This document shows, in pieces, positions 1-64,000 of a DNA stretch of 64,000 bases. A program made the translations under genes and the position numbers. Where the stretch lies: positions 24,056,001-24,120,000 of the forward strand of contig OZ024748.1 in NCBI GenBank assembly GCA_964016885.1, in the 5' to 3' direction. Numbering within the stretch: position 1 is the stretch's first letter; each line of letters opens with the position of its first letter. The stretch comes from Eledone cirrhosa. Taxonomy: Eukaryota. Under the pieces are notes generated by a model, which worked only from the letters and a program-made list of their open reading frames with translations, was not told where the DNA came from and searched no databases.

Positions 1-129
1 TCATGTGAAAATATGAAAAGTTTTATTGTCATTGCTGACATGTAATACATCGTGGCCAGCATTTAAAATAAAATATCCTATTCTCGGAGCAAGTGTAAGT
101 GGTTAAGTATTACAGAAGATACTTGTACA

Positions 130-640
130 TTTAACATCATAATTCAGCGTCTTCAGCCGAAATAGAATCGACGATAGATCTCCACGCTGGTCTCTCTCGA
201 ACATCTATACCAGAGTGTCTGGCTATCACATCTAGATAGGAAATCTTGTGACTTCTTTGGCTTCCACAAATGTTCGTTTTGAAAGCACTAAAGGAGACAC
301 AGCTTCATTTGAGACGCGGTATCAGAAATACGAGGGAGACCATCGTATATTTTCCAAAGAGTCGTATGTTGTCTCCAGCTTATGTCTCGTGACTGACACA
401 GCAAGGGTGTATATACTTCATCAAGGAGTTTTATTGTTTGATATATATATATAAGTGTCCAAGTTTCACTACCATAAAGTAGGACTGGTTGTATTGAATT
501 TGGAAGAGTCTTACTTTGGATGAATTTAGTAGAAAGGAACACCAGATATAGCCACACCTGGGCTTTTCTGGTATTGAAATCTATTTCAGAGTTTATGATT
601 TGATTGAATCTGCTTGAATATCATATTAGGTATCATAGAT
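130..640 (-). pseudogene. Degraded RTE-clade LINE fragment (region C-terminal to RT)
   Basis: ORF 288-557(-) contains IQPVLLYGSETWTL...ISWRQH...IYDGLPRIS, matching the RTE-type motif PVLLYGSETWT. Disrupted; boundaries approximate. Confidence 0.7.
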
Positions 641-721
641 CCTTCACAAATATTCAGGCATAATCAGCGCGGCAAAATGTGTCAAGGCTGGAACATTGAA
701 TTACAGGTATAATCTATTCAA

Positions 722-880
722 CAGTCTTCTACACAGTTTCTGTCTACCAAATTTCCCCCATGGATGTCGTCGACCCGAAGCTATAATAAAAGACATTTGC
801 TGAAAATACGGCACAACGACATTGAACTTGGAACCTCGTAAATGTGAATCGAACTTCTTATACACTTCACCATGCCTACA
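722..880 (-). mobile_element. Degenerate tRNA-derived SINE with CORE-like body (family B)
   Basis: Shares GGTAGACAGAAACTG body with 43315-43610 and 62952-63110; decayed tRNA-like head. Confidence 0.55.
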
Positions 881-892
881 TCCTGCTGTGCA

Positions 893-1075
893 TTTTCTAT
901 TTTTGGCACAAGGCCAGCAATAATCCCAGTGCATTACTGGTACTTTTATTTCATCGACCCCGTAATGATGAAAAGCAAAGTTAACCTTTCATCCTTACGG
1001 GGTCGATAAAATAAAAGTACCAGTAATGCACTGGGATAATTGCTGGCCTTGTGCCACAAGTAGAAACAATTATTA
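893..1075. mobile_element. Head-to-head inverted pair of SINE family A 3' halves (palindrome)
   Basis: 893-~975 is the reverse complement of ~986-1075 (CTTTCATCCTTACGGGGTCGATAAAATAAAAGTACCAGT...GAAACAATT). Confidence 0.85.
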
Positions 1076-1089
1076 AATATATATATTTA

Positions 1090-1310
1090 TGATGAATTGG
1101 CAGTATCGGTAGAGCGTCGGACAACAGGCTTTGCGGGATATAGTCACGTTCCTTTGCGTGCTGAGTTCAAATCCCACCGAGGTTAGCTTTGCCTTTCATC
1201 CTTACGGGGGTCTATAAAATAAAGTACCAGTAATGTACTGGTGTTGATTTAAACGACTTTTCGCACCCCTTCAAATTGCGGGCATTGTGCCTAAAGTAGA
1301 AACAGTTATT
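1090..1310 (+). mobile_element. tRNA-derived SINE family A, full length
   Basis: A box TGGCAGTATCGG, B box GAGTTCAAATC, core GCCTTTCATCCTTACGGGG...AAGTACCAGT, tail TTGTGCCTAAAGTAGAAACAGTTATT. Confidence 0.9.
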
Positions 1311-1435
1311 AAATATGTGTGCGTGTGTGTATGTGAGTGCGTGCGTGAGTGTATGTCTTTGTGAATAGGTATGTGTGGGGGTATGAATGTATGTGGGTGT
1401 GTGAATGTGAGTATGTGTGTATGTGGGTGTGTGCA

Positions 1436-1514
<79 letters not shown>

Positions 1515-1589
1515 GCGATACAATGGTTGGGATATATAGTTATATGTGTGTACATGTACCTAGAACACTACAAACTTCATACAGCTTTA

Positions 1590-2310
1590 GACACACACAC
1601 ACATACATTTACATACACAAACACTTACATAATATTAACACACACACACTGACTGACACTGTCATACACATACACACACACTGATTGACACTTTCACACA
1701 CATACATTTACATACACAAACACTTACATAATATTAACACACACACACTGACTGACACTGTCATACACATACACACACACTGATTGACACTTTCACACAC
1801 ATACATTTACATACACAAACACTTACATAATATTAACACACACACACTTACTGACACTTTCATACACATACACACACACACACTGATTGACACTTTCACA
1901 CACATACACTTACATACACAAACACTTACATAATATTAACACACACACACAGGCAGACACTTTCACACACACACACACACTGATTGACACTTTCATACAC
2001 ATACACACACATACTCACTGACACTTTCACACACATCCACATACACTTACATACACAAACATTTCAATAATATTAACACACACACACAGACAGACACTTT
2101 CACACACACACACACACACACACACAGACATTTTTACACACACACACATACACACACAGACTGACACTTTCACACACATACACATATATACACAAACACT
2201 TACATAATATTATCACACACACACAGACAGACACTTTCATACACACACACACACATACACACATACACACACATATACATACACATATTTACAAATACAC
2301 GCACACACAC
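1590..2310. repeat. CA-derived minisatellite, ~99-bp unit
   Basis: AATATTAACAC anchor recurs at 1631, 1730 and 1829, then degenerates. Confidence 0.85.
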
Positions 2311-2448
2311 TTACAGACAGAGTCACACAGAGAGGCAGGCAGAGTAGAATGTGTCATCTTTGTCTGAGTGGTGTGTGTGTAAGTGTGTGTGTATGTGTGT
2401 GTGTAAGTGTGTAAGTGTATGTGTGTAAGTGTATATGTGTGTGTGTAA

Positions 2449-2494
<46 letters not shown>

Positions 2495-2570
2495 CTGTGT
2501 GTGTATGTGTGTGAGTAAGTGTATATGTGTATGTGCAAGTGTTTGTGTGTGTGTGTGTGTGTTGTGTGTC

Positions 2571-2607
<37 letters not shown>

Positions 2608-2879
2608 GTGTATATGTGTGTAAGTGTATGTGTGTGTGTGTGTGTATAGTGTGTAAGTGTATATGTGTGTGTGGTGTGTAAGTGTATATGCGTGTGCGTG
2701 TAAGTGTGAGTGTAAGTAAGTGTATATGTGTGTGTGTAACTGTGTGTGGATAAGTGTATGTGTGTGTGTACATGTGTGTAAGTGTAAGTGTATATGTGTG
2801 CATGTATGTGTGTAAGTGTGTGTATGTAAGTGGAAGTGTGTGTGCATGTGTGTGTAAGTATGTGTGTATGTAAGTGTGC

Positions 2880-5030
2880 GTGTATACATGTATGTGTGGT
2901 TAAGTGTGTGTGTGTAAGTGTGTGTATGTAAGTGTGTGTGTATACGTGTATGTGTGGTTAAGTGTGTGTGTGTAAGTGTGTGTATGGTAGTGTGTGTGTA
3001 TACGTGTATATGTGGTTAAGTGTGTGTGTGTAAGTGTCTGTATGTAAGTGTGTGTATATACGTGTATATGTGGTTAAGTGTGCGTGTGTAAGTGTGTGTA
3101 TGTAAGTGTGTGTGTATACGTGTATGTGTGGTTAAGTGTGCGTGTGTAAGTGTCTGTATGTAAGTGTGTGTGTATACGTGTGTGTAGTTAAGTGTGTGTG
3201 TGTGTAAGTGTGTGTATGGTAGTGTATGTGTATACGTGTATGTGTGGTTAAGTGTGCGTGTGTAAGTGTGTGTATGTAAGTGTGTGTGTATACGTGTATG
3301 TGTGGTTAAGTGTGCGTGTGTAAGTGTGTGTATGTAAGTGTGTGTGTATACGTGTATGTGTGGTTAAGTGTGTGTGTGTAAGTGTGTGTATGGTAGTGTG
3401 TGCGTATTCGTGTATGCGTGGTTAAGTGTGTGTATGGTAGTGTGTGTGTATACGTGTATATGTGGTTAAGTGTGTGTGTGTAAGTGTGTGTATGTAAGTG
3501 TGTGTGTATACGTGTATGTGTGGTTAAGTGTATGTGTGTAAGTGTGTGTATGGTAGTGTGTGCGTATACGTGTGTGTAGTTAAGTGTGCGTGTGTAAGTG
3601 TCTGTATGTAAGTGTATGTGTATACGTGTATGTGTGGTTAATGTGTGCGTGTGTAAGTGTGTGTATGTAAGTGTGTGTGTATACGTGTATGTGTGGTTAA
3701 GTGTGCGTGTGTAAGTGTGGGTATGTAAGTGTGTGTGTATACGTGTATGTGTGGTTAAGTGTGTGTGTGTAAGTGTGTGTATGGTAGTGTGTGCGTATAC
3801 GTGTATGCGTGGTTAAGTGTGTGTATGGTAGTGTGTGTGTATACGTGTATATGTGGTTAAGTGTGTGTGTGTAAGTGTGTGTATGTAAGTGTGTGTGTAT
3901 ACGTGTATGTGTGGTTAAGTGTGTGTGTGTAAGTGTGTGTATGGTAGTGTGTGTGTATACGTGTATGTGTGGTTAAGTGTGTGTAAGTGTGTGTATGTAA
4001 GTGTGTGTGTATACGTGTATATGTGGTTAAGTGTGTCTGTGTAAGTGTGTGTATGGTAGTGTGTGTGTATACGTCTATATGTGGTTAAGTGTGTCTGTGT
4101 AAGTGTGTGTATGGCAGTGTGTGTGTATACGTGTATATGTGGTTAAGTGTGTGTGTGTAAGTGTGTGTGTAAGTGTGTGTGTGGTAGTGTGGGTGTATAC
4201 GTGTATATGTGGTTAAGTGTGTGTGTGTAAGTGTGTGTATGATAGTGTGGGTGTATACGTGTATATGTGGTTAAGTGTGTGTGTGTAAGTGTGTGTATGT
4301 AAGTGTGTGTGTATACGTGTATATGTGGTTAAGTGTGTGTGTGTAAGTGTGTGTATGTAAGTGTGTGTGTATACGTCTATATGTGGTTAAGTGTGTGTGT
4401 GTAAGTGTGTGTATGGTAGTGTGTGTGTATACGTGTATATGTGGTTAAGTGTGTGTGTGTAAGTGTGTGTATGGTAGTGTGTGTGTATACGTGTATGCGT
4501 GGTTAAGTGTGTGTGTGTGTAAGTGTGTGTATGGTAGTGTGTGTGTATACGTGTATATGTGGTTAAGTGTGTGTGTGTAAGTGTGTGTGTAAGTGTGTGT
4601 ATGGTAGTGTGTGTGTATACGTGTATATGTGGTTAAGTGTGTGTGTGTAAGTGTGTGTGTAAGTGTGTGTATGGTAGTGTGTGTGTATACGTGTATATGT
4701 GGTTAAGTGTGTGTGTGTAAGTGTGTGTGTAAGTGTGTGTGTAAGTGTGTGTATGTAAGTGTGTGTGTATACGTCTATATGTGGTTAAGTGTGTCTGTGT
4801 AAGTGTGTGTATGGTAGTGTGTGTGTATACGTGTATATGTGGTTAAGTGTGTGTGTGTAAGTGTGTGTATGGTAGTGTGTGTGTATACGTCTATATGTGG
4901 TTAAGTGTGTGTGTGTAAGTGTGTGTATGGTAGTGTGTGTGTATACGTGTATATGTGGTTAAGTGTGTGTGTGTAAGTGTGTGTATGTAAGTGTGTGTGT
5001 ATACCTGTATATGTGGTTAAGTGTGTGTGT
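2880..5030. repeat. GT-derived minisatellite, ~58-bp unit
   Basis: Repeated ATACGTGTATGTGTGGTTAAGTGTGTGTGTGTAAGTGTGTGTATG(TA/GT)AGT. Confidence 0.95.
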
Positions 5031-5450
5031 GTAAGTGTGTGTATGGTAGTGTGTGTGTAAGTGTGTGTATGGTAGTGTGTGTGTAAGTGTGTGTATGGTA
5101 GTGTGTGTGTGTAAGTGTGTGTATGATAGTGTGTGTGTGTAAGTGTGTGTATGGTAGTGTGTGTGTGTAAGTGTGTGTATGGTAGTGTGTGTGTGTAAGT
5201 GTGTGTATGGTAGTGTGTGTGTGTAAGTGTGTGTATGGTAGTGTGTGTGTGTAAGTGTGTGTATGGTAATGTGTGTGTGTAAGTGTGTGTATGGTAGTGT
5301 GTGTGTGTAAGTGTGTGTATGGTAGTGTGTGTGTGTAAGTGTGTGTATGGTAATGTGTGTGTGTAAGTGTGTGTATGGTAGTGTGTGTGTGTAAGTGTGT
5401 GTATGGTAGTGTGTGTGTGTAAGTGTGTGTATGGTAGTGTGTGTGTGTGT
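5031..5450. repeat. 28-bp minisatellite (sub-unit of the adjacent 58-bp repeat)
   Basis: (GTAAGTGTGTGTATGGTAGTGTGTGTGT)n. Confidence 0.9.
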
Positions 5451-5953
5451 ATTGTATCATGCCAGTTATTTCTGGCTTTGGTATAGCTTGGGACTTGAAC
5501 TCAATAACATATGTACAGGCATATATAGACACACGCACACACACACGCACACACACATGCACATACACACGCACATACACATACACACGCACACGCACAT
5601 GCACACACATGCACATACACACACATGTACATACATGCACATACACATGCACATACACATGCACATATAGACACATGCACATACACACGCACACACATAC
5701 ACACGCACACATGCACATGCACATACATGCATATACATGCACACACACACGCACACACACATGCACATATACACGCACACACACACATGCACACCCATGT
5801 ATATACACATGCACACACATGCACATAGATACACATAGACATACATGCACACATACACATATGCACAGAAACATATGCACCAAATTATCATGCTCACATG
5901 TACAAAAACACACTCACACAGAGAAGCACACACCCACACACACACACACACAC

Positions 5954-6027
<74 letters not shown>

Positions 6028-6090
6028 GTACACACGCATACACGCACATAATAATACACAGAAACACACATAGATACAACTACAATAATT

Positions 6091-8280
6091 CAGAGGCACA
6101 CATACACACACATACAATAATACAGAGGCACACATACACACACATACAATAATACAGAGGCACACATACACATACATACAATAATACAGAGGCACACATA
6201 CACACACATACAACAATACAGAGGCACACATACACATACATACAATAATACAGAGGCACACATACACATACATACAATAATACAGAGGCACACATACACA
6301 TACATACAATAATACATTGGCACACATACACACACATACAACAATACAGAGGCACACATACACACACATACAATAATACAGAGGCACACATACACACACA
6401 TACAATAATACAGAGGCACACATACACACACATACACATACATACAGAGGCACACATACACACACATACAATAATACAGAGGCACACATACACATACATA
6501 CAATAATACATTGGCACACATACACACACATACAATAATACAGAGGCACACATACACACACATACAACAATACAGAGGCACACATACACACACATACAAT
6601 AATACAGAGGCACACATACACACACATACAATAATACAGAGGCACACATACACACACATACACATACATACAGAGGCACACATACACACACATACAATAA
6701 TACAGAGGCACACATACACATACATACAATAATACAGAGGCACACATACACACACATACAACAATACAGAGGCACACATACACATACATACAATAATACA
6801 GAGGCACACATACACACACATACAATAACACATTGGCACACATACACACACATACAATAATACAGAGGCACACATACACATACATACAATAATACAGAGG
6901 CACTCATACACATACATACAATAATACATTGGCACACATACACACACATACAATAATACAGAGGCACACATACACACACATACAATAATACAGAGGCACA
7001 CATACACATACATACAATAATACAGAGGCACACATACACACACATACACATACATACAGAGGCACACATACACATACATACAATAATACAGAGGCACACA
7101 TACACACACATACAATAATACAGAGGCACACATACACATACATACAATAATACAGAGGCACACATACACATACATACAATAATACAGAGGCACACATACA
7201 CATACATACAATAATACAGAGGCACACATACACATACATACAATAATACAGAGGCACACATACACATACATACAATAATACAGAGGCACACATACACACA
7301 CATACACATACATACAGAGGCACACATACACATACATACAATAATACAGAGGCACACATACACACACATACAATAATACAGAGGCACACATACACATACA
7401 TACAATAATACAGAGGCACACATACACACACATACAATAATACAGAGGCACACATACACACACATACAATAATACAGAGGCACACATACACATACATACA
7501 ATAATACAGAGGCACACATACACACACATACACATACATACAGAGGCACACATACACATACATACAATAATACAGAGGCACACATACACACACATACAAT
7601 AATACAGAGGCACACATACACACACATACACATACATACAGAGGCACACATACACATACATACAATAATACAGAGGCACACATACACATACATACAATAA
7701 TACAGAGGCACACATACACACACATACAATAATACAGAGGCACACATACACACACATACAATAATACAGAGGCACACATACACACACATACAATAATACA
7801 GAGGCACACATACACACACATACAATAACACATAGGCACACATACACATACATACAATAATACAGAGGCACACATACACATACATACAATAATACAGAGG
7901 CACACATACACACACATACAATAATACAGAGGCACACATACACACACATACACATACATACAGAGGCACACATACACATACATACAATAATACAGAGGCA
8001 CACATACACATACATACAATAATACAGAGGCACACATACACATACATACAATAATACAGAGGCACACATACACATACATACAATAATACAGAGGCACACA
8101 TACACACACATACAATAATACAGAGGCACACATACACACACATACAATAATACAGAGGCACACATACACACACATACAATAATACAGAGGCACACATACA
8201 CACACATACAATAATACAGAGGCACACATACACACACATACACATACATACAATAATACGGAGGCACACATACACACACA
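6091..8280. repeat. 32-bp minisatellite
   Basis: (CAGAGGCACACATACACACACATACAATAATA)n, highly homogeneous with interspersed variants. Confidence 0.95.
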
Positions 8281-8407
8281 TACACACACATACACATACA
8301 TACACACAGACTTTGACACAGTCACACAAGGTCGCCAACGTCCTTCACAAAAAAAAGACAGCGTCTCTCATATGTATGCTGTCATTGACGACACACATGC
8401 ACACATG

Positions 8408-8440
<33 letters not shown>

Positions 8441-8923
8441 ACATACATACACACATACATACACTTCCCCCCCTCCCATGCCCTCCAACACAACACCTAC
8501 CCACACGTCGACATCCCCCCCCCCCCCCCCCCCCTGTACACCACACCACCACCAGCGCCACCTTCACCGCCAACTCCAGTACACTCCCACACAAAATTAT
8601 GAATGAAATTTGTGAGTGCAGTTCAATGGAACATGGAGTAATATAGAAAGGGGGTGGAAGAGGGTGGGGGCAGGGGTGTGTGGAGGAAGTAGAGAGATGG
8701 AGAGGTGGGGGGAGAGGTAGAGGTGGGGAGTGAGTATGAATGAGAGAGGTGAAGAGGGAGGCTGGTTTGCAGGGAGTGATAGGGGTGGGAGGAAGTAAGA
8801 TAACGCGATTGGAAAATTGAGAAAGGAGAGGGGGAGAAGAGATGAAGAAGATGAAGAAGGAGGCTGGAGAGGAAATAGAGAAAGGGAGTAAGGAGAGAGA
8901 GAGAGAGTGGTAGAGTACAGGAA

Positions 8924-8955
<32 letters not shown>

Positions 8956-9231
8956 AGTATGAAGAGAGAGAGAGTATGGAGAGAGAGAGTATTGAAACAT
9001 GAATTGCTCCGTCAATTGAAAGGCTAGGTCAAGTTGCGGTCATTGCAAGTGAGTAACTATGGTGTAACGTGACAGTCAGACACACAGACAGACAGACAGA
9101 CACTAGACACTAGACACTAGACAGACAAACAGACAGACACAGAGACAGACACAGAGACAGACACAGAGACAGACGGACTAGATATCCGATAGACAGATAC
9201 ACATGTAGTCAGATAGAAGACAAAAAGCTAA

Positions 9232-9331
<100 letters not shown>

Positions 9332-9359
9332 GAGGGAGGAAGAGAGAGAGAAAGAGAGA

Positions 9360-9403
<44 letters not shown>

Positions 9404-9405
9404 TG

Positions 9406-9631
9406 TTTCTTTATTAGCCACAGGGGCACAAAAGAAGGGGACAAATACAAAGGGGGAAGTTTACATACAATAAAAACGTGTAAAATATTATCACAAATGC
9501 AATTTAAAAATTAGTCGATTTTCCCCAATAGGGGGAGACATTACATATGGGTAACACATACCCCCGAAAAAAAATGTGCAACCCTCATCTCCAGGAGTAC
9601 GAAGAGTTAGTACTCCTTTCCTCTCCTCCTC
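9406..9631 (-). mobile_element. 5'-truncated copy (3' UTR only) of the full-length Tx1-like LINE
   Basis: Reverse complement closely matches 31142-31368; flanked by (GA)n and (GATA)n. Confidence 0.9.
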
Positions 9632-9877
9632 TTAGATAGATAGATAGAAAGACAGACAGGGACAGACAGAAAGACAGACTGGGACAGACAGACAAAACAG
9701 ACATAGAGACATTGTCAAACAAACTACCAGACAGACAGATAAATAGCTAGACAAGCAAATAGAGAGAAAGGAAGAAGAAAAAATATAGATGGACAGATAG
9801 AATGGGTAAGTGAGAGAGAGAGTGAGTGAGAGAAAGAGAGAGAGAGTGAGTGAGTGAGAGAGAGAGAGTGAGTGAGT

Positions 9878-9932
<55 letters not shown>

Positions 9933-10159
9933 GTGTGAGGTTGAAAGGGAAAGATAGAGGCAAAAATGGATAGTTGAATAAAATATGAATAAAGGTGAGA
10001 ATAATATGAATAAAGGTGAGAACAAAGAAATATAGACATGTGTGTGTGTGTGTGTGTCTAAGTGTGTGCGTGCATGTATACATACACACATATATATATA
10101 TATATGTGTGTGTGTGTCTGTGCGTGTATATTTATGTATACATACACACACATGCACAC

Positions 10160-10197
<38 letters not shown>

Positions 10198-10248
10198 AGT
10201 ATATATATATGTGTGTGTGTGTGTGTTCGTGTATGTGTGTGTGTGTAG

Positions 10249-10281
<33 letters not shown>

Positions 10282-10301
10282 TCGTGTATGTGTGTGTGTA
10301 G

Positions 10302-10351
<50 letters not shown>

Positions 10352-10373
10352 CTCGTGTATGTGTATGTGTGTA

Positions 10374-10423
<50 letters not shown>

Positions 10424-10425
10424 AG

Positions 10426-10460
<35 letters not shown>

Positions 10461-10507
10461 TCGTGTATGTGCGTGTGTGTAGTATATATATATATATATA
10501 TATATGT

Positions 10508-10572
<65 letters not shown>

Positions 10573-10581
10573 CATGCGCAC

Positions 10582-10827
10582 CAGACCTGCCAACCTCTAA
10601 AAACTCAAACGGAGAGTACCATGAAAACAAAGTGTCCCAAAACGGGGAGAAATGGGGCAAAATGGAGAGATTTTACATAATTGTTTCTACTTTAGGCACA
10701 AGGCCAGCAATAACCCAGTGTATTACTGGTACTATGAAAGCTATACTCATTTTCACAAGAGAAGATACCTCTCACCCACCACAAAATAGGAGATCTCCCC
10801 GTCGGACGGGGAGAGTTGACAGGTCTG
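10582..10827. mobile_element. hAT-like MITE containing a nested SINE A fragment (10678-10731)
   Basis: Terminal inverted repeats CAGACCTGCCAAC / GTTGACAGGTCTG; 8-bp TSD ATGCGCAC (10574-10581) / ATGCACAC (10828-10835). Confidence 0.75.
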
Positions 10828-11099
10828 ATGCACACGCACACAGACACGCCTTCCCCCTCCATACATATGTAAAGTTCAATAATATACACACACTTATATA
10901 TTATTGAAATCCCCCCTGAGTCAGAGACAGAAAACAAAGAGAGGCGGAAATAATTTCAAGAAAAACAATTTTTTTTTTCTCTCTTTAGTTGCAGAAAAAC
11001 TAATCCCTAGCCTGCAATCAAAGATCAGATATTCTCAGTTCCTTCGGATTATTTCCCCTTCTCCTTCAAATTCGCTATCAAGTCTAAAATCTAAAGTCT

Positions 11100-11561
11100 G
11101 TCTTAAACCATTTAAGGCTTGGTGGGCCGGTGTTTATCCCGGTTTCATGACATGAAGCGGCTGAGAGTACAAGACTCCCCCCTGGACAGGACACCAGTCC
11201 ATCGCAGGGTTAAACCCTCAGCTATTGCTGGTACTCATTTTCAGCTGAGTATACTGGAGCAACGTGAAATGAAGTGTCTTTTGCTTAAGAACACAACATG
11301 CAACCCAGCCCTGAAATCGAAACCACGACATTATAATCGTAAGGCCAAGACACTTACCACTAGGTCACGCTAGAACCCTCACTGGACAGGATGCCAGTCC
11401 ATCACGTGGTTAAACCCTCAGCTATTGCTGGTACTTATTTTCAGTTGGGTATACAGGAGCAACGTGAAAGGAAGGACACAACACGCAACCTAGCGCAGGA
11501 ATTGAACCCATGATATTATAATCGTAAGTCCAACACCCTTACCACTAGGCCACGCGCCTCC
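11100..11561 (-). mobile_element. Tandem pair of tRNA-derived SINEs (family C)
   Basis: Two heads with A box (TGGCCTAGTGG / TGACCTAGTGG) and B box (GTTCAATTCC / TTTCGATTTC); shared TTTCACGTTGCTCC...AGTACCAGCAATAGCTGAGGG...GATGGACTGG..TCCTGTCCAG. Confidence 0.85.
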
Positions 11562-12221
11562 AGGTTTTTTCAGCTTTCGACTCAGAAGGAAATTCCAATG
11601 AATTAATGATGTGTCTCATATGACCTTCGGTAGAATCTAAACTCACGGCACTGGCCTCTTTCACTTACATCCCTTTGTTTCTTTTTGTTACAATTATGCA
11701 AATTACCTCTGGCCGAAAATATAATAAACTCTTTGTTTCTATACAAAAGTGTAAAGGATTGAATCGAGGTCATAAAAGATATCGAAACTTGTGTCAATGG
11801 TTGGCCCCAGACAGCTAACAAAGATCCTTCTAGTTACATGGAAATATGTTCGGGAATATCTGTTATATTTCTCTCGTTTTCAAAATCATTAGAAAGTTTC
11901 GTTGTCTAACTTTGAAGAAAAATTTAATAAATTAAGAATTTATTTTCTGCAGAATTCAATACCTTCCTAAATTAAATGTCCAAACTCATGTCATTGGCGA
12001 TGTAAACATGAAATTCGTGTACTTCATTACATGCATTGTTACATTGGCCATACAAGCACGACATTTTGCCGTCGGTTACCCATGCACTTACAAGGAGCCA
12101 TCACAACACATTTCCTAGCAGTCGTGTTTAATATAACATTTGAAAGAAAAGTTGATCCTTACTTATAGTAATATATATATATGTAAATAAACACACACAC
12201 ATAAACACACAAACACACACA

Positions 12222-12266
<45 letters not shown>

Positions 12267-12321
12267 ATATATTATGTATGTATAAATACACACATATGTT
12301 TACATATATGCATACACATAT

Positions 12322-12400
<79 letters not shown>

Positions 12401-12867
12401 CGTATATTTGTGCGTGTGTGAGTGTGCTTGTGTGCGTATGAGTGTGTGTGTGTGTGTGTTTGTGTCTGTGTACAAATTCCTTTCTATCTCTCAGAGTTTA
12501 TCTCCAATCATTGGTTTCTTCGTCTTTCTCTTCATATATTCTTCAGTTTTCTATATTCATCTTCGCCATTCCCACCCTCTCCCTTTTGGTCACCTTCATC
12601 ACCCCTTCCCTCCTTCCTCTCCCTTTTGTTCACCTTCATCACCTCTTCCCTCCATCCTCTCCCTTTTGGTCACCTTCATTACCCCTTCCCTCCTTCCTCT
12701 CCTTTATGCTCACCTTCCTTTCCTCCTCAACCTCAACTCCTGCTCTTCCTCTTCCTTCCTCACCACCACCTTTCTCTCCTCCTCCTGGCCAATGCTTATC
12801 TTCAAACTCCTCTTCCTCCTCCCTCTCCATTTGCACCTTCCTTTCCACCCACTCCTTCCTCTGCACC

Positions 12868-13195
12868 ATCACCACCACCACACCACCATCACCACCACCA
12901 CCACACCACCACCACAATCACCACCACCACCACCACCACCACACCACCACACCACCACACCACCACACTACCAACACCACCACACCACCACCAACACCAC
13001 CACCACACCACCACACCACCACCACCACACCACCTCCACCACACCACCTCCACCACCACACCACCACCACCAACACCACCACACCACCACACCACCACCA
13101 CCTCCACCACCACCACACCACCACACCACCACACCACCTCCACCACCACACCACCACACCACACCACCTCCACCACCACACCACCACCGCCACCA
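12868..13195. repeat. (CCA)n/(CCACA)n low-complexity tract
   Basis: Direct inspection. Confidence 0.9.
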
Positions 13196-13493
13196 TATTC
13201 TTCACAAAAGTCGATTCGGTACAGACGCAGCGTTTATGAAGATTTCTAAGTGGATCACTAACTCCAAAGAATTGATGAGTTCACTCGATGTTCAGTGCAT
13301 TTACTACAATAACAACAACAACAACAATATCATCGATCATAGCAGCACAGGAATACATACATACATACATACACACACTCATACACACACACACACACAC
13401 ACCAATACACGCATATGCACATACGCATATGCACTCACTCACACATACGTATAGCACTCACGCACAACACAACACATACACGTACACATATAC

Positions 13494-13554
<61 letters not shown>

Positions 13555-13734
13555 TATACACATACATATATGCAGTCACACACGCACACATACACAAATA
13601 CATATATGCAGTCACACACACATACACATACATATATGCAGTCACACACATATACACAGGAATATTTTGCTGGCCATCAATTTTTTTTTGTATATTGCTG
13701 AAATGAACTGGGAGGAAGAGAAGGACAACAGTGA

Positions 13735-14057
13735 GATAGATAGAGAGGGAGATAGAGAGAGAGGGGGGAGATAGGGGGGATGGATAGAGGGAGATAGATA
13801 TAGAAGGGGGAGATAGGGAGGATGGATAGAGGGAGATAGTAAAGGAGATAGATAGAGAGGGGGATAGAGAGAGAGGGGGAGATAGGGGGGATGGATAGAG
13901 GGAGATAGTAAGGGAGATAGATAGAGAGGGGGAGATAGGGGGGATGGATAGAGGGAGATAGTAAGGGAGATAGATAGAGAGGGAGATAGGAAGATAGAAA
14001 AAAAGAAAGAGAGAAAGAAAGAAACAAACAAACAAACAAATAAACAAACACAGATAT

Positions 14058-14104
<47 letters not shown>

Positions 14105-14153
14105 ACGAAAGAAAGATAGAATGAATGAAAGAAAGAAAGAAAGAAAGAAAGAT

Positions 14154-14192
<39 letters not shown>

Positions 14193-14530
14193 AAAATAGA
14201 AAGAAAGAAAGCAATGATGAAGGAAAGAAAGGAGGAAGGGAGGAATGGAGGAAGGAAGGAAGGAAAGAAACAAGTTATAAAAGTTAAGAAAAGGCAATGA
14301 ATGAAAGAAAAGGGGAAAGATAGAAAGAAGGGACGAAAGAAAGAAAGAAATGAACGATTGAAAGAAAGAATGTATGAATACATGATAGGAAGAAAGAATG
14401 GTGGAAGAAAAGGGAGAAAGAATGAATGAATGAAAGAAAGAAAGAAAGAAAGAAGGAAGGAAGAGATAAAAGAAAGAGAAAATGAACGATTGAAAGAATG
14501 TATGATAGGAATGGCGGAAGGAGGGGGGAG
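13735..14530. repeat. Purine-rich GATA/GAGGG and (GAAA)n microsatellite block
   Basis: Direct inspection. Confidence 0.9.
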
Positions 14531-14632
14531 GAGGGGTTTCAGAATGATTGGAATAAATGGTAAAGTTAATTTAATACTTTCGAAGCCACCCCACATGGCG
14601 GAGGGGGGTGATACTTGCTGACACGTTACATC

Positions 14633-14706
<74 letters not shown>

Positions 14707-15063
14707 CAATATATTGATAAATGGAAACTATATTTATAAAACCATATTTATTTTATTATACATATTTCAGGGGCAACCAAGGCAAATTATGGTGCGCTTT
14801 CATCAGATAAAATACAGATTTGTTTTATAAATAAATATTGACATACCCGGAAAAAAAGACAACCTTAACGGTTGGAGCTTCCTGGATAGTGGAGAGAGTA
14901 CGTTTATTGAGGGTAATACAAAGTTATGAGTGAGTATGCAAATGAGTGTCCGAAAGGTTGAGTGCTTTATATTAGTTATAAGAATGTTTAAGCTTGTTGA
15001 ATCCCAACAAATTAAATATAACCTCTCCATATATTTATATATATATATATATATATATACATA

Positions 15064-15282
15064 GGAACGATCGACTTTCGTCAAATCGGACCGAGGGAAC
15101 AATGTTTCCGTTGGTCTTTCCAATTGCTAATACTATCTATCGGTCGCAACTCCAGGTAGAAGGAGCAACGTGAAATAATGTGTCTTGCTCAAGGACATAA
15201 CGCATCGCCTGGTCCAGGAATCGAACTCACAACCTTACGATTGCGAATCCAATTCTCTAACCACTCAGCCACACGCCTTCAC
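15064..15282 (-). mobile_element. Young tRNA-derived SINE (family D), nearly identical to 61429-61647
   Basis: Minus strand GTGAAGGCGTGTGGCTGAGTGGTTAGAG...GAGTTCGATTCC, then CORE-like GTCCTTGAGCAAGACAC. Confidence 0.9.
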
Positions 15283-15284
15283 TG

Positions 15285-15400
15285 ATATAGAAATTGCTTC
15301 TACAGGACTAGAACTGTTTCATTCGGTATAAATCATCAGGAAGCCCTGATGATTTCTCCCGAATGAAACAGTTCTAGTCCTGTAGAAGCAATTTCTATAT
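15285..15400. mobile_element. Fold-back element with hammerhead-like motif in both arms
   Basis: ~55-bp inverted arms; CTGATGA (15346)-stem-GAAAC (15365)-GTC (15377). Confidence 0.65.
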
Positions 15401-15424
15401 TAGATATTGAATCCGGAATAAACT

Positions 15425-15522
<98 letters not shown>

Positions 15523-16187
15523 CTGATTATGTTCAGCTTGTCGAAATATGGCGGCGACAACTTTGATTCATACTCAATGACATTACTTATTAGACTGCAG
15601 CCATGCTGGAGCACTGCCCCCATTTTAAGTTGATCATGTTGATATTAGTGTTTTTATTTTTATTATTTAAAGTCTGGCATTTCTTTCATCGATCACTTTT
15701 TTATCGAACCGTTTGGAAACAGGAAATAAATATAGACACAGACGCAAATGTAAACATAGACACACACAAACACACATATACACACACACACATATACACA
15801 CATACACATACACACACACATGCACGCACACACACACACACACGCGCGCACAGACACACACACACACACAGACACACACATCACATATACACACATACAC
15901 ATACACACACACACACATGCACGCACACACACACAGACACACACACACAGACACACACATCACATATACACACATACACATACACACACATGCACGCACA
16001 CACACACACGCACAGACACACACACAGACACACACATCACATATACACACATACACATACACACACACACATGCACGCACACACACACACGCACAGACAC
16101 ACACACAGACACACACATCACATATACACACATACACATACACACATGCACGCACACACACACACACACACGCACAGACACACACAT

Positions 16188-16272
<85 letters not shown>

Positions 16273-16347
16273 TTGCAAGTGTGATAACATTTACACCAAT
16301 TATCAGAATTTTATCAACTGGTAGTCGATCAGTGCAAATGTACTCAC

Positions 16348-17225
16348 TACCATCAACACCACACCCACATCATACCATCTTCCCATCATACCATCAACAC
16401 CACCCACATCATACCATCTTCCCGTCATACCATCAACACCACACCCACATCATACCATCTTCCCATCATACCATCAACACCACACCCACATCATACCATC
16501 TTCCCATCATACCATCAACACCACCCACATCATACCATCTTCCCATCATACCATCAACACCACACCCACATCATACCATCTTCCCATCATACCATCAACA
16601 CCACACCCACATCATACCATCTTCCCATCATACCATCAACACCACCCACATCATACCATCTTCCCATCATACCATCAACACCACACCCACATCATACCAT
16701 CTTCCCATCATACCATCAACACCACCCACATCATACCATCTTCCCATCATACCATCAACACCACCCACATCATACCATCTTCCCATCATACCATCAACAC
16801 CACACCACATCATACCATCTTCCCATCATACCATCAACACCACACCCACATCATACCATCTTCCCATCATACCATCAACACCACCCACATCATACCATCT
16901 TCCCATCATACCATCAACACCACCCACATCATACCATCTTCCCATCATACCATCAACACCACCCACATCATACCATCTTCCCATCATACCATCAACACCA
17001 CACCACATCATACCATCTTCCCATCATACCATCAACACCACCCACATCATACCATCTTCCCATCATACCATCAACACCACACCCACATCATACCATCTTC
17101 CCATCATACCATCAACACCACCCACATCATACCATCTTCCCATCATACCATCAACACCACACCCACATCATACCATCTTCCCATCATACCATCAACACCA
17201 CCCACATCATACCATCTTCCCGTCA
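16348..17225. repeat. 39/41-bp minisatellite
   Basis: (ACCATCAACACCACCCACATCATACCATCTTCCCATCAT)n. Confidence 0.95.
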
Positions 17226-17284
17226 TATCTCTAACAACAACAACAGCAACAACAACAACAAAGTACCTTAAATACCATCGTTAA

Positions 17285-17690
17285 TGGCGTAGGTGAATTG
17301 GCAGTATCGGTAGAGGCATAGTTACGTCCCTTTACGGTTTGAGTTCAAATCCCGTCGAGGTTAACTTTGGCTTTCATCCATACGGGGGTCGATAAAATAA
17401 AGTACCAGTAATGCACTGGAAAATTGCTGTCCTTGTGCCAAAAGTAGAAACAATTATAGCTATCACAACGGCGGGTGGATTAGCAGTAGCGGAAGAGCAT
17501 TGGACAACATGCTTTGCTGCATATAGTTTCGTCCCTTTACGTTCTGAATTCAAATCCCACCGAGTTTAGCTTTGCCTTTCATCCTTACAGGGGTCGATAA
17601 AATAAAGTACCAGTAACACACTGGGTCGATTTAATTGACTTTCCCCTCCTTCAAAATTGTTCGCCTTGTGTCTAAATCAGAAACCATTAT
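17285..17690 (+). mobile_element. Two tandem SINE A copies
   Basis: A/B boxes and core present twice; second copy flanked by ATTATAGCTATCACA duplication. Confidence 0.85.
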
Positions 17691-17714
17691 AGCTATCACA
17701 CTACAGTCGTAACC

Positions 17715-18790
17715 TCTACTATTACTATCAACACCAATACTATCACTATCTCTACCAACACTATCATTACCAACACCAAAACTATCACTGTCACTATCCC
17801 TACCAACACTCACAACATCAACACTATCGCTACCAATACTAGCACTACCGCCAACACTATCACTATCCCTACCAACACTATCACTACCAACACCAACACT
17901 AGCACTACCACCAACACTATCACTATCCTTACCAACACTATCACTACCAACACTAACACTATCACTACCAACACCAACACTAGCACTACCACCAACACTA
18001 GCACTATCACCAACACTATCACTACCAACACTAGCACTACCACCAACACTATCACTACCAACACTATCACTACCAACACCAACACTAGCACTACCACCAA
18101 CACTATCACTATCCCTACCAACACTATCACTACCAACACCAACACTATCACTACCAACACCAACACTAGCACTACCACCAACACTAGCACTACCACCAAC
18201 ACTATCACTATCCCTACCAACACTATCACTACCAACACCAACACTAGCACTACCACCAACACTATCACTACCAACACTAGCACTACCACCAACACTATCA
18301 CTACCAACACCAACACTATCACTACCAACACCAACACTAGCACTACCAACACCAACACTAGCACTACCACCAACACTATCACTACCAACACTAGCACTAC
18401 CACCAACACTATCACTATCCCTACCAACACTATCACTACCAACACCAACACTATCACTACCAACACCAACACTAGCACTACCACCAACACTAGCACTACC
18501 ACCAACACTATCACTATCCCTACCAACACTATCACTACCAACACCAACACTAGCACTACCACCAACACTATCACTACCAACACTAGCACTACCACCAACA
18601 CTATCACTACCAACACCAACACTATCACTACCAACACCAACACTAGCACTACCACCAACACTATCACTACCAACACTAGCACTACCACCAACACTATCAC
18701 TACCAACACCAACACTATCACAACCACCAACACTATCACTATCACCAACACTATCATTACCAACACCAACACTATCACTATAACATCCAG
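17715..18790. repeat. Compound minisatellite of 15/21-bp modules (CCAACACTATCACTA, CCAACACTAGCACTA)
   Basis: Direct inspection; all modules are multiples of 3, which explains the spurious long ORFs. Confidence 0.9.
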
Positions 18791-18875
18791 CATCCTCACC
18801 ACCATCACCAACGCCATAAACTACATAACTAACAATAAAACACAATAAAAGGTAATAAGCATCATTGTCCATTTA

Positions 18876-18996
18876 CGATCTGAGTTCAAATCCCGCCGAG
18901 GTTGACTTTGCCTTTCATCCTTACGGGGTCGATAAAATAAAGTACCAGTAATGCACTGGGTAATTGCTGGCCTTGTGCCTAAAGTAGAAACAATTA
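18876..18996 (+). mobile_element. 5'-truncated SINE A
   Basis: B box, core and tail present. Confidence 0.85.
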
Positions 18997-20538
18997 TCAA
19001 TAACAACAACAGCAACAACATCAACAACATCAACAACATCAATATCAACAACAACAACAACGGCAACAACATCAACAACAACTGTTAAACTATACACCAT
19101 TTCACTATAACAGCCTCTACCTTTGGTAGAGATTTCTGGGAAATCACCCCCACCCCCTACTCCCAAGAAAAATATAAAAGAAGACAAAACTCAAGACTTC
19201 AGTGCCAATGAAATTCCTAAACGTAGGTCTAAATAAAACATCCAGTGTCTGAAGGAATCAATATGATTACCAACGTGGACAATCACTGGGATCAACACTG
19301 TCAAATTTACAGAATCTGGAATGGGCCCATCGTCAAGACGCCCACTTTCACTGGTGCAACCTCAGTTTTAGGAGAAAAAAAGTTTATAAAAAACTTCTCG
19401 AGAACCCATCCAGAACATTCTGAAGTCTCCGCAAGGATCAAAGCCATGCGAATGGCCTCATCCTGATCTGAAAGCTGAGAAAAATTATAATTTGAATAAA
19501 TTTGTCGATGGCGGTCAACTGACAATCAGTTAAAATTATGTCCACAATGAAAAGAAAAATCGTTAGAGTTAGTGATAATTCTTGTCAGAGGCAAACGGGA
19601 CAAACCTAGGGTTAAAATTGATTAAACATTAAGAGGGTATTGTCATTTGTTTGAAGCATTTTGTAAAGTGTAGAAAATAGTGTTTTATTCGGAGGCTACC
19701 AGAAAGCAAATTGGATATTGATTGTTAAAAATACAATTTTAACAAAGATGTGATATTACTGTACAGCTGTTTATTGTTCCTTATATTTCGGGATAAAATC
19801 CCTTCATCAAAAGAATATTTGAGGAAATGTATTGGGAGCAAGATATCATGTGTCGCTCTTAAGCTGCCATTTTTGAATTTGAAAGTGGTGGCTTTTTCCA
19901 CCGCTAGAAGTGGTGAATGGAGCACCTGATTACGTGGTTGTGTCCGAAGCTGTGGTTAAAAATTGAGTACGCAGTCACATATACTCATTATAACACATAT
20001 ACAAACATTCACTCACATAACTAAAGTAACACAGATACGTACACAATAGCATGTACACAATAGCATGTACACACACACAACCACGTAATCTACAAGAACA
20101 CAAGCATACATACACAGACATCAACATAATTATAATATATATATATACTCTGTATGCATACACACATATTTACACATATATGTACATATATATATACACA
20201 CGCCTTTGCATTTACTGTCTACACACATGTATTTATATATACACACTTGTACATTCACTGATCTCATATATTGATGTACATATATACATGCACGTACATA
20301 TATACACATTCATTCAGATTCTCACACGCAGCCACATATATTCAAGCACGTGTATGCATATATTCAGACTAAGGTACGCATATATAAAAGATGTATACAC
20401 TTATACACACATACATAGAGTTATATGCACACACACACGCACACACAGACACACACACACACATATATATATGTATAAGGTGGTGCCCCAGCATGACCTC
20501 AGGTGGATGGCTGGAACGGTTAAAAGAGTATATATATG

Positions 20539-20616
<78 letters not shown>

Positions 20617-20736
20617 ACGGAAGAAATGTGGTAAGTAACCAGGTGGACCATAACGCACCAAAGTACTCAATACTTAGGGTAGGAACGAGTAGGACCCCGA
20701 AACGGCTTGAGCTCAGCCGTCGGGGTCCTACTCGTT

Positions 20737-20739
<3 letters not shown>
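20617..20739 (-). mobile_element. Fold-back element in (TA)n with partial hammerhead motif; same family as 61180-61360
   Basis: Hairpin GAACGAGTAGGACCCC...GGGGTCCTACTCGTTC enclosing GAAACGGC...GCCGTC; shared TGTGGTAAG.AACCAG.TGGACCATAA.GCACCA.AGTACT segment. Confidence 0.7.
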
Positions 20740-20793
<54 letters not shown>

Positions 20794-20820
20794 GCGTGCA
20801 CGTATACTTGTATATATATA

Positions 20821-20930
<110 letters not shown>

Positions 20931-21825
20931 AGTATACGTACGTGCAGATATATACACGTATAAACATGTATATATGTGTATACACGTATGAAAATATATA
21001 CATTTTTATGTATATATACACATTTACACATAAATACACGTATACACACAGGAACAGACTTACATGCACATGCACACACACATGTATAGGATTAAGTGCA
21101 CATACACTAAAACCTATAGAGTTACATGTACATATACACACATGCATAGACTTTTGCACATAGACGAGTGTAGAAAAAGCTCTTGTAAACACATAAACAC
21201 ATGTTTACTCATACATATGTATACATACTATACACATACTTACACACACATACTCATACGCGTACATAGACAAACTCGCAAACACATACACATACACACA
21301 CTCACATAGAACTACTGCAAATCTTCATTATTGTCGATAAAATAAAGTACCAGTAATGTACTGGGTATTTGCTGGCCTTGTGCCTAAAATAGAAACAATT
21401 ATTTTATTTCACCTCCTCCATTTTCACACCAACTACTGTTAAAGTGACCATAACTGACCACTCCTTCATATATCACTTAAGCCACACACACCGCCGCCAT
21501 AACCATCACCACCATCACTGCCGCCATCATCACTACTACTACCACCACCACCAACACCAACACTACTACTACTACCGCCACCACCACCCCAAAACCACCA
21601 CCACCACCACCACCACCACCACCACCACTGTAGGTAGGAGTGTAGGTAGGAGTGTATGTAGGAGTGTATGATATCAGAGCAGAGAGGGGGTAATAGTGAT
21701 GTTGTTGTTGTTGGTAGTGTTGGTATGTAAATGTGTGTGGAAGAAAGAAAGGAGAGACCGACAGGTAGTGAGAGAACCAGATAAATAGATAGATAGATTG
21801 ATAGATATATAGATAGATAGATATG

Positions 21826-23665
21826 TTTCTTTTATTTGCCACCAGGGCATCAACAGTGGGACAAGTACAAAGGGGGGAGTTTACACAAAAAGGCGTCCTC
21901 AATAAGGAGGAGGCAATAACAAAATATAAAAATAAAATAAGATATAACAAAAAATAAAATTTATAACAAAATCCTCAATAGAGAGGAGGCGCCTTGGGGG
22001 GTCGCACACACCCCCGAAAAAAGTGTGCAACCCTTTTCCTCAGGAGCACAGAGAGGGCGTGCTCCCTCGTTCCTTCCTCTTTTCCACCTACAGGCTTATG
22101 TAAAGAGAAGGCCCATTCACACGGGCCATTCTCGCCACTTTCACCCACCTTTCATAAAAACGACTGGGGTGGAGCACCTCTCTCTCCATCCTGATCCTTC
22201 TTCCGAAATGATATCGGAAGAAACGGACCAGTTGTTGGCCAGATGATCCTTCTTCCGAAATGATATCGGAAGAAACGGACCAGTTGTTGGCCAGAGAGAA
22301 AGGTGCCTGACCTCAGTCCTTTCAGACGCGTCCACCATACAACCTCTTTCGCCATGGCTATTACGCACAGAAACACCGCCTCTGCTTCATCTTTGAAGGG
22401 GGGAGGCGGCTTGATCATTACAATAGACTCGGTGGTCAACCGGATCGGTCCCACCCTTGACAGCAGTTGTTCGACATAGCCCCACAGATCGGCTACGCCC
22501 GAGCAGTGTACCAATGCGTGTGCAACGGTTTCCTCGTCGCACACGCATCTGGGACAGATCTTTTTGGCGGGGTCCCTACCCGGGCGCCCGTGTCTGTAGA
22601 GCCTTTCTCGAACGGGTAAAGCCCCTCGGTAGCACTGCCAGGCCAGGGACTTCTGGAAGTTGTCCATAGGTCCCGGGCTGAATGTCCTACCGAACAGGCT
22701 GGCCAGTTCGTCCTCCTCCATGTCTAGGGCTTTTCCGAGGGCGTCGTCGCACCTGCTGCGTACCAGCCCTCTATAGAATGTTGCAGTGGAGTCTCCACTG
22801 ATAACCGGATCCGCCTGCCAGAGGGCGGTGAGCGCCTGGGCACACTCAGTGTGCCAGGCGCCCAGTTTTCTCGGTCTTTGCTTGACCCAGGATTGCAGCT
22901 CGGTGAGTGAGACGAGTCTGGGAAAGGTTCGTCTCACAAACGAGGCCCACACCGGTTGTCCGGTGAGGAATACGTAGAGGTGCCGTAGCCTTAATGCGTG
23001 TTTACGCATCATTAGACACGGCATCCCCAGCCCTCCTTTCGAAGGGTGTTGACAGCAGATGGATCTCCTCACCATAGGAGCCCGCCTCTTCCAAAGGAAT
23101 TGGAAGAGCGCGCGCTCCATCTTGGTGAGGGTTTCCCTTGGGCAGGGCACTACGGTCAGGCGGTAGTAGATGACGGACGCTATATAAGTGTTCGCCACCT
23201 CCGCCCGACCTTTCAGGGATAGTTTGCAACTGGCCCACTTCTGGGTCAGTGCAAACACCCTGTTCGTAACCTCCGCCCAGTTTTTCTCCACCTGGAGGTC
23301 CGGTCCGAACCAGACCCCGAGCAACTTCACCGGGCCCTCCGTCCAGCGTCCGACGACGCCATCGGAGGGCATCGGTCTGCCCCTCCACGTGCCGAGTTGC
23401 AAACCGATCGACTTGTCCCGGTTCAGCTTAGCCCCTGTGAACTTTTCGTACTCCTCCAGTAAGGTGCCGACCGCCTCGATTTCGGAGGCCGTCGACACCA
23501 TTACTGTCACGTCATCGGCGTAGGCTGACACCGCTTTCCGCAATCCCGGTTCCAAAGGGATGCCCTGCAACAACTCCAACTTCCGCAGTAGTGGCTCGAG
23601 AGTCAACACATACAGAAGGGAGGAGAGAGGGCACCCTTGTCGGATGGACCGCGCGATTTTGAACG
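21826..23665 (-). mobile_element. 5'-truncated Tx1-like LINE (sister subfamily): ORF2 C-terminal half plus 3' UTR
   Basis: Translation [14 protein letters not shown]...AYADDV...CPRCVCDEETVAHALVHC closely parallels ORF2 at 27694-31131; frameshifting ~52-bp tandem duplication near 22194-22295; (GATA)n at the 3' flank. Confidence 0.95.
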
Positions 23666-24040
23666 ACAGATAGAGGGACAGGTAGAGGGACAGGTAGAGG
23701 GACAGATAGAGGGACAGGTAGAGGGACAGATAGAGAGACAGGTAGAGGGGCAGATAGAGGGACAGGTAGAGGGACAGGTTGAGGGATAGGTAGAGGGACA
23801 GGTAGAGGGACAGATAGAGGGACAGGTAGAGGGACAGGTAGAGGGACAGGTAGAGGGACAGATAGAAGGACAGGTAGAGGGACAGATAGAGGGACAGGTA
23901 GAGGGACAGATAGAGGGACAGGTAGAGGGACAGGTAGAGGGACAGATAGAGGGACAGGTAGAGGGACAGATAGAGGGACAGGTAGAGGGACAGGTAGAGG
24001 GACAGGTAGAGGGACAGGTAGAGGGACAGGTAGAGGGACA
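23666..24040. repeat. 12-bp tandem repeat (GACAGGTAGAGG/GACAGATAGAGG)n
   Basis: Direct inspection. Confidence 0.95.
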
Positions 24041-25156
24041 GGCAGACAGATAGACAGATAGAGAGACAGACAGAGAGACAGATAGAGAGATATATAGACA
24101 GACAGAGAGACAGAGAGAAGAGACAGGCAGACAGAGAGACAGATAGAGAGACAGACAGAGAGACAGATAGAGAGATATATAGACAGACAGAGAGACAGAG
24201 AGAAGAGACAGGCAGACAGAGAGACAGATAGAGAGACAGACAGAGAGACAGATAGAGAGATATATAGACAGACAGAGAGACAGAGAGAAGAGACAGGCAG
24301 ACAGATAGACAGATAGAGAGATATATAGACAGACAGAGAGACAGAGAGAAGAGACAGGCATACAGAGAGACAGATAGAGAGACAGACAGAGAGACAGATA
24401 GAGAGATATATAGACAGACAGAGAGACAGAGAGAAGAGACAGGCAGACAGAGAGACAGATAGAGAGACAGAGAGAAGAGACAGGCAGACAGAGAGACAGA
24501 TAGAGAGACAGACAGAGAGACAGATAGAGAGATATATAGACAGACAGAGAGACAGAGAGAAGAGACAGGCAGACAGATAGACAGATAGAGAGATATATAG
24601 ACAGACAGAGAGACAGAGAGAAGAGACAGGCATACAGAGAGACAGATAGAGAGACAGACAGAGAGACAGATAGAGAGATATATAGACAGACAGAGAGACA
24701 GAGAGAAGAGACAGGCAGACAGAGAGACAGATAGAGAGACAGAGAGAAGAGACAGGCAGACAGAGAGACAGATAGAGAGACAGACAGAGAAACAGATAGA
24801 GAGATATATAGACAGAGAGACAGAGAGAAGAGACAGGCAGACAGAGAGACAGATAGAGAGACAGACAGAGAGACAGATAGAGAGATATATAGACAGACAG
24901 AGAGACAGAGAGAAGAGACAGGCAGACAGAGAGACAGACAGGCAGACAGGCAGGCAGACAGGCAGACAGACAGACAGACAGATAGACAGATAGACAGAGA
25001 GAGAGAGACAGAGAGACAGAGAGACAGAGAAACAGACAGGCAGGCAGACAGAGAGACAGATAGGCAGGCAGATAGACAGAGTGAGATAGATAGATAGAGA
25101 GAGAGAGAGACAGAGAGATATACATGCAGAGAGAGAGAGAGAGGGGGGGAGTGAGA

Positions 25157-25202
<46 letters not shown>

Positions 25203-25208
25203 GAGAGA

Positions 25209-25258
<50 letters not shown>
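24041..25258. repeat. GACA/GATA/GA-derived ~85-bp minisatellite grading into (GA)n
   Basis: GAGAAGAGACAGGC anchor recurs at about 85-bp spacing, with shorter variants. Confidence 0.85.
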
Positions 25259-25260
<2 letters not shown>

Positions 25261-25743
25261 TATTGTATGTTGATGGGGGATGGTTGGTGAGATATAATTA
25301 TAACACCTTGCCATTGTAGGGGGCAGATATGTGTTAGTAGGGCTGTAATAAAAGGGAGTTTGTAAGGTAATAGAGGAGGTGTGTGTTGGGTTGGATAACA
25401 GACACAGATTAGCCAATCAATGGCCTTCAGAAATTTGGTCATGATCCCTGCTAAACAAACCCTTTCTTGCTCTATCTATTTATCTATCTATCTGTCTATG
25501 TCTATCTATCTATCTATCTCTCTATCAGTCGTGTGTCACTTCGCGGAGAAGTTTCCGTTAATTTATGTAAGGAAAAAACGTGAGTTTTTAGTTCAATTTT
25601 ATATCATTGTGTAACTTGACCACCCGTCTGGACCTTCAGGTGGTGGGTCAACTCATTTTCGCCCCTTCAGGGGCGGAATATCCATTTAAAAAATTTTTCT
25701 CCATCGAATCTTGGAAAAAATATTGTAAAATTTTGATTACGTT

Positions 25744-27660
25744 ATGAACGCTGCGTCCAACGATAATGGTGGTGGAGAGGCGGTAAGACTACAAAGCTCG
25801 CAGTCAACAACGTCTTCTTCACTAGATACTATAGAGATGGAAAGACAAAATGAAAATAAAAAAACGAATTCACATCCAAACAACACAAATGACACCAAAC
25901 AGCTCAATGACAACAAAAATAACAGCAAAACCAATAATGATGATAAAAGCAACAATGATAACAACAACAAAGAAAAAAATAAAGACAACGCCAATAACAC
26001 CAGCATCAAAGACAACAACAACACCAAGGAAAATACGGATGATACCAACATCGGTGACAACAAGAATAACAACAAGAATAACAACAATAATGACAACACC
26101 ACCAATACGGATTCCACAAAGAAACCAAAAATCTCCTTTGCGGAGAAAGTTCAAAAGAAAGAACAATTGATATATCTCGACATAACAAATGCTGAACACC
26201 TTTTAAAGGACGCTAAGAGATATGTCACCTTCGAAAAAAATGGTGCTTTCAGTATCAATTCTCCGGTAGAAATTCGCAAGGAAACTGCTCTCAAAACGAT
26301 AGTTTTTAGGACAGTTTCCAATTCTACCCGAAAACCAGTCCAATTGTCACAGAAAGATATTGAACTGGTTTTCAAAGATTCAATGAATGATATTGCATTC
26401 ATTCAAAGAAGCAAACTTTTTGGGAGTATTTCGGTACTGATGAAGGATCAATTGACGGCCCAAAATTACTCTGTGTCGCCAATTGTATCCAACCTGTACA
26501 CCTTTTTCCCTACATACATGGGAAAAAGGACACAAAAGATCAGAATCACAAGTGTCACACCAAAGGTGAACATATGGTGGATACTGTGCGGCTTCATCAA
26601 TTTTGATGAAGACAGAATACTGTCAGTAGGCAAGTCCCCCAGAGATGTATTCAATGGGACTAGCATTGAAGTTCTGGTGCAAATGAGCCCAGAGCGAATA
26701 GCTATGATCCCACAGCGTGTACTTCTGGACGGACTTACCTACATAAACCTTTCGGTTGAGGGTAGGCGGCCTTCATGTTACCATTGCTTTAGCAGGGGTC
26801 ACCTGAGGGCTTCCTGTCCTAAACTAATGAACCAAAAAAAGGCTCTTCTGCCAACACCCATCAAAACAACACAACCACCAACACCACCACTACAACAACA
26901 ACACCAACACACAAAAATAACCACAACAAACACAGTCCCACCCAACCTCACTCCACCTAAAACCACTGCAAAATCACATACAGACACAACAGCTCCCCAA
27001 GACATACCCCTCCCCAATCACACAGACGATACAACAGATGAGGCTATCTCGCCATCACCCAGTGAAGACGAGGGAGAACCCCATCGCTCGAAAAGAAAGA
27101 AAAGACATCACAAAAGCAAAAAACCAGCAAACACTACCACAAACATACAACCACCAACACAAACAACAAAAATATCACAAACAAAACCCCCACCTCCTGA
27201 AAACAAAATACCTACAACAAAACGAAAGCACACACAAGAACTACAGACAAAAACAAACACAACACAAGAAAATTACACTTACACTTACATAAACACTGAA
27301 AACAAAACACTAATGGAGACCATTACGAACGACCCTTCGGTTTTCACCGAAGGGAAAACTTTCGCCCACTCTATAAAAAATAGCAAAAAAATGAACCTAA
27401 AACTGATTAGGGTCCCTATACAAACTTATAGGTCCCTAAAAGAAACATTTGAGAAGGATGTGGGGAATTCCTGCGTGAAACCACTCAACCGCGTCCTTCT
27501 CAAATACCTCCCCACCCCAGACACCCCCATTCCACCAGACCCCACCCCACCAAACATCTGCGTCCCCACCCCGCCGGAAACCACCACCCATCCAGACAAC
27601 CCCTCCAACACCCCCATGGAAATCGTGCGGCCTGGTCCCCAGGAGGCGAAGGGTGAGTGA
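25744..27660 (+). CDS. LINE ORF1, gag-like nucleic-acid-binding protein, 638 aa
   Basis: CCHC knuckle CYHCFSRGHLRASC, Asn-rich N-terminus, Pro/Thr-rich C-terminus; lies directly upstream of ORF2. Confidence 0.9.
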   Translation: MNAASNDNGGGEAVRLQSSQSTTSSSLDTIEMERQNENKKTNSHPNNTNDTKQLNDNKNNSKTNNDDKSNNDNNNKEKNKDNANNTSIKDNNNTKENTDDTNIGDNKNNNKNNNNNDNTTNTDSTKKPKISFAEKVQKKEQLIYLDITNAEHLLKDAKRYVTFEKNGAFSINSPVEIRKETALKTIVFRTVSNSTRKPVQLSQKDIELVFKDSMNDIAFIQRSKLFGSISVLMKDQLTAQNYSVSPIVSNLYTFFPTYMGKRTQKIRITSVTPKVNIWWILCGFINFDEDRILSVGKSPRDVFNGTSIEVLVQMSPERIAMIPQRVLLDGLTYINLSVEGRRPSCYHCFSRGHLRASCPKLMNQKKALLPTPIKTTQPPTPPLQQQHQHTKITTTNTVPPNLTPPKTTAKSHTDTTAPQDIPLPNHTDDTTDEAISPSPSEDEGEPHRSKRKKRHHKSKKPANTTTNIQPPTQTTKISQTKPPPPENKIPTTKRKHTQELQTKTNTTQENYTYTYINTENKTLMETITNDPSVFTEGKTFAHSIKNSKKMNLKLIRVPIQTYRSLKETFEKDVGNSCVKPLNRVLLKYLPTPDTPIPPDPTPPNICVPTPPETTTHPDNPSNTPMEIVRPGPQEAKGE

Positions 27661-27693
27661 TCTCTTTTCCTCTTTTAACTTTTCAGCACCAAC

Positions 27694-30600
27694 ATGGCCA
27701 ATATAAGAGTTGGATGTGTGAACGTACGCGGCCTGGGGATGCCCTGGAAACAGGGCAAACTCTTAAACGACCTCAGGTCACACAGTTTGGATGTGGTAGC
27801 CATTTGCGAGTCCAGGATCCACGGCGAGCGACAGCTGGCCCCCATCTTCGATGACTTTGAGATCTACGCATCTCTCTGTCAACCGGGGGGTGGGGGCGGA
27901 GTTGCCGTTTTGCTGCGGAAACACCTGGGCCTCGTAACACAGACGGTACATCTGGACCCGGAGGGTCGACTGGTGGTCCTAGACGTTGACGGTAGTGAAG
28001 GTGGAGCCTTCAGGCTGGTGGCCGCATATGCCCCATCCGGGACACCGCGGCCAGACTTCTTCAAACGTCTAGAGACTTTTCTGGGAACGTCCCGCTCCTT
28101 GCTTTTAGTGGGGGACTGGAATGGAATCCTAGATGCACGTTGGGACTATGTGGGAGCATGTCCCGACAAAGGGGGGTGTAACAGCCTCAAACAGTTAATC
28201 GACCGATTTGACCTGGCCGATAGATATCGACTAGATTTTCCGACTGCGCCAATGTGGACGTGGAGTAATCGCAGCGGAACATCTAGATCGTACCTAGATA
28301 GGGTTCTAGTTAGAAATAAGGATAGGGACATGTTAAGCTGTCCACAAATGTTCATGGTTGCCTATTCAGATCACAAACTAGTGACCTGCATGGCCAACCT
28401 TGATAGAACCCATAGACAAGGACCCGGCTACTGGAAGCTGAACTTGTCGTTACCGACAAGCAAAGCCTACAGTAGACGGATTAGCACTTTAGTTAAACAG
28501 CACTTGACAGGGGCCATTGTCAACAACAGATGGTGGTACTCTCTCAAGAGGGCAGTTAGATTAGACTCGATAGTTTTTAGTAAAGAATTAGCGTTAGATA
28601 GAAATAGAACCGAGAAGGAACTGGTAGATAAAGTAGAAGAGGCAATTAGAAGTGGCAACGTAGCCAGCGTGCTAGCAACGAGAACGGCCTTGGACCAGTT
28701 CTTCGACGCAAAGCACGAGGGCTGCGTTGTCAGAAGCAAAATACGTGCTCTGGGAAACGAGGGAGCCAAAGCTGTTAGCTGGGCCCGAGTGACGGAGGCA
28801 AAAAGTGGCAACAAGTCCACGATTCGGTCTTTGAAGGACCAAAACGGACGCGTGATACGTGAGCCGAAGCAGATGTGTGCGGCTTTTCAGCGGCACTTTG
28901 CTCGGCTGTTCGGGGGGAGCGGCGCGCCGGGAGAGGCTATGGATTTCGGTCCATACCTCGACGGCCTACCGCGACTCTCGGACAGTGGGGCGAAGTTCTG
29001 CGAAAAGCTGATTTCAGCCACTGAGATAGGGGACGCGCTGAGCCAATGCGGCAAACGCAAATCTCCAGGTCTCGACGGTCTACCCTACGAATTTTACGTA
29101 GCAATGCCGGACTTATTCTCCGGTCTCCTGGAAGCGGTCTACTGCAACTGGCAACAGAACGGGAGAATTCCCAGTTCTGTAGCCGGGGGCGTGGTCACAC
29201 TAATCAGGAAGGACGAGAATAAGGGGGATGACATAGGCAACTTCCGGCCCATAACTCTGCTAAACACAGAGTTACAGATTTTGGCCAAGGTGTTGGCAAA
29301 GAGGCTGGCGCTTGTCGTCGAGAACCTGGTGGGAGAAGCGCAGACATGCGCGATCCCGACCAGGTCCATACACGACAACCTCCACCTCATGCGATACATC
29401 ATAGAGAGGGTAGGGTGTAAACCCGGCTTCGGTGGGGCCCTGATCAACTTGGATCAGTCTAAGGCTTTCGATAGGGTTGACCATCATTACCTGGATGCGG
29501 TGCTCGAGGCGGCAGGCTTCGGACCCGTGTTCAGGGGCTGGATTGCTGCAATGCACAACAGCAACATCTGCTCAAGGGTCAAGGTGAACGGTTACCTCTC
29601 GGAGCCGTTCCATATTACGCGATCCATTCGACAGGGATGCCCTCTCTCCTCCCTTCTGTACGTACTGACTCTCGAGCCACTACTGCGGAAGCTGGAGCTA
29701 TTGCAGGGCATCCCTCTGGAACCGGGACTGCGGAAAGCGGCGTCGGCCTACGCCGACGACGTGACAGTAATGGTGTCGAGCGCCTCGCAAATCGAGGAAG
29801 TCGGCACCTTACTAAAGGAATACGAAAGTCTCACAGGAGCGAAGCTGAACCGGGACAAGTCCATCGGTTTGCAACTCGGATCGTGGAGAGGCAGACCGAT
29901 GCCTTCCGATGGCGTCGTCGGACGCTGGACGGAAGGACCGGTAAAGCTGCTCGGGGTCTGGTTTGGTCCGGACCTCCAGGTGGAGAAGAACTGGAACGAA
30001 GTGACGGCCAAGGTGTTTGCACTCACCCAGAAGTGGGCCGAGTGCAAACTATCCTTGAAAGGTCGAGCGGAGGTGGCGAACACTTTTATAGCGTCCGCCA
30101 TCTACTACCGCTTGACCGTCGTGCCTTGTCCAGCCAAAACGCTCGCCAAAATGGAGCGCGCCCTCTTCCGATTCCTTTGGAAGAGGCGGGCTCCTTTGGT
30201 AAGAAGATCCATCTGCTGCCAACACCCTTCTAACGGAGGGCTGGGGATGCCGTGGTTGACGATGCTCAAACACGCGCTCAGGCTGCGGCATCTCTACGTA
30301 TTCCTCACCGGACAACCGGTGTGGGCCCCGTTCGTGAGGCGAGCCTTCCCACGACTCGTCTCGCTGACCGAGCTGCAGTCCTGGGTCAAGCAGAGACCGA
30401 GGAAAATGGGCGACTGGCACATCGAATGTGCTCAGGCGCTCACAGCCCTCCGGCAGGCGGACCCAGCGATCAGTGGAGACTCCACTTCGTCATTCTATAG
30501 AGGGTTGGTCCGCAGCAAGTGCGACGACGCGCTCGGTGAAACTCTAGGCGTGGAGGAAGATGAACTGGCCAGTCTGTTCGGTAGGACCTTCCGCCCGGGA

Positions 30601-31131
30601 CCGATGGACAACTTCCAAAAGTCCCTGGCCTGGCAGTGCTACCGAGGAGCTCTACCAGTTCGAGACAAGCTCTACAGACATGGGCGCCCGGGCAGGGACC
30701 CTGCAAAAAAGATCTGTCCGAGGTGCGTGCGAGACGAAGAAACCGTCGCGCACGCATTCATACACTGCCCGGGCGTCACTGACCTGTGGGGCTATGTAGA
30801 ACGACTATTGTCGCGGGTGGGACCAATCCAGTTGACCACCGAGTCCATTGTCATGATCAAACCGCCACCCTCCTTCAAAAACGAAGGAGAGGCGGTTTTC
30901 CTTTGTGTGATAGCTATGGCGAAAGAGGTTGTATGGTGGACAAGGTTGAAAGGGCTGAGGTCAGACACCTTTCTCTCCGGCCAACAACTGATTCTTTTTT
31001 TCAAATACCACTTTGGAAGAAGAATCAGGATGGAGAGAGAGGTGCTGTACCCCAGCAAGTTTTATGAAAGGTGGGTGAAAGTGGCGAGAATGGCCCGAGT
31101 GAATGGGCCTTCTCTCTATATCAGCCTGTAG
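27694..31131 (+). CDS. LINE ORF2: APE endonuclease, reverse transcriptase and C-terminal zinc finger, 1145 aa
   Basis: Endonuclease motifs NVRGL, GDWN, LDRV, SDH; RT motifs PGLDG, FRPITLLN, LDQSKAFDRV, RQGCPLS, YADD; CPRC...ETVAHAFIHC. Confidence 0.98.
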   Translation: MANIRVGCVNVRGLGMPWKQGKLLNDLRSHSLDVVAICESRIHGERQLAPIFDDFEIYASLCQPGGGGGVAVLLRKHLGLVTQTVHLDPEGRLVVLDVDGSEGGAFRLVAAYAPSGTPRPDFFKRLETFLGTSRSLLLVGDWNGILDARWDYVGACPDKGGCNSLKQLIDRFDLADRYRLDFPTAPMWTWSNRSGTSRSYLDRVLVRNKDRDMLSCPQMFMVAYSDHKLVTCMANLDRTHRQGPGYWKLNLSLPTSKAYSRRISTLVKQHLTGAIVNNRWWYSLKRAVRLDSIVFSKELALDRNRTEKELVDKVEEAIRSGNVASVLATRTALDQFFDAKHEGCVVRSKIRALGNEGAKAVSWARVTEAKSGNKSTIRSLKDQNGRVIREPKQMCAAFQRHFARLFGGSGAPGEAMDFGPYLDGLPRLSDSGAKFCEKLISATEIGDALSQCGKRKSPGLDGLPYEFYVAMPDLFSGLLEAVYCNWQQNGRIPSSVAGGVVTLIRKDENKGDDIGNFRPITLLNTELQILAKVLAKRLALVVENLVGEAQTCAIPTRSIHDNLHLMRYIIERVGCKPGFGGALINLDQSKAFDRVDHHYLDAVLEAAGFGPVFRGWIAAMHNSNICSRVKVNGYLSEPFHITRSIRQGCPLSSLLYVLTLEPLLRKLELLQGIPLEPGLRKAASAYADDVTVMVSSASQIEEVGTLLKEYESLTGAKLNRDKSIGLQLGSWRGRPMPSDGVVGRWTEGPVKLLGVWFGPDLQVEKNWNEVTAKVFALTQKWAECKLSLKGRAEVANTFIASAIYYRLTVVPCPAKTLAKMERALFRFLWKRRAPLVRRSICCQHPSNGGLGMPWLTMLKHALRLRHLYVFLTGQPVWAPFVRRAFPRLVSLTELQSWVKQRPRKMGDWHIECAQALTALRQADPAISGDSTSSFYRGLVRSKCDDALGETLGVEEDELASLFGRTFRPGPMDNFQKSLAWQCYRGALPVRDKLYRHGRPGRDPAKKICPRCVRDEETVAHAFIHCPGVTDLWGYVERLLSRVGPIQLTTESIVMIKPPPSFKNEGEAVFLCVIAMAKEVVWWTRLKGLRSDTFLSGQQLILFFKYHFGRRIRMEREVLYPSKFYERWVKVARMARVNGPSLYISL

Positions 31132-31420
31132 GTTGAGGAAAAGGAGGAGGAGAGGAAAGGAGTACAAGCTCTTCGTACTCCTGGAGATGAGGGTTGCACA
31201 TTTTTTTCGGGGGTCTGTGTTACCCATATAAACTGTCTCCCTCTATTGGGGAAAATCGACTAACTTTTAAATTCCATCTGTGATAACATTTTACACGTTT
31301 TTATTGTATGTAAACTTCCCCCTTTGTATTTGTCCCCTTCTTTTGTGCCCCTGTGGCTAATAAAGAAATATATCTATCTGTCTATGTCCATCTATCTATC
31401 TATCTATCTATCTATCTATA

Positions 31421-31480
<60 letters not shown>

Positions 31481-31484
<4 letters not shown>

Positions 31485-31858
31485 ATTTCGGAAGAAGGAT
31501 CAGGATGGAGAGAGAGGTGCTGCACCCCAGCCGTTTTTATGAAAGATGGGTGAAAGTGGCGAGAATGGCCCGTGTGAATGGGCCTTCACTCTACATCAGA
31601 CTATAGGTGAGGAAGATGAAAGATCAAGGAGCTCCTGAGGAGAAGGGTTGCACACTTTTTTCGGGGGGGGGTGCGACCCCCCCAAGGCGCCTCCTCCCTA
31701 TTGAGGATTTTGTTATTAAATTTATTTTTGTTATATTTTATATATTATTTTTATATTTTGTTATTGCCTCCTTCTTATTGAGGACGCCTTTTTATGTAAA
31801 CTCCCCACATTGTACTTATTCCACTATTTGATGCCCTGGTGGCAAATAAAAAGAAAGT
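31481..31858 (+). mobile_element. 5'-truncated sister-subfamily Tx1-like copy in the same TATC array
   Basis: Matches the ORF2 end and 3' UTR of the 21826-23665 copy; TATC repeats on both sides. Confidence 0.9.
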
Positions 31859-31898
31859 TATCTATCTATCTATCTATTAATATGTCTCTGTCGGTCTG

Positions 31899-32052
<154 letters not shown>

Positions 32053-32138
32053 TAAAGTGTTAAACAATATTCAATGATTATGTCAAAGAATGAGTTTTAG
32101 AGTAGATTGGAAGCACTCAACGGTAAAATAATTTTCTG

Positions 32139-32526
<388 letters not shown>

Positions 32527-32685
32527 CCTAAATTAATTTAATTGAATTAAATTAAGGGAGACATGTCCGAGACATGCGCCATATCCACCGTAGAATAAGC
32601 TCAAAGATTCCAATGAATAGATCCGAGCATTTTATATTTATGTTTATTTTATATATATATATATATATGTCAATCAATTTCTAGT

Positions 32686-32798
<113 letters not shown>

Positions 32799-33204
32799 AA
32801 TAAACGTGCTGCGGAGTTGCAAATGGGTTACATATGAATAAAGTGGTCCTTCATCAGTGATCTTCCAACCATCATCGGTATTTCTTCGCTTTAAAGACCA
32901 TATACCTCCGGTTGGTGCGAGCAACGGCTAAAGAAAGTCGTTGGGACATGTAAATAAAGGGAACAGTGAGAGTGTAAACAAACAAAGATGGTGAAGCAAC
33001 GAAAAGTGAGGAAGAGCGAATCAAGTCCACAAATTTCCATGAATATAAGTTCGGTGAAATCGTGACGAGAGAGAATAAAGACCATCAAACCTGGTTGAAA
33101 TGTGAGCAAGGAAGGAATTTCGCACAGCTCTAACGGGAGGAAGAAGGGGTCTAGCCTGTGAATTCGGTAAACATAAGTTCTGTGAAATCGTAGACGAGAG
33201 AGAG

Positions 33205-33247
<43 letters not shown>

Positions 33248-33254
<7 letters not shown>

Positions 33255-33449
33255 GTGAACAACACAATATATAACTACTGCATTACCAAAGGTTTCAGGA
33301 CTCTAGACAATATTAATATACGTCTAGATCGTTCATCAGACAGATAACCTCATTATCTGATGAACGATCTAGACGTATGTTAATTTTGTCTAGGGTCCTG
33401 AAACCTTTGGTAATGCAGTAGTTATATATTGTGTTGTTTACTTTCTAAT
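33248..33449. mobile_element. ~200-bp palindrome with hammerhead-like motif in both arms
   Basis: CTGATGA (33357), stem II GATCTAGAC...GTCTAGGGTC, GAAACC-TTT-GGTA (33400-33412). Confidence 0.75.
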
Positions 33450-33507
33450 TAAATAGCTCTGTTCTATACATAGAGCACTCTTTTTTCCTTTGCTTTATCT
33501 TCGGAAT

Positions 33508-33649
33508 TATGATGAAACAACCAAGCTGAAACTTCGAAGTCTCAGTCATTTTGCTCTCTTCAGAAATTATATCTCCTACACGTATAGAAAGCGCATTCAG
33601 AAAACACACGCACACGCACACACACACACACACACGCACACATATATAT

Positions 33650-33731
<82 letters not shown>

Positions 33732-33948
33732 TGTGTGTGTGCGTGTGTGTGTGCCTGTGTGTATGTCTGTGTGTATGTCTGTGTGTGTGTGTATGTGTGT
33801 GTGTATGTGTATGTGCGTGTGCGTGTGCGTGTGCGTGTGCGTGTGTGTGTGTTTTCTGAATGCGCTTTCTATACGTGTAGGAGATATATTTTCTGAAGAG
33901 AGCAAAGTGACTGAGACTTCGAAGTTTCAGCTTGGTTGTTTCATCATA
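33508..33948. mobile_element. Inverted ~100-bp arms around a CA/TG microsatellite, each with a degenerate hammerhead motif
   Basis: ATGATGA...GAAACTTCGAAGTC in the left arm; right arm is a near-perfect reverse complement. Confidence 0.7.
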
Positions 33949-33951
33949 CCC

Positions 33952-34040
<89 letters not shown>

Positions 34041-34072
34041 TATAAGAACAAAGCTTAGTAGTAGATAGATAT

Positions 34073-34103
<31 letters not shown>

Positions 34104-34346
34104 TACGCATACATACATACATACTTACATACATACATACTTACATACATACATACATACATACATATGTATTCTACATATATAAATATATGTAATATAT
34201 TTATTACTGTTATATATTTGTGTTTGAGTTTCTGTTTCTGTAATGGCAGACGATATAGATGTATTGTGAATGAATTTGAGTGTATGTAAGAGCATGTATA
34301 TGTGTATGTATGTATATGTGTGTGTACGTGCGCGTGTGTGTGTGTA

Positions 34347-34382
<36 letters not shown>

Positions 34383-34735
34383 CGTGTGTGCGTTTTATGA
34401 GTGTGTGTGTGTGTGTGTATGTGTGTATGTGTGTTTAAATAAATACTTAAGGAAAGCCAACATATGACGTGTGTAATTCCATTAAGCTAATACCGACTAT
34501 TGTCAGAAGCAGACGACATGTATAGAAGATGGCGACCACAAACTTTTACTTAATTCATTGAGCAGACGGTCCGCAATATGTCAGCCAACTGTGAATAGTA
34601 ACAGGAGGAAATATGGATAAAAAAACTTTCTTATTTCCAGAACTATTTGTTGTTTTTAGATTTTGTCTTTGTTTCACTGAGAATTTATTTTCTGTATATA
34701 TTTTTCTTATTTTTTCGTTTCTTGTCTTGTTGAGA

Positions 34736-34746
34736 CTACAACAACG

Positions 34747-34777
<31 letters not shown>

Positions 34778-34843
34778 ATACCACCACCATCACCTCCACC
34801 ACCACCTCCTCCACCACTACCACCACCACCACCACCACCACTA

Positions 34844-34908
<65 letters not shown>

Positions 34909-34954
34909 CACCACCACCACCACTACTACTACTACTACTACCACTACTACTACA

Positions 34955-35036
<82 letters not shown>

Positions 35037-35050
35037 ATACTACTGCTGTT
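34736..35050. repeat. (CTA)n/(CCA)n trinucleotide tract
   Basis: Direct inspection. Confidence 0.95.
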
Positions 35051-35073
35051 CCTGCTGTTATTGGTGGTATTAT

Positions 35074-35690
35074 TGCCTTTCATCCTCACGGGGTCGATAA
35101 AATAAAGTACCAGTAATCTACTAGTAAATTGCTGGCCTTGTGCCAATAGTAGAAACAATTAGCAGTTATGTATTGGGTAGATTTAATCTACTTTCCCTTC
35201 CTCTCAAAATTGCCGACTATGTGCCTATGTTAGAAGCCATTAAAGGATGAAAGGCGGCTGCTTAGCGGAATCAGTAGAGCGTAGGACAACATATTTTGCG
35301 ACATACAGTTACGTCCCTTTACCTTCCGAGGTTAGCTTTGCTTACATCCTTACGGGCTAGATAAAATAAAGTACCAGTAACATACTGGGTTCTTTTTAAT
35401 CGACTTTCTCCTCCTCCCAAATTGTCGGCCTTGTGCTTAAATAAGAAACCATGCGGTAGATTGGCAAGGGCGGTATATTGGCAGTATCGATAGCGCGTCG
35501 AACAACATGCTTTGCAGCATAGAGTTACATCCCTTTAAGTTCTGAGTTCAAATCCTGCCGAGGTTAGCTTTGCCTTTCATTCTTACGTGGTCGATAAAAT
35601 AAAGCACCAGTAAAACACTGGGGTCGATTTAATCGACTTTCTCCTCCCCCCCAAAAATTGTTGGCTTTATGCCTAAATCAGAATCCAATA
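35074..35690 (+). mobile_element. Cluster of 3-4 tandem SINE A copies or fragments
   Basis: Core GATAAAATAAAG(T/C)ACCAGT three times; heads near 35233 and 35469. Confidence 0.85.
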
Positions 35691-36169
35691 TTATTTTATT
35701 GTTTAAATTCTTGCTATGGCTAGACGTCTTTTACGAGGTTCGTGGGTTGTATACAAACAGATGTCTGCAGGATTTTGTATTCTCAACTCGTAGGAGGGAA
35801 ACAAACAATATCAAAAAGGAAATGATTTTAAAATAGGAGCAAAATCCACGTTCTCGAGTAGAAATCCTGGGGGTGAGTCGAGGCGACAGTTTTCTCTTTT
35901 AATTAGTCATACTTACTACCAAACTCACCACCACCACCCACAACATCATTACCAAAATCACAACCGCAACCACAGAAAAACTAAAAATAATAAAGATTAA
36001 AAACATTTTAAAAAAACAGTCAAACCTGTAACCACACAACTACCTCCACTGGAACTGGTACCACCAACAATAACAACGACAACAACAATAACACAAGAAT
36101 AGCCACAGAAATCATCACCACTAAGAACACTACCACGACCACAGCAAAAACAAATAAACTAGCAGCCAT

Positions 36170-37160
36170 ACACTACCACCACCAACACCACCACCACCAC
36201 CACCACCATCATCATCACAGTCATCACCACAACCACCACGACCATCACCACCACCACCACCACCATCATCATCACAGCCATCACCACAACCACTACGACC
36301 ATCACCACCACCACCACCACCACCACCATCATCATCACAGTCATCACCACAACCACCACGACCATCACCACCACAACCACCATCATCATCACAGCCATCA
36401 CCACAACCACTACGACCATCACCACCACCACCACCACCACCACCACCATCACCACTACGACCACCATCATCACCACCACCACCATCACTACCACCACCAC
36501 TGCCACCATCATCATCACAGCCATTACCACAACCACCACCACCACCACCACCATCATTATCACCACCACCACCACCATCACTACCACTAACATCACCATC
36601 ACCACCACCACCACCACCACCATCATCATCACCACCACCACCACCATCACCACCACTAACATCACCATCACCACCACCACCATCATCATCATCACCACCA
36701 CCATCACCGCCACTAACATCACTATCATCACCACCACCACCACAGCCACCACAATCACCACAACCACCACAATCACCACCATCACCACCATCTCCACCAT
36801 CACCACTACTACCACCACCACCATCATCACCACCATCATCACCACCATCACCACCATCACCATCACCAACACCACCACCGCTACTGCCACCACTACCACC
36901 ATCACCAACACTACAACCATCACCACCACTACCACCATCAATACCACCATCATCCCCACCATCACCACCATCACCATCACCACCACCATCACCGCTACCG
37001 CCACCACTACCACCATCACCACCATTATCACCACCAACACCACCGCTACCGCCACCACTACCACCATCACCACCATCATCACCACTACCACCACTACCAC
37101 CACTACTACCACTACCACCATCACCATCACTACCATCATCACCACCACCACCACCAACGC
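36170..37160. repeat. Degenerate (CCA/TCA)n tract with internal higher-order duplication
   Basis: Direct inspection. Confidence 0.9.
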
Positions 37161-38580
37161 CAACGACAAGAAGGCACAAATCTACAGAAAAAAAGAACCA
37201 ACGCCAGCTAAGACAGCAATATTAAAATATATAAAAAATAAAAACAGAAACTTCATCATCTTCTCTGTTGGAGACAAAAACCACAGTGAATAATGGCGTC
37301 CTTATTACAAAACAAAGAGAATATACAAACAGAAACTGAGGGTTTTATGGAAATAATCTCCAATACAACCATAGATATAAAAGACAGCGTCAGACGTCTG
37401 TTTGTCAGGGAAAAAAATGTTTCCCATGTAACGTTGGATGTTTCACCAATATTTTAAATAAAAGAGATCGAGCTGGAGCATTCCAGGAATCCTCATTAAA
37501 TTCTGGGAAGACAAGATTAACTGTCAATCCAGAAAGACTAAGTTAAGAAGCTTCTTTTTCTCGTCTTCATTTTTTCCGACCAGGATAACCGTATTCAGTG
37601 TAGCAGATGTAGATATTCGTGGACTGGGATCATAATTGATGGAAGGTTATTTGCACATTGATCTCAGATCATTAGATATAGATTTCGACTTCCGGGATAC
37701 ATACACTTACACCCATCTTCGATTACTACGAAATGTGGAGTGCTGCAAAAAGCCAATAACAGCAACTGTGTACAGATCGCAGCAAGTGGTTGTACGAGAG
37801 ACAGGTCGCTTGGTTTTATGTTACCTGCTCAATAATTTTTACATAAATGTATTAGATTAAACGACCACGTGTTTTGAGACTGCAGTATCTGTAAAGTTTC
37901 CCAAAGATTGTGATCGCTTTTCGTCAGACATGCATTGCCACAGCATGTCTTTTCGATGGAGCTATATATATATATATTTTTTTTTAAAAACACTTTAGTC
38001 TTTATTGTGTTGTATCAGATGAAAGAATGGTATTTAACTAATGTATTGGTACGCGATGGGGCCCACCCACAGCCCCGGCGGACAGAATGGAGAAGGCGTT
38101 TCCCCGGAGGACGGCAAGGGAGACGCGTTGGAAAAGTCACTCCAACTCGCGGGGCTCACACTATTGGTAGGCGGAGATTAAATATTTGGCTTCTTGTATC
38201 GGGAATGTCCTGAGTTCTGCCAAGAAAATTGATCGGGAATCGTTTTGAAAATCCTGATTCAGATTAAACAAGAAAACTCGGAAAAGACTCCCAACCAGAT
38301 CGATAGAAAGATAGACAGATAGATTGACAGAGAGACAGAATCATAACTAGATATATCTGTTAAACGTATAGCCGCAACCATCTAACCGCGTTTTATGTAC
38401 AAAACAGAGAAGACGCAAAACAACAGCAACAACAACAGAAGCAGCAGCAACAACATTTACAGCAACAACAACATTTACAGCAGCAACCACTTAAATGCTG
38501 TAACATCGAAGAGGATTACCCCCGTCATAGACAGAAAAGTCGTACAGGAATATTTTCCTTGCATCCCCCACCCCACCAAA

Positions 38581-38618
<38 letters not shown>

Positions 38619-38936
38619 TCAACATGAACGTATTAAACCGACTTCTGCCCTCCTACGAGTTGTCGTAAAACGAGGGGAAGGAAGAGGAGAGGGAAGACCG
38701 AAGTTGATTGATATGACGTGAGTGCGGAGATGAAGAAAAATGACCATTTTCGTAACTTAACATTAAAAAAACCCAGAAAGATTGATTGCACGTCAAAGTG
38801 ACCTGAAACGAGCAACCCACATCAACAACAACAGCAACAACAGCAGCAGCAACACTAAAAACTACAAGTAAAGAAAAATAATTGCATCAATAACAACAAG
38901 AATAACACCAGTTTAATTTACAAACTTAACTTCACC

Positions 38937-38967
<31 letters not shown>

Positions 38968-40099
38968 TAACAGGGAGTTGACAGAGTACATAAAACACAA
39001 CAGGAATATGTAGATAGAAGGGGAAACGGTGATAACCTTGTCCGAAAGACAAAGCCCGAAGTATTTCCGGTAGACCTCTTCATAAATCATCAGAAGTCTA
39101 CCAGCGTCTAAAATAACATTCAACCGAGTCTCGGATCATGCACCCTCACCTCTAATATTTTTGTATTTAAATATATGAACAAGTTGATTTTTGGTATATA
39201 TATGTTTTTTAGAGAACTTTGGAGAACAGCCCAGATTTTTGTGAAGAGACAACTACAAATCATAATAGCTGAAGTCGAGATGTCATTAAAGGTTCAAATA
39301 CTTTTGAGAATCAACGAAAACTCGACAGTGATCAACGACACACTGAAAGGAGGGTGGAAATTAAGAAACCACGCCTTCCTCCTACACCATTGTGTAACAT
39401 ATGCCAATAGCTATTCCATAGACAGCTGGGACTGTCCAGTTATGTCAGATATAATAAGCTTCTCTCCTAGGTCATTGTGCAACATATGCCAACAGTTATT
39501 TCACAGCTAACTAAGACAGTCCAGCTATGTCCTCCATAGGCATCATGGCAGCAATATTTAGATCTAGGAAGAAATCAATGCTCGGAATGGAGCAGGCGCC
39601 GACGATATTCTAACATGCTTATTACCAATATACAAATCATATTTTTCAAAAACATTTTTTGAAAATTGATAAAAAAAATATTTTTTTCTAATGAAAAAAT
39701 GATAAACAAATCAAAAATTGTTTCCAAGGATAGATACTAGTAATGTTGTTTAAAAAATTAATTAGAGACAGTTTTATCTGACAGATGTCAACTTGTTAGC
39801 TTCTCCATACAATGTTTTGTCTATATATGAACACTTCATTTTACAACATGTCAAATATATAAATATCATTCAATACATAGGAAAGATCCTTGAGATTTCA
39901 CACGAAAAGACGAAGATTTTGAAATTGAACAGATATTGTCTATTTAGATGTTTAAAGAACTGTATTGCTTCACACAGAAACTGACATTTTACATTTGGGA
40001 ATCTCCAAGTAATTTGTAAGAAGAAGAAGAAGAAGAAGAAGAAGGAGGAGGAGGAGGAGAAGTAGTAGTAGTAGTAGTAGTAGTAGTCTTTTAAAACAA

Positions 40100-40565
40100 T
40101 GTCAGTTCTTGGTTGATACTAAATTGTTTTATCGACCTCGGAAGAATGAAAGTCAAAATCGAATTCGGTGGGATTTGAACTCGGGAAGTAAAGAGACAAA
40201 ATAAATACATGAATGTGACGTTCTAAAGACTCTGCTAATCCACTGCCCTAGAATTTCCAAATATTGATTTCTATTTTAGGCACAAAGACAGCAATTTCGA
40301 GGGAGGGGAAAGTCGATTAAATCACCTCCAGGACTTGACTGGTACTTTATTTTATCGACCCTGAAATGCTGAAAGGTAAAGTATTTCTAAATAATTGTTT
40401 CTACTATTCGCACAAGACCAGCAATTACCCAGTACATTACTTATCGACCCCGTAAGGATGAAAGGCAAAGTTAACCTCGGCGGGATTTGAACTTAGATCA
40501 TAAAGGGACGTAACTATGTTGGAAAGCATGTCCGACCCTCTACCGATACTGCCAATTCGCCCTCA
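40100..40565 (-). mobile_element. Three tandem SINE A copies of differing divergence
   Basis: TTATCGACC...GAAAG..AAA cores; GATTTGAACT B boxes. Confidence 0.8.
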
Positions 40566-41342
40566 AAATACCTCTGAAATTGTTGCCATGACATGTTATG
40601 ATCAAACACAAAGCTTGACAATGTGGTTCGCTTGTAAAAACTGCATATCAGCGCTTTATATGCTGAATTGTCCAAATATTTCCATTTGTGGAGTAGCCAT
40701 TTTGAATTGTTGTTAAACAATTGAGACACCAATGCAACAGATAATAATGATTTAGGAAGGGGGGAATGTGTTTAAATGAGCCCCAGTACTTGACTGGTAC
40801 TCTATTTTATTGACAAAGTAACAGACAATAATCGCTTCTGAAAAGACTTTTTGTCGAAACAATATTTAGATTCAGAATCTCTGATGGTTTAAAAAATCCG
40901 GAGGCCATTGAAAAAAAAAATTGTTTTCACTTATGACACACTTTAGAGCGAATAAAAATATTTTGAAACATTTTATGCATAAAGCCAGAAAAAGTATCAA
41001 CAAAAAGCTTTTATATATTTTAACATATAAATATAAATAATTTAAACTACAAGAAATGAAGTACTTATTTATTCAGCAAATGAAGCATCATCGTCAGCAA
41101 GAAACGAGATGTTTTTTGGCGCCATATCCTTTTTTGTGTTTCGATTTATTTGAGATAAACATACCCTCATATCATCTTCAATGTAATGTAGTTTCTCGCT
41201 TTTTACATTTAATGATAGTGAGCGAAGAACATCCCAATTCTAATAATTATTATGTAGAAAAGTCAAATTAAAATGTGTATTCTCAGCTACTCATTGATAT
41301 TTTTCTCCAATAGAAATTCAAATGTATCACCTAGGCGCTTGA

Positions 41343-41411
<69 letters not shown>

Positions 41412-43314
41412 TTCCTGTTTTTGAAATATAGTCGCACCATCGCAAACGACCATAATAATAGTCGGTCACTATAAATAACTAGCTGACGGCTAAAGGGTAG
41501 ATGTGTATTTGTATATAACTTTCAACTGCGGTCGTTTTATATTCTTGATAATTCTAATTTATTTCGATATTGCTAGGGACTTGGCTCCTTGAACAACACA
41601 TACACACAAACACTCACACACATACACTCACACTCTCACACACATACTCACACACATACACTCACACACACAAACACTCGCACACAAACACTCACACACA
41701 AACACTCACACACATACACTCACAAAAGTGTAGCCAATCTAAGAACTCTGGTTTTAAAATAATTATTACATGCACACACATCTACACAAATATATACATA
41801 AACAGACTCACAGAAAATAATTATTACATACACACACATATGTGTGTGAGTGTGTGCCCGCGCGCGCTTGTGTGTGTGTGTGTTTGTGCGCGTGTGTGTG
41901 TGTGTGCACATGTATACATGTATATGTATGAGTAACACAGGTGTAGCGAACGCTGTTCTCTGTTTTCTATAGTTTGTCACAGCCCCCTTCTTTCCTCACT
42001 CATCACATAGATGTGTGTGTATGTAATCATTATTTTCTATACTGTATATGTTTATGTATATGTATGTATTTATATTTCAATACTGAAACATAGATGAGTT
42101 ACCTCCCTTTCCGCGATTTACAAAAACACAAGAGCATCATATATTAGTAGATATTTCAAAAAACAAAGTGGAGACATGAAAAGAAAGTAGTCAGAAGTGG
42201 TTAGGAGAGATTGAACGCTGTATCTCTTGGGTGTTGGTCTGGTGCTTTAACCACTCACTAAAGAGCTTTGTTTTGGCTTTAATGTTCTTATTTTAACTTT
42301 TCTGTTTGTAATTTAGTATTTCCGGATATATAATCAAAAGTTATTTGTTTTGTTTTATGTTACCTAATTACACTAATCATTCTATCATTACTTACTTCAA
42401 ATTATTGTTCTTTACTAATCATGCAATTCTTTATAATAATTTTACATTGCTATTAGGCGTCTTCTTGCTCGTGCGTGATTTAGATATATCATATCTATAT
42501 TCATGGAGTTTGAAACACAGAGTAACTTTCTGTTGTTATTTTCACTTTCTATCTAGAAATTCGAATCTGTAGTTGAAGATTACAATGGCTACTGTATTTA
42601 TACCACTTATCTTATTTCTAACATTGCGTTCACATTTGAATAATTAGACTGATTCACCTTTAGTACAATTTTCTCATTTTCTCTATTTTTGCATGTTTTA
42701 TCTTATCAGTTCCATTTTCTAAGTACTTTTAAGTATGATTTGATTTTAACTCTGATTTCACTGTCTACATTTGACTTGATATTTAAGTTTGAAGTAATAT
42801 ACTTCCTTCATAAAGTAGCTATGGTATATTTATTTAATCCTAAACTCTTTCAATTTATCTACGTATGTTCTGGCTTCAGTAGATTCTCCAACTGAGTGTC
42901 GGACTTTCATATTTTTAAACCCGTAATTTCTGGTGGAGTCGTAGGGTCCCCGTAGTGTCGTCATACGGCGTTTCTTGACCATTTTCTTTTACATCTGGCG
43001 GAGCCCATCTCCGCTCGTGGTCTAAACACAACAGATTTCTTCCAGAGAAGGAAAGATATTGACAGAGAGAAAGTGAGAAAGAGTTATTAGACTGGTACAT
43101 TTTTATATCGATCTCAAAAGGATGAAAGGCAAAGTTGATATCGCAGAGATCCAGAACGAATACCGTTAAACATTTTATCTAACGTTCTAACGACTCTGCC
43201 ATATAATTTTCACCACCTCAGATATAATTTTAAACCAACTATATAGAGACGAGAATTATTGGTTTGTCCATAGCATTTATAATTATTACTTGTTTGATTT
43301 AATAAAGCTGTTGG

Positions 43315-43610
43315 TTGACGGAGCATGTCCGAATGGTTAAGAAGTTCGTTTCGCAAACATTAGGTCCTGTGTACGATCCCACTGCGGAGCATCTTAGGCA
43401 AGTGTCATTCAACATAACCTCAAGTTAACCCACGCCTTGTGAGGGAAATTGGGTAGACAGAAACTGTTCGGAAGTCTGTCGGGAGCACTGTACCTGTAAT
43501 TCAAAGATCCAGCCTTGCCACATATCATGTCACGCTGAGAATTATGTTGAGGAATGCTCAATCACGTAGACGTTAATTTCACATGCAGGCTCCGTTGGTT
43601 GAAAAGCCTT
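43315..43610 (+). mobile_element. SINE family B (tRNA head, CORE-like body, extended tail)
   Basis: CCGAATGGTTAAG head, CTTAGGCAAGTGTC, GCCTTGTGAG...GGTAGACAGAAACTG; tail shared with 49080-49290 and 55085-55420. Confidence 0.7.
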
Positions 43611-43849
43611 AATACCCATCTTCGAAAGCGACGGAGGTCCATTCCATAAATGCAATGGTCTCGGTTATACTCTCCAATACTGACGAAGAAACATAGACTG
43701 GAACAGTCATCATCGAAACCAACGGAGGGCCATTCTAGCCAGAAAACCTGAGGATAAGTATTTTTCCTAAAATATTCATTTTCTATGGCGACAGGACTGC
43801 TTTTATTATTTTTTCTTCGCTTTGCTATGTTATTGATGTCTGTATATTT

Positions 43850-44400
43850 TGACATAACTTAGTTGATATACCGCTCCCTACTGTGGCTGCTTTATTTATG
43901 GTGTCCACTGTCGAAGACTTTCTTCGGTAATCAATCCATACCTGGCTTAGGTTTTGCTTTCTTTTTCTGCTATCTTCAATAACTTCTTGTTTTATCAATA
44001 GTGTATTCTTTACTTTTATACGTATTTCTTCTGACAATCCTTTCTGCCTCTTTGGTAAGATCTTATCTTCCCCGAAATGCAGCCAACCTATTGGAGAGTA
44101 TTGATGTCTAAGCTGTATACATTGTTAGTAAAAAGAAAAAGGTCATCGATTTATCGAGCTGTAGTTTTTTGGGGTCCCTGTATTTTGTTTCTGTGTTTGT
44201 TTGTTTGTTTGTTTTGTTTTATCTGTTTAGAGGATTTAATATTGTTTCTTCCTGTAACTAGTAGGATGTTGCCGATAGTTCCTTCACTAAGTCATTGCAT
44301 GCTATAACTTCATGTATACTGGTAAAGTACCATAACCAGATATTGGGACTTTATCAATTCTGGAAATAATAACAGTCTTGGTTGTGGGGGTAAATTCTCA
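43850..44400 (-). pseudogene. Degraded R4/Dong-like non-LTR RT fragment
   Basis: LLIKQEVIEDSRKRKQNLSQVWIDY resembles the LLIDKxIxxDxKxRxxNLxxAWIDY motif; upstream ILPKRQKG-like remnant. Confidence 0.65.
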
Positions 44401-45196
44401 CCACCAGTTATGTCAAGCCAAGCTTATATTTTTTCTTTCCCTCTCGCTCTCACACTCACTTTTTTCTCCTATCTTATCCTTTGTACACATTAATCGTATG
44501 TATATTTTACTTCATATATACTCTGCCATTTTTTGTTATTGTTGTTGTTCTTGAAGTATCTTCCACATTGATATTTTTATTGATGTCCCGGTAAACGTTA
44601 TTTTTTTTTACCGTTTCTTCCAAATACGTGATTCTGATGAAAGAATCCCTCACGCTGTTCAAAGAACCTTCTCCAACATGTCTTTATTATCATAACATGA
44701 CTTTCACACGATCACTTTCTTTCATTTTTCTTTTGCTTTCAGAATCCCTTTCCTTTTAATATTGTTTCCTTAATATCTGTTTCGTTTTTTCGCGTCTATT
44801 TCCTATTAGAAATGACCCCCTCCCCCCACACACACCTTCTATTTCACAAGCAATGATTGGTCTTTTCTCTCTTTGTTTATTCTGCATCATATATGTATAT
44901 CTACAGACACAAACACACTCACATTCACACACACACAAACATATATATATTTATATATATATATATATAGTGTGTGTGTGTGTGTGAGTGTATGTGTGTG
45001 TGAGTGTATGTGTGAGTGTATGTGCGTGTGAGTGTATGAGAGAGAGTGTGTGTGTGTGTGTGTGAGTGTATGAGAGAGAGTGTGTGTGTGTGTGTGTGAG
45101 TGTGTGAATGTGAGAATGTGTGTGTGTGTGAATGCGTGTATGTGTGTGAGAGAAATTGTGTGTGCGTGTGTGAGTGTATGAATGTGTGCTAGAGAG

Positions 45197-45232
<36 letters not shown>

Positions 45233-45340
45233 TGGTGAGTGTGTGCGAGAGAGAGAGTGAGTGTGTGAATGTGTGTGAATGTGTGTGAGAGAGAGAGAGA
45301 GTGTGTGTGTGTGTGACAGATCGTGTGTGTGTGTAACAGA

Positions 45341-45390
<50 letters not shown>

Positions 45391-45732
45391 CTACTGTATG
45401 TTTCCATTAAGGTAGAGACTAGTTTCTCTTACAACTACCATCACTACTAGGTAAATTAGATTATATAACGTATTGATGTTCGGGTATGCTTCTGTGGAAA
45501 TAATTTCTTAGAAGTCCTCGTTCTACTTGGCTATTCTTTCTATGAGATTTTAAATATTTATCGTTGTTGTTTCTCCCCATGTCAGCCATGATTGACCTAG
45601 CCTACTGTATTCTGTTCCTCTATATCCATTTATATTCTTATATAGTTTAGCCAGAAATATGTAACCCAACGTGGCCTTACTTTAAGGTGATAAACTGTGA
45701 TTTGGGGGCTAGCAGATTGAACGACCATACAG

Positions 45733-45945
45733 GAGTGGATTGGCAGAATCGGTAGAGCGTCTGACAACATGCTTTGCGGCATATAGTTACGGTCCTTTAC
45801 GTTCTGAGTTCAAATCCTGCTGAGGTTAGATTTGACTATCTGACTTACGAGGTCGATAAAATAAAATACCAGTAACGCACTAGGGTTAATTTAATCGATT
45901 TTCCGCCTATTGCTGGCCTTAAGCTAAAAGTAGAAACAATTATTA
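45733..45945 (+). mobile_element. SINE A
   Basis: A/B boxes, core, tail GAAACAATTATT. Confidence 0.85.
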
Positions 45946-46089
45946 ACTTATTTATTTATAAATTCGAGAAGTGTTATGATAGATTTTGTCATGGTTAGTT
46001 CTCTTATTCTGTTTATTATTCAAGTTCAATTAGATTTTCAGCGTTGTTCCCTCTGCCTGTTCGTTGTCACATTGTGCTTCACTCTTATT

Positions 46090-46320
46090 GGGATTGGCAG
46101 AGTCGTTAGAGCGTCGGACAAATTCTTAGCAGTATTTATTGCAGCTCTTTACTTTCAGAGTTCAAATCGCACCGAGATCAATTTTGCCTTTCATCTTTTC
46201 AGAGTTTATGAAATAAGTACCAGTCAAGTACTGGGATCGATTTCATCGATTTCATCCCCTCCCCCATCCCCCCTAGAAAAGAAACTTACTAGCCTTGTGC
46301 CAAAATTAGTTACAATTATT
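46090..46320 (+). mobile_element. Older SINE A
   Basis: TTGGCAGAGTCGTTAGAGCG, GAGTTCAAATC, core and tail. Confidence 0.8.
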
Positions 46321-46983
46321 AATGAACCTGGGGCCTAATGATTACGAAGCGAACCTTTTACTCATCCGGCCATGTTTCGTCCACATATTGCATATAATCT
46401 GTTTAACCATCACCCCAACCCCCTACAAAACATTATATACTGCATATAATCCTGACACCAACCCCAAAGAAGAACCCCACCACATATTGCTTCTAATCGT
46501 GACCCCACCGAAAAGAAAAGAAAACTCCACCACATATGCATCTAATCGTGAACACCCAACCCCCTCTAACAAGAAAAAATGAAAAGAAACGTATTCTTTG
46601 CAAATGTAAATTGCTTCTCTGTGACCCCTCGCCTTGCTGTATATGAAGGTCAGACAAACAGATTAGTACAAACAAATTAGTACAAACAGATTAGTACAAA
46701 CAGATTACACTCTCAGATATGATTAGTCATTGTACGTCGGTCTACACTCTGTGACAAAGATGATACCTGGTTGTACATGTACCCGGAAAGTGTTGAGTTA
46801 CATGGTGACGTCATAAGCCGGACGTCCAATCAGAAGCGTGCTATCCAATAACCAATAGTCTCGACGATATTAATTTTTTTTTACATCATCATTTTATTTA
46901 AATTATATGCGTCAACATAAGGAAATTTATTTGTGAGCATGTATATATATTATTTCTATATATATGTATGTATATATGTGTGA

Positions 46984-47035
<52 letters not shown>

Positions 47036-47080
47036 ATATATATATATGTGTGTGTGTGTGTGCATATATGTATGTGTCTT

Positions 47081-47142
<62 letters not shown>

Positions 47143-47158
47143 CATATATATATATATA

Positions 47159-47201
<43 letters not shown>

Positions 47202-47266
47202 ATATATATATATATGTGTGTGTATGTGTGCATATATGTATGTGTGTCTTTAAGTATATATATATA

Positions 47267-47395
<129 letters not shown>

Positions 47396-47487
47396 CATAT
47401 ATATATATATATGTGTGTGCAAGTATACATGTTTGTATGAATGCACACAAACACACACACACACACATGATATATATATATATATAT

Positions 47488-47539
<52 letters not shown>

Positions 47540-47835
47540 AAACTAAGTGTGAAGATACCCCAACCCATCCATTAATCAAATCAAATGTCTGAAGTTCCAG
47601 TTCAAAAAGAATTGGTATTAACAATTCGAAGAATGTAGACTGTCTTTGATTAGCTTCAGTGCCTGTATGATTGGCTCTGTGACTTGGTGATGTCATAGAC
47701 AGATGGACCAATCAGAAAGCAGCCATCCGCTGGCCATCAATAAACTAGACGTCGTTTTAATTTTCTTGTCGTTTCATTTCGCTTTTTATTTGTTTTAACA
47801 TTGTTGTTTCATTTAAAGTTGTTTCATTGGAGCTT

Positions 47836-47868
47836 GTCGTCGTCGTCGTCGTCGTCGTCGTCAACATG

Positions 47869-47902
<34 letters not shown>

Positions 47903-47926
47903 TCATCGCCATCGCCATCGTCAACA

Positions 47927-47959
<33 letters not shown>

Positions 47960-48712
47960 TCATCGCCATCGTCAACATCGTCGTCGTCGTCGTCGTCATC
48001 ATCGCCATCGTCAACATCGTCGTCGTCGTCGTCGTCATCATCGCCATCGTCAACATCGTCGTCGTCGGCGGCGGCGGCGGCGGCGTCTCGTCATCCCCAT
48101 CATCACTACCATCATCCTCATCATCATCACCATCATCGTCGTCATCATCATCATCATCATCGTCGTCGTCGGCGGCGGCGGTGGCAGCTGCGGTGTCTCG
48201 TCATCAACATCATCACCACTATCATCATCACCACTATCATCATCACCGCCATCATCATCATCATCACCACCACCATTGTCACCACCACCACCACCACCAC
48301 CATTATCAACATCTCCACCATCACCAACACCACCACCATCACCACCGTCACTACTATTACCATCACCCCTATCACCACCATCACCGCCATCGCCATCGTC
48401 ACCATCACTATCATCATCATCATCACCACCACCACTATCCACGCCATCACCATCATCATCACCACTATCAACGCCATCACCATCATCACCATCATAACCA
48501 CCATCACCGCCATCACCATCATCATCACCACCATCAACGCCATCACCATCACCATCACCATCATCACCATCATCACCACCATCACAACTGTCCAGGCCAT
48601 CACCATCACCATCACCATCATCACCACCATCACAACTGTCCAGGCCATCACCATCACCATCACCATCATCACCACCATCACAACTGTCCAGGCCATCACC
48701 ATCACCATCATC
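47836..48712. repeat. (GTC)n/(CAT)n/(CAC)n trinucleotide mosaic
   Basis: Direct inspection; includes CpG-rich (TCG)n. Confidence 0.9.
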
Positions 48713-48796
48713 GTTTTCTCCTTCAACTAATATCTCCGGTTTGTGACCAGTTCCTAAAATCAACTAAATATCGATTTTATAACCTAGTTTCGTACG

Positions 48797-48901
<105 letters not shown>

Positions 48902-48943
48902 CAACAACCAGAACTATTAGTATTACCAATGCTGCTGCTGCTG

Positions 48944-48979
<36 letters not shown>

Positions 48980-49555
48980 TAACCATCACATCTGACCACA
49001 CCAGCTAAGTTAGCGCACTCAATAATCTCGTCGGAGTTAAATACCGAGTCCAGGTAATGTTGAATGGGTTGTGTGTATTACAAGTCGACGGAGACTGTGT
49101 AGAAGCCCGTTGGACGAACTTTACTTGTAATTCAAATGGTCAGCTTTGTCACACATTATGTCAAGCTGAATCTTCCTGAGAATTGCGGCTGTGAGTGCTC
49201 GGCTGATTGCACATTAACATGAGCCGGCACTTCCGTTGATCGAACAACTGAAGCATTCATCGTCGAAACTGACAGGGGCCCATTCCAGGTCATGTGACAC
49301 TGCAAGTGGTATATGAGCAAAAATACGTTGAGACAGAAATTCAAACAGCAGCTCAACAAGAAACTTACCATCAACTATCAATGTGAAAATAGTTGAGTGT
49401 AGTTTATCTGAAGCATTGTGAAATATGTGGTTGAGAATGGTTTGTGGTAAAGTCGGTATAATATGAAGGTGGAACTAGAGGAGAGTTAAAGGAAGACAGT
49501 ACAATAGATTTTACATTTTAAATGTATTCAACCCAATGCAAATGATCAAAATAAT

Positions 49556-49735
49556 TGTTTCTACTTTTGGCACAAAGCCAGCAATTACCCAGTGCATTAC
49601 TGGTACTTTATTTTATCAACCCCGTAAGGATGAAAGGCAAGTTGACCTCGGCGGGATTTGAACTCAGTTCGTGAAGGGACGTAACTGTGCTGCAAAGCAT
49701 GGCGTCTGACCCTCTACCGATACTGCCAATCCACC
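49556..49735 (-). mobile_element. Young SINE A with 25-bp TSD
   Basis: ACCCAATGCAAATGATCA(A/T)AATAAT at 49531-49555 and 49736-49760. Confidence 0.9.
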
Positions 49736-50394
49736 ACCCAATGCAAATGATCATAATAATAGTCGATCACTTTAAATAACAGCTATGAAGAATCAGATAA
49801 ATTACCCCTGGTGACGGAAGAAAGTGGACAGTGGTACCTCTCATTAAAATGAATAATTTTTCCAATAAAAATGAACAAATTTTTCGACATTTTTTTTTGG
49901 GGGGGGGGGTATAGTTGCACCTACGCACACGTAACCCCCCCCCCACGTAATACGTCACTGAGTGATTGACTAACAATATGGTTATTTACGTTGGGTAGTT
50001 TTACATTTCATAATATTTCGAGATTTGAACCTCTTTATCAAGTGAGGAGAAAAGAGTTTTCATTTGTTGTGACTGACCGCCACTGGAGGTTGGTCGGCCT
50101 TATGTAACCCAAAATAATTTGGCTGTGATGAAAATATACGGTAGTGATATTACTGTAAAATACTACTTTATACAATGTGTAACTGGCCTGTAACTATATC
50201 ACATTAAAACAAGGAAGGCACACTTAATTATCTGGTTTAAGTAGGTGTAAACTCAATATTTACTTTAGATGTAAATATTGATTGAGTAGATGTAAACTCA
50301 ATCAATATTTACATCAGATGTAAATATTTTGACTGTGAAACATATGTAATGGTCGATATACAATAATAACATTCTAAAGTGAAACTTCGTTATA

Positions 50395-50472
<78 letters not shown>

Positions 50473-50555
50473 ATAATAATAAATTTGAAGACTAAAATCC
50501 AAAGAGGGCTCAATAAGGATAAATATATATCAAATATATAAGAACCCTAGAGCAA

Positions 50556-50678
50556 ATATTTATTAAAATAACAAATTAAAGTTTAAGCAAAGAGTCGCTG
50601 CTTTCACCCTTAATGGGATCTTCAGGGTGAAAGCAGCGATTCTTTGCTTAAACTTTAATCTGTTATTTTAATAAATAT
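50556..50678. mobile_element. Fold-back element with hammerhead-like core on the minus strand
   Basis: ~55-bp arms; minus strand reads CTGAAGA-TCCC-ATTAA-GGGT-GAAAG-CAGCGA-CTC. Confidence 0.65.
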
Positions 50679-50691
50679 ATATATACACATA

Positions 50692-51284
<593 letters not shown>

Positions 51285-51568
51285 ACACACACGTTTTCCT
51301 TCTGAAAAACATTTTTTTCCCGTTTTCTTTCTTTTCTTACTCTCGTCTATCTTCTTATCTCCTCTCTCTCCCATTCTATCACCGACAAAGGACTGACATC
51401 CGAATTATTAACATTTTTTTCCTATTATATCAAGCATTAAGCTATTATATATCATCATTGTATTCTTCTTTCTTGAAGCAGTTTTTTTTTATTGACTTTT
51501 CTCATACATATACCCACAGACATGTGTGTGTGTGTACGTGCGCGTGTGTGTATGTGAAAGTATGTATG

Positions 51569-51599
<31 letters not shown>

Positions 51600-51772
51600 T
51601 CGTATGTAATTATGTATGTATCTATCTATGTATATATGAATGCACGTTTGTGTATGTATATCTATATGTGTTTATATATGTATGTATGTTTGTGTATGTA
51701 TATATGTATGTATACACGTATGTATGTATATACGTATGTATGTATATATGTATATATATATATATGTGTATG

Positions 51773-51806
<34 letters not shown>

Positions 51807-52482
51807 TATATGTATGTATATATGTATGTATACACGTATGTATGTATATACGTATGTATGTATATATGTATATATATATATATATGTGTATGTATATATG
51901 TATATATGTATGTATGTATGTATGTATATATGTATGTATGTATATATGTATGTATATTTCTATACGTGTGTATAAATATATGTATGTATATATAATTCTC
52001 ATTGCCTTGTAAATTGATCCTCTTGTTATTGTTTCCTTCTATTACTGATCAAGATCTTAACACTTCCACTGATCAACATTTTTTTACTGGTCATGAATAA
52101 CCTTTCAGCTATCAATTATTTACTGGGCAAGAGATTCTCTTTGAAAATCCTTTCTAGATCTACTTTTCTGAATTGAACTACACTCTAGTTTAGGCTTTTC
52201 ACTAGATTCTTCTCAAATAATTCTAGTTTCATCAAAGATTACATCCAGGCTTCACTATGATTAATTTTCTCTTGTTTTCCTTTTCAACTCGCTCACAGCA
52301 AAGATATTTTGGGATCGTTTGTCTTTGGATCAAGTGATTCCATTCTTTCTGAGAACTCTTCTGGTCGTGTTATTTTCCCCATTTACTATTTTGCGCAGCC
52401 AACCTCTGGATTCTGTTTGACATAAGAAATATACTCGCATGTCATGGTTAGATTACACTATATTGTCATTAGTTAGTCCAGT

Positions 52483-52676
52483 AGGCGGTGGATTGGCTTC
52501 ATTGCCAGAGCGTCAGACACAATGCTTTGCAGCATAGAGTTATGGCCCTTTATGTTCTGAGTTCAAATCTCGCCGATGTTAACTTTGCCCTACATCCTTA
52601 CGGAGTCGATAAAATAAAGCACCAGTAATACACTGGGGGTAATTGCTGGCCTAGTGCCAAAAGTAGAAACAATTAT
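52483..52676 (+). mobile_element. SINE A with ~16-bp TSD
   Basis: ATTAGTTAGTCCAGTA / ATTATTTAGTCCACTA flanks. Confidence 0.85.
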
Positions 52677-54319
52677 TTAGTCCACTAGTAAATGGCGGTT
52701 TTTCTTGGTAGATCGTCAAAGTGTTCGTTTCAAAGTGTCCTTTTGTCGGTGTTGTCATCAAAGTGTGGCACCATGGCATCGCTTGCCTCTGTAAGAAATA
52801 TTCCCTCACTCAAGCAAAACCTAACAGAAATTTCTCTTTGCCGAGTGTCTGTGGAAATCGAGCAATTCGTTGTCTGTCGACAAATAATTCCTTATAAAAC
52901 AGATATTGATGCATCTGTTTGACGGTCAGACTCAATGACCGCCTATAAGAAATGTTTGGTAATGCTGTACTATTTATATATCATTCTTATCAGAACTATT
53001 TCCTGTTCTGGTAAACACACCTTGCCATATAAGCTTTCTGATAAATTTCGATGGTAGCGTATAATATCATCTTTCATCCACTTGCCTATTATCAGCTGGT
53101 CTACTAGCTTTAGAGCCTAACATTACTTTCCTTCTTGGTCCCTGTCATTCATGGCTTTTGACGATAACCTTGGCTCTTCATGTATCGATCTACTTTTCTC
53201 ATAGAAATATTATATGAGGTGTTTAAACAATTCACTCCAAGTTCTTTACTTTATTTAAGCTTCTCGATTTGGCAAGGAGGACACTTCGACCCAATGATAA
53301 CATACTCGATAGTTTTATAGGCTGCGGATCTTTTATTCAACGTCTATATACTTCATTTGCTGTCTCAACTTATAGTTGTGCCTGTTTTGATGGTGACGCG
53401 ATTCCCAAAACCTATTATAAAACTTTATAGCTGCTACATCAATACGGAATTTGAGATTGGCGAATGTACCATGATTACTGTCAGTCGGGGTAAGTTAACT
53501 GAGTTATTAAACACTGACAATGAAATTGACCATTCGATAAAAGAATTAAGACCAGAGAAATTATGAACTGGGGATCAATGAAATTGGAGTAATACGACAT
53601 TTCAAAACGAAGGAGTAAATCTGAAAGCAATAAACACCTTGGCAGTCCCAGCAGTAAGCTACAGCTTTAATGTGATAAACTAGGAACTGCAAGAAATCTG
53701 AATTCTAAGCACAAAAACAAGAAAATTACTAAATTCAAATTACATTACTGAAAATCCGGTAAACATCACATTTATATCCCCTGACAGAATGGAGGAAGGC
53801 TTTATGTAACAGATGATCTATGGCGCCTCGACAGATGGGCTTGACAATTTACTGAAAAATAAAACTATATATATATATGACCTACCTTACAGTCAGTTGC
53901 AAAAGATGAGACAATCAAAAGGGAGCATCAATACAAGAAACGCAGGCATAAAGGAAAAACAAAAAGCACTGCAATTACACATTCTTCTAAAAACAGAGAC
54001 ACACTTAGAATTAAAGATACAAACATATTACAAAGATCGCATATATAATAATAAAAAATATATTTGGAAGTTGTACTTGGTTGGCAAGTAGATCTGAGAT
54101 CGTGTGTTCAAATTGAAATAATTTAATCTTGAAAGAGCCGTGGGTAAAGGTAGGTAGGTAGGTAAAAGGCCCTTACCTCTTGATTGAGTCGCAGGGGCGT
54201 CATCCTGGCATAAGGTGTGTCTTTGGGCATTTTAAGCCTGGTGGATCTCATCTTATTCCTCATCAGATCCGATATCTTCCAGAGAAAAAAAAGTGATAAA
54301 GACTAATAGAGCAAGAGTC

Positions 54320-54470
54320 AACCCTAATACTAGTAATTTATTTATCGACTCTTAAAGGATGAAAGGCAAAGTTGACCTCGGCGGGATTTGAACGCAGAGC
54401 GCAGTAAGCATGAATAAATACCGGAGCATTTTTCGTTCGACACTCTAGCAACTCTACCTATTCACCGCCT
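54320..54470 (-). mobile_element. SINE A (3'-truncated)
   Basis: GGATGAAAGGCAAAGTTGACCTCGGCGGGATTTGAAC. Confidence 0.8.
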
Positions 54471-54509
54471 TTAGAAGAATTGTAACAGCTACTTAAACAT
54501 GCAAATGTT

Positions 54510-54592
54510 AGTTTTAGTTTTATTTCTTTATCTATTTGTATTGTCTTTGTATTGTCCCCTTTCTTGTTGCGCCCTTGTGGCTAATAAAGAAA
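54510..54592 (+). mobile_element. Very short Tx1-like 3' terminus followed by TCTATCTA
   Basis: TTTGTATTGTCCCCTT...GCCCTTGTGGCTAATAAAGAAA resembles 31323-31368. Confidence 0.75.
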
Positions 54593-55084
54593 TCTATCTA
54601 TTTGACAGACAACAAAGCTCCTCCTAACTGAAAGAGAAATATTGAAAGCCAGTTTATTATTGTTTTGTTTAGTGTCTCCAAACTAGATAATACCGGAGCT
54701 CAATATAAAATCTCAAAATTTAGTATCTCAATACCTGGTGTGTTGTCAGATTGGTGAGTCCACACAAGCCACATCCTTATTGGAGTAGAGGTACTTCGCT
54801 AGCCACTTCGGAAATGTATCAAGATACATGACAGGGTTGGCTAACTATCTAGCTAACCAGTTACTCTGCTGAAAGATATAAACGTCCTTGAAGTATTTTT
54901 TTTTTAATAAGACTCGGTTGCTCCAGGAACATGAGAAAAGTTTGAAAATCTGGAATGTGTGAAATCTATCGAAGAAATGAAGAAATATCAGTGAACTGTT
55001 CTCATATTGTAACAAAAGAGACAACATCTCCCGGTATTTATTGCAGGGGCAAAACAAAACAAAAAGATTGGAATGGATCTTCGT

Positions 55085-55420
55085 GGGTCTCGACGATAAA
55101 TATTCCAGTTATACAATCAACGGAACAGCCTGCTTATGAAATTAATGTGTAAGTGGCCGAGCATTCTACAGATACGTGTAGCCATCAAGTAATTCTCAAG
55201 GAGATTCAGCGTGACAAAATATGTGTGACGATACTGGGTGGTTCTTTGAATTACAAGTAGAGTTCATCTGACTGGCTTCCAAACTGTTCCTTGTCTTACC
55301 AATTTCTCTCACACGTGACCGGAAGCTATGGTAAATAACACTTGACCAAGATTCCACGTATGGGATCGAACCGAAGATATAATGACTGCGAAGCAAACCC
55401 CTTAACCATTCGGCCATGTT
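55085..55420 (-). mobile_element. SINE family B
   Basis: Head ATGGCCGAATGGTTAAG...GGTTCGATCCC; tail shared with the 43315 copy. Confidence 0.7.
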
Positions 55421-55477
55421 GGATCCATACAACAAACAATACCATCAAAGTAAAAGACGTTGAGAAACAACTCAAAT

Positions 55478-55481
55478 TTAA

Positions 55482-55516
<35 letters not shown>

Positions 55517-55762
55517 ATAGATAAATAAATAAATAAATAAATAGATAAATAAATAAATAAATAAATAGATAGATAAATAAATAAATAGATAAATAAATAA
55601 ATAAATAGATAAATAAATAAATAAATAAATAAATAGATAAATAAATAAATAGATAAATAAATAAATAAATAAATAAATAGATAAATAAATAAATAAATAA
55701 ATAAATAGATAAATAAATAAATAGATAAATAAATAGATAAATAAAAAAATAAATAAATAAAT
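55478..55762. repeat. (TAAA/TAGA)n microsatellite
   Basis: Direct inspection. Confidence 0.95.
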
Positions 55763-55907
55763 TGCTATGGAAGAACCAAAAAATGCTGCGAAGACTGAGA
55801 CGCTGTCAAGGAAGGCTTCACAATACATTCTAGATGTGGATGGTGTTCCATCTGGTGGAGAAGTTCATCTGGAGGCTGTCTTCACGAGTGGTATATCAGT
55901 GGAAATT

Positions 55908-56455
55908 TGTTGTTATCGTTGTTACTGCTGTTATTGTTGTAATTGTTGTTGTGGTTGTTGTTGTTATTGCTGTTACTGTTGTTACTGTTGTTGTTGTTAC
56001 TGTTGTTGTTGTTGTTGTTGTTGTTGTTATTGTTGTTACTGTTGTTGTTGTTACTGTTGTTACTGTTGTTACTGTTTTTACTGTTGTTGTTGCTGTTACT
56101 GTTGTTACTGTTGTTGTTGTTGTTGTTACTGTTGTTGTTGTTGTTGTTGTTGTTATTGCTGTTACTGTTGTTGTTGTTGTTGTTGTTGTTACTGTTGTTA
56201 CTGTTGTTATTGCTGTTACTGTTGTTACTGTTGTTATTGCTGTTATTGTTGTTGTTGTTGTTGTTGATATTGTTGGTATCGTTGTTGATATTGTTGATAT
56301 TGTTGTTGTCGTTGTTGTTATTGTTGTTGTTATTGTTGATATTGTTGATATTTTTGCTATCGTTGTTGACATTGTTGATATTGTTGATATTGTTGCTATC
56401 GTTGTTGATATTGTTGTTATCGTTGTTGTTATTGTTGTTATTGTTGTTATCGTCT
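55908..56455. repeat. (GTT)n-derived trinucleotide tract
   Basis: Direct inspection. Confidence 0.95.
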
Positions 56456-56774
56456 TTTTTTATCATTATTGATATTTCTCCTGTCATGTCCTCCGTTATT
56501 GCTGTTTAACCAATGGAACGGCGTTGTTTCACTTCTTACAAACTCCATATTTTTTCAGAACTGGGTCATTGGAAATAGTTTGATGTCTATATTGTAGTAA
56601 TAGCTAACAATATAACACTGATGATGACGACGATGATGATGAGAAGAAGAAGAAGAAGAAGAAGAAGAAGAAGAAGAAGAAGAAGAAGAAGAAGAAATGG
56701 TGATGGTGAGAGTGGGAGCGACATTTGAGATATAAAGTTGGAAAAAGAAGTTAATGAGGGCTAATAATAATAAT

Positions 56775-56871
56775 TGTTTCTACTTTAGGCACAAGGCCAG
56801 CAATTATCCAGTGCATTACTGGTACTTTATTTTATCGACCCCGTAAGGATGAAAGGCAAAGTCAACCTCGG
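56775..56871 (-). mobile_element. 5'-truncated young SINE A at a CTAATAATAATAAT target
   Basis: Flanked on both sides by GGCTAATAATAATAAT. Confidence 0.9.
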
Positions 56872-56885
56872 CTAATAATAATAAT

Positions 56886-57424
56886 GATTTCATTTATTGG
56901 CCACAAGGGCCGACATGTAGGGGACAATACAAAGACAAGGACAGTGGGAGGTTTACAATAAGGTGGAGTAAAAGTGTACAATGGCAAGACTAATTTAACA
57001 ATGAAGATATAAAAATATAAAATAAACTATGCATAAATATAACAAAATAAATTCCCCTACAGGGGGTGGACGACCCTGGGGTGACTCAGGTACCCCACCA
57101 ATCCTGAACCACCCTGCGCTTCTAGGGCACCCAGGGAGAGCACCTCTCTCCTCAAATTAGTTAGCCTATAGGCGCATAGTCAGAGTAGGCCCATTCACAC
57201 GGGCCATTCTCGCCACATTCATCCACCTTTTAGCAAATGTACTGGGGGGCAGCACTTCTCTCTCCACCCTCACCTTCCTTTCCAGGTGAAACTTGAAGAA
57301 GTTGATGAGGGAAAAGTGTCTTCAGTCCTTTCAATCTGGTCCACCATATAACCTCTTTCGCAACTGCCTCCAGATAGAGGAAAATAGCCTGCTCTTCCTG
57401 GCCAAAAGGCGGTGGCGGGTCGAT
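56886..57424 (-). mobile_element. 5'-truncated Tx1-like LINE of an (ATT)n-associated family
   Basis: GGCCCATTCACACGGGCCATTCTCGCCAC is identical to the ORF2 end of the other copies (VARMARVNGP); different 3' UTR; TSD CTAATAATAATAAT. Confidence 0.85.
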
Positions 57425-57495
57425 CTAATAATAATAATCATAATTATTTTTTTTTTTTTTTCATTATCATTAGTATTATTATTATTGCTATTATT

Positions 57496-57745
57496 GTAAA
57501 TTAAAGGTGGAAAACTGGGAGAGGGCACTTGCCCTGGTGGTCAGGGCCACTGTGGTCTTTTAATGGGCTTTCTCCACAAATGTCCCTCGGAAGTCTCCCC
57601 CCTATTGGGGAATTTTTTCTTTGTTATTTTATTTCATCCTCTGTTTTTTTTTACACGCAGAAATGCCCATTTGTACCGTCCTGTATTGTCCTGTACTGTC
57701 CTTAATGTCTACTTTATGTAAACCCTTGTGGTTAATAAAGAAAAC
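57496..57745 (+). mobile_element. Tx1-like 3' UTR fragment in (ATT)n
   Basis: CCCCTATTGGGG and CCCTTGTGGTTAATAAAGAAA terminus; 18-bp TSD ATTATTATTGCTATTATT (57478-57495 / 57746-57763). Confidence 0.8.
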
Positions 57746-57954
57746 ATTATTATTGCTATTATTATTAGTATTATTATTATTATTATATATATATATATAC
57801 ATTTTTTTTTTAAATTCCAGATTTCTTACCTACTCTTTCATTCTTTCCCACTCACTCTTTCAATCGATCTCTTTCATTATCACCCTTTATCTCTCTCTCT
57901 TTCACACCCTTTCTTCATTCATCCATTTTCTTTCATTCTTTCTTCCTTCATTTT

Positions 57955-58006
<52 letters not shown>

Positions 58007-58033
58007 TATTTATTTATTTATTTATTTATTCAT

Positions 58034-58072
<39 letters not shown>

Positions 58073-58116
58073 TTCATTTCTGTCTTTCTTTCTTTGTTTC
58101 TTTGTTTCTTTCTTTG

Positions 58117-58170
<54 letters not shown>

Positions 58171-59568
58171 TCACTCTTTCTTTCCTTCACTCTTCCTTTC
58201 TTCCTTTCGTTCCTTCATCTTTCTCTGAGTCTATTTCATTTAATTTTATTTAGGAAGAAAATAAAAACTAGAATCATCTCTTAACGGAAATTAAAATATA
58301 ATGACACTTGAGATTTACTGGAACAGACAACCACGTGTACATACACATACATACTCATACACATACACATACACATACACATATACATATACATACACAT
58401 ATACATATACATACACATACATACACATACATATACATATACATACACATACATACACATACATATACATACATACATACATACATACACATATACATAC
58501 ACATACATATACATACATACACATATACATACACATACATATACATAGATACATATACACATACACATATACATACACATATACACATACATATACATAT
58601 ACACACATACACAAATACATACACATACATCTACATATAGATACATACACCCATACTTACAAATACATACACATACATGTACATACATACACATATACAA
58701 ACACATACATACACATGCATATACATACATACACATATTCATACACACACATACACATACATACATACATACACATACATAAATACATACACATGTACAT
58801 ACTCATACATGTACATACATACACACATATATATACACACATATCTACACGCATACATATAGACATACACATACACACATATAAACATATACACATACAT
58901 ATATATATTTATAAACATACACTCACATATATACACACATAAACATACATACACTTATATACAAACACACACACACACACATATATGTGTGTGTGTGTGT
59001 ATATATACATACACTCATAGATACATGCATACATAAACAGGTACATGGGTATATATATATATACATACATACACATACACGCACTCATAAACATACACAC
59101 ACATCTATATACATATATATACACATGCGCACATATAAATATATATATACACATACACACATATCCATATCCATATACATATCCATATACATATTCGTAT
59201 AATAACACCAATATTTGATATCTTTTTAGAGTTTTAATTTTACTTTGTTTATATATGTATGTATGTATATATGTATGTATATATGTACGTATGTATGTAT
59301 GTATGTATGTATGCATGTATTTATGTATGTACGTATGTATGTATATATGTAAGAATGTATATATGTATGTGTGTATGAATGTACGTATTTACGTACGTAT
59401 ATATATGTATGTTACGTACGAATGTATGTATGTCTGCATGTATGTATGTATGCATGTATGTAGTATGTCTGTATGTATTATGTATATATGTGTGTATGTA
59501 CGTGTGTATGTATGTATGTATGTATGTATGTATGTATGTATGACTATGTATGTAAGTATGTATGCATG

Positions 59569-59680
<112 letters not shown>

Positions 59681-59976
59681 CTTCCGGTTTAATAGTCTCA
59701 CAAATGTTTACCAATAGAGAGAGAGTCGGTTTCTAACATAGACACAAGATTCTCTCATTGGAATTTACACAACATCAACTAGGTAGATATGTATGTATGC
59801 ATGTATGTATGTATGTATGTTACGTATGTATGTATATATGTACGTATGTACGTATGTATGTATGCACATGTACGTACGTACGTATGTATGTATGTTACAT
59901 ATGTAAGTATGTATGTATGTTTGTATGTTACGTATGTAAGTATGTATGTATGTAAGTATGTATGTAAGTATATATG

Positions 59977-60582
59977 TCAGGTCACCAGTTGGTGCTACTG
60001 GTAACATGTATCTCAGTACAACCTGACTCATGGTCGGGTCGTTTGCGACTAAACTGGCAACCCCACCAAGGTTTCTTGGTGAGGAGGGTGACTTTGGACA
60101 TCCTGCAGGAATAAAAACAAAACCTGTCAAAGGGCAAAGGAGCTCTTAAGAGTCAATGGCCATCCAAAATCACCGGGAGAGATGATCCCTTAGCCTTTGT
60201 CAAGGCAGAATTCTAGGAGAAGGAAAACTCTGATATAACACCTGCAACCCTGATGGTATCCAATGATGTTGACTTGTTCTTCTTTTTGGTAAATATCATC
60301 TTGGTTAAGAGAGTGGGACTGGCTTTGTGCAGTGCCTTTGCTCACTATAAAAGCTTCACGGCACAGGCATTGCTTTATATCTGGAGATCTCTCTGCACTT
60401 GTCGTCACATGGTACCATAGGCCCAGCACTATGTGTCAATAATTGTCACAAGTGTAGTGTTTGTACCAGAGTTTTAGTCGCTGGCTGGACTAAAAAGCCA
60501 CACTCGTTCAGCGCATCGGTAGGAGTTCTCCTACATGGATATAAAGTAGTGGCCGTACTCGAAAACGAGTTGGCAGCCACCA
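59977..60582 (+). mobile_element. Putative non-autonomous RTE-like retroelement in (TATG)n
   Basis: CTAGGAGAAGGAAAACTCTG resembles an RTE 5'-UTR motif; no ORF; 3' end recurs inverted at 63915-64000 with the same (ATGT)n tail. Confidence 0.55.
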
Positions 60583-60999
60583 TGTATGTATGTATGTATG
60601 TTACGTATGTAAGTATGTATGTATGTATGTATGTATGTATGTATGTATGTATGTATGTATGTATGTACGTATGTATGTATGTATGTAAGTATGTATGTAA
60701 GTATGTATGTATATATGTAAGTATGTATGGTATGTATGTATGTATATATGTAAGTATGTATGTAAGTATGTAAGTATGTATCTAAGTATGTATGTATAGC
60801 TGAAAATGAAAACAAATCCTTAGTATAGTAAAATGTATTTGAAAAATGATAAAAACAATTTTTCTGATGGTTTTTTCCCTCTCTTGAAGTGTTTTTATAC
60901 AGTAACAACTTCACGTTGTAAAACATTTCATCATTAAAGAAAAACTACCATCAGAAATGTTCATTCTTATCATTTTTTTCAAATATATATATATTATGT

Positions 61000-61056
<57 letters not shown>

Positions 61057-61179
61057 TATATATATAAATACATAGTAATAAGATACACAAGTCTGTAAGT
61101 ATATATATATATTTGCATATGTATATACGTATAAATATCTGTGTGTGTATCTTAAATATATATATATATATATATATAT

Positions 61180-61360
61180 AACGAAGGAAGTGTGGTAAGG
61201 AACCAGATGGACCATAAAGCACCAGAGTACTTAATACTTAGGGTAGTAGAGTGGGTAATAGGAAAATGTTTAACCCCGACGGCAGAGCTCAAGCCGTTTC
61301 GACGGCTATTTCTGGACGTCGAAACGGCTTGAGCTCTGCAGTCGGGGTTAAACATTTTCA
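61180..61360 (-). mobile_element. Fold-back element in (TA)n with partial hammerhead motif
   Basis: ~43-bp arms GAAAATGTTTAACCCCGAC...GTCGGGGTTAAACATTTTC; GAAACGGC-TTGAGCTCT-GCCGTC on the minus strand. Confidence 0.7.
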
Positions 61361-61428
61361 TATATATATATATATATTTATTAAAATAACAGATTATTTA
61401 TTATTATTACTATATATATATATATAAA

Positions 61429-61644
61429 AGGAACGATCGACTTTCGTCAAATCGGACCGAGGAAACAATGTTTCCGTTGGTCTTTCCAATTGCTAATACT
61501 ATCTATCGGTCGCAACTCCAGGTAGAAGGAGCAACGTGAAATAAAGTGTCTTGCTCAAGGACATAACGCATCGCCTGGTCCAGGAATCGAACTCACAACC
61601 TTACGATTGCGAATCCAATTCTCTAACCACTCAGCCACACGCCT

Positions 61645-61647
<3 letters not shown>
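61429..61647 (-). mobile_element. Young SINE family D
   Basis: Near-identical to 15064-15282. Confidence 0.9.
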
Positions 61648-62015
<368 letters not shown>

Positions 62016-62896
62016 TCAAGAATAAACAAGACAAAATCAGGGTCTCATTAGGTTCACTCCTGGGAAGACGTAAACGAGGGTTTCCGAAAATCTCGGGAGA
62101 TTAGATGGGAGAGAAGGCTGCGGCTGAGGAAGGTGATGTGCTGTACTCGGGCCTTGAGAGGGGTGGGCTCTGCCAGGCTTAAAATGCCAAAGAAAGGCCG
62201 TATGTCAATACGGTTCCCCCGCGACTCTATCCGGAGGTACGAGACCATGTATACATATTCTATCCTATTGCTTTTTTGTATCCATGTAGATAGAAAATAA
62301 ACTGTTTTAATATTAATTCCATTGCCGTGTTAGCGTATTACCAATTACAGCAGATAAGTTTTACCAATTCATATAATATCGATTACTAATTTAGGCTCAG
62401 CAAATTTGAATGGCGAGCAGAGCTGATTGGATCAACAACTCGTACCTAACTATATGTTATCAACACTGGAAGGTTGGAAGGTAAAGTTGACATTGGCATG
62501 ATTTAGACTCAGAATATAAAGAACCAGAACAAATACCGCACTGGCATCTTATCAGACACTCTACCAATTCTACCAACCCATTACACTTCTTTGAATTAAT
62601 ATCACAGACTAATGTAACAATTTCCACCTTTTACTCCATTAATCTAGAGACAATCTTTGTGGAGTAATGTCCTTTGCATCTCATTTCCTCAAACATCTCC
62701 CAACAAATTATTATTAAAATATATATCCTTTTATTTCAATTCGCTAATATTCTTTATTCTTTTATTCTTTCATTTGTTGACTACGGCCATGTTGGGGCAC
62801 TGTCGTGGTTTAGTCGAACACGTTGAATCCAGTACTTATTTCTACAAGTCTAGTACTAATTTTATCGCTCTCTGTATTGTCTAACAGCTATGTTAC

Positions 62897-62938
<42 letters not shown>

Positions 62939-62951
62939 CATATATAGAAAT

Positions 62952-63110
62952 GCGACGGGTTTCTGCAGGTTCCATTTTCCGAATTCCACTGACAGGGTTT
63001 TATTCAGACGAAGTCTATTGTACAAGGAAGAGACTTGCCCAAGGTGCCACTCAACGAGACTGAAACTCGAACCAATTGGCTGCGAATCAGTCAATGAACC
63101 ATTCAGCCAA
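62952..63110 (-). mobile_element. SINE family B, CORE-like
   Basis: Minus strand GGCACCTTGGGCAAGTCTCTTC...GAAACCCGTCG. Confidence 0.7.
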
Positions 63111-63142
63111 TATCCTCCCATATCATTCACATCTCTATATAA

Positions 63143-63359
63143 TGTTTTCTGATTTAGACACAAGGCCAACAATTTGGGGGGAGGGGAAAGTCGATTAAAT
63201 CTACCCCAGTGCATGACTGGTACTTTATTTTATCGACTCCGTAAGGATGAAAGGGAAAGATAACCTCGGTGGGTTTTGAACTCAGAACGTAAAGGACCGT
63301 AATTCTATGCGACAAAGTATGTTGTCCGACGCTCTACCGATTCTGCCAATCCACCGCCG
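63143..63359 (-). mobile_element. SINE A, full length
   Basis: GGCGGTGGATTGGCAGAATCGG head, B box, core and tail. Confidence 0.9.
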
Positions 63360-63529
63360 TCACGTACGTAACCTTACATTCGGTTAGAACCGAATGTAAG
63401 GTTACTCCGATGAAAAACTCTATTTTCATTGTTTTTTTAGCCTATTTATTCTATTCTTTAATTCCACAATCTTCTCCTCCTTAGCTTTCAAACCCTTCAA
63501 ATTGATATATTGTGTTTTATTTAATGATG

Positions 63530-63605
<76 letters not shown>

Positions 63606-63914
63606 CATTTTAAAATCCCACTGACACAGCACTTCATATTGACTTAATAAATCCCAAATTGAAATGCTAGCTAGCACACATAGGTATTACTTATTTCATT
63701 GAAATGTATAATTAATCAGAGTTTAACTTAGAATTGATTTGATTTTAATCTATTTATTATAGATTTCTGCAAGGTAAGACATTAGATTTTATAATATATG
63801 TACTTTTGCCAAGCTTTTGGGAATACACATTCAGACACACACATACATACATACATACATACATACATACATACATACATACATACATACATACATACAT
63901 ACATACATACATAC

Positions 63915-64000
63915 ATGGTGGCTGCCAACTCGTTTTCGAGTACGGCCACTACTTTATATCCATGTAGGAGAACCCCTACCGATGCGCTGAACGAGTGTGA
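63915..64000 (-). mobile_element. 3' end of a second copy of the 59977-60582 element (runs off the window)
   Basis: Near-exact reverse complement of about 60499-60583, with (CATA)n flank. Confidence 0.85.

Follow-up and report, generated by a model that had tools for sequence, protein, structure and literature searches.

ATT-type Tx1-like LINEs as probable partners of SINE A, an abundant tRNA-derived SINE of the octopod Eledone cirrhosa

SINE A, an abundant short interspersed element of Eledone cirrhosa, is probably copied in trans by the ORF2 protein of one or more ATT-type, Tx1-like LINE families. The SINE and these LINEs have in common both a motif in the 3' tail and target duplications that begin with ATTAT, and on these two grounds SINE A likely borrows an ATT-type enzyme. 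An ATT-type Tx1-like element, from one or more families, is thus the likely partner, and its use of the tail hairpin is a prediction from modelled folds. An earlier note on a 64,000-nt stretch of this genome (the window) had proposed a Tx1-dependent tRNA SINE and called the pairing uncommon. Sequence comparison supports the proposal, with an ATT-type Tx1-like partner, and the pairing does look uncommon: SINEs that share a tail with an L1-clade LINE are seldom seen, with three cases, from plants or algae, in the parts of Ohshima 2013 (PMC3747384) drawn on here.

The note had described a SINE and a LINE in tandem at one target, leaving three copies of a 14-mer. All three are exact and lie where it had placed them, at 56761, 56872 and 57425, and a search of both strands of the window found no others. 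Along the minus strand come, in turn, a 14-mer, the LINE fragment (56886-57424), a second 14-mer, the SINE fragment (56775-56872) and a third 14-mer. The first, 5' copy of this 14-bp target duplication (57425..57438, minus strand, by sequence comparison) ends in two bases that are also the next two of the LINE consensus. It is followed by 539 bp of a 5'-truncated ATT-type Tx1-like LINE of subfamily ATT-1a (56886..57424, minus), comprising the end of ORF2 and the 3' UTR, which was identified by tblastn to the window's full-length ORF2. Across its last 200 nt the fragment is 97.0% identical to the ATT-1a consensus; it is 92.2% identical to a full-length ATT-1 copy, L280, and 78.8% to an intact sister copy, L273. 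A predicted fold and a pair table place a 3' hairpin near the LINE end (56899..56911, minus), with a 4-bp stem and a CTTGT loop (56903-56907), 17 nt from the junction. The middle copy of the duplication (56872..56885, minus) is both the 3' side of the LINE and the 5' side of the SINE, and leads into 98 bp of 5'-truncated, short-form SINE A (core and tail; 56775..56872, minus; 95/98 to the SINE consensus), the first base of which also belongs to the duplication. The SINE hairpin, predicted by the same means (56788..56798, minus), has a 3-bp stem and a CTTGT loop (56791-56795), 16 nt from the junction, and has G-C as its second pair, in place of the C-G of LINE ends. The third, 3' copy of the duplication (56761..56774, minus) extends to 16 bp if the 5' microhomology of the SINE is counted, and both 5' junctions of the tandem have two to three bases of microhomology with the element. 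The LINE terminus quoted in the note is found as quoted; the SINE terminus it quoted is the commoner variant, and the copy at this locus differs from it by a T at the variable position. At -1 the original site carries G, a base seen there in 0/35 SINE sites and 2/16 LINE sites, and the LINE end offers C, so we favour, without regarding it as proven, an order in which the LINE inserted first and the SINE then entered its 3' duplication.

The three other SINE A duplications that the note had listed as beginning with ATTA are all real. The first belongs to a long-form copy at 17453..17700 (plus strand), with an exact 15-bp duplication (17453/17686), which sits directly behind another SINE copy in tandem at one target. 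The second surrounds a short-form copy at 49531..49760 (minus; 25-bp duplication, 49736-49760/49531-49555, one mismatch). The third, around a short-form copy at 52468..52688 (plus; 17-bp duplication, 52468/52672, two mismatches), starts at 52468, one base away from the approximate position that had been given, 52469.

SINE A occurs in a short form of about 185 bp, with a median identity of 93.4% to its consensus (n=73), and in an older, long form of about 215 bp (85.4%, n=29). We found 110 profile matches in 590 kb of evenly spaced sequence, and genome-wide there are 123,970 exact 30-nt SINE tails before ATTA and two before TATC. The element is short, non-coding, dispersed and present in high copy number, with target duplications and 5'-truncated copies, and is a tRNA-derived SINE, whichever tRNA gene was its source. 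Its head has both A and B box patterns in a window copy and aligns to a genomic tRNA-Ala gene, with 0/500 shuffles as good (14 tRNA hits of four named isotypes were tried); ARAGORN and Rfam, run on SINE copies, found no tRNA. The central domain may be 'Nin-like' (among the superfamilies Nin/Deu, CORE and Meta), and there is no poly(A) tail. The window also holds other dispersed short repeats with tRNA-like ends (43324-43646, 55069-55418, 49094-49287 and 11182-11555) and a near-perfect, MITE-like inverted repeat of about 250 bp (33202-33449).

The ATT-type LINEs belong to the L1 clade. The best solved relative of the full-length ORF2 in the window is human L1 ORF2p (E 4e-49; R2, 4e-23), and both this ORF2 and that of L273 have an AP endonuclease (Exo_endo_phos) and an RVT_1 domain just N-terminal of zf-RVT. 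One CCHC knuckle of the form CX2CX4HX4C is present in each of the two ORF1s examined, and a Pfam search of ORF1 returned no family, Transposase_22 included. In the parts of PMC5203782 drawn on here, ORF1s with RRM and zf-CCHC in non-mammalian animals are linked to Tx1. From the domains, the knuckle and the microsatellite targets, the ATT-type LINEs are likely members of the Tx1 group; homologue searches of the LINE proteins returned none carrying a Tx1 name, and the closest named homologue is from Argonauta hians (69%).

Across the 3.0 Gb of the genome, exact 27-nt ends of the ATT-1a-type family number 2,528 and matches to the ATT-3 pattern 2,601; ATT-2 and an old family, ATT-4, are further families besides ATT-1. 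The full-length copy L280 has a broken ORF2, and L273, from a sister subfamily of ATT-1, has an intact 500-aa ORF1 and an open, intact 1150-aa ORF2. These LINEs end without a poly(A) tail and have a microsatellite-type target preference: an ATT run stands directly after 70/70 ATT-1 ends, as selection dictated, and also 5' of 10/10 full-length copies. Related TATC-type families, 70-71% identical to the ATT type in ORF2, are represented in the window by a full-length LINE (25527..31368, plus) with a CCHC-knuckle ORF1 and a 1145-aa ORF2. With TATC arrays on both sides, it served as a control family that has the same tail hairpin and a different target. Several TATC-type families lie in the window (21779-23663, 25527-31870, 9400-9450 and 54540-54595), among them one full-length element that has open ORF1 and ORF2 and a truncated sister copy in tandem behind it. 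Elsewhere, full-length ATT-type elements form head-to-tail chains at G000:C1:43657900-43713900 (L272, L273, L290), and in one chain a SINE fragment separates two LINEs; some ATT-1 5' junctions appear inverted or rearranged (L155, L247, L257).

That the SINE A terminus resembles the LINE terminus, as the note had claimed, is true beyond chance for 13 of 14 Tx1-like ends when the comparison is anchored at the junction, although the match is short and diverged. The final 26 nt of the short and the long SINE form were set against 24 LINE ends, without gaps and anchored at the junction, the 26-nt length having been picked after the match had been seen. Eleven of 12 Tx1-like ends matched the SINE at 14-18 of 26 positions (p<=0.0085) and two further ones at 17-19 (0/20,000 shuffles as high), giving 13/14 at 14-19/26 (54-73%); the end of the old ATT-4 family, at 10-12/26, did not match. 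The other clades sampled were CR1, RTE, Dong/R4 and CRE, and their ten ends gave 5-11/26 (p>=0.12), with RTE-c, CR1-b and CRE each represented by a single copy; these clade labels are presumptive, judged by eye from ORF motifs. A MAFFT alignment of eight tails added nothing beyond the ungapped comparison. TATC-type tails match the SINE as well as ATT-type ones do (14-18/26), and it is the target, not the SINE tail, that points to the ATT type. In 13/14 Tx1-like ends the predicted fold has a 3-4 bp stem and a five-base loop of the CTTGT type, 15-17 nt from the junction; the SINE has its CTTGT loop at 16 nt, and a GAAA motif is common to both. The predicted SINE hairpin is weak, at -3 to -5 kcal/mol.

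Set against other clades, the resemblance stood at the termini, since none of the CR1, RTE, Dong/R4 and CRE ends compared matched the SINE, but not throughout the elements, since two internal, non-terminal matches score higher. The best unanchored matches to the SINE tail lie in the ATT-2 5' UTR (23/29) and in a Dong 3' UTR (18/21), not in a Tx1 tail; whole-element or long-piece p values among 14 tests were 0.01 for the ATT-2 5' UTR, 0.04 for Dong, 0.02 for RTE-a and 0.03 for ATT-1c. The first of these matches bears on whether the hairpin is read at all. Tx1-like enzymes might drive the SINE through target pairing or loose recognition with the hairpin unread, the tail likeness being a relic, a convergence or a derivative of the 5' UTR. 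Consistent with this, tail identity is low, the ATT-2 5' UTR match has the SINE's own stem polarity and was equalled by 0/100 whole-element shuffles, and the crocodilian SINEU was assigned to Tx1-Mar with no shared tail in the parts of PMC4494074 drawn on here. However, the 5' UTR match comes from a set of 14 whole-element tests, and families differ in its loop. In the tails, by comparison, 13 families whose ORF2 identity is 70-76% where measured retain loop, spacing and GAAA at the precise 3' position, and the second stem pair, C-G in 13/13 Tx1-like ends in which the loop was found, is G-C in both SINE forms, a swap that keeps the stem. We therefore consider an unread hairpin unlikely, and a Tx1-like enzyme that would recognise the SINE tail remains our preferred reading. 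The ATT-2 5' UTR hairpin, 35-50 nt before ORF1 (L275, minus, ~350-395), is also present in L041, L189, L197, L253, L263 and L269, and the ATT-1 subfamilies have a longer stem and other loops. A second cluster of SINE-like hairpins, at first a candidate for a new partner, turned out to be Tx1 5' UTR.

The targets tie the SINE to the ATT type. Duplications were called for 79/175 SINE copies with intact ends, versus 20/300 mismatched flank pairs used as a control; their median length is 16 bp and they begin with ATTAT. No extra unit stands between SINE end and duplication in 65/79 copies, and the ATT that follows a SINE belongs mostly to the target rather than to the tail. Among 136 SINE copies from unselected or position-ordered sequence, a duplication was called in 55, and 40 of these 55 were solo; in 35 solo copies without extra units ATTAT is present at 91-100% per position, with C (65%) or T (31%) and never G at -1. 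For the LINEs, duplications of 10-39 bp (median 17.5) were called in 16/38 copies (8/28 truncated and 8/10 full-length), with no call in 22/38. LINE duplications that are SINE-like, with unique sequence, measure 14 and 16 bp (L306, L328) and 18 bp. The last is in the window, where an exact duplication (57478-57495/57746-57763) that begins with ATTATT and holds a diagnostic GCT flanks the 3' end of a 5'-truncated ATT-2 LINE (57496..57745, plus). The note had named differing SINE and LINE target logos as evidence against its proposal; the logos agree in nick position, in the ATTAT(T) core and in duplication length, but not in the depth of the ATT run: at least 9 nt of pure ATT opens 14/16 LINE duplications and 5/35 SINE duplications (p=8e-7), a length that about 7% (77/1,059) of available (ATT)2+ sites reach.

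SINEs and LINEs also stack at one site, in both orders. A same-strand SINE follows 22/70 position-ordered ATT-1 ends (two locus pairs look duplicated), versus 5/67 other (ATT)3+ runs (p=4.7e-4), 3/22 (ATT)4+ runs (p=0.17) and 28/984 other (ATT)2+ runs. The corresponding counts are 5/30 after ATT-3-pattern ends, 2/38 after ATT-2, 1/55 after CR1-a, 0/114 after RTE, Dong and TATC-type ends together and 23/128 after SINE ends; the ATT-2 and CR1-a rates are lowered because those sets are mostly best-scoring young copies. In the reverse order, a SINE tail stands just 5' of the LINE in 5/28 cases. Identity to consensus, as a measure of age, is 96.9% for the SINE, 96.7% for ATT-1a and 96.1% for ATT-2 by-catch, and the SINE and the ATT-type LINEs were concurrently active; CR1-a, at 96.4% (n=4) and 98.2% (n=28), overlaps the SINE in age as well. 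L090-L119 and L210-L239 hold a young CR1-like family in which many 945-aa frames are open and the 3' ends are nearly identical.

A search for SINEs with a long Tx1 tail gave two matches only, both single SINE-LINE joins. One-step template-switch chimeras were considered as the main source of the tandems and set aside: four were flagged among 37 end-pattern matches (SINE <=70 nt), of which L017 and L021 are genuine direct fusions, another has a short duplication and the last is false. With a third direct join, L166, these have the LINE end joined straight to the SINE through 2-5 bases of microhomology, with no ATT between. They may reflect a template switch or a target deletion, and 5' microhomology joining fits equally.

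Might the partner belong to another clade altogether? An unsampled, rare or extinct LINE (L2, I/Nimb, Proto2 or Hero) with an ATT end could have driven the SINE, with Tx1 stacking a product of shared targets. Tx1 targets are more repeat-like than those of the SINE, the parts of PMC8967140 and PMC13282606 drawn on here report L2 and Hero from coleoids, and unselected sequence was scanned over only about 0.65 Mb. Yet a de novo scan for ends before ATTATT (1.36 Mb in 272 sequences, most around known families) recognised only the SINE, Tx1-like LINEs and CR1-a; a fuzzy tail scan outside SINEs returned only Tx1 tails and one Dong stretch; and the likeness of the SINE to Tx1 ends already exceeds chance, all of which makes such a LINE improbable. 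A Dong/R4 partner, either among the TAA-repeat families or in a CATA family with the 18/21 match in its 3' UTR, is very improbable. Dong/R4 elements do use the same microsatellite and nest with the SINE and Tx1 elements, and the internal match reaches p=0.002 within 250 nt (0.04 over a 2.4-kb piece); but the TAA families read TAA on the sense strand, opposite to the ATT of the SINE, the match sits 49-50 nt in from the terminus of a family that ends in CATA repeats, anchored ends give 6-11/26, and 0/53 Dong ends are followed by a SINE. CR1-a, which ends in (ATT)n on the sense strand as the SINE does, with C before the repeat and an overlapping age, is the least likely partner, given a tail match of 8/26 and a SINE after a single one of its ends; inspection by eye of 15 5'-truncated copies, five of them in tandem repeats where none could be judged, showed no duplication that starts with ATT. 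RTE-a and RTE-b end in GAT repeats. The CATA-tailed Dong/R4 match to the long SINE tail (L046:5540-5565, minus; window ~59700-59760) falls within the loop of an inverted repeat, and in L004, L010, L012, L014 and L068 TAA-tailed Dong/R4 elements lie tail-to-tail with ATT-type Tx1 ends in one microsatellite.

How might an ATT-type Tx1-like enzyme copy SINE A? Non-LTR elements nick their target, reverse-transcribe their RNA from the nicked end and make a second nick downstream, which leaves a duplication. Here, the ATT-type enzyme would bind the predicted 3' hairpin of the RNA, and its endonuclease would nick the bottom strand opposite Y|ATTATT. RNA that reads through into the flank could then pair, via AUUAU, with the nicked end and prime reverse transcription. 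Each insertion would rebuild the site at its own 3' junction, and chains of stacked elements would follow from this. The AUUAU(U) on SINE RNA would be short and the (AUU)n on LINE RNA long, and the short read-through of the SINE might, as a conjecture, explain both the looser SINE targets and the near-absence of SINEs from TATC arrays; TATC-type enzymes have the same tail, yet almost no SINEs are found at TATC. Tentatively, then, target choice may have two steps, a nick at Y|ATTAT and a pairing of read-through RNA that sets repeat length, so that the enzyme would be a specialist in cis and a generalist in trans.

Several known systems resemble parts of this proposal; the papers named here are drawn on in part. 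SINEU of crocodilians was assigned to Tx1-Mar by target and age (Kojima 2015, PMC4494074), and the assignment of SINE A is of the same kind; SINEU also has tandem copies around one duplication and, in some families, a weaker target preference. It differs in its U1/U2 heads, poly(A) tail, Mariner target and lack of a LINE that shares its 3' end, where SINE A has a tRNA-like head, no poly(A), a shared 3' motif and an ATT target. Kibi, Koshi and crocodilian Tx1 families target (TC)n, (TTC)n, (TTCC)n and (TTTC)n (PMC4494074); like the ATT-type LINEs, they are L1-clade elements that insert in microsatellites, here (ATT)n and (TATC)n, and the passages of that paper drawn on name no partner SINE for them. 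Stringent L1-clade pairs are LINE1-1_ZM with ZmSINE2/3 and L1-1_CR with SINEX-3_CR (PMC3747384), which, unlike SINE A, come from plants and algae, share ends of about 45-80 nt and are not microsatellite-specific; Table 1 of that paper (58 pairs), as drawn on here, names no Tx1 pair and no mollusc. For SART1Bm and R1Bm, target-like RNA was proposed to anneal to the nicked strand (PMC7265360). As in our proposal, a short target-like RNA pairs, and a 3' UTR donor is mobilised in trans; unlike the ATT Tx1-like LINEs, these are bench-tested, poly(A)-tailed R1-clade elements with telomeric or rDNA targets.

Among cephalopods, the octopus OK, OR1 and OR2 SINEs are tRNA-derived (Ohshima and Okada 1994, cited in PMC4824008 and PMC4758252), and as tRNA-derived octopod SINEs we set them beside SINE A by description only. 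SINEs are the largest or second-largest repeat class in octopus genomes, according to the portions of PMC8967140 and PMC13282606 drawn on, which name no partner for them. The portions used of those two papers and of PMC4758252, PMC4824008, PMC5786205 and PMC5203782 mention no Tx1 partner for a cephalopod SINE, and the literature covered holds no report of one, though subscription papers, Repbase Reports or supplements may. SINEU, assigned to Tx1 with no shared tail, was known already.

It is possible, though we put it forward with some doubt, that the dominant tRNA SINE of this octopod genome is driven by an animal Tx1 lineage, an L1-clade enzyme that is stringent, reads the hairpin and chooses its targets in two steps. 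If the partnership is real, a tRNA SINE dependent on Tx1 would give the L1 clade an animal example of stringent recognition, and sister LINE families with one tail and two targets would offer a natural experiment on what sets target choice.

Follow-up and report, generated by a model that had tools for sequence, protein, structure and literature searches.

Retrotransposons of the Tx1 clade that have settled in microsatellites are known from teleosts, in which Kibi occupies (TC)n and Koshi (TTC)n, and from crocodilians, whose elements occupy (TTCC)n/(TTTC)n (as reported in the accessible parts of PMC4494074 and PMC3812793), while (TAA)n has been described as the target of Dong (PMC3812793). The route by which APE-type retrotransposons acquire microsatellite targets is regarded as not well understood (in the portion available of PMC3812793), and the accessible text of the curated Octopus vulgaris annotation reports 13 recently active L1-Tx1 families with their targets unmentioned (PMC13282606). 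In the literature searched we found no description of Tx1-type elements with ATT, TATC or TGTC targets, some of which may be listed in Repbase, in Kojima and Fujiwara 2004 or in supplement tables.

In the window (i.e. the whole 64-kb stretch of DNA that was analysed) two LINE copies of what we term the ATT lineage lie within (ATT)n, with their 5' ends pointing toward each other. Element A (56886..57424, minus strand) is a 5'-truncated Tx1-like LINE that consists of an ORF2 end and a 3' UTR; it keeps the last ~80 codons of ORF2, which are 72% identical at the nucleotide level to the ORF2 end of the TATC element in the same window (E 2e-35), as the original prediction had claimed for one of the two copies. 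Element B (57496..57745, plus strand) is a copy of the 3' UTR only, starting at the ORF2 stop of its family. The family of A is the older one (top genome matches 90-92% identical) and that of B is young (98-100%). Both copies end in a predicted 3' RNA hairpin (GGCC-CTTGT-GGCC at 56899..56911 on the minus strand, followed by AATAAA and GAAA, in A; AACC-CTTGT-GGTT at 57721..57733 on the plus strand in B). The terminus pattern occurs seven times in the window against 0.85 expected (none of 100 shuffles reached seven), two of the occurrences being A and B and the other five copies in TATC context, including the full-length one, so that the predicted pair of truncated head-to-head copies with a common terminus is real. 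The head-to-head layout reflects two ATT tracts in opposite orientation, about 40 bp apart, and is no sign of a joint mechanism.

Both of the target-site duplications that had been described as clean were recovered, and the adjective suits them unequally. The 14-bp duplication of A (ATTATTATTATTAG; 3' copy at 56872..56885 and 5' copy at 57425..57438, minus strand) is nearly pure repeat, and the last 1-2 bases of its 5' copy fit the element too; on account of this composition and microhomology, only the 18-bp duplication of B (ATTATTATTGCTATTATT; 5' copy at 57478..57495 and 3' copy at 57746..57763, plus strand), which contains a GCT interruption, is informative alone. The 3' copy of A's duplication doubles as the 5' duplication of a 5'-truncated SINE (56775..56871, minus strand) that ends in TGGC-CTTGT-GCCT, 6 nt, GAAA, 2 nt and ATTAT and is absent from the original prediction. 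As a third copy of the 14-mer (56761..56774, minus strand) closes the SINE on its 3' side, A and the SINE must have inserted successively at one site.

The architecture of these elements can be read from the comparator copies in the window, foremost from T1 (25527..31370, plus strand), a full-length TATC-lineage element with an ORF1 (25729-27660, plus strand) and a stop-free ORF2 (27679-31131, plus strand) that encodes APE endonuclease, RT and zf-RVT domains. In Pfam, PF03372 and PF00078 were present in T1 and in family B, the zf-RVT match of T1 stood at its cut-off, and ORF1 had no significant match; its CCHC knuckle (CX2CX4HX4C) was read directly. Stacked behind T1 is a truncated TATC-lineage copy of family T2 (31484..31858, plus strand), and another truncated T2 copy lies in TATC (21824..23666, minus strand), with a short tandem duplication within its ORF2 end (about 22190-22295); these two copies and a short T1 copy (9404..9632, minus strand) have approximate 5' ends. 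A T4 copy of 56 bp (54539..54594, plus strand) has a duplication of 10 bp (TATCTATTTG) and lies outside any microsatellite array. At 22152-25475 a repeat tract runs on in frame into an ORF2 fragment, and the resulting 1,107-aa frame is no gene. The window is very rich in microsatellites and holds homogeneous minisatellites as well (a 32-bp unit repeated 69 times with 94% matches at 6033-8252, and a 39-bp unit repeated 22 times with 96% matches at 16348-17227).

Long genome copies of families A and B have a T1-like layout and an ORF2 that is ~67-70% identical to that of T1, the nearest protein relatives being 37-44% identical; among solved structures T1 ORF2 comes closest to human L1 ORF2p (E 2e-49), with R2 ranking lower. 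The elements combine 5' truncation and target-site duplications, an ORF2 in which an N-terminal APE domain is followed by RT, a CCHC finger at the C-terminus of ORF2 and a separate ORF1 with a zinc knuckle, all as in L1/Tx1-type non-LTR retrotransposons. Furthermore, the motif of the lineage is present at 96% and 91% of 3' flanks, where over 20% of flanks is the measure of target preference for Tx1 (in the accessible part of PMC4494074). Architecture and targeting would together place them in the Tx1 clade.

We searched the genome (3.0 Gb) for the terminus and obtained 40,562 exact matches (20,670 forward and 19,892 reverse; control 72 and 70, i.e. 142), which amounts to about 13 ends per Mb. 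On the forward strand, (ATT)3 follows 7,125 of the 20,670 ends and (TATC)2 follows 6,162, with 0 in the control (forward counts were used, since the variable gap makes reverse counts of repeat-flanked ends double-count). The loci L001-L270 and the window gave 303 ends, from which 7 without a reference match and 67 duplicates were removed. In the remaining 229 (a sample biased toward the best BLAST hits, with family labels assigned in this analysis) the ATT-lineage families A, A2, B and C carry ATT at the 3' flank in 114 of 119 cases, and the TATC-lineage families T1-T6 carry TATC in 100 of 110 (TA in 6, ATT-like in 2 and other sequence in 2). The genome-wide association between 3'-UTR type and flanking motif, put forward with the original prediction as its test, is therefore strong. 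When ends were taken in positional order along one chromosome, the first 30 comprised 16 of ATT type, 13 of TATC type and 1 chance match. In the window, AC and AT arrays greatly outnumber the preferred repeats (112 and 128 vs 5 ATT and 10 TATC arrays), and despite this not one copy of the 229-end sample was assigned to an AC array and no more than 6 to TA. The proposed partitioning of microsatellites among sister LINEs thus stands as a split between lineages but not at a finer grain: with at least four families on ATT and at least seven on TATC (among them T7, a separate TATC family with the end TAGAAA), there is no scheme of one family per repeat. The split is coarser than proposed, with at least 12 families and three targets. 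A zf-RVT search for more distant families returned only ATT-lineage copies among the 30 of 150 matches read.

Several features of the junctions bear on how the elements came to lie in these repeats. The 5' junction lay within the fetched locus for 112 of the 229 ends; it carries ATT in 34 of 54 ATT-lineage copies (TATC in 2) and TATC in 46 of 58 TATC-lineage copies (ATT in none), giving a Fisher p of 5e-21 for copies that are not independent, and many of the misses look like later internal breaks. The duplications are mostly about 10-20 bp long and copies stack in tandem; where a duplication is interrupted (L031, L034, L061, L077, L108) it starts at most 1-2 nt from the element end, without extra repeats. 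The presence of the motif at 5' junctions, together with duplications that start at the element end, argues that the repeat is a pre-existing target and not a tail. The opposite view, that the arrays are the elements' own slippage-made tails (as in L2, CR1 and RTE) and that later copies land in earlier tails, could draw on the many 5' flanks formed by the end of another LINE or SINE, and on ATT-lineage arrays that tend to be longer at the 3' than at the 5' side (median 29 vs 21 nt in 22 copies, p 0.21, not significant). We judge it very improbable, since the repeat is not confined to the 3' side as in tail-adding LINEs, the motif stands at the 5' junction even of singletons with unique upstream DNA (e.g. 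L028, L034, L049, L165), interrupted duplications agree on both sides, and TATC-lineage arrays are longer at the 5' than at the 3' side (30 vs 19 nt in 29 copies, p 0.003). This last asymmetry looks as if nicking took place near one array edge.

A near-random insertion, followed by preferential survival in tolerant repeat-rich DNA, would suit so microsatellite-rich a window. It is refuted, and hardly credible at all, given the fixed strand and register (positions 1-6 past the element end are 93-99% invariant) and the lineage-specific motifs, and given that 30 identical young T1 copies are nearly all at TATC already. Taken together, these observations favour the reading that A and B are 5'-truncated LINEs of L1/Tx1 type and that the lineages sit in their own repeats, likely through a nick made by their own endonuclease, to which we assign a probability of roughly 0.65. 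As separate observations, other repeated sequences recur directly past ATT tracts (L018, L035, L038, L049, L053 and others), L131 and L133 have upstream, on the opposite strand, an RT with about 27% identity to T1, and a copy of A is interrupted in L153 (1285-3198, oriented) by a 638-aa frame that is 20% identical to T1 ORF2 and belongs to another kind of retroelement.

A third target became apparent from ends followed by (TGTC)2 (approximately 215 genome matches), which mostly belong to one young (TGTC)n family, G (loci L301-L320 and L324-L340). Its full-length copies measure 5.6 kb and are tandemly stacked, and ORF2 is stop-free in 10 fetched loci. The 5' junction carries TGTC in 18 of 23 copies (in 3 of the 5 misses it lies beyond the locus), a proportion that is no unbiased estimate of specificity because the copies were picked by their flank; the unselected loci contained no G end and 6 ends of the TATC relative T7. 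L317 and L318 hold yet another family, whose hairpin differs (NRTG) and whose ends run into mixed TGTC/TATC. In a whole-ORF2 tree (18 family rows, P0004 and 3 outgroups of about 40% identity; quick search with SH-aLRT supports) the ATT families are united in one clade (96), the TATC and TGTC families in another (95), within which G is sister to T2 (93) and T7 comes next (100), so that two target changes suffice. Since G is nested among TATC families, its TGTC target is derived from TATC; since the ATT and TATC families are sister clades, the change between these two motifs has no direction. Of the switched specificity that had been claimed, the difference in targets between lineages thus holds, but a switch toward ATT is not established. 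In a tree of RT only, A groups with the TATC families (70), and ATT monophyly is not rejected (p-AU 0.36); as the conflict between endonuclease (EN) and RT trees is not significant (p-AU 0.36 and 0.055), we make no claim of an endonuclease swap by recombination. P0004, a public protein that shares 70% identity with T1 ORF2, is placed within the ATT clade, from which it follows that the lineage is present outside this assembly or in a further record of the species.

The modelled T1 endonuclease (pLDDT 92.9) has its best structural match in human L1-EN (Z 29.5, rmsd 2.2 over 228 residues), and residues T194-S204, of equal length in all families, align with the minor-groove hairpin of L1-EN, which enters the groove at +1 to +3 (as described in the part available of PMC8565326). 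Between the two large lineages, position 199 (L1 P197) is Ser in the TATC and G families, where the ATT families have Met or Ile, position 157 (L1 R155) is Tyr in the TATC and Cys in the ATT families, and the 120-123 loop is uniform in the ATT families and variable in the TATC families. Columns diagnostic of ATT vs TATC account for 16.9% of the positions in EN and 5.6% in RT, the EN/RT values for two other splits being 9.7/10.0 and 8.9/5.2; this enrichment is suggestive only.

The step in the series that has a direction is the one from TATC to TGTC: the two classes differ by one target base and by 24 endonuclease residues, one of these at a conserved hairpin position. This residue, 198, is Arg in all 29 ATT reads and in 16 of 18 TATC reads (single copies have Leu and Ile), and His (8) or Asn (24) in the 32 TGTC reads, which represent one clade with at least one copy read twice; 8 reads without a classed flank gave 5 Arg, 2 His (both from one G copy) and 1 Cys. 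Its codons run from CGT/CGC through CAT to AAC, the G copies that branch off earlier having His. Three of the 125 near-invariant EN columns changed, and residue 198 is the sole one of them in the hairpin; D38N and V103L changed on the same branch, and such columns changed at a similar rate in the linker (4 of 133) and in RT (3 of 189). The base pair that differs is located 3 or 4 nt beyond the inferred nick (itself placed to within one base), at the limit of the +1 to +3 reach. Arginine favours the minor grooves of A:T pairs and clashes with the amino group of guanine. Nevertheless, the link between residue 198 and the target is one lineage event, and CGT to CAT is a CpG hot-spot change, which counts against causality. 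Moreover, L1-EN is reported to read the shape of DNA more than its bases, with point mutants that retained specificity (in the accessible part of PMC1950540), and its hairpin loop to account for two base pairs at most (likewise in PMC8565326).

On the side of the RNA, all families end in a stem of 3-4 bp, a loop of 5 nt, AATAAA, GAAA and 2 nt, without poly(A). The SINE (with internal A- and B-box-like motifs identified by eye) shares the LINE hairpin loop and the spacing found in B, on an altered stem, i.e. the common 3'-terminal structure of a stringent SINE/LINE pair. In 16 representatives, both partners have changed in three of the four stem pairs (with a covariation of 0.34 compared with 0.11 after shuffling, from only 4 pairs in related rows under a structure chosen by the analyst). 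The SINE end has at least 243,665 exact genome matches, of which 191,005 are followed by in-register ATTAT and none by TATCTAT; in the window, copies lie at 56775-56871, 1045, 18969, 21374, 35134, 49579, 10705, 63167 and 915. Its duplications begin at ATTAT and extend into unique DNA (on the basis of 29 of 30 loci). To judge from the shared end and target, the ATT lineage probably mobilises this SINE, although another ATT-inserting LINE may be the partner; the literature searched yielded no description of this pairing. SINE arrays are shorter than those of ATT LINEs (median 6 nt in 30 copies vs 21 nt in 15 copies, p 3e-6). If the same enzyme serves both, about 6 nt of ATTATT are enough for it, and the endonuclease alone fails to explain the difference.

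This difference in array length keeps the pairing of RNA and primer alive, as a rival or a helper of the endonuclease. As a rival it would have the target set mainly by the RNA: a loose endonuclease shared by the lineages would cut, read-through of 10-20 nt into the microsatellite of the donor would pair with the nicked strand, and each lineage would inherit its landing motif, the changes in the enzyme coming after. AATAAA sits 6-9 nt before the element end and no copy has poly(A), as such read-through would lead one to expect. A nick at a pyrimidine-purine step is compatible with each of the three targets (AAT/R, GAT/A, GAC/A), with C or T preceding the SINE duplication in 12 of 12 cases read by eye; LINEs need longer arrays than the SINE; and such pairing has been proposed for L1 (in the part available of PMC1950540). 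The confinement of SINE ends to ATTAT is expected if the SINE tail picks the site, but equally so if only ATT-lineage enzymes carry the SINE. We consider it unlikely that RNA is the main determinant, since the diagnostic columns of ATT vs TATC are denser in EN than in RT beyond the two alternative splits, interrupted duplications contain no additional RNA-templated units, and Tx1L-EN is sequence-specific in vitro (as given in the accessible text of PMC1950540). Among the sequence contigs listed, which cannot show RNA ends, no G-to-A variant was seen in the TGTC flank, an absence that favours neither reading.

We infer that target choice belongs to the endonuclease and not to base pairing by the 3' end of the RNA. 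Under this preferred reading, the endonuclease of each lineage would nick its own repeat for target-primed reverse transcription, probably on the strand that reads AAT, GATA or GACA, and its hairpin loop would probe the minor groove beside the nick. The small 3' RNA hairpin (4-bp stem, 5-nt loop) would position the RNA such that RT is predicted to start at a fixed 6-9 nt past AATAAA, while pairing of the nicked strand with a few units of repeat at the 3' end of the RNA likely adds to the choice. Ser199 vs Met/Ile, Tyr157 vs Cys and the 120-123 loop are candidates for the distinction between TATC and ATT, and the loss of Arg198 (to His, then Asn) may have admitted a G:C pair and so moved one family from TATC to TGTC. 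The full proposal, in which the sister LINEs form a target series, the step from TATC to TGTC was caused by Arg to His to Asn in the hairpin, and the same machinery recognises a 13-nt RNA hairpin in place of poly(A) and drives the SINE, is tentative and, taken as a whole, rather doubtful. On the other hand, the idea of a natural series for the study of endonuclease specificity holds, for stop-free ORF2s exist in all three target classes and differ at hairpin positions. With the three classes available as young stop-free elements, the question of enzyme or RNA end, and of the residues responsible, reduces to a few swaps, and the series bears on the engineering of site-specific insertion tools. 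A microsatellite-targeting lifestyle of Tx1 elements is already known; it is the TATC to TGTC step, with its candidate residue, that gives the present series its value.

Dong belongs to the R4 clade, whose elements have a restriction-like endonuclease, unlike the elements described here, which carry an N-terminal APE domain. It is alike in using the same microsatellite as the ATT lineage (to judge from the part available of PMC3812793). Closer in kind are Kibi, Koshi and the crocodilian Tx1 elements, which as far as the accessible sources describe them are likewise APE-type L1/Tx1 LINEs in microsatellites, with related families on different units; they differ by target, the families found here lying in (ATT)n, (TATC)n or (TGTC)n and not in (TC)n, (TTC)n, (TTCC)n or (TTTC)n, and a single genome harbours stop-free ORF2s of each of the three classes. 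Pairs of SINEs and LINEs have been described for SINEU and Tx1-Mar, which have a common target (in the accessible part of PMC4494074), and for stringent L1-clade pairs of maize and Chlamydomonas, which have a common 3' hairpin (likewise in PMC3747384); unlike either, the animal SINE reported here has in common with its presumed LINE both the target and a hairpin whose loop and spacing are identical, and this without poly(A). Finally, the endonucleases share their fold and hairpin with those used in the Xenopus Tx1L-EN/L1-EN grafts, down to the anchors (T192/S202 there, T194 and S204 here; PMC1950540, PMC8565326, as far as these are accessible). Grafts of hairpin loops between such distant enzymes have had an ambiguous outcome (according to the part available of PMC1950540); unlike them, the present families offer, from sequence alone, a loop of L1 length and single-residue natural differences between targets.
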